This document shows, one piece after another, positions 1-64,000 of a stretch of 64,000 bases of DNA. The stretch spans positions 2,304,001 through 2,368,000 of the forward strand of contig OY760074.1 in assembly GCA_963663035.1 (NCBI GenBank), given 5' to 3'. The stretch's first letter is position 1. Each line of letters opens with the position of its first letter. Origin of the DNA: Acidobacteriota bacterium (lineage in GTDB: Bacteria > Acidobacteriota > UBA6911 > RPQK01 > JADFOI01). The notes under the pieces are model-generated. The model was not told where the DNA came from and searched no databases. It saw only the letters and a program-made list of their open reading frames with translations. Position numbers and translations under genes: made by a program.

Positions 1-17
1 TCTATCCAAATGGCCAC
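1..17 (-). CDS. sucD: probable 5' start of succinyl-CoA synthetase alpha subunit (runs off the window)
   Basis: GTG GCC ATT TGG ATA GA (MAIWI..) preceded by a GGAGGGGG RBS, immediately downstream of sucC; called mainly on synteny. Confidence 0.5.
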
Positions 18-33
18 AATCCCCCTCCGGCGG

Positions 34-1188
34 TCATACCCCCTCTACCACCTTTCTGGCGGCGTCGGCCATATCAGTGGCCACCACAAAATCGAGACCT
101 GACTTCTTCAAAATCTCACGTCCTTCCTCCACGTTGGTCCCTTCCAGGCGGACCACTATCGGAACCTTTACTCCCACTTCCCTGACAGCCTGAACGACAC
201 CTTCAGCCACGACATCGCAGCGCATAATTCCACCGAAGATATTGATCAACACCGCTTCTAGATTCTCATCCGAGAGCAGAATCCTAAAGGCATTCTTCAC
301 TTGTTCAAGACTGGCCCCGCCTCCAACATCCAGAAAGTTGGCTGGACTTCCACCGGCAAGTTTAATGATGTCCATAGTAGCCATGGCCAGCCCGGCTCCA
401 TTGACCATACAACCCACCGTACCATCGAGTTTGATGTAGCTGAGTTGATAGCGTGAGGCCTCGATCTCGGCGGGTTCCTCTTCCAAAAGATCTCGCATCT
501 CAACAATCTCAGGGTGCCGAGCCAGAGAGTTGTCATCAAAGGTCATCTTTGCATCCAGCGCGTAGAGTTCACCCCCCTGGGTGAGCACCAGCGGATTGAC
601 CTCAACCAGCGAGGCATCGGTCGATTCAAAAGCCTGGTAAAGCGCACTCATCAAGCGAGAGGCTTTGCCCACCATGGCGGCGTCCAGGCCCAGGCCGAAA
701 GCGATCTTGCGGGCCTGGAAAGCTTGAAAGCCGATGGCCGGATGAACGTATTCTTTGAGAATCAAGTCAGGACTCTTGCGAGCTACCTCTTCAATCTCGA
801 CTCCCCCTTCCCGGCTGGCCATGAAAACCGGTCTCTGCTGACTCCGATCAATGACAATCCCCAGGTAGAACTCCTTCTGGATATCGAGACCCTCCTCGAT
901 CAGAACACGCTGAACTTCTCTTCCTTCCGGCCCTGTTTGAGGCGTCACCAGTTTCGATCCGATGAGGTTGCGGGCAATCTCCTGTGCCTCTTCCGCTGTC
1001 TGGGCGATCTTCACTCCCCCGCCCTTGCCTCGACCTCCAGCGTGAATCTGGGCCTTGACGGCCACCTTCCCACCCAACTGTTTGGCCATCTCGAAGGCTT
1101 CAGGGGGATTCTTGGCTACCCGACCCTCAGGAATCTTGACCCCGTACTCGACCAAGATTTGCTTGGCTTGATATTCATGGACCTTCAT
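34..1188 (-). CDS. sucC: succinyl-CoA synthetase beta subunit
   Basis: [58 protein letters not shown] motifs. Confidence 0.97.
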
Positions 1189-1568
1189 CGTGGTCTACTC
1201 CAACACTATTTATTTAAAAAAAATCTGTAAAGTGTTTGGTTACTTTCATTTAGAACGAATAAAACGATTTAGGAAATCCCTAACCGTGCTGAATCTTGCC
1301 AAATCAGGACCAGAAACGCAACTCAAACGCAAATCGGAACATTGAGCAGCAAGTTACTCAATCAACGTCTGTGAGAGTGGTTGATCCGCTTTGTCCGGTT
1401 GGCTTGAAATCCACAACAACTTCCGACTCACAAAGGATGATAAACTATTACTTTAGATTGATCGGTCACCTCTTTACTCAATAGTCACAGTTTTTCGTTG
1501 CTAAGCAAATTACAATTGGCGTAACATCGGGTAACTTTTACGCACAACCTGGAGTCCTACTGACTAAT

Positions 1569-2688
1569 ATGCCCTTGATTTCCAAAGCCATCCTGACGGT
1601 TCTTCTCATTCACAGTGTCGCCCTGGTTCCAGCTTTCGGTGCCCCTCTTGCTCAAGAATCGTCACAGGAAGGTTTGGAAGAAACTTTAGCCAATCTGCGC
1701 AGCGACCTGCCTGCAGGGGTGATTCCACTGAGCCTGTCGATCGGTGCTAATTCTGAGCTTCTCTACATGGGCACGTCCCGCCACGGTGTTCTTCGCAGCC
1801 AGGATGGGGGTTCTACATGGGAGGACATCAGCCGTGGACTCCCGGAGGGCATAGGCAGATTCTACGGGGCCTTTTCCAGTCTGGCTCTGTCACCGGCAGA
1901 TGACTCTGTGCTGTTGGTCGGGACTGAGCTGGGTGAACTCTTTCGCAGTGCCGATAGGGGGGATACCTGGGAAGGGGCGCAGGGACTTCCGCAACCAGCC
2001 ACCCGTCGCACCCATGTTCCGCTGGTCGTCTTTGCCAGCGGCTTCCCGGAGACCGTGTATGCCATTATCTCACGCCCCGTTCACTCTCATCTCACCACCA
2101 ACACCCTGTTCAAGAGCCTCGATGCTGGCCAGAGTTGGTTTGCCGTTAAGAAGTTAGGGGACAACGAAGAATACTCGGAGTTGAGGGTGGAAGAGGGCGA
2201 ACCGCCCATTCTGATCGCCGTGAGCCCAAACGGCGTCTTGTCCATCGAAGATGTCTTTGCTCCCCCTGAAGTAGATGGCCAGAACTCCCAGATCAATCGC
2301 CTGGAGCCCCTGCTTCTGGGAGACAGGACCCAGCAGACATTTCTCGACCAGGATATGGGGGAAATTGCGATTTTGGTCGCTGATGGGGAAATGATCAAGA
2401 CTTTTGATTTAGATGGAACCACCATTCAGTTTACCCCCAATAGCTCCAGCGGATATGGCATCGAGTCTATCGATTTTACCTTCGACCCAGAGTTGGGTAC
2501 TGACCTCATCCTGGGAGATGATGACTCTTCCCAGCAAAATTTGGGTTTCACTTTCCCATTTTATGGGATGGATTTCAGCGACCTCTTTGTCAATTCAAAT
2601 GGAAATCTGACTTTCGGGGAAAGTGATTTGGACCCGATCGCGTCGCTAGAGGAGTTTGTCGGTGGATCCAAAATGAAGATTGCTCCCA
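1569..2688 (+). pseudogene. secreted BNR/Asp-box repeat protein with NIDO-like segment, 3'-truncated by IS3
   Basis: Signal peptide; SxDGGxTW-like repeats (RSQDGGSTW, RSADRGDTW, KSLDAGQSW); LGFTFPFYG...VNSNGNLTFG; the frame runs into the IS3 left end at 2689. Confidence 0.7.
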
Positions 2689-2754
2689 TGACCTTGCCCC
2701 CTAAAACGAGTCCAGTTTGAATGTTAGGATTTCCGGTTTAGGAAGGAGGCAAGG

Positions 2755-3033
2755 ATGGCAGGGAAGCGGTTTAGGGCAGAACAGATCATCATGAAGCTGC
2801 GTGAGGCAGAGGTGGGTCTGGCCCAAGGACAGAGGGTGGGACAGGTGTCGAAGCAGATGGGGGTGAGCGAGCAGACCTACTACCGGTGGCGCAAAGAGTA
2901 CGGAGGGCTCCGGTTGGACCAGGCCAAGAGGTTGAAGGTGTTGGAGAAGGAGAATACCCGGTTGAAGAAGCTGGTGGCGGATCTGTCTTTGGACAAGCAG
3001 ATCCTGAAGGAAGTGTCCTCGGGAAACTTCTAG
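2755..3033 (+). CDS. IS3 transposase OrfA (HTH)
   Basis: [16 protein letters not shown]...[18 protein letters not shown]. Confidence 0.9.
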
Positions 3034-3926
3034 GCCCGGCGAACAGGAGACGAGCGGTGATGTGGGTACGAGAGCGATTAGGAGCAGAGCGAGTCTCCGA
3101 ACGTCGGGCCTGCCAAGTGCTGGGACAGGTTCGATCGACCCAGCGAAGGGAAAGGCAAATTCCCGATGATGAGGCCCGATTGGTGGCCCGGATGGTGGAG
3201 TTGGCTACGCAATACGGGCGTTATGGCTACCGGCGGGTCACGGCGATACTTCATGGGGAAGGGTGGAAGGTGAATCCTAAGCGGATGGAGAGGCTGTGGA
3301 GACAAGAAGGGCTGAAAGTCCCGTCCAGACAGCCGAAACGAAGGAGGCTGTGGCTTAATGACGGTTCCTGTGTTCGGTTACGAGCGGCTCGCAAGAACCA
3401 CGTCTGGAGCTATGATTTCGTGCATGAACGGACCCATGATGGGCGAGCCTTTCGGCTATTGACGATCCTGGATGAGTACACCAGAGAGTGCCTCGCCATT
3501 GATGTGAAACGGCAGATGAATCACCAAGACGTGTTGGACCGGCTGGCGGAGTTATTCGTTGATCGGGGAGTGCCTGAGTTTATCCGGTCCGATAACGGAT
3601 CGGAGTTTACGGCACAGGCGGTCCGGGACTGGCTGCAGGCTGTTGGGGTAAGGACCTTGTACATCGAACCGGGCAGCCCCTGGGAGAATGGGTACATTGA
3701 GAGTTTCAACGGGAAACTACGGGATGAGCTGCTGAACATGGAGATCTTCGACACGCTGGGGGAAGCCAAGGTGTTGGTAGAACGCTGGCGGAGGGATTAC
3801 AATCAGATCCGGCCTCACAGCGCCTTGGCCTATCGGCCGCCGGCGCCAGAGGCCAAACTACCTAGGTCGCAGGCACTGGATCCAATCCCTTGGAGTGGAC
3901 TTCAAATGGTCCCGGGTCTAGCATAG
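2886..3926 (+). CDS. IS3 transposase OrfB (rve DDE); probably expressed by -1 frameshift near 3021-3027
   Basis: [34 protein letters not shown]. Confidence 0.9.
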
Positions 3927-3955
3927 AGGGTGGACTCGTTCGTGGGGGCAGGTCA

Positions 3956-4201
3956 GCAGACCTTTTACTCCATCCAAGAGTTTCACTAGCCGGCGAATAC
4001 GTACCGCGGCTGGCGGGCTTTGGTGGTTTTGGAAACGAACGTTCCACACTTTCCTGGGGTGTGAAACTGCGAACGCGGGGTCATGTCTTCACCATCCTGG
4101 TGACCAACACCAGAGATTTTACTCCCGCCCAGTATGGAGTCAATGCCAAAACCACCGACTTCGCACTTGGATTTGATCTCTATCGGAAGAGTTGGAAGTA
4201 A
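3956..4201 (+). pseudogene. 3' remnant of a beta-barrel protein (DUF5777-like), 5' part replaced by IS3
   Basis: Open frame from the IS end: ...SLAGEYVPRL...RTRGHVFTILVTNT...FALGFDLYRK. Confidence 0.5.
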
Positions 4202-4211
4202 AGTCGCGCAC

Positions 4212-6116
4212 ATGAGTCAAAGTGGGCAAGAAAAACCATTCGGACTGTGGACAAGCCCACTCACGGCTTCCGATCTGGCCGCTGAACTGCGCTTCTCCGA
4301 CCTCCTGTGGGACACCCATGGGGAGACCCTGGTCTGGCGCGAGGAAAGATCCGATCGGGGCGTTCTGGTGTGTCAATCGCCAGAAGACTCTTCGCCGCGC
4401 GACTTGACCGGAGAACTCTCCGTGCGTGCACGAGTCGGGTACGCCGGCGGCGATTTCACCGTTTCTCATGGATCTGCTTATTTTGTCGCTGAGGGGCGCC
4501 TCTATCAACAGGCCATCTCCGGCGATAAGGCCAAGCCGATCACACCTGCCTGGGGACAGTGCGCAGCTCCAGCCGTTTCACCCAGTGGGAAATACCTGCT
4601 CTACGTTCACTCCGCTGACAGATCTGACATGCTGGCCCTTGTCGACACCCAAGGTGAAACTGAGCCACAGAAGCTGCATCAGGATCACGACTTTTACATG
4701 CAACCGTGCTGGCACCCGCAGGGAAATCGAATTGCCTGGGTCGCCTGGAATCATCCCTATATGCCCTGGGATTCAAGCGCGCTCTACCTGGGAACCATCT
4801 CTTCTGAACAGGGCCTGCCGGTGCTCACTTCCCAGGAAGTTGTGGCCGGTGAGCTGGCGGGAGACACCGCGATTTTCCAACCCGCCTTCTCGCCCGATGG
4901 TCGCTATCTGAGCTATGCCTCAAATGAAAGCGGCTGGTTCAATGTTTACTTGCTCGACCTCAAATCAGGCAAAAAAGAATTAGTTGTAGGAGAAGAAGCG
5001 GAGTATGGCGCTCCTGCCTGGATTCAGGGGCTCAGAAGACACGCCTGGACGTCTGACGGCAAAGCACTCTTCTTGTTGAGATCCAAGGACGGTTTTACTT
5101 CTCTGGTGAGATTTGATCTCGAGACAAGAACACTGCAAGAAATGAAAGGAGACACACAGCAGTACAGCTCCCTTTCTCAAATCGCCTTGAGTCCCAAAGA
5201 GGAAAGCATTGCTCTCATTGCTTCTTCTTCGACGGTCCCCTCCCGCATTATTTCTGTCTCACCAGGAGGCGAGGTTCAAACCCACCAGCGCAGCAGTTCG
5301 AAGAACCTCAGTGAAGGTTATCTCAGCCGCCCTCAAGCTCTCAGTTGGAATGTCGATACGGACTCGCCTGTCACATGCTGCTACGGACTTTACTATCCCC
5401 CCTCTCATCCGGAATTTGAGAACAGTGGACCTCCTGCCACCATCATCAAGATTCACGGCGGTCCCACCTCTCAATACGCAGCCGATTATCATGCTGACAC
5501 TCAATTTTTCGTCAGTCGAGGCTTCGCTGTTCTGGAATTGAATTACCGGGGTAGTTGGGGTTACGGGAAAGCCTATGTCAATGCTCTGAGAGGGACTTGG
5601 GGGGTCATCGACGTGGAAGACACCCGGTCTGCTGCCGAATATCTGGTGTCCAAGGATCTGGCCAACAGAAAGCAGCTCATCTTAATGGGTGGAAGTGCCG
5701 GTGGGTACACCGTCCTGTTGAGCTTGATTGCCTATCCGGGATTCTTCAGAGCGGGTATTTGTCGCTATGGGGTATCCAATCTCTTTACGCTGGCAGCCGA
5801 CACTCATAAGTTTGAGGAACATTATCTGGACTCTCTGGTGGGCACGCTTCCTCAGGACGAGAAGCTGTACCGGGAACGATCGCCAGTTTTCTCGGCTGAC
5901 AAGATCCGCGATCCGCTTGCCATCTTTCAAGGCGAAGAAGATCAAGTCGTGCCTCGAGCTCAATCGGATGAGATTGTCCAGTCCCTGGCTCAGCGCAAGG
6001 TTCCACATCTTTACCGCACTTATGAAGGCGAGGGACACGGCTGGCGCAAGAGTGAGACCATCCAGGACTACTATGAAAGCCTTGAGCAGTTTCTGAGTGA
6101 ACACCTGGGGTCGTGA
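4212..6116 (+). CDS. S9 family (prolyl oligopeptidase/acylaminoacyl) peptidase
   Basis: Beta-propeller N-terminus, IHGGPT, NYRGS, GGSAGG nucleophile motif, FQGEED, EGHG; start placed at ATG 4212. Confidence 0.92.
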   Translation: MSQSGQEKPFGLWTSPLTASDLAAELRFSDLLWDTHGETLVWREERSDRGVLVCQSPEDSSPRDLTGELSVRARVGYAGGDFTVSHGSAYFVAEGRLYQQAISGDKAKPITPAWGQCAAPAVSPSGKYLLYVHSADRSDMLALVDTQGETEPQKLHQDHDFYMQPCWHPQGNRIAWVAWNHPYMPWDSSALYLGTISSEQGLPVLTSQEVVAGELAGDTAIFQPAFSPDGRYLSYASNESGWFNVYLLDLKSGKKELVVGEEAEYGAPAWIQGLRRHAWTSDGKALFLLRSKDGFTSLVRFDLETRTLQEMKGDTQQYSSLSQIALSPKEESIALIASSSTVPSRIISVSPGGEVQTHQRSSSKNLSEGYLSRPQALSWNVDTDSPVTCCYGLYYPPSHPEFENSGPPATIIKIHGGPTSQYAADYHADTQFFVSRGFAVLELNYRGSWGYGKAYVNALRGTWGVIDVEDTRSAAEYLVSKDLANRKQLILMGGSAGGYTVLLSLIAYPGFFRAGICRYGVSNLFTLAADTHKFEEHYLDSLVGTLPQDEKLYRERSPVFSADKIRDPLAIFQGEEDQVVPRAQSDEIVQSLAQRKVPHLYRTYEGEGHGWRKSETIQDYYESLEQFLSEHLGS

Positions 6117-6166
6117 CCCAGTCTCGAACGTGCTAAACTCCGTTGGTAAAGGACTACTAACGGGTA

Positions 6167-7282
6167 ATGAAAACAGATATCGTCATTGTCGGTGCAGGCT
6201 TTGCGGGAGCCTCTACCGCCTTCCATCTGAGCGAAACTTTTTCTGGATCCATTCTCCTCATTGAAAGAGAGGAGTGCCCCGGTTTTCATGCCTCGGGCCG
6301 CAATGCCTCTCAGCTGCGTCAGTCAACCACCGACCGGGATATTCGTCGTGTGTTGGCAGCCAGCCACCAAGCCTATGATCGACTCAGAGAAGAGGTCGGC
6401 TTCCACTCGCATGGCTCGCTGCTTCTTGGAAAACAGGATCACCTGGAAAAGTTTCGCGAGCCAGAGCTGATCCCTTCTGAGTATCGGGAACCCCAAGAGA
6501 TCTCCCGGCAAATACCCCAACTGCAGGGTCACGACTTTGAAGCGGTTCTCTGGACACCTTCGGACGGAGTGATGGATATCTCCCTGCTTCTTCAGTTCTA
6601 TCTGGCAGGGGCTCGTTCTCGCGGTGCCGACCTTTGGTTAAACTGTGAGCTGAGGAGCATCGAGGGAGATGGACCGTTTCGCCTGGAGACCTCTCGGGGG
6701 TCGATCGAAACCAACTACCTGGTCAATGCCGCCGGGGCCTGGGCCCAACAGGTGGCCCGCATGGCTGGAGCCCTCCAGCTACCGCTCACACCCTTCAAAA
6801 GGCATCTCTTTGTGCTGGAGGAAGTCCCTTCCCTGAAGCCAAACCAGCCCTTTGTCTGGAGCTTCGCCAGCAATTTCTACTTTCGACCCGACTCGGGTGG
6901 TCTCCTGATCAGTATTTGCGATGAGGAACAAGCTACCAGCCTGGAGCCCACGGTGAGTCCCGATATCTCCCAATCCCTGGCCGAACTTGTCTGGCAGGAG
7001 CTCCCGGCCCTGCGGGAGGCGACTCAAAGAGAGGTTTGGTCATGCTTTCGAACTAAGACTCCGGACGACTCCTTTGTGATCGGATGGGACTCGGCTGCTG
7101 AGAACTTCTTCTGGGTAGCTGGACTGGGCGGCGATGGCATGGGCAGCAGCTGGGAGCTCGGCCGCCTGGCTGCTGAGCGTTTTCTCAATCCGACTCACAC
7201 AGCCCATCAGCCTTTTGATCCCTCTCGCTTTGAGACAACTTTAGACCCCGAGCTCGCTACCCAGCCCTTGGTCAAAAGTTGA
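6167..7282 (+). CDS. FAD-dependent oxidoreductase (DAO/glycine oxidase family)
   Basis: IVGAGFAG, HASGRNAS, VNAAGAWA, TPDDSFVIG. Confidence 0.88.
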   Translation: MKTDIVIVGAGFAGASTAFHLSETFSGSILLIEREECPGFHASGRNASQLRQSTTDRDIRRVLAASHQAYDRLREEVGFHSHGSLLLGKQDHLEKFREPELIPSEYREPQEISRQIPQLQGHDFEAVLWTPSDGVMDISLLLQFYLAGARSRGADLWLNCELRSIEGDGPFRLETSRGSIETNYLVNAAGAWAQQVARMAGALQLPLTPFKRHLFVLEEVPSLKPNQPFVWSFASNFYFRPDSGGLLISICDEEQATSLEPTVSPDISQSLAELVWQELPALREATQREVWSCFRTKTPDDSFVIGWDSAAENFFWVAGLGGDGMGSSWELGRLAAERFLNPTHTAHQPFDPSRFETTLDPELATQPLVKS

Positions 7283-7292
7283 ATGTTCCTAG

Positions 7293-8931
7293 CCGCAATT
7301 ATTCATAAGTTTGGGGTGAGTGTCGATTTTCTGCGGAAGTTCAGGGCTGAGAGTGTGTTCAGGTGCGATTACAAGGCGTCCAAGCTTGTTGAGCCGAATA
7401 GAGATGAAGCGAGAGCCCCTTCCGGAAACAGCTCGGCCCGCAGGGGGCTGTATATCTGTGTTGGCGCAGGGAGTCAGGGGACCGTCAGGTGGGACACAGA
7501 CGGTGCATCAGTAATGCGAAGAGCTTTTGTTCGGGATAAGACGATGCCAGGTGCACCCAGATGCGACGAGAAGTTTCCCGAACCCGGGCACCGATTTTGA
7601 ACAGGCGGCGGCGGAGCGTCTCAATCTCCAGGTTGTGCCAGGGAGTCCCGCACAGGTAATCCCGCAGGCGCAGGATTAAGACATAGGCCAGGGCGTGGAT
7701 GAAGAGTCGGAACTGGTTGGCCAGGAAACGGTGGCAGCTCAAGCGATCCATGGCCAGATCTTTTTTGAAAGCTTTCACGAAGTTCTCGCACTGGCCCCGT
7801 CCGATGTAGTGGTCATACAGCTGCCCGGCCGTGAGATCCTGGCGGTTGGTGACCACAAAGCGACGGTTGAACCCGCGCTCGCTCACTTCCACCTTGGCCA
7901 CCATGCGCCGCTCCCGGTCCCAACTGTCGGCCTGATAGACGAGCTCGGTGAACTGGCGTTGCTTTTCTCCTGAGTCGTCATAGTCTGCTTGCACCTGCTC
8001 AACCAAGGGCTCGACGGTGGCCGCCAGCCGGGAGTTGCGGGCAAAGCCCACCACATACTGCAGTTTTTCCTCCTCACAGAACTCGTACAGTGCCGGCGTC
8101 GCAAAGCCACTGTCGGCTCGCACTTCGATCGGAACATCGGATCCCAGAACCTGGCGCATCCGGGCCACCACCCGTTTGAGAACCGCCACCGCGTGGGCGG
8201 CCGCCCCCTGGTTGCCGGGCCGCAGTAGCGCACATACCAGATCGCCCGTCTCGCCATCGAATAGCAACAGCGGATGATACATGTGCTCGCGATAATAGCC
8301 GTGGTAAAAGCTGAACTCCTGCTGCCCATGCGTGACGTCATCCGTGCTGTCGATGTCCAGGATGATCTTCTCGGGCCGGCTCTTCTTGCGGTGCTTCAAG
8401 TAGGTCTCCAGCAGCCACTGTCCCAGGCGAGTGAGATCCTTCGAGTCCACCGAGTTCTCCAGTCGCGACAGCGTGGGTTGAGAAGCCAGATCCGGATCGC
8501 TTTCCGGCAGCCGATCACACACGGTCTTGAAGATGGGATCCGAGCGCAAGCTGTCGGCATCGTTGCAGTCCTCATAGCCGGCCACGATCTGAAAGCTGCG
8601 CTGGGTGAGCAGTTCGCGAATCTGGTGGCGGACGTAGCGGCTATCTCGAGCGTCCTTCAGGCAGGAGGCAAAGCCAGCCGTCAGTCCGTGCTGTTGATCC
8701 AGGGCGTACAGACACAGCAGCCCGGCATCGGAGGAGAGCCGGCCTCCATCGAATCGAGCCACCACTTTTCTGTCAGGGTGAGATGGCAAGTTGATCTGGC
8801 AGACTGATGCATCGCTGGGCCGTACCTTTTTGGTTTGGAGTTGTTTCATAACCCCTTTTATATCAAAGAGGTACGGCATCTTTTTGTGCCCTCGATCAGA
8901 CCCCTTCTTCAGAATTTATGAATAATCCGGG
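7293..8931 (-). mobile_element. IS1380 family insertion sequence, copy 1, 1639 bp
   Basis: IRs CCCGGATTATTCATAA / CCGCAATTATTCATAA; 4-bp target duplication CTAG. Confidence 0.93.
7485..8879 (-). CDS. IS1380 family DDE transposase
   Basis: FDGGRLSSDAG, LASQPTLSRLEN, LDIDST, RADSGF, RGQCEN. Confidence 0.93.
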   Translation of the reverse strand: MPYLFDIKGVMKQLQTKKVRPSDASVCQINLPSHPDRKVVARFDGGRLSSDAGLLCLYALDQQHGLTAGFASCLKDARDSRYVRHQIRELLTQRSFQIVAGYEDCNDADSLRSDPIFKTVCDRLPESDPDLASQPTLSRLENSVDSKDLTRLGQWLLETYLKHRKKSRPEKIILDIDSTDDVTHGQQEFSFYHGYYREHMYHPLLLFDGETGDLVCALLRPGNQGAAAHAVAVLKRVVARMRQVLGSDVPIEVRADSGFATPALYEFCEEEKLQYVVGFARNSRLAATVEPLVEQVQADYDDSGEKQRQFTELVYQADSWDRERRMVAKVEVSERGFNRRFVVTNRQDLTAGQLYDHYIGRGQCENFVKAFKKDLAMDRLSCHRFLANQFRLFIHALAYVLILRLRDYLCGTPWHNLEIETLRRRLFKIGARVRETSRRIWVHLASSYPEQKLFALLMHRLCPT

Positions 8932-8939
8932 CTAGACCT

Positions 8940-8967
8940 TGTCAGCTGTCAGCTGTCAGTTGTCAGC
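8940..8967. repeat. heptamer tandem repeat (TGTCAGY)x4
   Basis: tgtcagc tgtcagc tgtcagt tgtcagc, overlapping the stop of the HhH-GPD gene. Confidence 0.85.
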
Positions 8968-9723
8968 GGTTCTCCCGTAACCGCATTCCATCTGAAAGAC
9001 ACAATCGTGACAAGCAGGATTCTTCTTGCAGGCCTGTTTGGCGTGCTCGACGATCAGAGCATGAAACCGTTTGAAGAGAGCTACATCCACCGGTAACTGT
9101 GATTCGAAAAACCGCTGGACTTCTGGGTAGCTGGCCTTCTCGCTCAGCAGTCCGTATCGAGCAAAGATCCGACGCGTGTAGGCGTCCACCACAAAGTGAG
9201 GCTGGTCGCAGGCATAGAGAAGAATGGAGTCGGCTGTCTCAGGTCCAATGCCTTGAATGGAAAGAAGCTCCTCACGTCGAACCTGGCTGTAAAAATCACC
9301 CGGGTAGGTCAAGATGAATTGAACCAGTCCTTTCAAGCGCCTGGCTTTCTGCCTGTAGAATCCCGCCGATCGAATCGTGTCCTCCAGCAAGGTTTGTGTA
9401 CAACGTTCGATTTGATTGGCTTCCACCAGCTGCTTCTCGATCATCCGGCTGAGGGCTTTTTCCACATTTTTCCAGTTGATGTTCTGGGTAAGAACAGCAC
9501 CCACCACGACCTCAAAACGGTGGGGTTGAAATTCACCGCTCAGCGGCCACTCTCCATTCGGCCAGCCTTTCATGGAAGGATAGGTGTCATCGAGGCCTTG
9601 GTAGATCTTGAGAAGAGGCTGAGGGTTGAGGAATCTCTCCATAGTGAGTGGATCAACGAGTCGCCCAAATGAGGGCAACTCAGGCTCACGAATCCGGTTT
9701 CGAGGCGCCGCCCTGGGAGACAA
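8956..9723 (-). CDS. endonuclease III-like HhH-GPD protein (start uncertain, possibly 9642)
   Basis: VGAVLTQN, GFYRQKA, LLSIQGIGPETADSILLY, VVDAYT, C-terminal CKKNPACHDCVFQMEC Fe-S motif. Confidence 0.9.
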   Translation of the reverse strand: MSPRAAPRNRIREPELPSFGRLVDPLTMERFLNPQPLLKIYQGLDDTYPSMKGWPNGEWPLSGEFQPHRFEVVVGAVLTQNINWKNVEKALSRMIEKQLVEANQIERCTQTLLEDTIRSAGFYRQKARRLKGLVQFILTYPGDFYSQVRREELLSIQGIGPETADSILLYACDQPHFVVDAYTRRIFARYGLLSEKASYPEVQRFFESQLPVDVALFKRFHALIVEHAKQACKKNPACHDCVFQMECGYGRTADN

Positions 9724-11338
9724 TACGCAGACTGGATTGCCGCGATCTTTCAGCTCTTGACTCTTCGTCAGAGGGATAAGCGATTCGTCGATGAACAGAA
9801 CTTTCCAGGAAATCTGTCAGAACATCAATGATCTTTCTTAAGTCTCCGGTCGTCAGCCCTGATTCGTCGAGCTCTCCCCGCTCCGCCTTCCCGTAGGCAA
9901 TTCGACTGACTACTTTGCGAATGGCTTCCTTGTCGCGTTTCTCAATCACTCGAAAGGCGGCTTCACAGGAGTCTACGATCATGACGATACCTGTTTCCTT
10001 GCTTTGAGGTTTGGGCCCGGAATATTTGAAGACCCGTTCTGACTTTATTTGCGATTCCAGTCGTTTTGATTTGTTGTAAAAGTAATGGATGGTGGAGGTT
10101 CCATGATGTTCCGGGATGAAAGCCTCAACGGGCCCCGGCAAACCTATCTTCCGCGCCAATCGGACTCCCAGGATCACATGAGAGCGAATCACCGCCGCTG
10201 AAGCCACCGGCCCTAGTTCATCATGTTGGTCCTTTCCTCCTACCTGGTTTTCAATAAAGTACTGAGGATTGAACATCTTGCCGATATCATGGTGGTAGGC
10301 TCCAACTCGAACCAAGAGGCCGTTGGCACCAATGTCGTTGGCCACTCTTTCTGAAATTGTGGCCACCGCCATACTGTGCTGGTAGGTACCAGGCGCCTTC
10401 AGAAAGAGCTCGCTCAAGACCGGGGAGTTGAGATCCAACAGTTCACTCAAGCGAAAGGGGGAGGCGAAATCAAACAGGAGCTCAAAAGCGGGAAGAAAAA
10501 TGAGGGTAAGCAAACCGGCCATGAGGCCGTTACTGAGGCTGGCCACTGCCTCGGGAAAGACAAGAGAAAGTTGCTGATTGTTCAGCAGTGATTGACACAA
10601 GAACACCAGAGCCATGACCAGCCCGACCAATAAGGATGCAAACATCAGGTCATAGCGTTTGCGGGCTTTCCGCACCCAACTTCCACTCACCAGCCCACCT
10701 GCCAGCAAAACCAGAAAAAGTCCGAAATCAAAGGGTGCCAGCAGCGAAACAAATATCAGCGTTATGAACATGGTCAAGGGCACAATGCGTCGGTTGACGA
10801 GAACCGTGATCACCATTCCCGCCCAAGGCAGAGGAATGAGATAGGGGGAGAAAAGCTCGTAAAAGAGCGCCATCTTGGCGCAAGCCAGGACGCTCAGAAT
10901 CATCACATAGATGAGGACGAGATTTTTGTTTTTTTCTGTGCCAGTGGGATAGAGGATGTTGATGTGGTAGAGCAGAATGAAAATAAAGACACTCAGAATG
11001 AGTAACGTTCCCAGGAGTTGTCCTGGATTAACACGGGCCAGATTCGGGATGAAAAGAATCAGAAACGCACTGGGAATGAACAGAGAAGTGGAGATCCAAG
11101 CCACGTAAGGAATACCGAATAAAGAAGGTCGTGCTGCACAAGGTTCCCCTTCGCGCAGCTCCCTCTCCGGCGAATCCTTCTTTTCCAGATCCCTGAGAGC
11201 GGTCGTCTCCAGGTTTCGGATCACCCCTTGGGCTAAGGCAAGGCGGCGGGTGTGACGAAGACGCATGAGCCCGAGAATGGCTCCGAAGACAGCGACACCA
11301 ACCAAGATGGCAACCGCGTACGTGTAGATCTCAGTCAT
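9686..11338 (-). CDS. membrane HD-family phosphohydrolase (7TM-HD, PgpH-like)
   Basis: Multiple TM helices then APGTYQHS, AYHHDIGK, FIENQ, EHHGT, YSGPKPQSKE. Confidence 0.88.
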   Translation of the reverse strand: MTEIYTYAVAILVGVAVFGAILGLMRLRHTRRLALAQGVIRNLETTALRDLEKKDSPERELREGEPCAARPSLFGIPYVAWISTSLFIPSAFLILFIPNLARVNPGQLLGTLLILSVFIFILLYHINILYPTGTEKNKNLVLIYVMILSVLACAKMALFYELFSPYLIPLPWAGMVITVLVNRRIVPLTMFITLIFVSLLAPFDFGLFLVLLAGGLVSGSWVRKARKRYDLMFASLLVGLVMALVFLCQSLLNNQQLSLVFPEAVASLSNGLMAGLLTLIFLPAFELLFDFASPFRLSELLDLNSPVLSELFLKAPGTYQHSMAVATISERVANDIGANGLLVRVGAYHHDIGKMFNPQYFIENQVGGKDQHDELGPVASAAVIRSHVILGVRLARKIGLPGPVEAFIPEHHGTSTIHYFYNKSKRLESQIKSERVFKYSGPKPQSKETGIVMIVDSCEAAFRVIEKRDKEAIRKVVSRIAYGKAERGELDESGLTTGDLRKIIDVLTDFLESSVHRRIAYPSDEESRAERSRQSSLRIVSQGGASKPDS

Positions 11339-11383
11339 AACCCTCTCATTTTAGCACTTAGAGCAGTGACGGAAGGAGGCAGT

Positions 11384-11432
11384 TGTCAGTTGTCAGGTGT
11401 CAGCTGTCAGTTGTCAGTTGTTTGTTGTCAGC
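11384..11432. repeat. heptamer tandem repeat (TGTCAGN)x7
   Basis: Seven units, one degenerate, overlapping the stop of the FTR1 gene. Confidence 0.85.
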
Positions 11433-13378
11433 TGTTTTCCGCCCCGACTCAGCTGAAGCCAACCCATCAGAAAGGATAACAATATGCCCAACTGTAGGGC
11501 ACAGGTTTCCAGCGTAGCCCGGATTTCCAAAACAGAGATGCTCACCATCCAGTCCAGTGGGGTTTCTTTAAGCCAGCCGATTGTCTGCAGTTCGCGCACT
11601 CCGTAACCCGCAAAGACAAACGCCAGCATCCCCAGCAGGACTCCAGTGATGGCAAAGAACGGCTTGAGCGGAACGCGCAGTCCCAGCTTGAACATGACGA
11701 AGACCAATGAGAACAGAATCAGAGTACCCAACGCAAAACCCACCATGATGGCGCCCTGAGCACTTTCACTTCGCATCCACAGTGCCTCGTAAAAGAGGAT
11801 CGTCTCCACCGCTTCTCGATAGACGACTAAAAAGGCAACTGAGGCCAATGTGAGACCACTGCCCCTACCCATGGCTTCTTCGGCCTTCTTCCGAATGTAT
11901 TCCTTCCAGTTGCGGATATCGACTTGGCGAATCACCCAAACACTCACTGAAAAAAGGACCGCGGCAGCCAACAAAGAGGTCAGCCCCTCCAGGGCTTCCT
12001 GTTGAAGGGGAGAGATCCCAAGAGCAAACTGGGTCAGCCACCAGGTGGTGAAACCCAGGAGAATTGCAGCACCAACGCCCATCACAACGAATTTTTGAAG
12101 TTGCTGGTAACCAGCCGCCGCCAGATAAGTCACCATCAGCGCCAAAAGAAGAGCGGCCTCCATACCTTCTCGCAAGATAATGGCCAGTGACTGCACAAAG
12201 GCAAAACCCCAGACAGTCTCAGAGTCGCTGAGAGCTTGTCCCGCAAGCTTTGTCAGTTCCTGCACTGTTTGAAGACGGGCGCCCATTGTCTCCACCGATG
12301 CACCATTGCGAAGATCCAAGCGATAGCCTGCGAATTGACCTTCCAGCTCAGCCGCAAGACTGCGATCCCTCTGCTCCAACGCTGGTTCTACAGGCTCCAC
12401 ACCTTCCAGGTAAGCATCCAGAGCCAAATTGAGTGCCTGGTCCACTTCTCCTCGCCGATAGGCTTCCAGGCTCTGCTGGAGCCTCTGCTCAGCTAACACG
12501 AGAAGATCCTCCAGAGACGCTCCGGGAGGATTTTCTCGATAGTAATCGAGATTTGCGACCTGCGGTTGGACTCCATCGTTCGCTAACTGAGCAATGAGTT
12601 CTTCATTGGAGTGAATCGCTAAAGCCTTTAAGGACACACGGAGAGAATTCGTGGGAGGAACCGGGTCAAAGCCATTCCGGAGCGTCATGACGTAAAAGGC
12701 GATATCCCAGCGCTCCTGATGGCTGAGCGACTCCAGATGGGAAGGCATGTCCGTACCTTCAACTCCGAACGTGAGGGCATTGAAGAGCTGGTGGGGAGAC
12801 AACTGATTCATGCGCTGATCCTGAAAAGATCGGGGCGGGGGATCCAGCTCCGCTGCTTCAGGTCCCTTTCCGTCTCCCTCTAACCCATGACACTTTGAAC
12901 AGCTCTCCAGGAACAGTCTCTTCCCTCGCGATAGACTGGGGACAACGGCTGGGTAGGAGACCACATTCAAGTCCTGAGAAAGCCTGGGAAGAAGACCGTG
13001 GGTAAGGCCTCGAACCTCACTCCAATCGCGCTTTTCCTCAATCAGAGTGCGAATCAGCTGGAGCTCTGTCAGGATCTCCTGCGCCGGGTCGAGTTGCCGG
13101 TACTGCTCCACCAGGAGCTGACTGAAATCCAGCATCTCCTGGTACTCAAATTCGCTGATGACCTGCCCGGCCTGGACCGCAGCAGCGTAGTCCGTTCCAA
13201 GATACTGGAGGAGAAAAACAAGCTTTTCAGGTTCCAGTTGCTCAGGATCTTGCGCTAGCGGGATCGACAGAGGCGATCCCGCCCGCTTCTGAGTCTGCAC
13301 TGGAACAAACAACAGAATGAGTCCAGTGAAAACCGGCAAGAACGTCAGGAAAAATAGCAAACGCCTGTTCAATTTCAT
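11414..13378 (-). CDS. cytochrome c / FTR1 family iron permease (PbrT-like)
   Basis: CSKCHG heme motif; two RExxE motifs (LREGME, YREAVE); TM helices. Confidence 0.92.
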   Translation of the reverse strand: MKLNRRLLFFLTFLPVFTGLILLFVPVQTQKRAGSPLSIPLAQDPEQLEPEKLVFLLQYLGTDYAAAVQAGQVISEFEYQEMLDFSQLLVEQYRQLDPAQEILTELQLIRTLIEEKRDWSEVRGLTHGLLPRLSQDLNVVSYPAVVPSLSRGKRLFLESCSKCHGLEGDGKGPEAAELDPPPRSFQDQRMNQLSPHQLFNALTFGVEGTDMPSHLESLSHQERWDIAFYVMTLRNGFDPVPPTNSLRVSLKALAIHSNEELIAQLANDGVQPQVANLDYYRENPPGASLEDLLVLAEQRLQQSLEAYRRGEVDQALNLALDAYLEGVEPVEPALEQRDRSLAAELEGQFAGYRLDLRNGASVETMGARLQTVQELTKLAGQALSDSETVWGFAFVQSLAIILREGMEAALLLALMVTYLAAAGYQQLQKFVVMGVGAAILLGFTTWWLTQFALGISPLQQEALEGLTSLLAAAVLFSVSVWVIRQVDIRNWKEYIRKKAEEAMGRGSGLTLASVAFLVVYREAVETILFYEALWMRSESAQGAIMVGFALGTLILFSLVFVMFKLGLRVPLKPFFAITGVLLGMLAFVFAGYGVRELQTIGWLKETPLDWMVSISVLEIRATLETCALQLGILLSFLMGWLQLSRGGKQLTTNN

Positions 13379-13392
13379 CCCTCTGAGATCCT

Positions 13393-13413
13393 AATTGAAA
13401 TCGAATTTCAATT
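13393..13413. promoter_or_regulatory. palindromic operator, Fur-box-like
   Basis: AATTGAAAT-CGA-ATTTCAATT (9-3-9), 15 bp upstream of the iron permease start. Confidence 0.65.
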
Positions 13414-13465
13414 TCAGGATGAAGGCTATCACCCTCAGGGCTGGGTTTCAAGTCGCTCCGGTAAG

Positions 13466-13656
13466 CCGGGATTATGCATAAATTTTCTACTGCAGTGCCG
13501 CAATCATCCACTCTGACTGCGTTCTACTTCCTTGGGCTCCTCGGCGTACTGCATGAGCACGCCTGCGGGGCCCGACCCGCAAGCGGGTACCCCTCGCACG
13601 CCTTGTCATCGCGGCGCCAGCGGCACTTCGTCACGAAAACCTATGCATAGTCCCGG
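13466..13656. mobile_element. MITE with IS1380-like termini
   Basis: IR CCGGGATTATGCATA / TATGCATAGTCCCGG; homologous to 38496-38640 in reverse orientation. Confidence 0.75.
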
Positions 13657-13687
13657 CTAGCCGCTCGGGGCTCGGGAGACGGCAGAA

Positions 13688-14251
13688 TTATTGGGGAAGG
13701 TCTTGGGAGCTTTCCATGGCAACACGCTCTGCAAGATCGCTCCATGGCACAAGAAACTCGTCCAGCAGCAGGTGATTGCCGCTCGACTGCAATTCCTCTT
13801 GAGTATCCTTGAACTGAAAGTAATAGAGCGTATAGGACTCGACGCTGTACAACCCGCCACTGCGATTGTAGCTAACCCGGCTTTCGTACTCACCCAGGCG
13901 TTCTCCCGACTGATTAAAAATGGGAAGCCCCTTTAATGTGGCCTCAGGAACCAGTCGCACCAGGTTGTTGGTAAGGGGTATGTAGAGTTCTTCCTTGTCG
14001 GTTCGAAAGATCTCTTGAAATTTGATCTCACAGTCGATCCCTTGAAGATCTTCTCTCAACCCCGTCAGCACTTCATCGATCTGTTCCCATTGGGCCCTTT
14101 GCAGTGGACCCCGGGTTTTGAACTTGGTGGGGAAAGTCTTTCCTTCCAGAAGAGATGCACACGCTTCTGGTCCATGAGGAAGGGAGGAAACCTGAGCCAA
14201 AGCCGATCCGCAAAAACCCCACCAAAAAAGAAATGCTACTGTCCGTTTCAT
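13688..14251 (-). CDS. hypothetical secreted protein
   Basis: 187-aa ORF with signal peptide, abutting the hemG stop. Confidence 0.7.
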   Translation of the reverse strand: MKRTVAFLFWWGFCGSALAQVSSLPHGPEACASLLEGKTFPTKFKTRGPLQRAQWEQIDEVLTGLREDLQGIDCEIKFQEIFRTDKEELYIPLTNNLVRLVPEATLKGLPIFNQSGERLGEYESRVSYNRSGGLYSVESYTLYYFQFKDTQEELQSSGNHLLLDEFLVPWSDLAERVAMESSQDLPQ

Positions 14252-15712
14252 TTAGTGCCTCCGCTGCCTCTCTTCCGTCACCCCTTCGCTCACTCTCTCA
14301 GCGTGACGAATACAATCAGAGATGCCCACTCCATCCAGGAAGTTGCCTACCAAGTATAATCCAGGCACCTCATTCAAGTCCTGGCTCAGACGTTCTGTCC
14401 TCTCGTGATGACCCACTTGATACTGAGGTAGAGCGTTCTGCCACCGGTAGACCTTCTGGGAAACAGGTTCCTTCTGAATTCCCATGATCTCCACCAATTC
14501 ATCCTTTATCCTACACACCAGCTCCTCAGTATCTGAAGTCATCCACTTCCTGGCTTGATTCCCTCCCACAAAAGAGCGCAAGAGGGCATGCCCCTTGCGA
14601 CAACGGCCGGGGAATTTGTTGCTCATCCAGGTACAGGCCGCCATGGTCTTCTTTTCACCTTGGGTGACCAGAAAACCGGATCCAGTTCGACCAGCGAGGA
14701 TATCTTCATCGTACGCTAAACTCACGATGATCGCCGAAGCATAGGGGATTTTCTCCAGCAGCTGGGCCATTGGAGGAAAGGCTTTCGAGAGAATCTGGGC
14801 TGAGACATCAGCGGGGGTAGCCAGAATCAGAACGTCAAAATCCTCCCAAACTTCCCTTCTGATCCGCACCTGAAATCCGTGGCTCAGCGCCAGCGCATCA
14901 GACACCTTGGCCTCCAGACGCAGATCGACCCGCTTATTGAGCTCTTTCAGCAAAGCCTCGACCAGCTCAGCTGTTCCTCCCTTGAGCGAAAGGAGGGGGC
15001 TTCCCTCTGCTTTCCGGCCTGCCGCCCCTTTTCTGGGAGCGATTCTTTTCAACAGGCTCTTGGTCAGTTGAAATGGGCTCTTCGTCAATCTGCCGTAGGT
15101 GCGCTCAGCCTCATAGAGATGGGGCAAGGTACTGCGGATGCTGAGAGCAGAGGCATCACCTCCGTAAATGCCAACCACCAAGGGTTCCAAGATCTTTTCT
15201 GCGACCTCTCGACCCAATCTGCGGGAGATGAAGTTTGTCACGGATTCATCTTCGATATTGGCAGAGGAAATCAGGGGCTCCAGAGCTGCTCGAAGGCGAC
15301 CCCGGCAGGAAAGGAGAGGCGTTCTCACCAAGCCAAGCTGATCCAGAGGAGGTTTCGCAAACAGACCCGGCGGTAGAGTATGGAGCTTCCCCTGTGAGAG
15401 GAGATAGGATTTCCGATGGTGGGGCTCTGACCCAACCAATCGCCCTTCCAGGCCCAGCTTGCGGCACAACTCAAGAGCCTGCGGTTTGTGTGCAACGAAA
15501 GAATCGGGTCCCCCTTCCAAAACGAACTCCCCGATCCGTTCTGAGAGAATGGTGCCACCCCAGCGGCTGGACGATTCCAAAAGAACGATTTCGGCTTGAG
15601 ACTGACTCAGACGCTGGCTCAAGAAGTAAGCAGTGGAGAGACCAGAGATGCCTCCTCCAACGATGGCAATCCTGGTGGGTGGGGAATGTCCTTTATCTTT
15701 TGCTCTTGGCAT
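14252..15712 (-). CDS. hemG: protoporphyrinogen/coproporphyrinogen oxidase (HemY type)
   Basis: IVGGGISGL, EGGPDSF, GIYGGD, PQYQVGH, GVGISDCI; follows hemE. Confidence 0.93.
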   Translation of the reverse strand: MPRAKDKGHSPPTRIAIVGGGISGLSTAYFLSQRLSQSQAEIVLLESSSRWGGTILSERIGEFVLEGGPDSFVAHKPQALELCRKLGLEGRLVGSEPHHRKSYLLSQGKLHTLPPGLFAKPPLDQLGLVRTPLLSCRGRLRAALEPLISSANIEDESVTNFISRRLGREVAEKILEPLVVGIYGGDASALSIRSTLPHLYEAERTYGRLTKSPFQLTKSLLKRIAPRKGAAGRKAEGSPLLSLKGGTAELVEALLKELNKRVDLRLEAKVSDALALSHGFQVRIRREVWEDFDVLILATPADVSAQILSKAFPPMAQLLEKIPYASAIIVSLAYDEDILAGRTGSGFLVTQGEKKTMAACTWMSNKFPGRCRKGHALLRSFVGGNQARKWMTSDTEELVCRIKDELVEIMGIQKEPVSQKVYRWQNALPQYQVGHHERTERLSQDLNEVPGLYLVGNFLDGVGISDCIRHAERVSEGVTEERQRRH

Positions 15713-16730
15713 GTACCCACTGGACCACAGCCTCAACATTTTCCAGCGGGGTTTGAGGCAGGATTCCGTGTCCCAGGTTAAAGATGTGACCAGAACGACC
15801 GCCGGCCTGTTCCAGGACCTGGTCAACTTTTTCTTCCAAATAATCCCGGGGTGCGAGCAAGGCCACTGGATCCAGGTTTCCCTGAAGCGGGGTGTCGCTC
15901 CCCAAGCGGCGCCAGGTCTCCTTCAGACTGATCCGCCAATCCACCCCCATCACAGTACCCCCCGCCTCCTTCATCAACTCCAGAAGGGTCGCTGTTCCAG
16001 TACCGAAATGAATCAAGGGAACGGAGAACGGTTTCAAGCGCGCGAAGATTTTCTGAGAATAGGGCAGAACATAACGCCGATAATCTTCCGGTTCCAGACA
16101 TCCTACCCAAGTGTCAAAGAGCTGTATGGCTTGAGCTCCAGCCTCGATCTGAGCGGTGAGGTACTGCGCCATGACTTCCGAGGCCGTCTCCATAAGTCGT
16201 TTCCAGGCCTCGGGGTGGTGATACATGAGCCGTTTCGTATGAAGGAAATTCCTGGAGACTCCTCCTTCAATCATGTAGCTCGCCACGGTAAAAGGTGCTC
16301 CAGCGAATCCGATCAAAGCTGTTTTTGGATCCAACTCGCTGCGCACAAGTCCAAGGGTCTCCATCACACACCGAAGATCTTCTTCTGGATCTCCGACATG
16401 AAGCCTTTTCACATCTTCAGGACTTCTGATGGGCTGGTGGATCACCGGTCCTTCACCTTTGGAAAACTCGAAGTCTACGCCCATGCTCTTGAGGGGCAGC
16501 AGAATATCGGCAAAGATAATTGCTGCGTCCACCTCAAAGCGGCGGATCGGCTGGAGAGTGACCTCCTTGGCCACTTCCGGTCTCGCGCAGATCTCCAAAA
16601 GAGTGTATTTCTCGCGCAGTTTTCGATACTCCTTCATATAACGACCCGCCTGGCGCATGAACCAGACCGGAGTGCAGTCCACTTCCTCGCCCCGGCAGGC
16701 TTTCAAAAACCGCGAATCTTTCTCTGTCAT
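15693..16730 (-). CDS. hemE: uroporphyrinogen decarboxylase
   Basis: PVWFMRQAGRY, IIFADIL, GFAGAPFT, LQGNLDP, IFNLGHGI. Confidence 0.97.
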   Translation of the reverse strand: MTEKDSRFLKACRGEEVDCTPVWFMRQAGRYMKEYRKLREKYTLLEICARPEVAKEVTLQPIRRFEVDAAIIFADILLPLKSMGVDFEFSKGEGPVIHQPIRSPEDVKRLHVGDPEEDLRCVMETLGLVRSELDPKTALIGFAGAPFTVASYMIEGGVSRNFLHTKRLMYHHPEAWKRLMETASEVMAQYLTAQIEAGAQAIQLFDTWVGCLEPEDYRRYVLPYSQKIFARLKPFSVPLIHFGTGTATLLELMKEAGGTVMGVDWRISLKETWRRLGSDTPLQGNLDPVALLAPRDYLEEKVDQVLEQAGGRSGHIFNLGHGILPQTPLENVEAVVQWVHAKSKR

Positions 16731-16773
16731 GCCGCTTTCATCCTATCCCATTTGGATCTCCCACGCAGGTCGT

Positions 16774-16803
16774 TTGACACTGCCTTGGGCTTTCCTCTAA
16801 ACT
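16774..16803 (+). promoter_or_regulatory. sigma70-type promoter for the leader/cysM operon
   Basis: TTGACA-N18-TAAACT, ending 7 nt before GTG 16811 (leaderless geometry). Confidence 0.65.
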
Positions 16804-16810
16804 ACGGGCC

Positions 16811-16999
16811 GTGGATAAAAGCTTGGATTTGAACGACATCGCTCGGTGGGCATGCGGAGATTCCCCTCTGGAGGGGGCCAATTCCTTCTGCACCCCACTG
16901 GACCGTCAGGCCGTGTGTGTCTGCTGCTGTTGTTGTTGTTGTACAAAACTTGTGTCAAGGGAGCAATGCCTGCTGCCGGCTCTTCATCGTAGGGAATAA
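16811..16999 (+). CDS. putative poly-cysteine leader (attenuator) peptide
   Basis: 62 aa, 11 Cys, including 7 consecutive Cys codons at 16922-16942; upstream of a terminator and cysM. Confidence 0.72.
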   Translation: MDKSLDLNDIARWACGDSPLEGANSFCTPLDRQAVCVCCCCCCCTKLVSREQCLLPALHRRE

Positions 17000-17023
17000 T
17001 TCCGAAGCGATATTTGAGACCCG

Positions 17024-17061
17024 AAAGGCCCGCAGGATTGCTCCCGCGGGCCTTTTTTTTT
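17024..17061 (+). terminator. intrinsic terminator (attenuator) in the cysM leader
   Basis: AAAGGCCCGC-aggattgctccc-GCGGGCC followed by T9; 16959-16973 is complementary to 17032-17045. Confidence 0.85.
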
Positions 17062-17100
17062 ACTCTGACGCGAATATGCCATCTTTTTTGGAGATCTCTT

Positions 17101-18057
17101 ATGTCATTACTAGTTCTGTCATCGGACCGTGAGCCGCTCATGGAAGAAGAACGTTCACAGGACGGGGGACTCCTTGCACGAATTGGCAACACTCCTCTCG
17201 TAGAACTTCAAAGGATCTTTCACTCCCCAAGGATCCGCATCTTCGCCAAGCTGGAATGGTTTAACCCGGGGGGCTCGGTGAAGGATCGTGCCGCTTACTC
17301 CATGATCCGAAAAGGAGAGAAAACAGGAGAACTTGGCCCGGGCAAAGTGATTATCGATTCCACCAGCGGCAATACCGGCATTGCCTATGCTTTGATCGCT
17401 GCAACAAAGGGATATAAGCTCTTGCTGGCCCTTCCCTCCAATGCCAGCCTGGAGAGAAAAAAGACCCTGGAAGCTTACGGGGTCGAACTCTTGTTAACGG
17501 ACCCCCTGGAAGGATCCGATGGCTCCATACGGGCCATTCAGGAACTGTACCAGAAATCTCCCGAAAAATATTTCTATCCCGACCAGTACAGCAATGATGC
17601 CAACTGGGAAGCACATTACGATACGACAGCCCCGGAAATCTATGAGGGAACGCACCAGGAGATCACACACTTTGTGGCCGGCCTGGGAACTGGCGGCACT
17701 TTTATGGGCACAACCAGAGGACTGCGGAAAATGAGTCCTGAAATCCAGGCCATTTCCTTTATGCCCAACTCCCCGCTTCACGGGCTGGAAGGGCTCAAAC
17801 ACATGCCCACATCCATAGTTCCAAGTATCTATGATCCCAGTCTGGCCGATGAAAATCTCGAGATTTCCACAGAAGAGTCACAGGAAATGCTCATCCGGTT
17901 GGCTCGGGAAGAGGGCCTTTTCGCCGGCCTGTCCTCCGGTGCAGCCATGGTCGCGGCACTGAAGGTGGCCAAGAACATTGATCGCGGGACCATCGTCACC
18001 GTTTTCCCAGACGGTGGAGACAAGTATCTCTCCGAGGAGTTTTGGAACAGACAGTGA
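17101..18057 (+). CDS. cysM: PLP-dependent cysteine synthase (CysM/CysO-dependent type)
   Basis: IGNTPLV, KLEWFNPGGSVKDR, STSGNTG, GLGTGGT, SSGA; start at ATG 17101 after GGAG. Confidence 0.92.
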   Translation: MSLLVLSSDREPLMEEERSQDGGLLARIGNTPLVELQRIFHSPRIRIFAKLEWFNPGGSVKDRAAYSMIRKGEKTGELGPGKVIIDSTSGNTGIAYALIAATKGYKLLLALPSNASLERKKTLEAYGVELLLTDPLEGSDGSIRAIQELYQKSPEKYFYPDQYSNDANWEAHYDTTAPEIYEGTHQEITHFVAGLGTGGTFMGTTRGLRKMSPEIQAISFMPNSPLHGLEGLKHMPTSIVPSIYDPSLADENLEISTEESQEMLIRLAREEGLFAGLSSGAAMVAALKVAKNIDRGTIVTVFPDGGDKYLSEEFWNRQ

Positions 18058-18473
18058 TCCGACTGAAGTCCAAGGATATCGAGGAAATCAAACGGATTTC
18101 CCAGGAAACCTATCCTCACGAATGTTGCGGCCTGATGGTGGGATCAGTGGAAAATGGCGTGAAAACTGTCACCGAGTGCATTCCCGCAGAGAATCAGCGC
18201 AGCGACAGTCCGGCCAATCGGTATCTCATTTCTTCAGAGTTACTCAATGAGGTAGAGGAGAAGCTGAAAGACACTGGTTTTGCCATCCTGGGGTTTTTCC
18301 ACAGCCATCCGGATGTCCCGGCTCAACCCTCAGCCTACGATCAGGAACATGCCTGGCCCTGGTATTCCTATCTGATCGTTTCCGTACTCAAAGGCAGAGC
18401 CGAGGAATTCCATAACTGGAGACTGAGAGATGATCGCTCTGCTTTTGATCCAGAGAAGGTGGAACTCTTATAA
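18042..18473 (+). CDS. JAMM/M67 metallopeptidase (Mec-like sulfur-carrier peptidase)
   Basis: YPHECCG, FFHSHPDVPAQPSAYD (HxH-x7-SxxD); lies between cysM and the sulfur carrier. Confidence 0.9.
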   Translation: MEQTVIRLKSKDIEEIKRISQETYPHECCGLMVGSVENGVKTVTECIPAENQRSDSPANRYLISSELLNEVEEKLKDTGFAILGFFHSHPDVPAQPSAYDQEHAWPWYSYLIVSVLKGRAEEFHNWRLRDDRSAFDPEKVELL

Positions 18474-18513
18474 ACTAACTTGAGAATCAGCAGAAGATAA
18501 CCAGGAGGCCACA

Positions 18514-18798
18514 ATGGCAGCAACTATTTATATTCCAACCCCATTGAGATCCTACACCGGTAATCAAGAGTCTTTGGAACTGGAAGGAAACACGGTTGGG
18601 GAAGTCTTAAAGAATCTGGCCCAGCAGTATGGAGATCTGAAGAAACACCTGTTCGATGAAGAGGGGAAACTCAGGAATTTCGTCAACATCTATGTCAACG
18701 ACGAAGACATCCGTTACCTCAAGCATGAAGATACGCCCATCAAGGACAAGGACACCATCAGCATCGTCCCCTCCATCGCAGGCGGATTGATATCCTAA
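18514..18798 (+). CDS. ubiquitin-like sulfur carrier (MoaD/ThiS/CysO family)
   Basis: IPTPLR, FVNIYVNDEDIR, C-terminal SIAGG-LIS. Confidence 0.92.
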   Translation: MAATIYIPTPLRSYTGNQESLELEGNTVGEVLKNLAQQYGDLKKHLFDEEGKLRNFVNIYVNDEDIRYLKHEDTPIKDKDTISIVPSIAGGLIS

Positions 18799-18995
18799 CC
18801 GAAAGCTCCTAGCCCGCCTGGCGAATCCACCGACCTTCTCTTGAGCCGCTTTCCAGGAGACTGTCTCCTGAGAGCGGCCGCTACCACTCCGGCATCCGTC
18901 CTTTCCCAAGGTCCCGCACTCCTAGAATCACATTTCCCTTCGCAGTTCTTGCTGACTGGATCGTTATAGAGGACAAGAGGAATGGGGAGAAGACC

Positions 18996-20549
18996 ATGCT
19001 GTTAAAAGTTCAGAGTGCTTCGGTCTTGGGAGTTGAAGCACAGATTATCGACATTGAGGTGGATCTTTCACTTCGTCGGGGACGCAAGTATCACGTTGTA
19101 GGGCTTCCCGACACGGCGGTCAAAGAGAGTGGAGAGCGGGTACGGGCGGCCATCCAAAACTGTGGCTACGAGTATCCCCATCTGGGCTGTATTACCGTCA
19201 ACCTGGCACCGGCCGACTTCAAAAAGGAGGGCAGTTGCTATGATCTCCCCATTGCCCTGGCCGTACTGGGACTCGGTGGAGCCCTGGAACCCGAACACGT
19301 TCGAGATTGGCTGATCCTGGGAGAGCTCTCTTTGGACGGGCGAGTTCGACCCATCCGCGGGGCACTGCCGGTGGCTTTACACGCCAGTCGGAAAAAATTC
19401 AGCAAACTTCTGCTACCGGTAGACAATACCCGGGAGGCTGCGGTCGTGGGCGGGGTGGACATTTACCCCGCCTTTACCCTTCCACAAGTCATACAGTTGC
19501 TCAATGGAGGATCTGCCAAGTACCCACCTATCAAAGTGAAGCACTGCGACTTGTTCAAGGAGCAGACCACGGGGCGGCTGGATTTTATCGATGTGAAGGG
19601 ACAGGAAGCCGCCAAGCGTGCCCTGGAGATGGCTTGTGCCGGAGGTCACAACCTGTTGATGATCGGCCCTCCCGGCGCTGGCAAAACCATGCTGGCCAAA
19701 TGCATTCCATCCATACTGCCGGAAATGAGTTTTGAGGAGGCCCTGGAAACTACGGCTATTCACAGTGTGTGTGGGCTCCTCAAAGGGAAGCAACCGTTCT
19801 TGACCCACCGCCCTTTCCGTGCACCCCATCACACCATCAGCAGCGCCGGGTTGGTGGGAGGTAGTTCCATTCCTCGTCCCGGTGAAGTTTCTCTGGCCCA
19901 CAATGGCGTGCTCTTCTTAGACGAGCTTCCGGAATTTCATCGCCATGTGCTGGAGGTGCTGCGCCAGCCGCTGGAAGAGAGTGAAATCACCATTAGCCGG
20001 GCATTACGCACTCTGACTTTCCCAGCCCGATTTATGCTGGCTGCGGCCATGAACCCTTGCCCCTGCGGATATTGGAACTCGGTCCTGAAGGAATGTGTGT
20101 GCACGCCTCCCCAGATTCAGCACTACCTATCCAAGATTTCAGGTCCTCTCCTGGACCGGATCGATCTCCATATCGACGTCCCGGAAGTCCACTACAAGGA
20201 ACTCATCAAGGATCCCGCTGGAGAATCATCCAAGGTCATTGCACAACGCGTGAGCAAGGCATGTCAGGTTCAGCTGCGGCGCTTTCGCTCCAGCAAGCCC
20301 TCGATCTTCTGCAATGCTCAGATGGGACCGGCCCAGATCCGCAAGTACTGTGCCTTGGAAGACCACATCAAGAAACTCCTGGAAAGCGCTATTCAAAAGC
20401 TCGGCTTTTCGGCCCGTGCCTACCACCGGATTCTCAAGATGGCCCGCACCATCGCTGACCTGGGAGACTCAAAGGAGATCTCCTCTGAGCACGTCTCCGA
20501 GGCCATCCAGTACCGATCCCTGGATCGCAACTTCTGGAAAGATTTCTAG
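18996..20549 (+). CDS. comM: YifB/ComM Mg-chelatase-like AAA ATPase
   Basis: VGLPD, NLAPAD, GPPGAGKT, RPFRAPHH, PGEVSLAHNGVLFLDE, NPCPCG, SGPLLDRID. Confidence 0.95.
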   Translation: MLLKVQSASVLGVEAQIIDIEVDLSLRRGRKYHVVGLPDTAVKESGERVRAAIQNCGYEYPHLGCITVNLAPADFKKEGSCYDLPIALAVLGLGGALEPEHVRDWLILGELSLDGRVRPIRGALPVALHASRKKFSKLLLPVDNTREAAVVGGVDIYPAFTLPQVIQLLNGGSAKYPPIKVKHCDLFKEQTTGRLDFIDVKGQEAAKRALEMACAGGHNLLMIGPPGAGKTMLAKCIPSILPEMSFEEALETTAIHSVCGLLKGKQPFLTHRPFRAPHHTISSAGLVGGSSIPRPGEVSLAHNGVLFLDELPEFHRHVLEVLRQPLEESEITISRALRTLTFPARFMLAAAMNPCPCGYWNSVLKECVCTPPQIQHYLSKISGPLLDRIDLHIDVPEVHYKELIKDPAGESSKVIAQRVSKACQVQLRRFRSSKPSIFCNAQMGPAQIRKYCALEDHIKKLLESAIQKLGFSARAYHRILKMARTIADLGDSKEISSEHVSEAIQYRSLDRNFWKDF

Positions 20550-21502
20550 TCGGGCGTCGGTCTTTTCGGTGACACGCACGTAATTGACCAAAATGCTCCC
20601 ATAAATCAGCGAGTTGACAAGAGTCTGGCACCAATTGAGACCTCTACGACGGCAAGGGAACTTCAGAAAGGTAGGAAATATGCCTCGACGGCCACGAATT
20701 ATTCTTCCCGGCTTTCCCCACCACATCACTCATCGAGGAAACCGGAGGGAAGCGATTTTCCAGAAGGAAGAAGACCGAACCTTCTATTTGGGACACCTTC
20801 AGGAATATTCACAGCTGCATAGGATTCGAGTTTACTCTTATTGCCTGATGACGAACCACATTCACCTTATTGTTGTTCCGGAAACGAAACCTGGCCCTTC
20901 TCGGTGTTTGCACGACCTGCACGGTCGTTACGCCGCCTATTTCAACCAGCAATACAGTCTCAATGGTCACCTTTGGCAAGAGCGATTTTATGCCTGTGCA
21001 CTCGACAATGAACATCTTTGGAATGCGATTCGTTATGTAGAACTAAACCCAGTGCGTGCGAGGATAGTGCCAGTTGCCGAAGACTATCCATGGTCCAGTG
21101 CCGCCGCCCACTGCGGATTGAAGTCAGATCCGATTCTCGACAGACAATTCCCTCCTGAAGTCTTGCGCCAAGCTTGGAGTGACTGGCTTGCCAAGGGCCT
21201 TCCTGAGGACAATCTGGAGCACATCCGACAGGCCACCTGGAAAGGAATACCTTGTAGTTCGGATTCGTTTTTGCGTCAGGTCGAAACAATGTTGGGCATT
21301 CCCTTGTTACCAAGAAGACCTGGCCGGCAGCCCGGTAACGATCTGCCTGGGTGAGACAATTCCGTGCCAGACCTCACTCAAGTCCCTCATTTACAGGAAC
21401 AATTTCGGGAATTACGAGCGTGTCACCCATTTCCATTTCAGTACCGATCCCTGGATCGCAACTTCTGGAAAGACTTCTAATTTCTTTCTTTAGTCGGGCG
21501 TC
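20508..21502. mobile_element. RAYT-like element with ~69-bp imperfect IRs, flanked by a duplication of the comM 3' end
   Basis: Direct repeats 20508-20549 / 21439-21480 (40/42); IRs 20568-20636 / 21358-21427. Confidence 0.7.
20680..21354 (+). CDS. Y1 HUH transposase (REP-associated tyrosine transposase-like)
   Basis: HHITHRGN, YCLMTNHIHL (HUH), LWQERF, RYVELNPVRA, YPWSS. Confidence 0.9.
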   Translation: MPRRPRIILPGFPHHITHRGNRREAIFQKEEDRTFYLGHLQEYSQLHRIRVYSYCLMTNHIHLIVVPETKPGPSRCLHDLHGRYAAYFNQQYSLNGHLWQERFYACALDNEHLWNAIRYVELNPVRARIVPVAEDYPWSSAAAHCGLKSDPILDRQFPPEVLRQAWSDWLAKGLPEDNLEHIRQATWKGIPCSSDSFLRQVETMLGIPLLPRRPGRQPGNDLPG

Positions 21503-23973
21503 AAGATCTGGCGGAAGCCAAGGTTCACGATGTCTCGGAAGCGGGGAGTCCCCGGCGGGAGTTTGGAGACATCGAGAAATTCTGTGTCAAACTCGAAATC
21601 GCGGGTCGGAGCTGAGTAAACGGAATAGGGATACTTAAAGATGCCCGTTGCGTACTCGGAATAATACAAGCTCACCAAGGACCCTTTGTAATGGAAGGTT
21701 CTGCTCGTCCAGCGTTCCAGCATACGCAGGAAGTTGTGAGTTCCTCCATCGAGTCCATAGTGCTGGTTACTGGCCCACGATTCCGGGTAGGGCCAGGCGA
21801 TATTTTTTCCCGCAGCAACTGCCACGCGAAAGTAGGAAGTTGCCGCTCGGCGAGCACTTGATCCCTTATAGGTGGGATAACGGAAACTGCGCCAGTCCTC
21901 CCAGTTCTTGGAGAGAAAGGTGGCCGCATCGGCGATGACGGCCGCAGCGGCATGGGGGTCTCCGTATCCGGCACTATCAGCATTGTAGTTGCCCAAGACG
22001 TAGACGGAATTCTCACTGGCCACAGTGAAACCACCGCTACCGTCTGGTTCGGTGGGCAAGTTGCCCAGGGAACCATTGACCAGCTTGAGCCCATGACGAG
22101 GCCCGCTGACGCGATTCTTGCGGCCGATTGTATTGCAGTTGATTCGGATAGTGGGGTCTCCATTGGCTACGCCAAAGGCATCTCCAAGGTGATCGGCGCC
22201 GTAGGTATCCAGCACACCGTTATCGTTCACATCTTCGGGAATCGCGAGGTTACCATCGGGAGCTCCCGATGAGACAGACGGGTTAATCGTGTCTTCAAAC
22301 CCATAGTCGCCGACGATGACCCCACCAGGATTGGGCGACATGCCCCGACGGTCAGAGAAATAAAAGAGATAGCCATTTTGAGAAGCGCTTTCTGTGCTGG
22401 TGCCGGTAGTGCCGGTATCGCCCAGGAGCCACCGCTTCAGGTTGCCCACGTCCAGCTCAACAATATTCATAACACCGCCGATGGCGCAGCTGGTGCTTCC
22501 ACTTCCCAGACTGATATCCCGCACCTCTCCTTCCCGCGTATCATAGAGACCCAGTGGGAGAAGCCTGCTGGGTTCATCCAGGTCGCCGATGACATAATCG
22601 GGTGTTCCATTGCCATCGTTGTCCTTCAGTTGTTGGAACTTCAAAACGGCGTCCGGGTTCTCGCGGGCTATACCAAGATTGAGCCATTCCATCGTGACAT
22701 CCACGTAACTGCCATCGGGTCTGCGAGTCTCGACAAGCAGGTACCCATCGACAAGCGGCCAGGACTGGCCACCTGGCACACCCGGTGGCAAAACAAAGTC
22801 GCTGTCCCACAATTCTTTTCCTTCCGCAAAGGCCGTGTCGGTATCTCCATACATCCCACCAGTGTAGTAGGGATCAACGTTGGCCAGCCGGATCCCTCCG
22901 CCCCCGGGATGCTGGCCTGGATCATCGCTGACGAACACACGAATCTGGGCCAAATTGTAAAGACGCGACCCGCCGATCAAAGAAGTTGGGTCCTCGGCTA
23001 GGGATGGTCGGCGAATCAGCTCAATCGGACGCACCCCGGTCGCAACAAAGGGAAGCTCCATGGGCTTGGCTCCGGTGGCACCGTTGAGAATAAATCCATT
23101 GTAAGCAGTCAAGGAGAGATTCGACCAATCTGGGTTGTCAGGACTGCTCGGCCCGGCCAGCTTACTTCCCTCGTTTTCTTGTAAATCCCGGCAGAGGGGT
23201 GCTCCTCCGTCGCAGCCTCCGGGAGCGGTGGGAATCAAAACGGGCTTATTCCGACCGAGAGAGACAACGTCCAGCCCATTCACCATCTCAGCCCTTATGA
23301 CTTCTCCTACAGTGGTGACTTTGGAGTGGAAAACAAGCCCAGAGGGATTAGAAGAACACAAAAAGAGGTTGCCGTTGCAGTGGACGCGACCGGAAAAGTT
23401 AAACCCCGGGCCTGGATGGTAGGCTAAGTCGGTTCCAGAAAAAACACCAAACTGAAAAACCGGGATCAGCGCCACCTCAATCTCACGCTCCATCTTTACC
23501 TCGGCCCCTCTCGGCCCACGAGCTGTCACCGCTAGGGTCAAGGGAACGATGTAAGCCGTCAGTCCTTCATTGGGCCCGGCACTGATCGATCGAGTTTCAG
23601 TGATGGGTTCTCCATCGACGTTCGGGACCGTGAACCGGTAGGCTGGGTAGGTGATTTCCGAAAGGACGGGCTGATAAGCGGGATCGCTCAACCCCTGGAT
23701 GTCGGCAACCGTAGGAGCCAATAGTGACGTGTACATCGCACTGAGGTCGGACATCATCTTTTCCATGGCCGCCTCAGCGCCGTAGAAAGCCTGAGTATTT
23801 TCCAGATCCGTTGCTACCAGGCGGGTCTCCATGTTGACCAGATACATTGTTCCTACTGAGAACCCGGCCAGCAGCGTAACGATCAGCAGGACTGAGGCCA
23901 GGGCGAATCCTCTCGAGGAATGGGTTAAGGTGCGATGCATAAGCTTCTTCTCCTGTCCTTCTTGTCTCTTCAT
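21490..23973 (-). CDS. large pilus-assembly PilX N-terminal domain protein
   Basis: RGFAL plus hydrophobic prepilin-like helix, AFYGAEAA, GRVHCNGN, DxDxxG calcium-binding-like motifs, LPPGTP near the C-terminus. Confidence 0.75.
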   Translation of the reverse strand: MKRQEGQEKKLMHRTLTHSSRGFALASVLLIVTLLAGFSVGTMYLVNMETRLVATDLENTQAFYGAEAAMEKMMSDLSAMYTSLLAPTVADIQGLSDPAYQPVLSEITYPAYRFTVPNVDGEPITETRSISAGPNEGLTAYIVPLTLAVTARGPRGAEVKMEREIEVALIPVFQFGVFSGTDLAYHPGPGFNFSGRVHCNGNLFLCSSNPSGLVFHSKVTTVGEVIRAEMVNGLDVVSLGRNKPVLIPTAPGGCDGGAPLCRDLQENEGSKLAGPSSPDNPDWSNLSLTAYNGFILNGATGAKPMELPFVATGVRPIELIRRPSLAEDPTSLIGGSRLYNLAQIRVFVSDDPGQHPGGGGIRLANVDPYYTGGMYGDTDTAFAEGKELWDSDFVLPPGVPGGQSWPLVDGYLLVETRRPDGSYVDVTMEWLNLGIARENPDAVLKFQQLKDNDGNGTPDYVIGDLDEPSRLLPLGLYDTREGEVRDISLGSGSTSCAIGGVMNIVELDVGNLKRWLLGDTGTTGTSTESASQNGYLFYFSDRRGMSPNPGGVIVGDYGFEDTINPSVSSGAPDGNLAIPEDVNDNGVLDTYGADHLGDAFGVANGDPTIRINCNTIGRKNRVSGPRHGLKLVNGSLGNLPTEPDGSGGFTVASENSVYVLGNYNADSAGYGDPHAAAAVIADAATFLSKNWEDWRSFRYPTYKGSSARRAATSYFRVAVAAGKNIAWPYPESWASNQHYGLDGGTHNFLRMLERWTSRTFHYKGSLVSLYYSEYATGIFKYPYSVYSAPTRDFEFDTEFLDVSKLPPGTPRFRDIVNLGFRQILTPD

Positions 23974-24073
23974 TCGTAGCGGTCTCTATAGGTTAAGTTG
24001 CGAGGACTGACCTTGCCCCCTAAAACGAGTCCAGTTTGAATGTTAGGATTTCCGGTTTAGGAAGGAGGCAAGG

Positions 24074-24352
24074 ATGGCAGGGAAGCGGTTTAGGGCAGAA
24101 CAGATCATCATGAAGCTGCGTGAGGCAGAGGTGGGTCTGGCCCAAGGACAGAGGGTGGGACAGGTGTCGAAGCAGATGGGGGTGAGCGAGCAGACCTACT
24201 ACCGGTGGCGCAAAGAGTACGGAGGGCTCCGGTTGGACCAGGCCAAGAGGTTGAAGGTGTTGGAGAAGGAGAATACCCGGTTGAAGAAGCTGGTGGCGGA
24301 TCTGTCTTTGGACAAGCAGATCCTGAAGGAAGTGTCCTCGGGAAACTTCTAG
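24074..24352 (+). CDS. IS3 transposase OrfA
   Basis: Identical protein to 2755-3033. Confidence 0.9.
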
Positions 24353-25245
24353 GCCCGGCGAACAGGAGACGAGCGGTGATGTGGGTACGAGAGCGATTAG
24401 GAGCAGAGCGAGTCTCCGAACGTCGGGCCTGCCAAGTGCTGGGACAGGTTCGATCGACCCAGCGAAGGGAAAGGCAAATTCCCGATGATGAGGCCCGATT
24501 GGTGGCCCGGATGGTGGAGTTGGCTACGCAATACGGGCGTTATGGCTACCGGCGGGTCACGGCGATACTTCATGGGGAAGGGTGGAAGGTGAATCCTAAG
24601 CGGGTGGAGAGGCTGTGGAGACAAGAAGGGCTGAAAGTCCCGTCCAGACAGCCGAAACGAAGGAGGCTGTGGCTTAATGACGGTTCCTGTGTTCGGTTAC
24701 GAGCGGCTCGCAAGAACCACGTCTGGAGCTATGATTTCGTGCATGAACGGACCCATGATGGGCGAGCCTTTCGGCTATTGACGATCCTGGATGAGTACAC
24801 CAGAGAGTGCCTCGCCATTGATGTGAAACGGCAGATGAATCACCAAGACGTGTTGGACCGGCTGGCGGAGTTATTCGTTGATCGGGGAGTGCCTGAGTTT
24901 ATCCGGTCCGATAACGGATCGGAGTTTACGGCACAGGCGGTCCGGGACTGGCTGCAGGCTGTTGGGGTAAGGACCTTGTACATCGAGCCGGGCAGCCCCT
25001 GGGAGAATGGGTACATTGAGAGTTTCAACGGGAAACTACGGGATGAGCTGCTGAACATGGAGATCTTCGACACGCTGGGGGAAGCCAAGGTGTTGGTAGA
25101 ACGCTGGCGGAGGGATTACAATCAGATCCGGCCTCACAGCGCCTTGGCCTATCGGCCGCCGGCGCCAGAGGCCAAACTACCTAGGTCGCAGGCACTGGAT
25201 CCAATCCCTTGGAGTGGACTTCAAATGGTCCCGGGTCTAGCATAG
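24205..25245 (+). CDS. IS3 transposase OrfB
   Basis: DDE motifs as in copy 1. Confidence 0.9.
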
Positions 25246-25274
25246 AGGGTGGACTCGTTCGTGGGGGCAGGTCA

Positions 25275-25957
25275 AACTCGTCTCCGCCAAAGCGGAAGAT
25301 CCTGAAGCTCTTCCGGAGTCTTTCCCGAAGGAGAATCGCCACGAGCCGGAGGACTCTGCTCCCATAGATGTGCCCATATCGATCGTTGATCTCCTTCAAG
25401 TGGTCCAGATCGACAAAGAGGATGGAAAAGGGATGGCGGTAGCGTCTGGAGCGCTCTATCTCCTCATCCAGGTACAACTCCAAATAGCGCCGGTTATAAG
25501 CCTGGGTGAGATCATCGAAGACGACCTTCTCTTTGAGCGCCAAGTTCTCGGCCCGGAGACGGGCTCGCTCAACACCGCTTCTCAAGGCAAGGTCAAGGGT
25601 CTCTCGTGAGATGGGCTGAGCAAGGTAGAGGTAGGCTCCCCTTTGAAGTGCTTCGCGGCGGGCCTCGGAACTGCTGTCTTTGGCCAGCACGACAACAGAA
25701 ATCCACGGTTGAGCCTTCAAGATCCGATTCAGGAGTTTGTGTCCCTTCGACCGAGACCTCCTGAGATCGAGGAGCAGAACTTCATAGGACTTCTCCTGCA
25801 CCTCTTCGAAGACCATCTCCCCGCTTGTGGTGGCCTCCACCCGATACCCGGTATCGTCCAGGAGATTGACGATTTTCCGGTGAAAGGCCTGTCCCCCGTC
25901 CACAATCAGGATCCCTCCCTTTACACTTTTAAGGAGAGAAACTGGTTTTCGCTTCAT
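25275..25957 (-). pseudogene. response regulator-diguanylate cyclase truncated by IS3 just after GGDEF
   Basis: REC-like N-terminus, DDLTQAYNRR, DLDHLKEINDRYGH, RFGGDEF, then IS sequence. Confidence 0.88.
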
Positions 25958-26130
25958 GGATGAATCCCCACACACTTCAAACAGCACGCTACCCACCAGC
26001 TAGGAGGCCCAGTTGATGGACCGGGGAGAAGAAGTTGGCCGGGTGGGCTTCGGGCTCAACGTCCAGTAGCTTCGCAACCACTAACCATTTAAGCACAAAA
26101 TAATCGCTAGTACCAAGTTTGTTCGGTGGG

Positions 26131-27090
26131 CTAAGGGAACTCATCTGGGTTGGTGGTAAACAGAGCGTCCACGTCCAGAGTGTAAAGGTAGTATGCCATC
26201 TCCACTCGCAGATTGAGGAATCCCTTTCCAACCGCAGACGATCGAAAAAGATAGGGAGTTACAGTCAGATCCGCGTTGTGAGCCCATTCTACGATGGCGG
26301 GGTTGGCCATGAGAAAGTCCTTCTCCGGACCGATGCCGCTGGCAAACTCCCGAACCCTCTGGAAACCGGCCAGGGAGACCCACTGGCTATTGCGTTCTCC
26401 CAGCAGCATCACCAGGGGTAAGGCGACTTTCAATTCCAGCGCCAGTTTTTGCAGACTCTCAGCACTGAAGGCTTGAATAACGACGGGGGTGCGTGGATCT
26501 GCACCTGGCTGATCCAGGTCATTCCTCTCAAGTTCGGTCAAGACCAGCCTTTCTACATCGAATCCATGCAGACCGTAAACCTCAGGAGTCTTGATTTCGG
26601 GAAACAGACCAGCCTTACCACGGATCGCCTGGATCGCTTCCCGCCAAGTAGGAATAAGTGCACCCGCAAATCTCTTATGGAACCAGGAGCCAGCATCCAA
26701 CTGTTTGATCTCCTCCAGCTTGAAGTCGTAAACGAACCACTGCCTTTCAGTTCCTCCAGCGCGGCTGACTTCGCGGTAACGATCCGGAAAAATCTCTTCA
26801 ACGTTGGTGGTACGCTCCAGAGTCAAATCATGAAGGCAAACCAGAACACCGTCCTTGGTGATCTGTAAATCTTGCTCAACGTAGTCAGCGCCTTGTTCGA
26901 TCGCCAAACGGTAAGCCTCCAGGGTGTGCTCGGGAGCAGATTCGGAGGCTCCCCTGTAAGCGACGACCGTCTTTTTGGTGTACTGGGCAAATGCTTGAGT
27001 GGGCAGGAAGACGAGCACAAGCAGCGCCATCATACTGCTTGTGCTCGTGACCACAGACGAGATCATCCTTGTCAGGTTAAATCTTTCCAT
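26131..27090 (-). CDS. glycerophosphodiester phosphodiesterase family protein
   Basis: [33 protein letters not shown]. Confidence 0.9.
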
Positions 27091-27137
27091 ACTCTAACCT
27101 GGACGGATTGAAAGTACCGGATAATTTGAACTGACTT

Positions 27138-27734
27138 TTAGGAGGTAAACCGCTCCTCGGCTGCCTCCCAGTTGATGAGGTTCCACCAGTTATTCACGTA
27201 CTCGGCTCGACGGTTCTGGTACTTGAGATAGTAAGCATGCTCCCAGACATCCAGGCCGAGAATGGGCACTTTACCCTCCATCAGGGGACTGTCCTGATTG
27301 GCTGTTGACACGACTTGCATGTCTTTCAATAACCAGGCCCAACCTGAACCAAATCGTCCGATGGCAGCGGCGGAGAATTTTTCCTGGAGTTGCTCCAAGC
27401 CCCCAAAGGAACTGTTGATTGCTTCACCAAGATTGCCCACTGGCCGACCGCCCTTTTCGGGGGCCATAATCTCCCAGAACAGGGAGTGGTTGGCATGGCC
27501 GCCGCCGCTATTTCTCACAGCTGTACGAACATTCTCCCCAACGGCAGCACAGTTATTGGCTAACAATTCTTCAATACTCTTGCCCTCGAGTTCAGGTGCC
27601 GATTGGACGGCTTTGTTGAGATTGGCCACGTAAGTAGCGTGGTGTTTCCCGTGATGGATCTCCATGGTTGTCTGGTCGATATGGGGTTCCAGAGCCTGGG
27701 AAGGATACGGTAAATCAGGTAGAGAAAATGACAT
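27138..27734 (-). CDS. sodA: Fe/Mn superoxide dismutase
   Basis: [34 protein letters not shown]. Confidence 0.95.
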
Positions 27735-27848
27735 CGTGCCTCCTTTGCGCTCCAGACCATATCAAGCTCGAACAACTTCAGCAACTAGATACTGTCGTGC
27801 TGTGCTGGGAAAGGAGGGGAGGTCCCCCATGTTTTCAGTCTTCTTGGG

Positions 27849-28391
27849 CTAGCTCAGAATATCCCGCAGAGCCACTTCATAGGCAGCATAGGTGGGGTCG
27901 TCGAAAAGGACAAACCGGATGACCGCCGGTTTTTGGTTCTCCTGCAGGAAGGAAATCACCGTGCTGAGAGCGGTTCCGGCAGCCAAGTCCACGGGATACC
28001 GATAGGCTCCCGTCGACAGGGAGGGACATGCCATACTCCCACAACCGTTCTCCACGGCCAAGGCAAGACACTTTCGATAGGCGCTGGCCAGACTCTCCTG
28101 TTCGCCGCGACCCCCGCCGCTCCAGACCGATCCTACGGCATGAATGACATACTGGGCTGTCAGCTTGCCAGCAGCCGTGATAACAGCATCACCCGTAGGG
28201 CAACCCTGAGGATAGGTTTGGCGAGTCTGGGCCATGATGCTCGGCCCTCCAACCCGGTGGATAGCCCCATCGACGCCTCCACCGCCAGCAAGTCGGCTGT
28301 TAGCGGCATTGACGATGGCGTCGCTCTGTTGCTTGGTGATGTCACCTGTGACCAGTTCCAAGGTACAGGTTCCGATCTTGAGTTCCATCAC
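27849..28391 (-). CDS. macro domain O-acetyl-ADP-ribose deacetylase (YmdB-like)
   Basis: [28 protein letters not shown]. Confidence 0.93.
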
Positions 28392-30655
28392 CGCTCATCC
28401 AACAAGCGTCCCACCACAGCCACATCGTTGGTGGGAAGTTTGCAGACATAGTCTTCGCAGATGTACGCCGTTGCTTTGCCATCAATTTGCCTCAGGCTGT
28501 CCAGAATTTCCAAAGTGGTGACCAGGCGCTGTTGGGCAGGTCCCCCGTCGGCTAGAACGAGTATCTTATTGGGAAGAAATCGCTGATGAACTTCGCGCAG
28601 AATCGCCTTTGTGTCGAGTGAATCTCTCTGACCAGCAATGAGAATCTGCTTGGGCTTGTCCAAGGAAAAATTTAACGCCACCATCATCTGAGGCATAGCC
28701 TGAGGCGAGGTTTTCAGCCTCTCCTCAAAAGCCTGAATCGAACCAATTGCCATTTCTCTCCACTCCTCTTTCCCAGTCATCTGAGAAAGGCGAAGCAGGT
28801 TCAGGACCGCGATGGAATTGGGAGAAGGCTCAACTCCATCGTAGTCTTCCTTCATGCGGACCAAGATGGACGGATCCATTCCAGTTGTGTTGTAAAAACC
28901 TCCCTTGTCGAGGTCCCAGAAAAGTCGATTCTGGATTTCGGTCAGGTCCATGGCCAAAATCAACCAGCGGCCCTCCAGAGAGGTTTCGTACAGATCCAGT
29001 AATCCCTGAATAAAAAAGGCGTAGTCGTCCAACAAGCCTTCGATGGCCGCTTCCCCTTCTCGATAGCGTCTCCTCAAGCGCCCAGATAGATCGTCGTACA
29101 GTTTCTCGGAGATGAGGGTAGCGGCCCCTTCAGCGGCCCTGAGATACTTCTCCTCTTGCAAGACCTGATAACCCTTGGCCATTGAGGAAATCATGAGACC
29201 GTTCCAGGCTGTGAGCACCTTATCATCCAGTCCAGGACGAGGCCTCTTCGAACGGGCTTCCAGAAGTCTCTGCCGGCCTCGCTTAAAAATGCCTTGGATC
29301 TCATCTGGAGATTTTCCAACTTGCTTCGCCTTCTCTTCCAGAACGACCGAAGCATGCAGCAGATTCTTGTTCTTAAAGTCCCCAAAGGCGTCCCGCTCGA
29401 TGTTGCCGTCCCTCTTGACTCCATAGTAATCGAGGAAAAAAGCCTCACCTTCTTCGAGGAGCTGGACAATCTCCTGGGAGGTCCACACGTAGAACGCACC
29501 TTCGGCGTGTTCCTCGGGATGATCATGCCTGACGGGACTGTCGGCATCTTCGGCTGAGTAGAACCCACCTTCTTCCCCCGTCATGTCACGCAGCACGTAA
29601 TCGAGAGTATCAACCGCCACCTCCCGCAAGAAGGGATCGCCACTGATCTGATAGGCCTCCAAATAAGAGACTGCCAGCTGCGCCTGATCGTAAAGCATCT
29701 TCTCGAAGTGAGGGAGGAACCACTGGGTGTCTGTTGAGTAGCGATGGAATCCCCCGCCGATGTGGTCGTGAATTCCACCTCGAGCCATTTTTCCCAATGT
29801 CAGGGTTGTCATTTCGAGAGCCTTGTTCTGGCCTGTCCGGTCATGGTAGCGAAGCAGGAAATTGAAATTGACCGGCCGCGGGAATTTCGGAGCCGCTCCG
29901 AAGCCTCCCTGAGCGGAATCGTAGTTGGCACTGTACCAGTCGTAAGTGCGGTCAAGAAGTTCCTTCTCCAACTTCAGGCTACCTTCCCCCTGAACATCGC
30001 CAAACTCCTTTAACTGGTCGGTGAATCTCCCAGCCGACGTCAAGATCTCTGCACGATTGTCTTGCCACTCCCCGGCAACTCTCAGAAGGAGGTTCTCGAA
30101 AGTCTTGGGAGGAAAGTAAGTACCACCGAAGAAAGGCTGGAGTTGCGGGGTCACAAACACAGACATGGGCCACCCCCCGCTCCCTGTGGTAGCCTGCACA
30201 AAAGCCATATAGACGCTGTCCACATCCGGCCTCTCCTCTCGATCCACCTTGATGCTGACGAAGTGCTGGTTCATGATGGCAGCAATTTGGGGATTGGAAA
30301 AAGATTCACGCTCCATCACATGACACCAATGACAGGTCGAATATCCGACGGAAAGGAAAATCGGTTTGGACTTCCTTTGGGCCTCCCTGAAAGCTTCCGG
30401 TCCCCAGGGATACCAGTCGACGGGATTTTCCGCATGTTGCAACAGGTAGGGACTCTTCTCGTTAATGAGGCGATTTGTCTGAGGCTCCTGCGCTGGCGCC
30501 GAGCTCTGGGCAACAGGTGCAAGGGGGACAGGCGCAAGGCCGGCAGATTGCTGCGGTACTTCAACCGAGGTGACCAAGCGCCGTCGCATCCCCAGTGCCA
30601 CCACCACAAGAATAACGAGTGTAACAGCCACAATTCCGAGTCGTTTAGAGTTCAT
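28388..30655 (-). CDS. thioredoxin domain-containing protein (YyaL/DUF255 family)
   Basis: [41 protein letters not shown]. Confidence 0.93.
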
Positions 30656-30757
30656 GGTTATTCCCTTACCCTATCTGATAGTTTAGAATATCAATATTCT
30701 CTGAGAGATTCAGGAGTTTCCTGAGGCCTGGCTCGAGTCTTTTGGACGCAAGGGAGC

Positions 30758-32083
30758 ATGATAAGAATGAAATGGATCTTGCTCATGGCAATCTCACTCG
30801 GCGCCTTCTTTCTTCTCGCCAGGACCTCGTCACCCTCACAAAGCGAGTCCATTTCAGCGGCCGAGCTCCAGCTCCTCGAGTATGTCGACTCCCATACTGA
30901 GGAAGCCATCGCATTACTGGAGCGGGTGGTCAATATCAACAGCGGCACCATGAATCCGGAAGGCGTGCGTGAGGTCGGACAAGTCTTTCGGTCTGAACTT
31001 GAGGCTCTGGGATTCAAGACCAACTGGATTCCCATGGATAGTGTCAACCGGGCTGGCCACTTCATGGCAGAACGAATTGGAAACCGCGGCAAGAGTCTTC
31101 TCTTGATCGGACACCTGGATACGGTCTTTGAAAGAGATAGCCCGTTTCAGCGATTTGAGAGGACGGACAACGTCGCCACAGGTCCGGGCGTCGAAGATAT
31201 GAAGGGCGGAATCGTGGTCATACTCTACGCTTTGAAAGCGCTGTATGCAGCTGGAGCACTGGAGGACACCAGTATTACCGTCTTTTTAACCGGAGATGAA
31301 GAGGATACGGGCGACCCGCTCAGCCTTAGCCGGGGTGATCTGCTCGAGGCGGCACGTCGAAGCCAGGTGGCCCTGGGCTTCGAGGGCGGGGTCGGGGGCA
31401 CCGGCAGTGCCACGGTGGCACGCCGCGGCTTTACGGGCTGGGAACTTCATGTGACCGGGAAGCCTGGCCACTCTTCACTGATCTTCAATGAAGAGTTCGG
31501 CAGTGGCGCCATATACGAAGCGGCTCGCATCCTGGAGGCCTTTTACGAGGAGCTGCGGGGAGAAGAGTATCTGACCTTTAGTCCAGGCATCATCCTGGGA
31601 GGTACCACTGCAGAGCATGATGCCGTACAGAGCCGGGGAGCGGCCTTTGGGAAAACGAACGTGATCCCGGAGACGGTGGTTGTTGCAGGAGACCTGCGCT
31701 TTATATCTGAGGAACAGCGCGAGAGTGCCAAGACACGAATGCGCACTATCGTTGCCCAAAACCTTCCCAAAACTTCCGCCACCGTCACCTTCCAGGACTC
31801 CTATCCAGCCATGAGTCCAACACCCGGTAACTACGCTCTTCTGGGAGAGCTGGATCAGGTGAGTCAAGATCTGGGATTCGGTTCAATCAAGGCTGTGGAT
31901 CCCGGCCTACGAGGAGCCGCTGACGTCTCGTTCGCGGCACCCTTCCTGGACGCTCTGGACGGACTCGGTGTGGTGGGATCCGGTGGCCATACCGTGGAGG
32001 AAGCTGTGGATCTTACCTCTCTTCCAATAATGGCTAAGCGCGCCGCAGTGTTTATTTATCGATTGACGCGGGCGGAAGAGTAG
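30758..32083 (+). CDS. secreted M20/M25/M40 metallopeptidase
   Basis: GHLDTV, GVEDMKGG, GDEE, GHS, GGHT. Confidence 0.9.
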   Translation: MIRMKWILLMAISLGAFFLLARTSSPSQSESISAAELQLLEYVDSHTEEAIALLERVVNINSGTMNPEGVREVGQVFRSELEALGFKTNWIPMDSVNRAGHFMAERIGNRGKSLLLIGHLDTVFERDSPFQRFERTDNVATGPGVEDMKGGIVVILYALKALYAAGALEDTSITVFLTGDEEDTGDPLSLSRGDLLEAARRSQVALGFEGGVGGTGSATVARRGFTGWELHVTGKPGHSSLIFNEEFGSGAIYEAARILEAFYEELRGEEYLTFSPGIILGGTTAEHDAVQSRGAAFGKTNVIPETVVVAGDLRFISEEQRESAKTRMRTIVAQNLPKTSATVTFQDSYPAMSPTPGNYALLGELDQVSQDLGFGSIKAVDPGLRGAADVSFAAPFLDALDGLGVVGSGGHTVEEAVDLTSLPIMAKRAAVFIYRLTRAEE

Positions 32084-32084
32084 G

Positions 32085-32206
32085 GCGGGTGTCCAGGAAG
32101 GCCAATCTCTTCGTTCTCCGCGCCCTTCGATCCTCGACGTAGCTTAGGCTACGCCTGCGGTCGAAGGGCTTGTGTGGCCTCGATCTTGACCTCCCTGAAC
32201 ACCCGC
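32085..32206. repeat. MITE-like palindromic element
   Basis: 21-bp terminal IR (18/21) and nested hairpin GCCCTTCGA...TCGAAGGGC. Confidence 0.65.
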
Positions 32207-32347
32207 ACCAGAACCCCTTCCAACTGGCTCAATTTCGGGAAAATGGGAAAAAGTCCGTAAGGAGCCCGCCCATTTCACGGTAATTGGTGACCTCCATCAC
32301 TGTAAGCCCTTAAGGATACCGCCAAAATCACCTTTGGAGGAGTTTAG

Positions 32348-33986
32348 CCGCAATTATTCATAAGTTTGGGGTGAGTGTCGATTTTCTGCGGAAGTTCAGG
32401 GCTGAGAGTGTGTTCAGGTGCGATTACAAGGCGTCCAAGCTTGTTGAGCCGAATAGAGATGAAGCGAGAGCCCCTTCCGGAAACAGCTCGGCCCGCAGGG
32501 GGCTGTATATCTGTGTTGGCGCAGGGAGTCAGGGGACCGTCAGGTGGGACACAGACGGTGCATCAGTAATGCGAAGAGCTTTTGTTCGGGATAAGACGAT
32601 GCCAGGTGCACCCAGATGCGACGAGAAGTTTCCCGAACCCGGGCACCGATTTTGAACAGGCGGCGGCGGAGCGTCTCAATCTCCAGGTTGTGCCAGGGAG
32701 TCCCGCACAGGTAATCCCGCAGGCGCAGGATTAAGACATAGGCCAGGGCGTGGATGAAGAGTCGGAACTGGTTGGCCAGGAAACGGTGGCAGCTCAAGCG
32801 ATCCATGGCCAGATCTTTTTTGAAAGCTTTCACGAAGTTCTCGCACTGGCCCCGTCCGATGTAGTGGTCATACAGCTGCCCGGCCGTGAGATCCTGGCGG
32901 TTGGTGACCACAAAGCGACGGTTGAACCCGCGCTCGCTCACTTCCACCTTGGCCACCATGCGCCGCTCCCGGTCCCAACTGTCGGCCTGATAGACGAGCT
33001 CGGTGAACTGGCGTTGCTTTTCTCCTGAGTCGTCATAGTCTGCTTGCACCTGCTCAACCAAGGGCTCGACGGTGGCCGCCAGCCGGGAGTTGCGGGCAAA
33101 GCCCACCACATACTGCAGTTTTTCCTCCTCACAGAACTCGTACAGTGCCGGCGTCGCAAAGCCACTGTCGGCTCGCACTTCGATCGGAACATCGGATCCC
33201 AGAACCTGGCGCATCCGGGCCACCACCCGTTTGAGAACCGCCACCGCGTGGGCGGCCGCCCCCTGGTTGCCGGGCCGCAGTAGCGCACATACCAGATCGC
33301 CCGTCTCGCCATCGAATAGCAGCAGCGGATGATACATGTGCTCGCGATAATAGCCGTGGTAAAAGCTGAACTCCTGCTGCCCATGCGTGACGTCATCCGT
33401 GCTGTCGATGTCCAGGATGATCTTCTCGGGCCGGCTCTTCTTGCGGTGCTTCAAGTAGGTCTCCAGCAGCCACTGTCCCAGGCGAGTGAGATCCTTCGAG
33501 TCCACCGAGTTCTCCAGTCGCGACAGCGTGGGTTGAGAAGCCAGATCCGGATCGCTTTCCGGCAGCCGATCACACACGGTCTTGAAGATGGGATCCGAGC
33601 GCAAGCTGTCGGCATCGTTGCAGTCCTCATAGCCGGCCACGATCTGAAAGCTGCGCTGGGTGAGCAGTTCGCGAATCTGGTGGCGGACGTAGCGGCTATC
33701 TCGAGCGTCCTTCAGGCAGGAGGCAAAGCCAGCCGTCAGTCCGTGCTGTTGATCCAGGGCGTACAGACACAGCAGCCCGGCATCGGAGGAGAGCCGGCCT
33801 CCATCGAATCGAGCCACCACTTTTCTGTCAGGGTGAGATGGCAAGTTGATCTGGCAGACTGATGCATCGCTGGGCCGTACCTTTTTGGTTTGGAGTTGTT
33901 TCATAACCCCTTTTATATCAAAGAGGTACGGCATCTTTTTGTGCCCTCGATCAGACCCCTTCTTCAGAATTTATGAATAATCCGGG
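32348..33986 (-). mobile_element. IS1380 family copy 2, 1639 bp
   Basis: Near-identical to 7293-8931; target duplication TTAG. Confidence 0.93.
32540..33934 (-). CDS. IS1380 family DDE transposase
   Basis: Same protein as 7485-8879. Confidence 0.93.
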   Translation of the reverse strand: MPYLFDIKGVMKQLQTKKVRPSDASVCQINLPSHPDRKVVARFDGGRLSSDAGLLCLYALDQQHGLTAGFASCLKDARDSRYVRHQIRELLTQRSFQIVAGYEDCNDADSLRSDPIFKTVCDRLPESDPDLASQPTLSRLENSVDSKDLTRLGQWLLETYLKHRKKSRPEKIILDIDSTDDVTHGQQEFSFYHGYYREHMYHPLLLFDGETGDLVCALLRPGNQGAAAHAVAVLKRVVARMRQVLGSDVPIEVRADSGFATPALYEFCEEEKLQYVVGFARNSRLAATVEPLVEQVQADYDDSGEKQRQFTELVYQADSWDRERRMVAKVEVSERGFNRRFVVTNRQDLTAGQLYDHYIGRGQCENFVKAFKKDLAMDRLSCHRFLANQFRLFIHALAYVLILRLRDYLCGTPWHNLEIETLRRRLFKIGARVRETSRRIWVHLASSYPEQKLFALLMHRLCPT

Positions 33987-34022
33987 TTAGGAGTGACCTG
34001 CCCCCACGAACGAGTCCACCCT

Positions 34023-35063
34023 CTATGCTAGACCCGGGACCATTTGAAGTCCACTCCAAGGGATTGGATCCAGTGCCTGCGACCTAGGTAGTTTGGCCTC
34101 TGGCGCCGGCGGCCGATAGGCCAAGGCGCTGTGAGGCCGGATCTGATTGTAATCCCTCCGCCAGCGTTCTACCAACACCTTGGCTTCCCCCAGCGTGTCG
34201 AAGATCTCCATGTTCAGCAGCTCATCCCGTAGTTTCCCGTTGAAACTCTCAATGTACCCATTCTCCCAGGGGCTGCCCGGCTCGATGTACAAGGTCCTTA
34301 CCCCAACAGCCTGCAGCCAGTCCCGGACCGCCTGTGCCGTAAACTCCGATCCGTTATCGGACCGGATAAACTCAGGCACTCCCCGATCAACGAATAACTC
34401 CGCCAGCCGGTCCAACACGTCTTGGCGATTCATCTGCCGTTTCACATCAATGGCGAGGCACTCTCTGGTGTACTCATCCAGGATCGTCAATAGCCGAAAG
34501 GCTCGCCCATCATGGGTCCGTTCATGCACGAAATCATAGCTCCAGACGTGGTTCTTGCGAGCCGCTCGTAACCGAACACAGGAACCGTCATTAAGCCACA
34601 GCCTCCTTCGTTTCGGCTGTCTGGACGGGACTTTCAGCCCTTCTTGTCTCCACAGCCTCTCCACCCGCTTAGGATTCACCTTCCACCCTTCCCCATGAAG
34701 TATCGCCGTGACCCGCCGGTAGCCATAACGCCCGTATTGCGTAGCCAACTCCACCATCCGGGCCACCAATCGGGCCTCATCATCGGGAATTTGCCTTTCC
34801 CTTCGCTGGGTCGATCGAACCTGTCCCAGCACTTGGCAGGCCCGACGTTCGGAGACTCGCTCTGCTCCTAATCGCTCTCGTACCCACATCACCGCTCGTC
34901 TCCTGTTCGCCGGGCCTAGAAGTTTCCCGAGGACACTTCCTTCAGGATCTGCTTGTCCAAAGACAGATCCGCCACCAGCTTCTTCAACCGGGTATTCTCC
35001 TTCTCCAACACCTTCAACCTCTTGGCCTGGTCCAACCGGAGCCCTCCGTACTCTTTGCGCCAC
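34023..35063 (-). CDS. IS3 transposase OrfB
   Basis: DDE motifs. Confidence 0.9.
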
Positions 35064-35194
35064 CGGTAGTAGGTCTGCTCGCTCACCCCCATCTGCTTCG
35101 ACACCTGTCCCACCCTCTGTCCTTGGGCCAGACCCACCTCTGCCTCACGCAGCTTCATGATGATCTGTTCTGCCCTAAACCGCTTCCCTGCCAT
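34916..35194 (-). CDS. IS3 transposase OrfA
   Basis: Identical to the other copies. Confidence 0.9.
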
Positions 35195-35308
35195 CCTTGC
35201 CTCCTTCCTAAACCGGAAATCCTAACATTCAAACTGGACTCGTTTTAGGGGGCAAGGTCAGGAGGACTGACGTGTCTCCCCTCATTCCTGGTTACAATTT
35301 GGAAAAAA

Positions 35309-36427
35309 ATGAACTATCGATTCAGCCTCCTTTGGACAAGTTTTCTTGTCCTATCCACGCTACCCTCGCTGGCCGATGTTTTGATCCTGCAGGGGGGACG
35401 CAAGGTAGAAGGAACCTTCATCAGAGCTGACGCTCGTACAATGCAGTTTCTGGGAGAAGACGGCCAGGTGGAAAGCTTTCCAATTTCTGATCTGACCACT
35501 CTAATCTTTGGAAATCAGAAAGTCGCAACCCCCGCCTCCCCACCCACTGTACTCTCCGATTCCTACACGGTGCCGAAAGGAACGGTCCTGGTCGTCCGCA
35601 TGATCGACCCAGTCGATTCCGATCTCAACAAACCAGGAGAGAGTTTTCGCGCCACTCTGGAGGAGCCCGTGATGCTCTCAGGACGAGCCCTGGCACCGAA
35701 AGGCAGCGCTGCGACAGTAGAGCTGGTCCACGTCAAACAGTCCGGGAAGCTGAGGGGTCAGGATGAGATCGCCCTGCAGCTTCGCAGCATTAGGGTGAAT
35801 GACAAGACCTATCCGCTGACCAGTCAATTCGCCCAACTCCAAAGCGAAAGCAAGGGAGAGCAAACCGCCAAGGTTGTGGGTGGGACTGCGGCAGTAGGTG
35901 CCTTGATTGGGGCCATTACCGGCGGGAAGAAAGGCGCTGCAATTGGCGCCGCTGCAGGAGCTGGTGCAGGGACTGCCCTACAGTTGGCTCGCGGCCAGCA
36001 GGTCAACGTATCTTCGGAAGCCTTGCTAACCTTCACCCTCGACGAGTCCTTAGCCTTTGAAGTCAAGAGGCCGGGAGATGACAAAGCACAAGAGGATGCT
36101 CTCCAGGTTGCTGAAGGCCGTGCTTTCGGAAAGCGGCAAGAAGAGATCATTCGTGACTGGTTTTCCAACCAGAGACACCGCCGCGACCTGCCCCCCGGAT
36201 TAGCCAAACGGAATCAGCTTCCTCCCGGACTGGAGCAGCACATGCGAAAGAATGGAGCGCTACCAGCGGGACTGGAAAGACACCTCCAGCCCCTGCCAAA
36301 GCCTCTGGTCCGCTTATTGCCCAGGGTCCCAAGTCAAGTAGGACGCGGGGTTATTGGACCTCACGTTGTCCTTCTCGAGATAGGGACGAACAGGATCCTG
36401 GATATTCTTGCAGACGTCATATTTTAA
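35309..36427 (+). CDS. secreted protein with glycine zipper and LPPGL repeats
   Basis: Signal peptide; GALIGAITGGKKGAAIGAAAGAGAG; LPPGLAKR/LPPGLEQH/LPAGLERH. Confidence 0.75.
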   Translation: MNYRFSLLWTSFLVLSTLPSLADVLILQGGRKVEGTFIRADARTMQFLGEDGQVESFPISDLTTLIFGNQKVATPASPPTVLSDSYTVPKGTVLVVRMIDPVDSDLNKPGESFRATLEEPVMLSGRALAPKGSAATVELVHVKQSGKLRGQDEIALQLRSIRVNDKTYPLTSQFAQLQSESKGEQTAKVVGGTAAVGALIGAITGGKKGAAIGAAAGAGAGTALQLARGQQVNVSSEALLTFTLDESLAFEVKRPGDDKAQEDALQVAEGRAFGKRQEEIIRDWFSNQRHRRDLPPGLAKRNQLPPGLEQHMRKNGALPAGLERHLQPLPKPLVRLLPRVPSQVGRGVIGPHVVLLEIGTNRILDILADVIF

Positions 36428-36476
36428 AGAGAAATGGAAAGCTACTTCGACTAATTTCAAACGAGGAGGATAGATC

Positions 36477-37871
36477 ATGAACTGTTTTTCAAAAACCTTT
36501 TCAATCCTGGGATTGAGTGCCCTGATGGCGGCTCCTCTCCTGGCTACCCCGGCCGAGGTCGAACTCGAGGTCATTAACTTTGCCGAGCGCCACAAGGTGG
36601 AATTCGAGATGGTGCCGAGCTACCGGGTTCCCGGGGTGCGCATTAAAACCAAGGTGGAATTCGAGGAAGGCCAGAACCGCATCGAGATCTCCTGGGGTCA
36701 TATGCTGCCGGCTGTCGTTTTCGGCGGAGATGTCACCTGCTATGTTCTTTGGGCCGTCAATCGCGAAGGAACCTACGAGAACCTGGGTGAATTTTGGGTC
36801 CGGCCGGGAAGAAACTCCGACAAGATGGAATACTCGACTGGCCTGCGCAACTTCGCCTTGATGGTGACAGCCGAAGCCTATTATTTGGTCAGAAAGCCTT
36901 CTGAAATGGTGATCACCTACAACCGACCCAGCGAAGATTCCAGGGCGCCAGCCACCCCTCTGATCTTTAGTGACTTCGGCCCGCTGCCCAGATCCGATCG
37001 GGAGACGCTCGACCTGGCCACCTACGACAGCAAAGCCCCACTGGACATCATGCAGGCAGAAAGGGTTTTAGAGATCGCCAGAGGCCTGGGAGCGTCGCAG
37101 TATGCAGCGGACATTTATGCGGAGGCCGACATTCGCTTACAGCAGGCCAGACAAATGGCGAAGAATTCGCGTTCACAACGCGGAAGTCAGGAGTTCGCGC
37201 GCAAGTCGGTGGCGGCCAGCAATGACGCCATCCAGATTAGCCTGCGCCGCCAGGAGGCCGAGAAAGCTGAAGCGGAAGTGCGGGCCTCGCAGGTGAAACT
37301 GCGCGCCTCGCAATCGGAACTGGATCGCATCCAGCGCGATAAGACAGCCATCGAAACCGAAAAGTTTGCTCTGGAAGCGGCTCTGGGGGATCTGCGCCAG
37401 GAAGCCCAGCGACTGGAACGGGAGAAAGGTGTTCTCGAAGGTCGTTTGCAAGGCGCACTGTCACAGGTAGCCGAGACGCGTGAGTCGGCGCGTGGATACA
37501 TCATCAACCTGCCCGATATCCTTTTCGGCATCGGCGAGGCCACCCTCAAACCCGAAGCTCGTCAGATAATGGCCAGACTGGCAGGAATCCTGCTCATCAT
37601 GCAGGATCACAGCCTGCAGGTGGAAGGACACACTGATTCCACGGGCTCGTACCAATTAAACCAATCACTCTCGGAGAACCGTGCTCAGGCAGTGGTCAAT
37701 TTTATGGCTCAGCAGGGAATCGATGGGGAGCGGATGAGAGCCACTGGCTATGGTTTCGATCGGCCCATCGCAGACAATTTCACCCCTCAAGGCCGCAGCC
37801 AAAACCGGAGGGTCGAGATAATTCTCTCCGACACAGAAATGGCAGGCCTACCGGGTTCATACGATCGATAG
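36477..37871 (+). CDS. OmpA family protein with coiled coil
   Basis: VEGHTDSTG, NQSLSENRA, NRRVEI. Confidence 0.9.
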   Translation: MNCFSKTFSILGLSALMAAPLLATPAEVELEVINFAERHKVEFEMVPSYRVPGVRIKTKVEFEEGQNRIEISWGHMLPAVVFGGDVTCYVLWAVNREGTYENLGEFWVRPGRNSDKMEYSTGLRNFALMVTAEAYYLVRKPSEMVITYNRPSEDSRAPATPLIFSDFGPLPRSDRETLDLATYDSKAPLDIMQAERVLEIARGLGASQYAADIYAEADIRLQQARQMAKNSRSQRGSQEFARKSVAASNDAIQISLRRQEAEKAEAEVRASQVKLRASQSELDRIQRDKTAIETEKFALEAALGDLRQEAQRLEREKGVLEGRLQGALSQVAETRESARGYIINLPDILFGIGEATLKPEARQIMARLAGILLIMQDHSLQVEGHTDSTGSYQLNQSLSENRAQAVVNFMAQQGIDGERMRATGYGFDRPIADNFTPQGRSQNRRVEIILSDTEMAGLPGSYDR

Positions 37872-37946
37872 TCTCTAATTAGAGTGTCCAGCCCGCATTT
37901 CACACACCGGCTTTAGCCGGGATGATGTAGAGGAATGCGGGCAGGG

Positions 37947-38405
37947 TCACGCCTGGGAAGTCCACTGCAACTGTCCCTTGACCTTCAGTTCCACAGCAAT
38001 ATTGGTCTGACCCTGGGAGCCTGGCAAGGAGCGGTGGGCGATACCGCGCGGGATGAGCAGCATTTCCCCACGGTCGAGTTTAACCGTCCCCATCTCCGTC
38101 TCCCAGATGAAAGCCCCTTCCAGGCAGATGATCACTTCGTCGGCATCGTTGTTTCGATGCCAAAAGGACATGGCCTCCTTGGTCCGCTTGGAGAGATCGA
38201 TCCGAAGGTTCTCCGAAGTCGCCAGGGGCAAGGGAGTACCTTCGGCTTGGGCGTAGTTGGAAGGCTGGTATTTGGAATCAAAGAGGTTCACCTTGCGAAC
38301 TAATGTGGCGTCACCCTCCACGACCTCACACTTCACCGGAGGATGAGGCCTCTTGTAGTCAACATTCCGCCCATTGGTAGTAACCCTCTCGATGTACTCG
38401 GCCAT
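37947..38405 (-). CDS. cupin-domain protein
   Basis: WHRNNDADE and GEMLLIPRGIAHR cupin motifs. Confidence 0.8.
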   Translation of the reverse strand: MAEYIERVTTNGRNVDYKRPHPPVKCEVVEGDATLVRKVNLFDSKYQPSNYAQAEGTPLPLATSENLRIDLSKRTKEAMSFWHRNNDADEVIICLEGAFIWETEMGTVKLDRGEMLLIPRGIAHRSLPGSQGQTNIAVELKVKGQLQWTSQA

Positions 38406-38495
38406 AAGCAGTTCCTCCCTTTGGTGTGCCTCCCGACACCTTACACCAACCCAGAAGTCAAAGAAACCGGTCTGGAGTCTCTTGATCGGCTAGAG

Positions 38496-38640
38496 CCCGG
38501 ATTATGCATAGGTTTTCGTAGCGAGGCGCCAAAAACGCCGTCCTGACCAGGCGCGCGAGGGGTACCCGCTTGCGGGTCGTGCAACGCAGTCAGGGCAGAT
38601 GCTTTGGACGCCACAGTAGAAAATCTATGCATAGTCCGGG
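38496..38640. mobile_element. MITE with IS1380-like termini
   Basis: IR CCCGGATTATGCATAG / CTATGCATAGTCCGGG; CTAGAG on both flanks. Confidence 0.78.
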
Positions 38641-38811
38641 CTAGAGCACCCGGATAGGCGGCATCTAGCACTGAGGCACCTTCCAATCGCAGCTGATTAA
38701 TGTAAGAGACCAAAACGAGGCACTGGGTGTTCTCCACCACCCCAGATGCGTCCTGATCCATGTTAGGATGGAAACTAGGCTAGTTCATTTAAAGCTAGCT
38801 CCATCATCACT

Positions 38812-41800
38812 ATGGAAGATCTTCTATTCTTTCTCCAGCACGTCGGTGAGGATCCAGCTCGGCTGATATTTGAAGACGAGCTGACCCGCATTTACAACCG
38901 CCGTTTCCTCAAGAACTACTTCGAACACAAAGTCAATTGGGATTCCCTGGAGACTGAACCGGTGTCGTTGCTCATGTTGGACGTGGACCATTTCAAGCAG
39001 ATCAACGACTCACACGGTCATGACATCGGCGATCAAGCGCTCGTCTGGGTAGCCGGACTGCTGACAAAAGTGGCAGGTGAGAGTGGCTTAGCCATCCGCT
39101 ATGCTGGTGATGAGTTTATGATTCTCCTGCCAGGTATTGATAGAGAAACGGCCGTTAAAGTGGGAAACGCACTAAACGTGCTGTCCCACGAGAGCCCCCC
39201 CCAGCTGGACCCCTCGGATATTGAGCTTTCCATCACCCTTAGCATAGGGGTGGCCTCCGCTCCTGAGGATGCTCAAAACAGCAAGGATCTCGTCCATAAG
39301 GTTGACGCTGCGCTCTACTTCGCAAAAAAGAGTGGGCGGGATTGCGTCGCCGACTCCCAGCAAGTTGCTCCCCAGGAAGTCTTTTCCAAGACCGCTCTCC
39401 AGCAATTGGACAAAGCCGCCCTTTCCGGCCGTGAGCATCAAAAACAAAGGGTGGGCGAAGCCCTGAAGAACTTCGTTGGAGGTGAAAACCAGTTTCTCAT
39501 CGTCGAAGGGCTCGACGGCATGGGTAAAAGCGAGTTTCTGAAAACTATTCGTCTGACCGAGGACGAGAACAAAATGTGGCAGATAGAGGTGAAGGGTAAC
39601 CTTCAGGAGAGGTTTCGCCCCTACTACCTGACCACCAACATCCTCATTGGTCTGATGAATCAGCAGCCCGACAGGACCAAAGAGATCTTAGATAACCTGA
39701 CTCCCAAGGAATTCGCCTATTTGTCCACCATTTTTCCTCAAATGGGCGAACCTGAAGCTCCCATTCCAGACAAAGGAGAAAGAAGTCAGCGTGAGGGACT
39801 ATTTGCTACTCTCGTCCATTTTATTCCAAAGCTCCTCGACTCCAACCCCCTTATTCTGCTCATTGATGATTTGCACTTCAGCGATGAGGCTACCCTTCTC
39901 CTGATCAGGAGGATGCTGTTGCGCCGGGACATTCCGCTTTTTATCTGTGGGACCTCTACACCTATCCAACAGGATGAAGTCCAAAGAGAGCCAGCCCCAC
40001 TCCAACGCTTTTTCGCCTCACATCATGAGGAACTGAACATCGTCACGGTACCTCTCACCCCGCTCACCACCACCGACATTGCTCAACATTTTCAGCAGAT
40101 TTTTCCTCAGGTGAGCTTGCCCGAGAAATTTGAGGAGCATTTGGCCCAGGTGACTCAGGGAAATCCTCTCTTTATCGGCGAGATCCTGCGTAAGCTGGCC
40201 CTCGACGGCAAAGTCATCAACCTTCCTGGAAACAAGAGTGTTATCGAACCGTTTGAGGAAGACTATCTGCCGAGATCGTTGGATGAGATTGTCAGTGAAA
40301 AAATCGCTGTCCTTGATGAGGAGAGTCGACAGATACTCGACCAGGCCTCCACCTTTGGTGAGAATGTCTCGCTGAGTATGCTGACCGGGAATTCTGACAT
40401 CAGGGAAAGTAAAGTCCTGGAGTTTATCGATCAGGCGGTAGCTCAAGGTCTGATCAGCTCAGAGTATCAGAGCAACGATGAAACCATTCGCTTTTTGAGC
40501 AAACGCATTTTGAACCTCACCTACGGCAACATCCAGGAGGATCGGAAACAGGAACTGCATGAGAGTATCGGCACCTACAAGGAATCCCTTTATAATCAAA
40601 AAATGCTCCCTTCGGCTGCCAGCCTTGCTTACCATTTTCGGCTCTCGGCAAATGAGGAAAAGGCCAGGCTTTACAGCGAACTGACAGGGGCACAAGACGA
40701 ACAAATTTTCAGTTCGGAAGAGGCAGTCAACTACACAGGAGAGGAGTTACCAGAACCCTCCACCACAAAACTCCGTGTCCTGTATTCATTGGATCGCAAC
40801 GTCGCGGCCCATGTCCCGGAGGTTATTAGTGCACTCCTCACCGCTCTTCATGAGATGGAACTCAACCCACCCGGCAGCCAAGCCGTCCTGAGCGCTACGA
40901 GCCAGCTCAAGCAATCGATCGACACAGTTCTGGAGGACCACCCAGACCTCCATCTCACCCATGCACAACAGTCTCTTGAGGTGAACGGTGAACGAGTGGA
41001 TGTGTCTGACTACAAACCCACAGCCGAAGCCTTTGTCCAGCTCATGAGTCGTTTACAGCTGCGAGGTATTGGTTTCTTTCCAGATCTCACCGAGCAGGAG
41101 CTCACGGCGATGCTGGAAGCCATTGGAGGGATAAGCAGCAAAGAGATAGATGAGGATTTCTGGCGACGTTTTACAGTCGAACAGGATCTTCTTCATCTTG
41201 AGCTCAAACAGACGCGCATCAGCGCCATTGCTGGGCTAGACGGGGATCCAGAGCTGGGGACGTTTCAGGCCAAGTCCCAGGAGCACTTCGTTAGTGTACT
41301 CAGCCCAAGTGATGGCGCATTGGTCCCTGGGATCCCCACCTTGGATGACCAGGATTCGCCAGATAGTGTCGGGGAGAAGGAGCCCGTTGAGGAAGCTCCG
41401 TTGCAGCCCGAGCTGGAGCCGGAGGTGATTCGACAGGAGGCTGTCCCAGAGCTGAAGATTTCCCCTGGATTAGTGAAGCTCACAGATGAGTTCCTTGAGT
41501 CAGCGTCCCACAAGCTGAGCGATCTCCTGCTGAAAGGTGATGAGGTCGAGGCTGGGAAAATAATTGACCAGTTCTTCCTGCCATTTGCACGTCAGACTGT
41601 ACAGCTCCGGACAAAAGTCATCCATATCTGTGGAAATTTACTGAAAGATCCGGGCCTGACCTCTCAACCTCAAGTGCTGGAGCTACTGACAGATCCGCTT
41701 CTGGTTGTTGTGGCGGAAGAGGAAGATCCCCGGCTTCGTGGAGAAATAGGTGGGCTAGTTTCCCAAACTGCGGCCAATCTGATCCAGTTTGGTGAGTACG

Positions 41801-42705
41801 GACGAGCGGGGCGAGTCCTGATGCGTCTGCAGAAGCGCCAGCAACAACTGGAGGAAAGACGCGATCCAAGGGCCGAGCCGGAGAGATTGGTTGACACTCA
41901 AGAGCTGGACCAAAAAACCAAAGAGTTAGTTCTGGAGGATCTGAAATCCCAGGAATCCACCCGGATGCAGGAAGCCACCCAACTCCTCGGCGGGCTAGGC
42001 CCAAAAGCTTTGCCCTTGCTTATTGAGATCATCAAAAAGGAAAATGATCCTCGCGTGCGACAGATAGCTTGCCAACTGCTGAGCGAGCTGGGACCGGAGG
42101 CCCCCCAGCTTCTCAAACGTGAACTGGTGCTAGAGGGCTTCGCCGAACAGCGCGTGCGAATCCTGGAGGTGATCGACAATATCACTCGAGATCTGAGAAA
42201 GGAGCTGGCCTTCTCTCTAGAGGATGAGAGTCCTAGAGTACGGCGAGCCGCATTTCTTCTTGTGGAGCGCTTAAACGACGAGCGTCTCACACCACTACTG
42301 TTCGATCATGCCAAGCACGCAGACGCGACCATAGCGGTGGCGGCCATTAAGTCCTTGGGGAAGCTCAAACCCGCCGGAGCAGTGAAGGTGCTTGTCCTCC
42401 TACTCGATTCTGCCAAGGAGACTGAGCACGTTATCGCCGCCTGCCGGGCGCTGGGACAGATAGCTGATCCAGCGAGTATTGAGCCACTGGCCAGGATCAT
42501 ATCCACGGGAGGCTTTTTCTCGTTCCAGAAAAAGAGGAGTCCCCTGGTACGTGCCACCGCTGCTTTCGCTCTGGCCCAAATAGCTGATCCTCGAGTGGTC
42601 AAGATCCTGGCCCGGCACATGGAAGACAGCGACTCGCGGATTCGACAGACTGCCCGTGAAATTGTGACCAACCAGCACTCGTCCTCTGCCGCCCATGGAC
42701 GATAG
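38812..42705 (+). CDS. diguanylate cyclase-AAA ATPase-HEAT repeat multidomain protein
   Basis: DELTRIYNRR, RYAGDEF, Walker A GLDGMGKS, Walker B LLIDDLH, TQGNPLF, C-terminal HEAT repeats. Confidence 0.85.
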   Translation: MEDLLFFLQHVGEDPARLIFEDELTRIYNRRFLKNYFEHKVNWDSLETEPVSLLMLDVDHFKQINDSHGHDIGDQALVWVAGLLTKVAGESGLAIRYAGDEFMILLPGIDRETAVKVGNALNVLSHESPPQLDPSDIELSITLSIGVASAPEDAQNSKDLVHKVDAALYFAKKSGRDCVADSQQVAPQEVFSKTALQQLDKAALSGREHQKQRVGEALKNFVGGENQFLIVEGLDGMGKSEFLKTIRLTEDENKMWQIEVKGNLQERFRPYYLTTNILIGLMNQQPDRTKEILDNLTPKEFAYLSTIFPQMGEPEAPIPDKGERSQREGLFATLVHFIPKLLDSNPLILLIDDLHFSDEATLLLIRRMLLRRDIPLFICGTSTPIQQDEVQREPAPLQRFFASHHEELNIVTVPLTPLTTTDIAQHFQQIFPQVSLPEKFEEHLAQVTQGNPLFIGEILRKLALDGKVINLPGNKSVIEPFEEDYLPRSLDEIVSEKIAVLDEESRQILDQASTFGENVSLSMLTGNSDIRESKVLEFIDQAVAQGLISSEYQSNDETIRFLSKRILNLTYGNIQEDRKQELHESIGTYKESLYNQKMLPSAASLAYHFRLSANEEKARLYSELTGAQDEQIFSSEEAVNYTGEELPEPSTTKLRVLYSLDRNVAAHVPEVISALLTALHEMELNPPGSQAVLSATSQLKQSIDTVLEDHPDLHLTHAQQSLEVNGERVDVSDYKPTAEAFVQLMSRLQLRGIGFFPDLTEQELTAMLEAIGGISSKEIDEDFWRRFTVEQDLLHLELKQTRISAIAGLDGDPELGTFQAKSQEHFVSVLSPSDGALVPGIPTLDDQDSPDSVGEKEPVEEAPLQPELEPEVIRQEAVPELKISPGLVKLTDEFLESASHKLSDLLLKGDEVEAGKIIDQFFLPFARQTVQLRTKVIHICGNLLKDPGLTSQPQVLELLTDPLLVVVAEEEDPRLRGEIGGLVSQTAANLIQFGEYGRAGRVLMRLQKRQQQLEERRDPRAEPERLVDTQELDQKTKELVLEDLKSQESTRMQEATQLLGGLGPKALPLLIEIIKKENDPRVRQIACQLLSELGPEAPQLLKRELVLEGFAEQRVRILEVIDNITRDLRKELAFSLEDESPRVRRAAFLLVERLNDERLTPLLFDHAKHADATIAVAAIKSLGKLKPAGAVKVLVLLLDSAKETEHVIAACRALGQIADPASIEPLARIISTGGFFSFQKKRSPLVRATAAFALAQIADPRVVKILARHMEDSDSRIRQTAREIVTNQHSSSAAHGR

Positions 42706-42738
42706 GGAGCGGACTTGAACCGCTGAGCCCCCTGCTTC

Positions 42739-42938
42739 GTGCCTCGCTTCATGAAGACGGTGACATTGGCTGATGGGTCTTGCGAGGCGAGGTCAAGGAG
42801 CGAGGAGGAGGAGATTTCAGGGACATCGTCGACGACGAGGGACACAGAGATCGCCCGCAACCCCCATCAGCCCGAAGGGTGGCGGCGGGACGGCGTCGCG
42901 CTCGCCACAAACGTCATCGTATTCATGAAACGAGGCAC
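42739..42938. mobile_element. 200-bp MITE-like element
   Basis: Terminal IR GTGCCTCGCTTCATGAAGACGGTGAC / GTCATCGTATTCATGAAACGAGGCAC; no transposase. Confidence 0.7.
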
Positions 42939-42975
42939 TTAGACCCGTTTGACAGAGGTAGGCAGGAAAGATAGT

Positions 42976-43350
42976 ATGCCGGACCTTCTACACAAAAAGA
43001 TGAGAGAACCGGATAGAAGAGAGTTCAAGCGACTTCGCCTGCCTTTCAGGGGGATAGCCACCTTCAGCAGTCACGGGCAGCAGGAAGTTGAAGCCCAAGA
43101 CATTAGTGTAGCCTCTGCCTACCTTATTGCGGATACCTCACTTAACATTGGTGAAGAAGTGAAGCTGCTCATGCAATGGCCCCCCGAGAACAACCAGCTA
43201 GGAGTCATACTAAAGGCAGATGGGACTGTCCTCCGAGTGGAACAGTTATCAAAGAAAACATGGGGGGTGTCGTCAAGTTCGAGGAGATGCCTGATTTGGT
43301 TTGGAAAACCTAGATCGTTGCAAGGGAGGTTCTCATGGCAGCCAGACTGA
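42976..43350 (+). CDS. PilZ domain protein, probable frameshift near the C-terminus
   Basis: DRREFKR (RxxxR) and DISVASA; a 1-nt shift at the G6 run near 43262 restores VVKFEEMP. Confidence 0.65.
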   Translation: MPDLLHKKMREPDRREFKRLRLPFRGIATFSSHGQQEVEAQDISVASAYLIADTSLNIGEEVKLLMQWPPENNQLGVILKADGTVLRVEQLSKKTWGVSSSSRRCLIWFGKPRSLQGRFSWQPD

Positions 43351-43811
43351 TTATCGCCGTGTTCGTGGCCTTGCTCATTCTCATCCCAGCCTGTTCGCGT
43401 CAGGTTGATTCAGAGTTGCCAGAACCGGTAAAACTCACGTTGGTGCAGACGGCAAGGATAGGTCAGACCGACCAGGTTCTGGCTTTGCTCCAAGAGGGTG
43501 CAGATGCGAATGAGATAGATGAAGTAGGTAACAGCGCCCTGGGGGCGGCGGTCTTGGGAGGTCACCCTGCCACGGTTGAAGCTCTCTTGACTGCGGGCGC
43601 AGATGTGAACACAAGGTTGCTGAAGCAAGGCTGGACCGTGTTGATGACTGCCGCCGGAGGAGGCCAAACCGAGATCGTGAAAGCCTTGTTGGAGGCAGGT
43701 GCGGATGTGAACGCGAAAAACCAGAAGGGGTGGAGCGCCCTGATGTCTGCGATGTTTGCGGAGCACGCCGAAATCGTCGAGTTACTCCGACAGGCGGGGG
43801 CGCAAGAGTGA
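43335..43811 (+). CDS. ankyrin repeat protein (possible lipoprotein)
   Basis: LIPAC lipobox-like motif; GNSAL, GWTVLM, GADVN repeats. Confidence 0.9.
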   Translation: MAARLIIAVFVALLILIPACSRQVDSELPEPVKLTLVQTARIGQTDQVLALLQEGADANEIDEVGNSALGAAVLGGHPATVEALLTAGADVNTRLLKQGWTVLMTAAGGGQTEIVKALLEAGADVNAKNQKGWSALMSAMFAEHAEIVELLRQAGAQE

Positions 43812-43821
43812 CCTGCAATTT

Positions 43822-44427
43822 TCAGCTTCGATTGCGGTAAAGCTGTCTGTCCACAACGGCGGCCATTTTCTCAACCTCCAGATCTCTTTGAAGAAATGCC
43901 GCAATGCGCTCAGCATGACTCCTCGAATCTTTGAGGACCTCCTTGTAATCCACACTAATCACTTCGAAGTTTCCCTGCTGCTGAAGCCACTGTTTGACTT
44001 TCCTTAAATGTTTTTCAAAGAGAACCCTCATACTGTCGTCATCGACGGAGTCTGGCGGCTCTCCCCGGCGAACCAGCATCTTATTTTGAGAAGCAATGAG
44101 TTCTTCCAGATCCCGATTCAAAAAAATCAGCTTGAAGCGACAACCCGAGGGCAGTTCCTTGAGGAGTTCAGAGATGACCTTGACCGCCTTACCCGGCGCA
44201 TCTTCCAGCCACGACTTACTCCTGTCCTTGGCCAGCTGCTTGACCGGTTCAAACTCAAAATATCCTTTGGGATTATCTTCATCCGGTTTTCTGACGCGGT
44301 CCGTGAGAATCTCTACTCCCCCTGCTTCCAGCATGCCCATCATCATGGAAGTCCCCGAGCGAGGCAGCCCTGAGACGACAATGATTTCTTCCTCCAATTG
44401 TTTCTTCCGGAAGAGGTGTTTCAGCAC
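43822..44427 (-). CDS. sulfotransferase family protein
   Basis: VSGLPRSGTSMMM PAPS-binding loop; NPKGYFE. Confidence 0.85.
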   Translation of the reverse strand: MLKHLFRKKQLEEEIIVVSGLPRSGTSMMMGMLEAGGVEILTDRVRKPDEDNPKGYFEFEPVKQLAKDRSKSWLEDAPGKAVKVISELLKELPSGCRFKLIFLNRDLEELIASQNKMLVRRGEPPDSVDDDSMRVLFEKHLRKVKQWLQQQGNFEVISVDYKEVLKDSRSHAERIAAFLQRDLEVEKMAAVVDRQLYRNRS

Positions 44428-44429
44428 TG

Positions 44430-45260
44430 CTAAATTTCCACTCCCAAAACTCCCTTTAGAGCGAATCCAAAGACGGTACAGAACAGAAAGAACAAAATCA
44501 GCCAGTGAATTTTCCAGCCAAAGAAAGAAAGTTCTCGTCTCGGATAGTCCACCCGGATCGACTCGATTGCAGTCGGTCCCTGGATAGGAGGTTCTCCTGG
44601 ATTGAGCAGCACTTCAGTCCACTTGCCGGTACGCAGCGCGGACACTGAACCTTTGTCGTCTCCCACGATGACTTCCTTTTGAACCGTTCGATCACGCCAG
44701 TGAATGGTGACAAAGTCGCGGGTCGGCTCCTCCGCGCGGATACGCCAGACCACCTCCCTCAGGTCCGCAATCCTCACCGGAGGAGTCTCAACCTTCACCT
44801 CCTTGGGAGTCTCCAGGCTGACAAGATCTTCGGGTGCAACAGCTGTGGTGAACGTGACCTTCACTAGAGCAGACTCTCCAGGCCTCAGGGGACGAAGCGC
44901 CAGGTGCAAATCCAGCTGGATGAGGATCAGCAAAAAAGGAACAAACAAAACCGGAAGGGGAACCAGTGAGTACTTCAAATAGGTGAGGGTATCCCTAATG
45001 ATGCTCACCTGCAGTGCCACCACGACCGACACGCTATCCCGGAACAGTCGAACCGCCAACATGTTCCCCCGAATTCTGTTCCGGAGAGTGCGAATTGCTT
45101 CCTGATTGGAATACCGACCAAAGATCCACAGTGCCAGAAGGGCACTCAGAAAGGAGACGACAACCAAGACCCCCATAGAACCCAAGAGCCACAGCGGCCA
45201 GGAGATCAGACCAAAGAGGCCCGTCAGGAATCGATTGATCAAGCTAATCAAGGTATTCAA
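44430..45260 (-). CDS. hypothetical membrane protein
   Basis: Hydrophobic segments; within the minus-strand operon. Confidence 0.75.
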   Translation of the reverse strand: MNTLISLINRFLTGLFGLISWPLWLLGSMGVLVVVSFLSALLALWIFGRYSNQEAIRTLRNRIRGNMLAVRLFRDSVSVVVALQVSIIRDTLTYLKYSLVPLPVLFVPFLLILIQLDLHLALRPLRPGESALVKVTFTTAVAPEDLVSLETPKEVKVETPPVRIADLREVVWRIRAEEPTRDFVTIHWRDRTVQKEVIVGDDKGSVSALRTGKWTEVLLNPGEPPIQGPTAIESIRVDYPRRELSFFGWKIHWLILFFLFCTVFGFALKGVLGVEI

Positions 45261-45269
45261 GCTATGACC

Positions 45270-45464
45270 CTAGGAAATATAGCCCAGCCCTTTGAGCCTT
45301 TTCTTGATCTCTTCGTCGGAATCGGCTTCCTCCAGCTTTTCGATCTCCTTCTCCAGAGCGTGGGTGATAAATTCCTCCACCGAGGAATAACCTGCGATCC
45401 TGGAGTGCCGTTTCACTTTCTCAAGAAGATCTTTGTCAATCTTGATCTTCGAACCAAACATCAC
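45270..45464 (-). CDS. small ribbon-helix-helix-like protein ending RLKGLGY
   Basis: 64 aa, AAAGGAG RBS, tightly packed in the operon. Confidence 0.75.
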   Translation of the reverse strand: MMFGSKIKIDKDLLEKVKRHSRIAGYSSVEEFITHALEKEIEKLEEADSDEEIKKRLKGLGYIS

Positions 45465-45480
45465 CAGTTCTCCTTTCGGT

Positions 45481-47458
45481 TCACGGCTCCAGGCAGTCCT
45501 GCCCCATCATCTCGGGAGGTTTGGGAATGCCATATTCATCCAGCACTGCCACAGTCAGATCGTAGAGAGCAGGATCCTGGAGTGTGATTTTGCGATTCGA
45601 AATCAAAACTCCCGGAACCAGCCGGTAGTCCATCCCATGATCTCCGCTCCAGGGTCTGTCATTGTCTGCGAAGATGTCCCATGTGAACTCCCCCAGAGGA
45701 CTTTCCCAGGAACTGCGATACCCCCAGTTATAGCCCACGATGATGTCCGGACCCTCATCCAGGTTCCTGCCTTGGAAATCACGCTGCGTCTGTACCACCA
45801 GCGTGACCGGGTTTTGGTCCCTTTCAGGATCGCTCATCGCCAGGAGCTCCGCTTCCAGTTCATCCAGAAGTCGCTGATACTCACTTCCCTGAGCCACAAT
45901 GCCGTTACTCTCGCGGCCTTTTAAATTAAGGTAAAGACCGTTTAGGCCAAAGGCGTAGGCTCGAGTTCCACTCCAGTCCACGTTCAGGAAAAGAGGATCT
46001 CCACGCCTGCTCGGATCCTTCAGTTTCACATAGCCTTTTTCAAGCAGCCACGAGTTGAGATTCACGCCCCGGTTAAAGGGAGCAAAACCATGATCGGACA
46101 TCACAATCACAGTTGTCGACTCATCCACCACCTGAAGCACGTCCCCCAGCGCTTCGTCGATCTGTTGATAGAGAGTCTGGATCCCCAGTGCCAGCTTCTC
46201 ATCATGGCTAAAATTGGGGTGCTGCTCATCCCTGTACCTCCACAGCATGTGGGAGCCCTGGTCAACGCTTGAAAAATAGAAAAACAGGAAACCTTCCTTG
46301 AAGTTCCTCAAACTATAGTCAAGTGCCCTTCTCTGCTCATCAAAAACCAACTGAGCCTGTTGCCAAAACTCCCCTCCGTCAAAGATCCCCTCATCCAGCA
46401 CAGCCGTGTCCTCAGGGAGTTCCTGGGTATAAAAGTAGCCTAACTCCTCCGCCAGTTCCTGAGCCCAACCTGGCGGGGTAGAGATAGGCATGGCCGGCTG
46501 CATCGGGTCAATCTGAAGTGGCGACACATAGAGTCGAAAGTGAGGTCGGACCTGTTGAAGGTAGAACCTCCCGATGGCACTGATACTGACAAGATAGGGG
46601 ACGGCTTCAAAATCCACTGGGACCCAGTCACTCCACTCCCCCTCCTTCAGAATAAATTCCTCATCCTGAACCAAGAACTTGGCCACCGACTCATCAGGAT
46701 CCAGGTAAACCGTAAAATCGATCTCAAGATCAGGGTTCACATACTCCAGCTCAGAATTTGTGTTGCTGCCACCGTTCTGACTTGAAGAGTCTTTGGGAAT
46801 CCGTCTGAAGCTGTTCTGGGGCCCCATCAGACTAGCTGAGATGGTGTCGTTAATGATCTCAACTTCAAACACGCGCCCCCCCGCAATGTCCTTGGCATTG
46901 TCGGGAGGTTCGTCAGTATAAAAAGAGAATATCCCCGGCGTCCCCAAAATATCCGGGGTTCCCATGCCTGAAAGGGACTTCCCTGTCGATGTGACGGGAG
47001 GGAAGTTGGCCGGCATACGGAACACGGTCGTGGGAACTCCGTGCTCTTCCAGAATCTGCCAGAAAGCGGGACCTTGCCGTAATTGCTCAACACTACCACT
47101 TCCCAAAGGAATCACCCACGATCCAAGACTCAAGTTCCACTCCGGACTGGCGGTTTTGGACAGAGACAGGTGCGGCATCATGGTAGCCGGGTCACGATGG
47201 ATAAAGTCAAAGATGCCGTGACCTCCCGGATCCATCCCGGTGATGAAGGTAGACCAGGCGACGGGGCTAAGGGGCGGCATGGTGGTCTGAAGCGGTTTGA
47301 AATCTCCTCGGGCGACCAGCTTCTGAAAATTAGGCAGATGCCCGGCTGCCATAAACTCTTCCAAAAGCTTGGGGTCAAGGCCATCAACGGCCAGAACGAA
47401 CACCTTCTTGGCTGGCGCCTTGGCACACTGGGAAAAGACCAGAACCAGCATAGGGAAC
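45481..47458 (-). CDS. alkaline phosphatase superfamily (phosphodiesterase) protein; extreme 5' end probably removed by IS
   Basis: LAVDGLDP, SPVAWSTFITG, HGIFDF, VMSDHG, SGDH. Confidence 0.85.
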
Positions 47459-47775
47459 TGACCTTGCCCCCTAAAACGAGTCCAGTTTGAATGTTAGGAT
47501 TTCCGGTTTAGGAAGGAGGCAAGGATGGCAGGGAAGCGGTTTAGGGCAGAACAGATCATCATGAAGCTGCGTGAGGCAGAGGTGGGTCTGGCCCAAGGAC
47601 AGAGGGTGGGACAGGTGTCGAAGCAGATCCGGCCTCACAGCGCCTTGGCCTATCGGCCGCCGGCGCCAGAGGCCAAACTACCTAGGTCGCAGGCACTGGA
47701 TCCAATCCCTTGGAGTGGACTTCAAATGGTCCCGGGTCTAGCATAGAGGGTGGACTCGTTCGTGGGGGCAGGTCA
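47459..47775 (+). mobile_element. internally deleted IS3 derivative, 317 bp
   Basis: Both IRs intact; orfA start joined to orfB end at a CAGAT microhomology. Confidence 0.9.
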
Positions 47776-48521
47776 GGATCACTGGTGAAGTACGAGAAAG
47801 TTCCCTGACTCCCCTTGAGATCGGGAACTGACATGGCCGAGAGCAACACGCCATTGAACTTCTCCGGCGGGAAGGTAATGGGTACACGAATCACGCTGCT
47901 GAAAACGCCGTAATCACCGAGGACCTTCCAGAAGGGTTGACTCTTGCGTCTAAACTGAAGCGTCGGCTTACCTAACGGAAAGCTGTATGACCCTATCGAG
48001 AGGCGGCGTGAGGGGGGGTCGATGCGCGCCGAAGTGAGTTCGGGAAGATAGGTTTTCCGGTTGGGCTTCAAAAAATCAAAAATCCGATGGCGCCCCGGGT
48101 TACAGCCGGTCTGAAAAGACGACCAGGCCACTGGAGACTCGGCCGGCAGGGTCGTTTCCAAACGAGTGTACGTTCCCTGTTCCTGAAGCTTCACAAAGTT
48201 GGGGAGGAGACCTTCTTTAATGAATTGTTCCGTCAACTCGGGGTCCTGCCCGTCCAGGCCCAGAACAATTACCTGCTGAACCCGGCCTTTTGCCAGGCCC
48301 TGATTTCCCCGAAGGCTCCTGAACAACCACCGGATGGGCCAGGTCAGGAGGGTCAAGAAACCCACAAGCAGTGCTATGAACAGGGTAAAGAAAGAGTAGA
48401 CAAAAGCAAAACCCGCTCCCGGCCCCACATAGGCTTCCACACTGCCAGGAAACAGCAAGGCGAGTCCCAAAAAGACTAAGACCTTGCCAAAGAGCTTTCT
48501 TCCAGTTTTGATGACTTTCAA
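47776..48521 (-). pseudogene. second AlkP-superfamily phosphodiesterase, 3'-truncated by the IS3 derivative
   Basis: AYVGPGAG, LGLDGQDP, SPVAWSSFQTG, HRIFDF. Confidence 0.85.
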
Positions 48522-48678
48522 GTTCTCAGTTGGGGCTCAGCGCTTGTGACAGGTTACAAGCTAAAGAGTTTCAACTGGTTAAGGGGTTTTGTCAAGTGGG
48601 CCACCGATTCAGGAAAAACGTCAGGATGCAACCTGGACCAAGCTTTCGTCGTCATCGATAGTCCGTGCCTTGCTCCGG

Positions 48679-49224
48679 TCATTCGCAGTCCAGCCTCCCA
48701 ACGTACTCTAGCGGAAACCTTCTTAGCCGAGTGGTCTTTCCTTCTAATTCCCCAATCGCCACCAGATATTCCTGGATCACTGTAAACCTGTAGTTAAATT
48801 CTTTCTGTGCTCGATAGGAAGGAAACATCACGATTGATTTGGCAAGCATAGCCGCCACGTCAACTGCAGGAACCAGTCGTAAAGAGATCACATCGGCGCA
48901 TATCTCCCGGTAAATTCTCCTCCCTAGCGGTTGACACTCAGGAGCCAGGTGGCCGACTTCATGGGCAATCAGTACTCTTCTCTCGCGCCTCGATAGCTGG
49001 AGAAGAAACTCTCTGTCGAACAAAAATACCGCCGTATCCTTGCCAGATGCTTCAATCCAATATTCAAGTGCAGCCCCCTCAGGCGCCTGATCAGAGACGA
49101 CAATTGCGTATTGAGTCGGTGCCAGGTTGAGTTGGGATAGATATTCTTCTACGGCTTGACTGACTTCCATTTCCAAAAACTGGCTCGTGACCAGGGTGAG
49201 TGTGAATAAGGCTAAATAGAGCAT
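48679..49224 (-). CDS. secreted HExxH metalloprotease-like protein (M48-like)
   Basis: LIAHEVGH ... EICAD. Confidence 0.65.
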   Translation of the reverse strand: MLYLALFTLTLVTSQFLEMEVSQAVEEYLSQLNLAPTQYAIVVSDQAPEGAALEYWIEASGKDTAVFLFDREFLLQLSRRERRVLIAHEVGHLAPECQPLGRRIYREICADVISLRLVPAVDVAAMLAKSIVMFPSYRAQKEFNYRFTVIQEYLVAIGELEGKTTRLRRFPLEYVGRLDCE

Positions 49225-49588
49225 TTGAGCTTTCTAACTCCGGTCATCTCAGACACGAAGGAACCGTCCTCTCAGGGTTCTTCTTGTGGTTCGTGAGTTC
49301 GAAAACCGTCCTGAAGCACACGGATCGAGTAGGTGGAGCTGGCGGTAGAGTGCGATCCCAACGGGGACTTTTGCGTGACTTGCCTAACCTGGACGCAATT
49401 TCTGTACCAGAGAGTCGACAATCACCACCAGAACCCGCTGGCGCTCCAGCGGCTTCTAGGTTTGCCAGAGAATCGTGGAAACGAAATGGAGGCTGGGTGA
49501 ACTTCGATTCTTCAAAAAACGTCAACGTCAGTTTACAGTGTCAAGAGTGTTCCACTAAGCTTCTTGAAGGTGACCGCTCAAGGCCTGC

Positions 49589-50056
49589 ATGATGGTTCGG
49601 TGGCAACGCGTTCTCATTTATATTCTCGGGGGTGTTGGCTGCTGGCTCCTGCTGGTTGTGTGGAGTCAGAGACAACTCAGAGAAGTTCATCTACAAATCA
49701 TGCGCAAGGGCCTGGAACATCACGTTCGTCTGGCGGAGCTGCTTTATGATCTGGATGCCTCGACCTCGAACAGCGAGATCGATAACATCCGCCAGAAGAT
49801 CCCTTATCACATTGCTATCATCGATCGTCAAGGTAGGGTGGTGGCAGATTCTTTGTTTGGACGAACTTTGGGACACCTGGAGAACCAGCTCAATCAAAGG
49901 GAAATCATTCAGGCTGAACAAGAAGGAGTAGGGAGTGATTTGCGCTACAATCCCGCCACCGATGGATGGTTCCTTTATGCAGCCGTTTCCCTGTCCACTG
50001 GCCAAGGCTTTATACGTCTATCTCAGCCGGTGAGTGGGCCTTGGCCCACAGAGTAG
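49589..50056 (+). CDS. stand-alone PhoR-like sensor N-terminal domain
   Basis: TM helix then IIDRQGRVVADS, LENQLNQREIIQA, LYAAV, FIRLS; no kinase domain follows. Confidence 0.6.
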   Translation: MMVRWQRVLIYILGGVGCWLLLVVWSQRQLREVHLQIMRKGLEHHVRLAELLYDLDASTSNSEIDNIRQKIPYHIAIIDRQGRVVADSLFGRTLGHLENQLNQREIIQAEQEGVGSDLRYNPATDGWFLYAAVSLSTGQGFIRLSQPVSGPWPTE

Positions 50057-50463
50057 GTCCTTCGCCTTGCTCATTTTGTCGGAACCAATTGATTTCTTCT
50101 GCGTTTATATGAAGTGGATGCGGCTCTCGGTTTCATCGAATCACATCCCAGAGTTTCCTGGAATGAGATCCGCATCCGCCTTGCAATAAATCTCGATCTG
50201 GTGCATCCTAAAAGGGGATGTGGTTCGATTTCTCCTCTCTCCCTCATGTGTGCTGGAGGATTGAGCCCTGCCGGTTCCCCTGGGTTCTCGCGACTTTCCT
50301 CTGCCATGAGTGAGAAGCGAGAAATGAAGTTCAGATGCCTTCTCGAAAGGGGACCGGCCCCATTCATAGAAACCCCTGAATTCAGAGCTCCCCAATGTGA
50401 CACAAAACTGGCACAGTGGAGACTTCTACGGTCGGCGAGTCGTTGCTCAGTCGTTGAAAAAAT

Positions 50464-50512
50464 TGGTGGAGGTAACCGGACTTGAACCGGTGACCCCCTG
50501 CTTGCAAAGCAG
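50464..50512 (-). repeat. tRNA-Ala(TGC) 3' fragment, att site 1
   Basis: Reverse complement CTGCTTTGCAAGCAGGGGGTCACCGGTTCAAGTCCGGTTACCTCCACCA; no 5' acceptor strand or D arm. Confidence 0.88.
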
Positions 50513-50850
50513 TACCCTTGAGTTTCACAACCTCCTCGAATTCAATAAGTTACTGAGACAAAGAGATTTCCATTTTGCAGATTTTAGTCAATTTTGGCAG
50601 ATTTAGGAAAAATTTTCACACACAGATTCACACACCGAAATTTCAGCGGTGTAACCTCCGGAGATCTGGTGAGCTCTTCTGGCTGCTCCTTCCCGTCGTT
50701 CCTTGATGCTAGCCGGATAGAGTTTTTCGGGGGGACAGAGACTATCCAGGTTTGAGCGAAGTTCTGCATCATCTCAACAGGTCCGGATGTTAAACTAATA
50801 AGTGGAGTTGGACACTCACAGACTCCTCGCCGAAAGACGGGCTACAGGAA

Positions 50851-51222
50851 ATGTCAAAGGAGAGCGGAAAGACCAAGCTTGCAGTCCTGATACTGCTCCC
50901 CATCTTAGCAATTCTAGGGTACATGTGTTATCGAATCATCCCAGTGTACTTGGAGAAGGATGCTTTTCAAGACGATTTGATCAGCATCGGTGGGAAAGCC
51001 ACGAGATCCGGATGGGACAATCGCATGATCATTCGCCAACTGATGCAGTTGGGTGAGAGCAGAAACCTTACAGTCGAAGAAAAAGACATCCGAATCCAGC
51101 GTGTCCGTGGCCGACCGGAAGTCGCTATTGCGGTGGATTATAGTAGAATCGAAGAATTTCCAGGCGGCTATCAGTATGTCTTTCAGTTCCACTCTTCGAC
51201 CTTAGCCTCCTATTGGTTTTAG
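50851..51222 (+). CDS. small membrane-anchored protein (DUF4845-like)
   Basis: N-terminal TM ending RIIPVY; VAIAVDYSR. Confidence 0.65.
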   Translation: MSKESGKTKLAVLILLPILAILGYMCYRIIPVYLEKDAFQDDLISIGGKATRSGWDNRMIIRQLMQLGESRNLTVEEKDIRIQRVRGRPEVAIAVDYSRIEEFPGGYQYVFQFHSSTLASYWF

Positions 51223-51298
51223 GCAGAAACTCCCTTGAGAGTACCTTTCAGAGTACTGTTGCTCTTGGGTTAACTAACTGATCAATCGGGAGATAGAA

Positions 51299-51347
51299 TG
51301 GTGGAGGTAACCGGACTTGAACCGGTGACCCCCTGCTTGCAAAGCAG
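51299..51347 (-). repeat. tRNA-Ala(TGC) 3' fragment, att site 2
   Basis: Identical 49 bp; conserved arm extends to 51482. Confidence 0.88.
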
Positions 51348-51720
51348 TACCCTTGAGTTTAACAACCTCCTCAAATTCAATAAGTTACTGAGACAGAGAG
51401 ATTTCTGTTTAGCAGATTTTAGCTGATTTGAGTCAATTTCGGCAGATTTTGGAAAAATTTTCACACACAGATTCACACACCGAGATGCTGGTGAAACTAA
51501 AACTTTCTCAACACTGGCGCGATTTTGTCACCCTCTATCCTGTCTAACAAGGAGAAGCAATTATCCTTCTTCGCGAGATCATAGGACAGCAGATTGATAA
51601 CCGGAGCTCTTTCGTAAGGCTCCGTCTTTAGCTCAACGTCTTCCTCCATAATGACCAGGTAGTCGAACTTATCACCTGGGCTTCTGGGAAAACGAGTGTC
51701 AAAATATGCTGCACAGAATC

Positions 51721-51762
51721 TTGCTCTCCTGCGAGGTACTTCGGTATAATCTTACTGGTAAG
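51721..51762 (+). promoter_or_regulatory. TA promoter with operator
   Basis: TTGCTC-N18-TATAAT followed by the CTTAC-TG-GTAAG inverted repeat. Confidence 0.6.
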
Positions 51763-51782
51763 ATGGAACGACCTTCAAAGGA

Positions 51783-52055
51783 GTGAGCCTTATGTCAAAG
51801 CTAGCAACGACGAAGATGTCTTCGAAGGGTCAGGTTGTCATCCCTGAGGACATTCGCGTTAGTCTCGGTCTCAAGCCCGGCGAGCAATTCGTGGTGATTG
51901 GAGAAAAGGACGTCGTCATTCTTAAGAAGATTGTGCGTCCTTCCATGGCGGACTTCAACGAGTTGATCGCCACGGCGAGGCAACAAGCCAAAAAGGCTGG
52001 CATGAAACGTTCTGACATCTCAACTGCGGTCCGCGCGGTTAGAGGTCGGAGGTGA
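51783..52055 (+). CDS. AbrB/MazE/SpoVT family antitoxin
   Basis: TKMSSKGQVVIPEDIR..LGLKPG. Confidence 0.9.
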   Translation: MSLMSKLATTKMSSKGQVVIPEDIRVSLGLKPGEQFVVIGEKDVVILKKIVRPSMADFNELIATARQQAKKAGMKRSDISTAVRAVRGRR

Positions 52056-52453
52056 AGGTCGTCCTTGACACGAATGTCTTCCTCTCTGGTATCTTCTTTG
52101 GCGGGCTACCTTATGAGATTTTGAGGGCGTGGCGTGACCGTAGGCTCAGGTTGGTTGACTCTGCGGATATTCTGGATGAGTATAGAAGAACGGGTGAGAA
52201 GCTGGCTCGCCAGTTCGAAGGGGTAGATCTCGATCCACTTCTCGCGCTGGTGGTAACTGAAGGCAAGCTGTTTGTCTCTCCGGCCTTGCTTGAAGCCGTG
52301 TGTGACGATCCTGAAGATGACAAGTTTTTCGCATGCGCCATTGCGAGCAAATGCAAAGTGATTATCAGTGGCGACAAGCACTTGCTAAAGGCGACGGGAT
52401 ACCACGGCATTGAAGTGCTAAAGCCTCGAGCCTTTGCGGAGAGTTATCTCTAA
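52052..52453 (+). CDS. PIN domain toxin (VapC-like)
   Basis: VVLDTNV, CDDPEDDKF, IISGDKHL; GTGA overlap with the antitoxin. Confidence 0.92.
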   Translation: MKVVLDTNVFLSGIFFGGLPYEILRAWRDRRLRLVDSADILDEYRRTGEKLARQFEGVDLDPLLALVVTEGKLFVSPALLEAVCDDPEDDKFFACAIASKCKVIISGDKHLLKATGYHGIEVLKPRAFAESYL

Positions 52454-52494
52454 TGGACGGACGAGGCAGCTAACAGTCTCTGAGGAGGAACTTG

Positions 52495-53874
52495 GAGGTT
52501 CCGTCAATAAGTGTGTAAATAGACATCAGGCGGCTTTCTCCTGGGTGACTGGGTTGACTGGAACTCCATTGACATATTGGGCTCCTTGGTAGACATCCTT
52601 CATCAAGTGGGGAGCCTTCAAACGGCGAAATCTCTTCTCAGCGACCAGCAGCATCTTCCAGATGACAGCCCGTGCGTTGGCCACTTTCTTGAACCTTCGA
52701 GCAGCATCGGTTCGCAGTCGCAGAGCAGAGAAGGGAGACTCCACTGGGTTGGTAGTCCGCAGATGTTGCCACTGCTGTTTGGGATAGTTGTAAAACGTCA
52801 CCATCCGCTCCCAGTCCTGGTCGATCAGATCAGCCGCTGCCTCCAGGCCTCTCTTGCTACACCAATGTTGGAATCGTCCTTTGACTCGCTCGGCTTCCTG
52901 CCGTGTTTCTGCATAAGGGATCTGCCGCAACATCAACAAGGCCGCTTTGTGCCGACTCTTGGGGATCTTGGCCAGCAAGTTGACGATGCGATGATTCCAG
53001 CATCTCTGCTCGTCGGCTTCTGGGAACACGTTGCGCAACGCTCCCCAGATCCCCAGATGCCCGTCAGCGATCACCAGACGGGGTGGGTTCATCCCCCGCT
53101 CTTTGAGATCCCGCAGCACTTCGGACCAGCTCTGGGTCGATTCTCGATAACCACTACTGACGGACACCACCACTTTAGTGCCATCACTTAAAGCGGCGAT
53201 CACTACCAGAATCACGGCCTTCTCCTTCTCCAGCCCTGCTTTGATGTACACGCCGTCCGCCCACAAATACACGACTTCCAGATCATCCAGCCGACGGCTC
53301 TGCCAGGCCTCCATTTCTCCCTGCCACTTCTGTTTCAACCGGGCTACGGTGCTGGGGGACAGCGGCGCTTCTTCCCCTAAAAGCCCTCTCAAGGCCAGAT
53401 CGAAATCCCCCTCGGCCAGACCATGTAAATAGAGTTCTGGAATCAAGTCTCGTACCTCTCGCGTTCGCTTGGCAAACAGCGGCAAGACCCGGCTCTCAAA
53501 ACGCTCTTCCAGATCCCGCACTCGGGGACGCCGCAGCTTGATCGTTCCGCAACTCATCGTCAGTCGCCGCTCCTTGCCGTAGCCGTTGCGATAGCCACCG
53601 GAGGCGTCCACTTCTCGGCGACGCTCATTCTTTCTTCGTCCCAGCAGCTGTGTCACTTCATCCTCCAGCAGTTCCTGTACGTAAAACTGGATCTGCTCTC
53701 GCACCCACTCTTCCAGCTGTTCAAAGCAGACTCTTGACTCCACACTGTGATCAATGTTCTTCTTGCTCATGGCGGTGTGACTCCTTCCTTTCGGGCTCTT
53801 CCGCCCGGGTTTTTATTTTCACCCGGAAGGATAATCACCGCCTGTGCTATTTACACACCTTTTGAGGGTAGCTC
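52495..53874 (-). mobile_element. IS256 family insertion sequence, 1380 bp
   Basis: IRs containing GTGTGTAAATAG; 8-bp target duplication GGAACTTG. Confidence 0.93.
52526..53770 (-). CDS. IS256 family transposase
   Basis: YRNGY, LWADG, IADG, QRCWNH, RTTNPVES. Confidence 0.93.
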   Translation of the reverse strand: MSKKNIDHSVESRVCFEQLEEWVREQIQFYVQELLEDEVTQLLGRRKNERRREVDASGGYRNGYGKERRLTMSCGTIKLRRPRVRDLEERFESRVLPLFAKRTREVRDLIPELYLHGLAEGDFDLALRGLLGEEAPLSPSTVARLKQKWQGEMEAWQSRRLDDLEVVYLWADGVYIKAGLEKEKAVILVVIAALSDGTKVVVSVSSGYRESTQSWSEVLRDLKERGMNPPRLVIADGHLGIWGALRNVFPEADEQRCWNHRIVNLLAKIPKSRHKAALLMLRQIPYAETRQEAERVKGRFQHWCSKRGLEAAADLIDQDWERMVTFYNYPKQQWQHLRTTNPVESPFSALRLRTDAARRFKKVANARAVIWKMLLVAEKRFRRLKAPHLMKDVYQGAQYVNGVPVNPVTQEKAA

Positions 53875-54053
53875 GGAACTTGTCTTTCGCGTCTGGACTT
53901 CTTCAAATTAGCCCTTGCCAGCCGGCTAAGGCTTAGGTTTTCACCCAGTAGCTACTTCCGAAGAAGCGCGTCCTGGCCGCACCCTGGCCTACAGTGACCC
54001 TTTCGATGGCTTGGACAGAATTCCATTAAACAACTGATAAATAGGGAGATAGA

Positions 54054-54102
54054 TGGTGGAGGTAACCGGACTTGAACCGGTGACCCCCTGCTTGCAAAGC
54101 AG
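54054..54102 (-). repeat. tRNA-Ala(TGC) 3' fragment, att site 3
   Basis: Identical 49 bp; conserved arm extends to 54237. Confidence 0.88.
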
Positions 54103-54522
54103 TACCCTTGTGTTTCACAACCTACTCAAATTCAATAAGTTACTGAGACAAAGAGATTTCCGTTTAGCAGATTTCAGCTAATTTTAGTCAATTTTGGCAG
54201 ATTTTGGAAAGATTTTCACACACCAATTCACACACCGGAACTTCAGCGGTGTAAATTCCGGAGATGTCGTTCCTTTATGCTAGCCGGAGAAAGACACTCA
54301 AATATGATTCTCCAGAGGTAACCTGAGCTTGTGCGCACGCCCTTTCTTCTAATCGGATAGAGTTTTTCGGGGGGACAACCACAAAACCAAAGGGATCACA
54401 CCATAAACTCTTGTGAGTCCCAGCTGTTGCGGGGTTTTCCTGTTGTTGGGCGGTTCTGGGGTAGAAATGGGGTAGGAAATCAAACTTGCATGCGTGCTAT
54501 ACCACAGGGATCTGGGCCCTGT

Positions 54523-55932
54523 TTATTGGAACACCGCCATCTTGTGCTGGATCATGTCGTGCATGGTGTAGCCAATGCCGCCGATGCCATAACCGGAGGT
54601 GCGCCTTCCGGCAAAGGGCATCCAGTCCACGCGGAATGCAGTGTGGTCATTGACCATTACAGCTGATGCATCCAGGCGTTTGATCGTATCTCTGGCTACG
54701 GCCAGGTCGTTTGTATATACAGCAGCCTGGAAGGCCATATCCAGACCATTGGCACGATCGATCGCCTCACGACGATCTTTATAAGCGTACACGCACACGA
54801 CAGGTCCAAAGATTTCAAGCGTGGATACCTTGGCATCCATTGGTGGGTTCAAGAGCACTGTTGGCGCATAGGTCGTATCACTGAATTTCTTGCCCCCTGT
54901 CAGCAGCTGCGCACCATCGTCAACCGCCTCCGTCACCCAGGCATGCACCCGCTCCACTTCACGTGGCAGGATGAGCGGCCCCACTTCGGTGTCTTCCTTA
55001 GTGGCGTTCCCCACTTTCAGTTTGCCTGCACCCTCTGCCAACTGCTGAGCCAAGTCTGTGGCAATGGATTCCGCTGCAAACACGCGCTGTACGGAGACAC
55101 AGACTTGCCCGGCATGATAGAACCCACCTTTGAGCAGGGAGGGGATCACTGTGTCCAGACTGGCCGTGGCATCGACAATCACCGGTGCCGCTCCTCCGTG
55201 CTCCAGCGCACAGCGTACGCCTGGCGCCAATTTGCTGCGCAGCATCCAGCCCACTTTGGCTGATCCGACAAACGTGAAAAAGTGAATCCGTGAATCCGTC
55301 ACCAGCTTTTCTGCTACCTCATTGTCACACACGATATATTGGCACCACTCCTCGGATAACCCGGCCTCATAGACCAGTTCGACAAATCGGATGCAGTTCA
55401 GTGGGGTGGTCGGTGCAGGTTTGACAATCACCGGACATCCCACCGCAATGGCCGGCACGACTTGGTGGACGATCAGGTTTAGCGGGTGGTTAAAGGCGCT
55501 GATCGCTACTACAACGCCAATGGGCTCATAGGTGGTCAAGGCAGCACGCCCTGTAGCCGCAGGAGTATGCCCCATAGGAATTTCCTCCCCCCGCATGACC
55601 TGGGAAAGTTCCTTGATGGCCAGGCCGATGCCATCGATGGCACGGGCCACTTCCACTCGAGCATCCGTCAACGGCTTGCCGCCCTCTTGGGCAATGAGCA
55701 GGGCAAAGTCATCGGCTTCGCCATCAATGAATTAGGCTAATTTCTTTAAAACGGCAATACGCTCATGATGCTCCAACCAGCCATCGCGGTTTCTATAGCA
55801 TGCAAGTGCCTTCTCCAGCATGGCTTCAGCATCGTCGGCACTGTGCATTGGGATGGTGCTAATGAGCGACCCATCGAAGGGTGATAAGACGTCAAGCGTC
55901 TGGATTTCCTTCTCTTGTGTGGGCGCCTTCAT
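54523..55932 (-). pseudogene. aldehyde dehydrogenase with in-frame TAA at 55732-55734
   Basis: FNHPLN, LEHGG, AGQVCVS, EIFGP; the two ORFs share a frame across one stop. Confidence 0.85.
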
Positions 55933-57623
55933 AGCAGGCATACCTTTTCTTTGAGTTCGTCCACCAACACCTTTTGGTTCTCTGAGTAGTCCACGGGTAG
56001 TTCAATCAGGTGAACTCCGCCCTCCTGATAGCATTGTTCCAATAAGGGCACCAGGCTTTCGGTGCGTGTCAGCCTATGACCATACGCTCCATAGCTTTCT
56101 GCATATTTTGCGAAATCAGGGTTGCCATACTGCAAACCAAAATCAGGCAAGCCCATGGCATACTGTTTCCAGCGGATCATCCCATAGGAATTATCGCGCA
56201 GTACCAGCACCACAAGGTTGAGCTTCAAGCGCACTGCAGTTTCCATCTCCTGGCTGTTCATCATGAAACCGCCGTCGCCGCAGACCGCCATGACGCGCCG
56301 ATCGGGATACAATCGTGCTGCCTCTATAGCGGAGGGCAGGCCAGCGCCCATCGTTGCCAGGGCATTATCGAGCAGTACGGTGTTCGGCTGAGTAGCAGGA
56401 TAGTTTCTGGCAAACCAGATTTTATAAACGCCGTTGTCCAGCGCTAAAATACTGTCGTCCAGCATGACCTTGCGCACGTCCCAGACTATCCGCTGCGGTT
56501 TCACCGGAAAGCTGTCATCATCCTCTCCTAAATGGATATGCTCTTGAAACTGGTCCCTCACCTGCATGAAGTAAGCGAAGTCATGTGATCTGGTTTTACC
56601 GGCCTTATCCGCAATGCGTGTCACAGAAGTTGCGATATCCCCCACCACTTCCAACTGGGGGAAATAAACGTTGTCTACGGTTGCCGACTTGAAGTTGATG
56701 TGAATAACCTTGGCACCCTCATGTTCCATAAAAAAGGGAGGTTTTTCTACCACATCATGGCCAACGTTAAGAATCAAATCTGCCCGATTGATCGCACAGT
56801 GTAGGTAATCCCCGTCAGATAAGGCCGCAGTACCCATAAACAGAGGGTGCAGTTCCCCGACCACGCCTTTACCCATCTGGGTGTCGAAAAACGGAATACC
56901 GGTGTGATCAAGAAATTTTGAAAGAGTGTTCCATATCCGCTTACGGTTTGCACCCGCACCGATGAGAAGCAAGGGGTGTTTTGCCTTTTTTATCATAGAA
57001 ACTGCATCATCAATGACCGTTTGATCGGCATCGCCGCGGAGCCGCTTGCTGATTTCAAACACCGGTGTGGTGTCTGCATCTACCGGTTCTCTCGCAATAT
57101 CTTCCGGCAATTCCAGGTGCACCCCGCCGGGACGTTCTTCCTCGGCCTGGCGGAAAGCCTCGCGTACCATACTGGGGATCATGTTTACATTGACGATCTG
57201 TCGGGTGAATTTGGTTAGGGGACGCATCATGCCCACAATATCCACAATCTGAAATTGTCCCTGCTTACTCCTTTTAATAGGCTTCTGCCCCGTGATCATC
57301 ATCATGGGGAAGGCTCCTAGCTGCGCATAGGCTGCCGGTGTCACAAGATTCGTTGCTCCCGGTCCAAGGGTGGCAAGACACACGCCGGTTTCACCTGTCA
57401 ATCGTCCATAGGTCGCTGCCATGAACCCTGCTCCCTGCTCATGACGGGTAAGAACTAACTGGATACTGGACTTGCGTAAGGCTTCTAAAAAGTCCAGATT
57501 CTCTTCGCCAGGCACGCCATAAATGACCTCCACGCCCTCATTTTCAAGGGCCTTGATGAACAGATCGGAGGCATTTTGGGGTTCCTGGGCGGGTGGTACC
57601 ACTTCTTTCCGGGCGGTGGCCAT
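55929..57623 (-). CDS. acetolactate synthase large subunit-like TPP enzyme
   Basis: GVPGEENL, RHEQGAGFMA, LGPGATN, GDGGFMMN. Confidence 0.92.
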   Translation of the reverse strand: MATARKEVVPPAQEPQNASDLFIKALENEGVEVIYGVPGEENLDFLEALRKSSIQLVLTRHEQGAGFMAATYGRLTGETGVCLATLGPGATNLVTPAAYAQLGAFPMMMITGQKPIKRSKQGQFQIVDIVGMMRPLTKFTRQIVNVNMIPSMVREAFRQAEEERPGGVHLELPEDIAREPVDADTTPVFEISKRLRGDADQTVIDDAVSMIKKAKHPLLLIGAGANRKRIWNTLSKFLDHTGIPFFDTQMGKGVVGELHPLFMGTAALSDGDYLHCAINRADLILNVGHDVVEKPPFFMEHEGAKVIHINFKSATVDNVYFPQLEVVGDIATSVTRIADKAGKTRSHDFAYFMQVRDQFQEHIHLGEDDDSFPVKPQRIVWDVRKVMLDDSILALDNGVYKIWFARNYPATQPNTVLLDNALATMGAGLPSAIEAARLYPDRRVMAVCGDGGFMMNSQEMETAVRLKLNLVVLVLRDNSYGMIRWKQYAMGLPDFGLQYGNPDFAKYAESYGAYGHRLTRTESLVPLLEQCYQEGGVHLIELPVDYSENQKVLVDELKEKVCLL

Positions 57624-57770
57624 GCTCAACACTCCTTTATGCTAGTGGGACTTGCGCTCATATCCTATAAGATGTAGGCATCGAGGGATAGGAACGTTCG
57701 ATCAGCAGTGCTGCCGGTTCACCAAAAGTTTGTCGTCGCAGAGTGAAGAGACTCTGTCAAGGGCACTGCC

Positions 57771-58517
57771 CTACCGATATAAAGGATTGGGGTGGTCAAA
57801 GCGACAACCCGCATCCCATTTGGAGCGTTGATTGCCATGTGCTGGAATCCCGCCTGCGTCCTTGATCATTCGCGCAAGGTGGAGCAGATTCCAGGTCATG
57901 AACGTGGTGTTGCGATTGGTAAAATCATTCTCGGGCCCTCCCGATCCTGGATCCAGATAGGAGGGTCCCGGTCCTGCCGGTCCCAGCCAGTCAGCATCGG
58001 CTTGAGGCGGAATGACGTATCCGAGGTGCTGAAGAGAATAGAGAATATTCATCGAACAGTGCTTTGCTCCGTCCTCGTTACCTGTAATCAAACACCCTCC
58101 TACACGACCGTAATAGACGTATTGTCCATTGTCGCTGAGATCCCCAGAATTAGAATAGAGTCGCTCGATGGTTTTCGTACACACTGAAGTCTTTTCACCC
58201 AGCCAAATCGCTGAGGTGATCACCAGTATTTCTGCTACTTTGACCTTCTCGTAGATCTGGGGCCAATCATCTTGCTCCCAGCCCTGCTCCGTCATGTCCG
58301 GATAGACTCCATAGGCAATGTTGTAGTCGACGGGGCGCACAACCTCCACGGAAACGCCGTTTTTCTCCATGATGGCCTTGGAGATCTCGACGAGACCCTG
58401 AGTATGGGAGGGCTCCGGCGTCTTCTTTAAGGTGCAGTTGAGAAACAGCGCATGGAGATCGGAAAAATCCCACTGGCTGGACTCACACATCTCGAGTTGC
58501 TCGTCGCTTAATTCCAT
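57771..58517 (-). CDS. flavodoxin / NADPH-dependent FMN reductase family protein
   Basis: LNCTLK, IWLGE, ITGNEDG, GPGPSY. Confidence 0.85.
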   Translation of the reverse strand: MELSDEQLEMCESSQWDFSDLHALFLNCTLKKTPEPSHTQGLVEISKAIMEKNGVSVEVVRPVDYNIAYGVYPDMTEQGWEQDDWPQIYEKVKVAEILVITSAIWLGEKTSVCTKTIERLYSNSGDLSDNGQYVYYGRVGGCLITGNEDGAKHCSMNILYSLQHLGYVIPPQADADWLGPAGPGPSYLDPGSGGPENDFTNRNTTFMTWNLLHLARMIKDAGGIPAHGNQRSKWDAGCRFDHPNPLYR

Positions 58518-58581
58518 GATTTCCTCCTGTGGTCAAACAAACTCTTTCATTTCATAGTGGAGAGCCTTAGTGGCATCTCCG

Positions 58582-58872
58582 CTATCTCCTCACGCTCGGG
58601 TAGCTCTGTATCCGGCATACTCCCCAGAGCAGCCGAAGATCAATGCGTGACGCATCGGTAAACAGAATGAGGATCAAGGCCAGTTCCGCCACCAGACGGA
58701 CCAGCTCACCGTCGAAACTGAATCGAATCAGCCCAAGCGCCTCCTGACTGACCAGATAACCAAAGAACACAAAGGCCATCGGAGGCGTTATCAAGCTCCT
58801 CTCCGCCCGTGCCGACACCAGTCCGAATGCTAGTATTCCAAAGGCGACTACCGTGTAACCTAGTGCTTCCAT
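58582..58872 (-). pseudogene. cation:proton antiporter (NhaP-like) 5' fragment
   Basis: TPPMAF..G, AELALILILFTDASRID, then abrupt loss of similarity. Confidence 0.7.
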
Positions 58873-59234
58873 GATCCCTGTTTGGGCGTGTCAACTATCT
58901 GATTAACCTGAGATTCAACCACTCAAATCAGTTCTGAATCGGCCAAAATCTCAACTCCATCCGCCTCCTCCAGGCACCTTCGCCTATTTTCTCAAGAACC
59001 TTGTAATGACTAATGGTCGTTCCGACCATACGACTCCCCCCCACTGTGCAATGTAGTCGCTCCCAATGCTAAATCTGCAGGGGGTGAATAGGCAATCAAA
59101 ATTGCCGCTTATCTTGGCTGGAGTTGGGTCGAATGGGGTGGTCTGGTTTTGGCGCGGTTACAATTTCGGTTACAAAACGCCGATTTCGGCCTTTTCAGGG
59201 GAGACGGCCTTCTCTCAACTTATTGATTCTATTA

Positions 59235-59302
59235 TGCCCGGGGAGGGACTCGAACCCTCACGAGGGAAACCCTCACAGGATTTTAAGTCCTGTGCGTCTG
59301 CC
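59235..59302 (-). repeat. 5'-truncated tRNA-Leu(TAA) fragment (att site)
   Basis: Reverse complement GGCAGACGCACAGGACTTAAAATCCTGT...GAGGGTTCGAGTCCCTCCCCGGGCA; first ~17 nt absent. Confidence 0.82.
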
Positions 59303-59540
59303 TCGAACCCCAAAGCTAACCTGGCCGTATAACGCCCATCTCGTCCTCTTGCTGCTGAGCGAAAATCACTAGTCCGGTTTGCCGACTATACGGCCACGTG
59401 ACGGTATTCAGGTCGACGCGCGCTTTAAGTTGCTCGAACTTCACAGGACCCAATCCGGAAAGCGTCTCAGGGTGGGCGATCTCGAACGGCTCGGCTCAGC
59501 AGCGGGCCGTTAGGCGTACATAGAAACGAGCGACAGCAGG

Positions 59541-59720
59541 ATGAGCAAGAATCGATCGACACAGACTGCCGTTGGAGTGTGGGGCGCAAGGGGCACCGCC
59601 CTTGGCGCTGCTTTCGGCGCAGCATTCGGTGATGTGGCGATTGGTGTTGCGCTCGGCGTTGCAATCGGGTCAGCGATGAGTAAGCGACCCAAGGACAACA
59701 GCCATGAAGACGACGCCTAA
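59541..59720 (+). CDS. 59-aa glycine-zipper membrane protein in an integron-type cassette
   Basis: MSKNRSTQ...GAAFGAAFGDVAIGVALGVAIGSA...; preceded by GTTAGGC, stop inside GCCTAAC. Confidence 0.65.
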   Translation: MSKNRSTQTAVGVWGARGTALGAAFGAAFGDVAIGVALGVAIGSAMSKRPKDNSHEDDA

Positions 59721-59725
59721 CGAAT

Positions 59726-60120
59726 TCAGGATTCTTGTCGTGCGAATCCGCGATCCACGACAAGAATCCTTAATTCGTTAGATGTAAGTCGCTCGATGTT
59801 GCCACCGTCGGCATCTATGACGTAGATCTCGGAGTTCCCATCGCGATTTGAGTGAAAGACGATTCTTTGCCCATCTGGAGACCACGGGGGCCGGGCATCC
59901 CTCTTGTCATTGTGCGTAAGCCTCTGGCGTTCGACCCATCCGCACCCATCACGTAGATCTCGAAGTTCCCGTCGCGGGTCGAGTCGAAGGCAATCTTCTG
60001 ACCATCGGGAGACCCGTTTGGAGCGACGCTTTGGGCGTGTCTGCCAGGGGTGCGTGTCATTTGCTGCACATTGGAACCGTCGCGCCGCGAACCGATCACG
60101 GGACCTTGAAAGTCTTCCAC
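59726..60120 (-). pseudogene. frameshifted TolB/PD40-repeat protein fragment
   Basis: SPDGQKIAFDSTRDGNFEIYVM and WSPDGQRIVFHSNRDGNSEIYV in different frames. Confidence 0.8.
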
Positions 60121-60200
60121 TCATTCCCGCCGGTTCGAGCCAAGATCGAACACAAACAGTTCAGTCTGAGGGAGCGGCTCGCCTATCTTGAAGACGCGCT

Positions 60201-60252
60201 GCCCTTTCCGTGCACCCTATCACACCATCAGCAGCGCCGGATTGGTGGGAGG
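60201..60252 (+). repeat. 52-bp copy of an internal comM segment
   Basis: 50/52 identical to 19810-19861. Confidence 0.85.
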
Positions 60253-60432
60253 AGCCTACCCCACCCGGCCTGTATGTGCGTTAGGATCATTCTCCTCACG
60301 CCGACCCAGGTTTTTACCACTCCATACCGTATGACACAGCCCAATGTTCATACTTGTTTCAACATATTGTCATTTGAGTGACGCGCGTCACTGTCTGCCT
60401 TTTCGAAAACCTCAAGAATATTTGAGTAAGCA

Positions 60433-60639
60433 ATGAAAATATCATGGCATCGTCGTTGCCCGACGTGTAGGGGGAAAAAGGTCATTAAAAGCTACCACAC
60501 ATACCGCTGTGAGGGATGTCAGATTGACTTCAGAGGAAAGAAAATTGGCTTCTGGCCTTTTGTGGTCAGAATCGCATTCCCGTCTAAGGATAATCGGAAG
60601 GAAAAGATCCAGCCAAAAGAACCTGACCTTGCCCCCTAA
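60433..60639 (+). CDS. small CxxC..CxxC protein, 3' end supplied by IS3
   Basis: CPTC...CEGC; frame enters the IS at 60624. Confidence 0.4.
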   Translation: MKISWHRRCPTCRGKKVIKSYHTYRCEGCQIDFRGKKIGFWPFVVRIAFPSKDNRKEKIQPKEPDLAP

Positions 60640-60689
60640 AACGAGTCCAGTTTGAATGTTAGGATTTCCGGTTTAGGAAGGAGGCAAGG

Positions 60690-60968
60690 ATGGCAGGGAA
60701 GCGGTTTAGGGCAGAACAGATCATCATGAAGCTGCGTGAGGCAGAGGTGGGTCTGGCCCAAGGACAGAGGGTGGGACAGGTGTCGAAGCAGATGGGGGTG
60801 AGCGAGCAGACCTACTACCGGTGGCGCAAAGAGTACGGAGGGCTCCGGTTGGACCAGGCCAAGAGGTTGAAGGTGTTGGAGAAGGAGAATACCCGGTTGA
60901 AGAAGCTGGTGGCGGATCTGTCTTTGGACAAGCAGATCCTGAAGGAAGTGTCCTCGGGAAACTTCTAG
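60690..60968 (+). CDS. IS3 transposase OrfA
   Basis: Identical to the other copies. Confidence 0.9.
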
Positions 60969-61861
60969 GCCCGGCGAACAGGAGACGAGCGGTGATGTGG
61001 GTACGAGAGCGATTAGGAGCAGAGCGAGTCTCCGAACGTCGGGCCTGCCAAGTGCTGGGACAGGTTCGATCGACCCAGCGAAGGGAAAGGCAAATTCCCG
61101 ATGATGAGGCCCGATTGGTGGCCCGGATGGTGGAGTTGGCTACGCAATACGGGCGTTATGGCTACCGGCGGGTCACGGCGATACTTCATGGGGAAGGGTG
61201 GAAGGTGAATCCTAAGCGGGTGGAGAGGCTGTGGAGACAAGAAGGGCTGAAAGTCCCGTCCAGACAGCCGAAACGAAGGAGGCTGTGGCTTAATGACGGT
61301 TCCTGTGTTCGGTTACGAGCGGCTCGCAAGAACCACGTCTGGAGCTATGATTTCGCGCATGAACGGACCCATGATGGGCGAGCCTTTCGGCTATTGACGA
61401 TCCTGGATGAGTACACCAGAGAGTGCCTCGCCATTGATGTGAAACGGCAGATGAATCACCAAGACGTGTTGGACCGGCTGGCGGAGTTATTCGTTGATCG
61501 GGGAGTGCCTGAGTTTATCCGGTCCGATAACGGATCGGAGTTTACGGCACAGGCGGTCCGGGACTGGCTGCAGGCTGTTGGGGTAAGGACCTTGTACATC
61601 GAGCCGGGCAGCCCCTGGGAGAATGGGTACATTGAGAGTTTCAACGGGAAACTACGGGATGAGCTGCTGAACATGGAGATCTTCGACACGCTGGGGGAAG
61701 CCAAGGTGTTGGTAGAACGCTGGCGGAGGGATTACAATCAGATCCGGCCTCACAGCGCCTTGGCCTATCGGCCGCCGGCGCCAGAGGCCAAACTACCTAG
61801 GTCGCAGGCACTGGATCCAATCCCTTGGAGTGGACTTCAAATGGTCCCGGGTCTAGCATAG
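60821..61861 (+). CDS. IS3 transposase OrfB
   Basis: DDE motifs. Confidence 0.9.
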
Positions 61862-61890
61862 AGGGTGGACTCGTTCGTGGGGGCAGGTCA

Positions 61891-62394
61891 CTCTACTCGA
61901 CGGTTTTGTGCCCGTCCTTTATCGCCCTTATTACTCATAACCGGCACAAGTGGGCCGATACCTTTTGGGGTGAGTCTGGAGGCTTTGATGCTGTATTCTC
62001 TGGTCAAGGATTCAACTACTGCTGTGGCACGTTGCTCTGACAGTGTGATGTTGTATTCCAAACTACCCTTCATGTCGGTATGCCCTACGACGTACAATTC
62101 TAGTTCTGGCCGATTGTTCAATAATTCTGCGACTTCCTTCAGCGCTGATTCCGACTCTGGTTTTACAGTCGACTTATCATAATCAAAATAGATGCCATAG
62201 AGCGCAACTTTGCCGTACATGTCGATGTCCTTTGACATGGCGTCGGCGTCCACACTCACGAGGTTATCCTCCATGGCCTGCTGCTCGATAATGTCGAGCA
62301 AGACCACGATCTCGTTTTGCGAGTATTGAGCTGTGCCGAGGGCAACGTAAGCAGTGCCCTCTGGCCGATTCAGGCGCGCGGCAAAATAACCGCT
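61891..62394 (-). pseudogene. OmpA family gene fragment cut at both ends by IS termini
   Basis: GKVALYGIYFD, VVGHTD, NRRVE; bounded by IS3 and an IS481-like end. Confidence 0.85.
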
Positions 62395-63921
62395 TGTCCC
62401 CCCGAAAAACTCCATTCAACCGGTTAGGAAGCACAAGGCGCAGGCTCAGGTTGCAAATTTGAATGATCTTCCTCGGCGAGCACTACGAACCACGATGAGA
62501 ATCAGTGGACAGGCGTTTGCTTTGCGGCTGAAGAAGCCCCCCAGGCAGACCTTGCCTGTGTCAGACAGATGTTGAGGGAATGAGTCGGTTGTGACCTGAG
62601 TCTTACGCTGCCACCCGTTCGTAGCGATGGTGAAGCCCACCGCAGATCGGAAACGAGATCAGCTTGAGTGGCCCAGCAGTTACACTCGGCTTCTTAGTGG
62701 CAACGGGTGTGCCACCGTCCAGTCCCTGATGTGGCCGGGCGGAATGGTAGTACTGCTCAATGTATTCCCTGAGTAAACGGTTCAGGTGCCTTTCACTGAG
62801 AACGATGACGTGATCAAGCAGTTCCCTGCGGAGCGTGCCGACAAACCTTTCTATATAAGGATTCTGCCAAGGACTCCTGTACGCCGTTCGCACCTCTTCA
62901 ATGTTACAGCTGTCCAGGAACTTCCGTACTCCGTGGCCGTAGATGCCGTCATTGTCACGGAACAAATATCTGGGCTGACGACCGAAGGGCGTAGCTTCTC
63001 GAAGCTGTTGAATAACCCATGCCATGGAGGGATGATACGTCGTCGAGAAATGCATCACCCTCCTTCGACCATGTTCAAAGACGACAAAAACGTAGAGAAA
63101 TGAGAAGCCGACCGTGATCACGGTAAAGAAGTCCATCGCCCAGGAGACATCCAGATGGTTACGCAGGAAAGGCAGCCAATTCGTTGGTTTGTCAGGCTGA
63201 TTCTTCGGCTGGCTCATGTAGTTGCGGATAGAGTCGTCACAAGGAGGATCGTAGCCGAGAAGCCGCAAGGTGTCCCGGATTCGTTCGGCACTCCATACAG
63301 GATTCTCTCGCCTCAGCCGGCGAATCAGATCCCGCATCTCCTTTGGCACTGGAGGCCGGCCAGGCTGTCCCCTCGACTTCCTGCACCAGTAGAGACGGAA
63401 GGCTGTGGTGTGCCAGCGCTTGACCGTGGCGGGCTGCATCAGATGTACCACTTGATGCCATTCATTCCAGGCCTTGGACAGCAACACCCAAAGCAGTCTG
63501 AAAGCCTGGGTGAATCTGGGCCTCGGTCGATCCTTCCCCTCGATCCGACGCTTGCACGCGGCCAACTGACTTTCTGCCGCCAAGACTCGTGCCGCCAAAG
63601 TTGCCCTTGAGCTGAAGAGAGCCGATAGAAAAGTATGGATGTATCCGGCAGCTTCCTTGAGGTCAGAAATCGTCTCGAGGATGATCTGGAACAGGCAACG
63701 AATCTCTCTCATGGCCCCAGAATACGAGGCCGTGAGCTCAGACTCAAGAATTCCATAAGTCGTTGCTGTATAAGGCGGACGATATTTTTCGGGGGGACAC
63801 CTTTCTTCTAGTCGGATGGAGTTTTTCGGGGGGACACCCCAGAATACGAGGCCGTGAGCTCAGACTCGAGAACTCCATAAGTCGTTGCTGTACAAGGCGG
63901 ACGATATTTTCCGGAGGGACA
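62395..63921 (-). mobile_element. IS481-like element with multiple stacked ends
   Basis: TGTCCCCCCGAAAAACTC at 62395; opposite ends ...GGGACA at 63799, 63836 and 63921. Confidence 0.7.
62603..63712 (-). CDS. integrase-core (rve) transposase, IS481-like
   Basis: WAMDFF, LFRDND, SPWQNPYIERFVGTLRRE, GGLHHRY. Confidence 0.9.
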   Translation of the reverse strand: MREIRCLFQIILETISDLKEAAGYIHTFLSALFSSRATLAARVLAAESQLAACKRRIEGKDRPRPRFTQAFRLLWVLLSKAWNEWHQVVHLMQPATVKRWHTTAFRLYWCRKSRGQPGRPPVPKEMRDLIRRLRRENPVWSAERIRDTLRLLGYDPPCDDSIRNYMSQPKNQPDKPTNWLPFLRNHLDVSWAMDFFTVITVGFSFLYVFVVFEHGRRRVMHFSTTYHPSMAWVIQQLREATPFGRQPRYLFRDNDGIYGHGVRKFLDSCNIEEVRTAYRSPWQNPYIERFVGTLRRELLDHVIVLSERHLNRLLREYIEQYYHSARPHQGLDGGTPVATKKPSVTAGPLKLISFPICGGLHHRYERVAA

Positions 63922-63961
63922 GGTGGTTGCATCATTCGCTATTCGCGAATAGAATATACGC

Positions 63962-64000
63962 ATGGTTTTAAAGCCTCAGGATGTTTGTGTGATGCTGAAA
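63962..64000 (+). CDS. 5' end of a hypothetical protein (MVLKPQD...), runs off the window
   Basis: TTGCAT-N17-TAGAAT promoter 6 nt upstream, overlapped by the palindrome CTATTCGCGAATAG. Confidence 0.55.
   Translation, partial: MVLKPQDVCVMLK

Follow-up and report, generated by a model that had tools for sequence, protein, structure and literature searches.

A conserved candidate cysteine-responsive transcription attenuator upstream of cysM-mec-cysO in a marine acidobacterium

THE cysM-mec-cysO LOCUS AND ITS LEADER

The window, a 64,000-nucleotide stretch of contig OY760074.1 (assembly GCA_963663035.1) from a marine acidobacterium, carries a cysteine-biosynthesis operon, cysM-mec-cysO, preceded by a leader region in which a cysteine-rich reading frame is followed by two competing RNA structures. 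The features referred to throughout, in window coordinates, are as follows.

16774-16779, + strand: -35-like hexamer TTGACA, read from the sequence; relatives with the strict pattern have a TTGAC[AT] hexamer
16798-16803, + strand: -10-like hexamer TAAACT, separated from the -35 by 18 nt and from the start codon by 7 nt
16811-16999, + strand: leader ORF of 62 codons, GTG start, stop TAA at 16997-16999, no RBS, probably leaderless
16850-16921, + strand: in-frame leader extension of ~24 codons with a strong local hairpin (from alignment A3, below, and from folds)
16922-16942, + strand: seven consecutive Cys codons (TGC x2, TGT x5), the proposed regulatory codons
16959-16977, + strand: 5' strand of the antiterminator (region 2), pairing with 17027-17045 in folds
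16978-17021, + strand: middle hairpin between region 2 and the terminator, with the leader stop codon in its apical part
17023-17061, + strand: intrinsic terminator, hairpin 17023-17056 and 9-T tract 17053-17061
17091-18057, + strand: cysM, a CysK/CysM-family cysteine synthase, with its RBS (GGAG 17091-17094) and ATG 17101
18054-18473, + strand: mec, JAB/MPN-type metalloprotease (Prok-JAB, 71.9 bits)
18514-18798, + strand: cysO, ThiS/MoaD-type sulfur carrier (ThiS 66, SAMP1 60.6, moaD_arch 56.1 bits)

The cysM product scores 344.9 bits against TIGR01136 cysKM (cut-off 344.15) and 355.3 bits against TIGR01138 cysM, under the cut-off of 394.2 for that model; it is the only cysteine-synthase homologue found in the genome. 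Neither PAPS_reduct nor NIR_SIR genes were found in the same genome (one contig, 96.6% complete). The listed start of mec is TTG 18042, but GTG 18054 overlaps the cysM stop and is the better candidate, and CysO carries three residues beyond its Gly-Gly. The gene upstream of the leader, hemE, lies on the other strand and is transcribed divergently, so the terminator ends no upstream gene. Two metatranscriptome contig sets share 6-7% of sampled words with the host sequence; their contigs match parts of cysM and cysO (90-99% likeness) and none matches 16754-17061, and such contigs cannot show transcript ends.

THE CYSTEINE RUN AND THE LEADER READING FRAME

The sequence-only reading that drew attention to this region had described a 62-residue ORF with 11 cysteines, seven of them consecutive at 16922-16942, and translation bears this out (C15, C27, C36, C38-C44 and C53). 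In the long ORFs of the genome, Cys makes up 0.83% of codons, vs 11 of 62 in the leader. Across the 3.59 Mb there are one TGY run of seven codons, one of five and fifteen of four. The seven-codon run is the longest and would be expected ~6e-5 times; every other run of at least four lies inside a long ORF of another frame, 16922-16942 being the sole exception. A genome scan for a Cys-dense frame joined to a hairpin and T-run returned 32 weak matches, with six of six Cys only at this locus.

Little suggests that the encoded peptide matters as a protein. Relative to the closest relative (G002), substitutions in the leader ORF fall 7/6/6 at codon positions 1/2/3, and in two other relatives (L096, L097) 1-nt indels after the Cys run put the C-terminal codons in another frame although the nucleotides are preserved. 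From the two patterns together it follows that the peptide itself is not constrained; judged by substitution and indel patterns, it is not under selection. The extension at 16850-16921 was considered as a repeat or mobile element and rejected as such, being single-copy in the genome. It is present only in the three cysM-type leaders (the host, G000; L032, from G002; and L063, from a metagenome contig), and these also have the longer Cys runs: 7, 6 and 8 codons, respectively.

PROMOTER-LIKE SITE AND LEADER START

The earlier reading also placed a TTGACA-N18-TAAACT promoter 7 nt before a GTG without an RBS, and each of these elements is where it was said to be. No SD-like tetramer (GGAG, GAGG, AGGA or AAGG) occurs 7-16 nt upstream of GTG 16811. 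Taken alone, the promoter-like site is at chance level, with two sites found in a 4-kb scan vs 2.0 +/- 1.4 expected; its support is therefore its conservation in relatives. Twelve of 19 family members match the strict pattern TTGAC[AT]-N16-18-TANNNT-N5-10-[AG]TG, for which the chance rate is roughly estimated at ~1e-3 per 220 nt; each of these 12 reads from its start codon into the Cys run in a single frame, without an intervening stop. An alignment of 13 sequences (A3) has a TAnnnT hexamer at the equivalent position in the relatives' leaders and a conserved start-codon column of GTG, ATG or TTG, 6-9 nt after the -10; the -35 column of A3 is invariant by construction because it was the anchor for cutting the sequences.

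On this evidence the leader mRNA may well be leaderless. Leaderless translation from GTG is inefficient in some bacteria. GUG-initiated leaderless mRNAs are reported for mycobacteria (10.1101/834739).

TERMINATOR, ANTITERMINATOR AND MIDDLE HAIRPIN

A strong intrinsic terminator had been proposed at 17024-17061 before cysM. One is indeed present, its hairpin folding as 17023-17056 followed by nine T, and it ends 39 nt before the cysM ATG; a scan for promoter and terminator consensus missed it because of its internal loop. Its 5' arm and loop serve as region 3 of the putative switch, its 3' arm as region 4. The pairing that had been proposed to compete with it could be confirmed base for base: GGGAGCAATGCCTGC (16959-16973) pairs with GCAGGATTGCTCCC (17032-17045), inside the terminator, through 9 bp, a G bulge and 5 bp. 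Region 2 begins 16 nt past the last Cys codon. Similar spacing recurs in the family: for 18 of 19 members, 15-25 nt separate the last Cys codon from the start of the best duplex between post-Cys sequence and the 5' arm and loop of the terminator. The middle hairpin is specific to the acidobacterial subfamily, where pairing in its helices reaches 94%, 88% and 74% in the alignment A4 described below.

Folding with and without a ribosome mask had been suggested as a check, and the outcome is divided. When the transcript is cut at 17045, so that it includes region 3 but not yet region 4, minimum-energy folding gives the antiterminator (~14 expected pairs), and masking region 2 takes these to 0. 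The full-length transcript is near balance (4-6 antiterminator vs 6.5-8 terminator expected pairs), and its equilibrium folds give no clean switch when a stalled ribosome is modelled. With the ribosome modelled at the stop codon, the terminator is favoured (10.6 vs 0.4 antiterminator pairs). Ribosome footprint size is an assumption in all masked folds. The spacing of the regulatory codons nonetheless fits an attenuator, since a stalled ribosome leaves region 2 free and masking region 2 yields the terminator.

Two refinements of the original proposal follow. A ribosome at the leader stop was to form the terminator by occluding region 2. It does give the terminator in folds, but a ribosome at 16997 would cover ~16981-17010 rather than 16959-16977, so occlusion of region 2 would fall to a ribosome in transit. 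The second concerns the trp/his-type geometry. Cys codons, antiterminator and terminator are all in place, but folds of the leader predict no trp-like 1:2 hairpin (anti-antiterminator or pause); the Cys run pairs instead with upstream leader, not with region 2, and region 2 by itself forms a small local hairpin. The 1:2 hairpin is a feature of the trp model that attenuators in general can do without. The element is thus better named a three-region attenuator. Without an anti-antiterminator, an untranslated leader would be expected to read through; possibly the antiterminator is the default and termination needs a ribosome physically on region 2.

A FAMILY OF ELEMENTS IN RELATED GENOMES

Conservation was examined in the 600 nt preceding cysM at 29 loci of relatives (L028 was left out because a contig end truncates its match). 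In five of the 29, at least four successive Cys codons precede a terminator whose loop is similar. These five supplied a scan pattern of four TGY codons, a 65-95 nt gap and terminator arms. In species-representative genomes it gave 19 matches, located before PAPS_reduct genes (cysH; 13), cysM (4) and a DUF4202 gene (1), with one false; the genomes are MAGs titled Acidobacteriota/Acidobacteria, Phycisphaerae and Planctomycetales. The false match, in a Rhodospirillaceae MAG, lies inside a long ORF. Metagenome contigs added 15 matches: nine at cysH, four at cysM/K-like genes, one cut by a contig end and one false, with downstream genes assigned by Pfam on nine of the 15 and by eye from translations on the others.

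A covariance model comprising the Cys codons and terminator (R1) was run on 76 genomes of the order. Full-length matches (E<=1e-7) were found in 25 of these, at 32 places. A Cys-rich short ORF is present at 27 of the 30 loci fetched, and L090, L093 and L094 were rejected as false. The first gene after the 27 elements is cysH-like in 16 cases, cysM/K-like in six and an unnamed protein in three; the remaining two precede a sulfite reductase gene and a DUF4202 gene followed by sulfite reductase. In six genomes a second copy of the element stands before a 774-aa sulfite reductase gene (assigned by Pfam on one, L095). Three genomes of the same genus (G001, G003 and G004) place the element at the head of a cysH-first operon that reaches cysM ~2.3 kb downstream via a tetrapyrrole-methylase gene.

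The host carries one copy, directly before cysM. Neither R1 nor the scan for Cys density plus terminator revealed a second Cys attenuator in its genome, where the other R1 matches are terminator-like palindromes only. In sister families, cysM follows an Rrf2-type regulator gene instead; in G017, for example, the preceding gene is Rrf2-like. The order therefore allows RNA-based and protein-based control of cysM to be compared side by side.

The alignment of relatives' cysM upstream regions, proposed earlier as a check on the Cys run, came out in its favor: the run is conserved and, in the 12 strict-promoter members, in frame with the start codon. At the aligned place L032 has six Cys codons and L063 eight, with 3-7 in the other relatives. 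Judged by this conservation, the element is a real cis-regulatory family located before cysteine and sulfur-assimilation genes.

HOMOLOGY AND COVARIATION ACROSS THE WHOLE LEADER

Homology extends over the entire leader. In A3, the promoter, start codon, Cys run, region 2, middle hairpin and terminator all align with those of relatives' cysH leaders. A second alignment (A4), made with MAFFT from 20 leaders and not fitted to any structure, provides a clearer view of base pairing. The ON structure is 84.7% paired in A4, vs 34-45% when it is slid along the alignment, with six pairs (36 of 500 shuffles) and 14 cells (1 of 500) changed on both sides. In its antiterminator helix, which is 83% paired, both sides have changed in four pairs; in the terminator, which is 94.5% paired, this holds for three pairs, and 0 of 500 shuffles reach the covariation score. 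A4 column 99 (window 17027) covaries with its antiterminator partner (UA:8, CG:7) and with its terminator partner too (AU:11, GC:7).

Swap tests point the same way. Cognate duplexes between antiterminator strand and terminator loop average -16.0 kcal/mol vs -14.1 when partners are swapped. The cognate mean is reached in 7 of 20000 permutations, in 85 of 20000 for 15 elements with distinct loops, and in 0 of 20000 for 54 unique elements, a figure that high-GC members and lineage composition may inflate. Because the related sequences are kin, all of these permutation and shuffle figures overstate independence.

The compensatory changes that had been sought are thus found in A4 and in the swap tests, but not everywhere. 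Column-wise covariation on the 13-sequence A3 is not above shuffles (203 of 500), and inner middle-hairpin columns are misaligned there. In the closest relatives, L032 (= G002) and L063, the antiterminator strand differs at two places without compensation, the duplex there being -14.9 kcal/mol with z = -0.12 vs shuffles, and per-element duplex z-scores are modest in general (+0.4 to -2.5). Taken together, the anatomy first proposed for this leader (poly-Cys ORF, antiterminator and terminator before cysM-mec-cysO) is present and conserved, and region 2 covaries with the terminator.

ALTERNATIVE EXPLANATIONS

Untranslated terminator/antiterminator leaders are common, and the locus could accordingly be read as a riboswitch or protein-binding leader in which the TGY run is an RNA motif and its frame an accident. 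Several observations speak against such a reading. In 12 of 12 strict-promoter members the start is in frame with the Cys run without a stop between them, and Cys-run indels between close relatives are multiples of 3. Moreover, the sole feature common to very different leaders in two phyla is the presence of Cys codons at a fixed distance before the antiterminator. An Rfam scan of 15500-19500 (E<=10) returned no family at threshold, the best being Trp_leader at 18 bits and E = 3.9. An untranslated RNA switch is thus very unlikely, although it survives better than the readings that follow.

Leaderless poly-Cys sORFs act translationally in Mycolicibacterium smegmatis, as described in 10.1101/834739, which raises the prospect of a similar attenuator here, in which the poly-Cys tract would pair with the cysM SD until a stalled ribosome exposed it, leaving the hairpin and T tract without a role. 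When 16811-17130 is folded, one long-range structure does pair the cysM SD region, but with 16850-16862, and the SD partner shifts to 16815-16830 when a longer stretch is folded. The duplex that matters, in which the Cys tract at 16910-16950 meets the SD region at 17078-17106, amounts to -6.1 kcal/mol, and 490 of 500 shuffles do better. It would also be hard to regard as incidental a canonical terminator that is kept, 9-T tract included, throughout the family. Translational attenuation of the mycobacterial type accordingly receives scant credence.

Eleven cysteines in 62 residues might instead mark a functional small protein, metal- or redox-active for example, merely co-transcribed with cysM, and the C-terminal part does resemble that of relatives' leaders. 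That resemblance, however, coincides with region 2 and the middle hairpin, which the same nucleotides form, and it is the nucleotides rather than the frame that L096 and L097 keep across their 1-nt indels. The substitution counts against the closest relative (7/6/6) are without third-position bias, Cys number varies from 3 to 8 and N-terminal length from ~10 to ~40 codons, and the peptide has no protein family match. Such a protein is decidedly improbable.

Least probable of all, to the point of being negligible, is a chance trinucleotide repeat beside an ordinary terminator with no regulatory role: (TGT)5 is slippage-prone and run length does differ among relatives (6, 7 or 8), but the Cys run is unique in the genome, the arrangement is conserved across the order and in a second phylum before sulfur and cysteine genes, and divergent hemE leaves the terminator no upstream gene to end.

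PROPOSED MECHANISM

The arrangement is very probably a ribosome-mediated (leader-peptide) transcription attenuator that senses charged tRNA-Cys and controls cysM-mec-cysO. The sequence anatomy, the mutually exclusive structures, the conservation of the family, its association with sulfur and cysteine genes and the covariation are observed; the transcription start, leader translation, stalling and cysteine dependence are inferred. Transcription would start ~7 nt after the -10, so that the mRNA begins at or next to GTG 16811, and the leader would be translated without a Shine-Dalgarno sequence. Initiation at the extreme 5' end of a leaderless message would secure tight coupling between transcription and translation, on which a three-region switch would depend.

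When Cys-tRNA is plentiful, the ribosome would pass the seven Cys codons and cover 16959-16977, then the middle hairpin, at the time when RNA polymerase is making 17023-17061; the terminator would form and transcription would stop before cysM. At the leader stop, the ribosome would melt the middle hairpin, which keeps regions 2 and 3 together. Under a shortage of Cys-tRNA, the ribosome would stall on 16922-16942 and region 2 would stay free to pair with the emerging 5' arm and loop of the terminator, preventing termination and allowing read-through into cysM.

How the element came to stand before cysM is a more tentative matter. Possibly, in a lineage without cysH and sulfite reductase, a three-region, translation-dependent terminator switch, which is no copy of the trp design and in other lineages stands at the head of sulfate-assimilation operons, was kept or copied before cysM-mec-cysO and maybe retuned there; this scenario is offered with reserve. 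Retuning in the cysM lineage might have consisted in expansion of the Cys run from 3-4 to 7-8 codons and addition of the ~24 codons with their hairpin.

IMPLICATIONS

Cysteine is a conspicuous gap among the amino acids with classical leader-peptide transcription attenuation. The attenuation principle is textbook, while the cysteine version appears to be undescribed in print. To our knowledge, the only experimentally studied Cys leader ORFs, those of mycobacteria, act on translation. In the literature searched, subscription journals and supplementary files lying outside the search, no Cys leader of the terminator type was found described for genes of cysteine biosynthesis. The suggestion that a terminator-based Cys attenuator would be new in this lineage thus holds against the searchable literature, where only the mycobacterial translational type and a predicted Rhodobacterales cysS motif came to light.

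Confirmation of a conserved, terminator-based Cys attenuator in Acidobacteriota and Phycisphaerae would close this gap. The element could then serve as a cis-regulatory marker by which to recognize cysteine and sulfur regulons in phyla that are little studied and for the most part uncultured, and would flag as well the unnamed proteins that it places under shared control (L087, L088 and L092). The family would also offer a natural series relating codon number, from 3 to 8 Cys codons, to sensitivity, a series in which the stop codon varies as well, lying inside the antiterminator strand or well past it.

COMPARISON WITH KNOWN ATTENUATORS AND CYSTEINE LEADERS

In overall plan, the element resembles the E. 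coli trp and Salmonella his attenuators as outlined in 10.1101/834739. There, too, an upstream ORF rich in codons for the end product precedes a terminator before the first structural gene, and a mutually exclusive antiterminator has its 5' strand just past the regulatory codons. The element differs in sensing, as proposed, cysteine; in a probably leaderless rather than SD-led start; in having no predicted 1:2 hairpin; in its conserved middle hairpin with the stop codon; and in the phyla concerned, Acidobacteriota and Planctomycetota. There is no sequence relationship to the trp/his leaders by the Rfam comparison already given (Trp_leader, 18 bits, E = 3.9).

Candidate Cys leaders have been described in Actinobacteria (Seliverstov et al. 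2005, PMC1262725). Like the present element, these are short ORFs with Cys-codon runs near the stop, upstream of cys operons; that account gives them no terminator hairpins and an unknown mode of regulation.

The mycobacterial polycysteine leaderless sORFs (Canestrari et al. 2020, 10.1101/834739) likewise have consecutive Cys codons upstream of cysteine and sulfur genes, and they sense cysteine through ribosome stalling. Compared with mycobacterial leaderless starts, the present leader has its GTG 7 nt past the -10 and no SD, and this layout, always in frame, recurs in 12 of 19 family members. The mode of action would be different. In the mycobacterial element the Cys tract pairs with the SD and acts on translation, and it was shown not to terminate transcription (10.1101/834739); the present leader has a canonical terminator, and its Cys tract is not complementary to the SD.

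The uORFC-8-2 motif (Brewer et al. 2021, PMC8632094) is a predicted ribosome-mediated attenuator that stands before cysS in Rhodobacterales and resembles the present element in having a uORF that contains Cys codons, together with a terminator stem and U run. As described there (PMC8632094), uORFC-8-2 has two tandem Cys codons inside the first stem and controls cysS in Alphaproteobacteria. The host leader falls outside that motif, having its run of seven Cys codons upstream of the switch helices and cysM as the gene downstream, and its family as a whole is set apart by 3-8 Cys codons, biosynthetic targets (cysM, cysH and sulfite reductase), a putatively leaderless layout and a different structure.

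Sulfur assimilation and the cysM operon

Across the whole of the single-contig Acidobacteriota genome that holds the window (96.6% complete), neither a PAPS-reductase gene (PF01507) nor a sulfite/nitrite reductase gene (PF01077) was found; relatives of the same genus carry both, each preceded by the Cys attenuator. Judged by gene content, the organism appears to be unable to assimilate sulfate and to depend on cysM-mec-cysO instead. In the CysO-like sulfur carrier encoded there (window 18514-18798), the Gly-Gly pair is not C-terminal and is followed by three further residues, which fits a requirement for processing by the neighboring JAB protease.

The cysM ribosome-binding region (window 17091-17104) contains an 8-nt palindrome. 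In one predicted fold this region pairs with 16850-16862, within the lineage-specific leader extension, and its predicted partner varies with the length of the stretch folded.

Control of cysM and of other genes in relatives

At four loci from relatives, L006 (G008), L009 (G021), L012 (G015) and L010 (G017, flagged as unpublished), a gene for an Rrf2-family regulator lies immediately upstream of cysM and no Cys leader adjoins cysM, which together suggest protein-based control of cysM; for these family calls, Pfam was run on L006 and L009 only. At a further locus (L023 = L042, G040), two kinds of tandem repeat, one with a 7-nt unit and the other also short, fall within the contig's first 170 nt, immediately upstream of the cysM leader.

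Elsewhere the attenuator family precedes other genes. At L087 (G028), L088 (G018) and L092 (G065) it lies upstream of mutually related proteins of 297-356 aa, which match no Pfam family and are candidate members of a cysteine/sulfur regulon. The gene order in G023 (L039/L073), where the attenuator is followed by a DUF4202 gene and then a sulfite reductase gene, links DUF4202 to sulfur assimilation.

A repeated palindrome resembling the terminator stem

The stem of the attenuator's terminator is nearly identical to that of a GC-rich, 26-nt palindrome with conserved flanks, present in at least nine copies in the window's genome.

Palindrome copies outside the window, and a transposase gene within it
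Contig OY760074.1, positions 662355, 1349318, 2614977, 3034001, 3058602, 3070149, 3085039, 3281047, 3562402: copies of the 26-nt palindrome
Window 20614-21351: Y1_Tnp transposase gene (IS200-like, possibly REP-associated)

These palindromic repeats look like REP elements.
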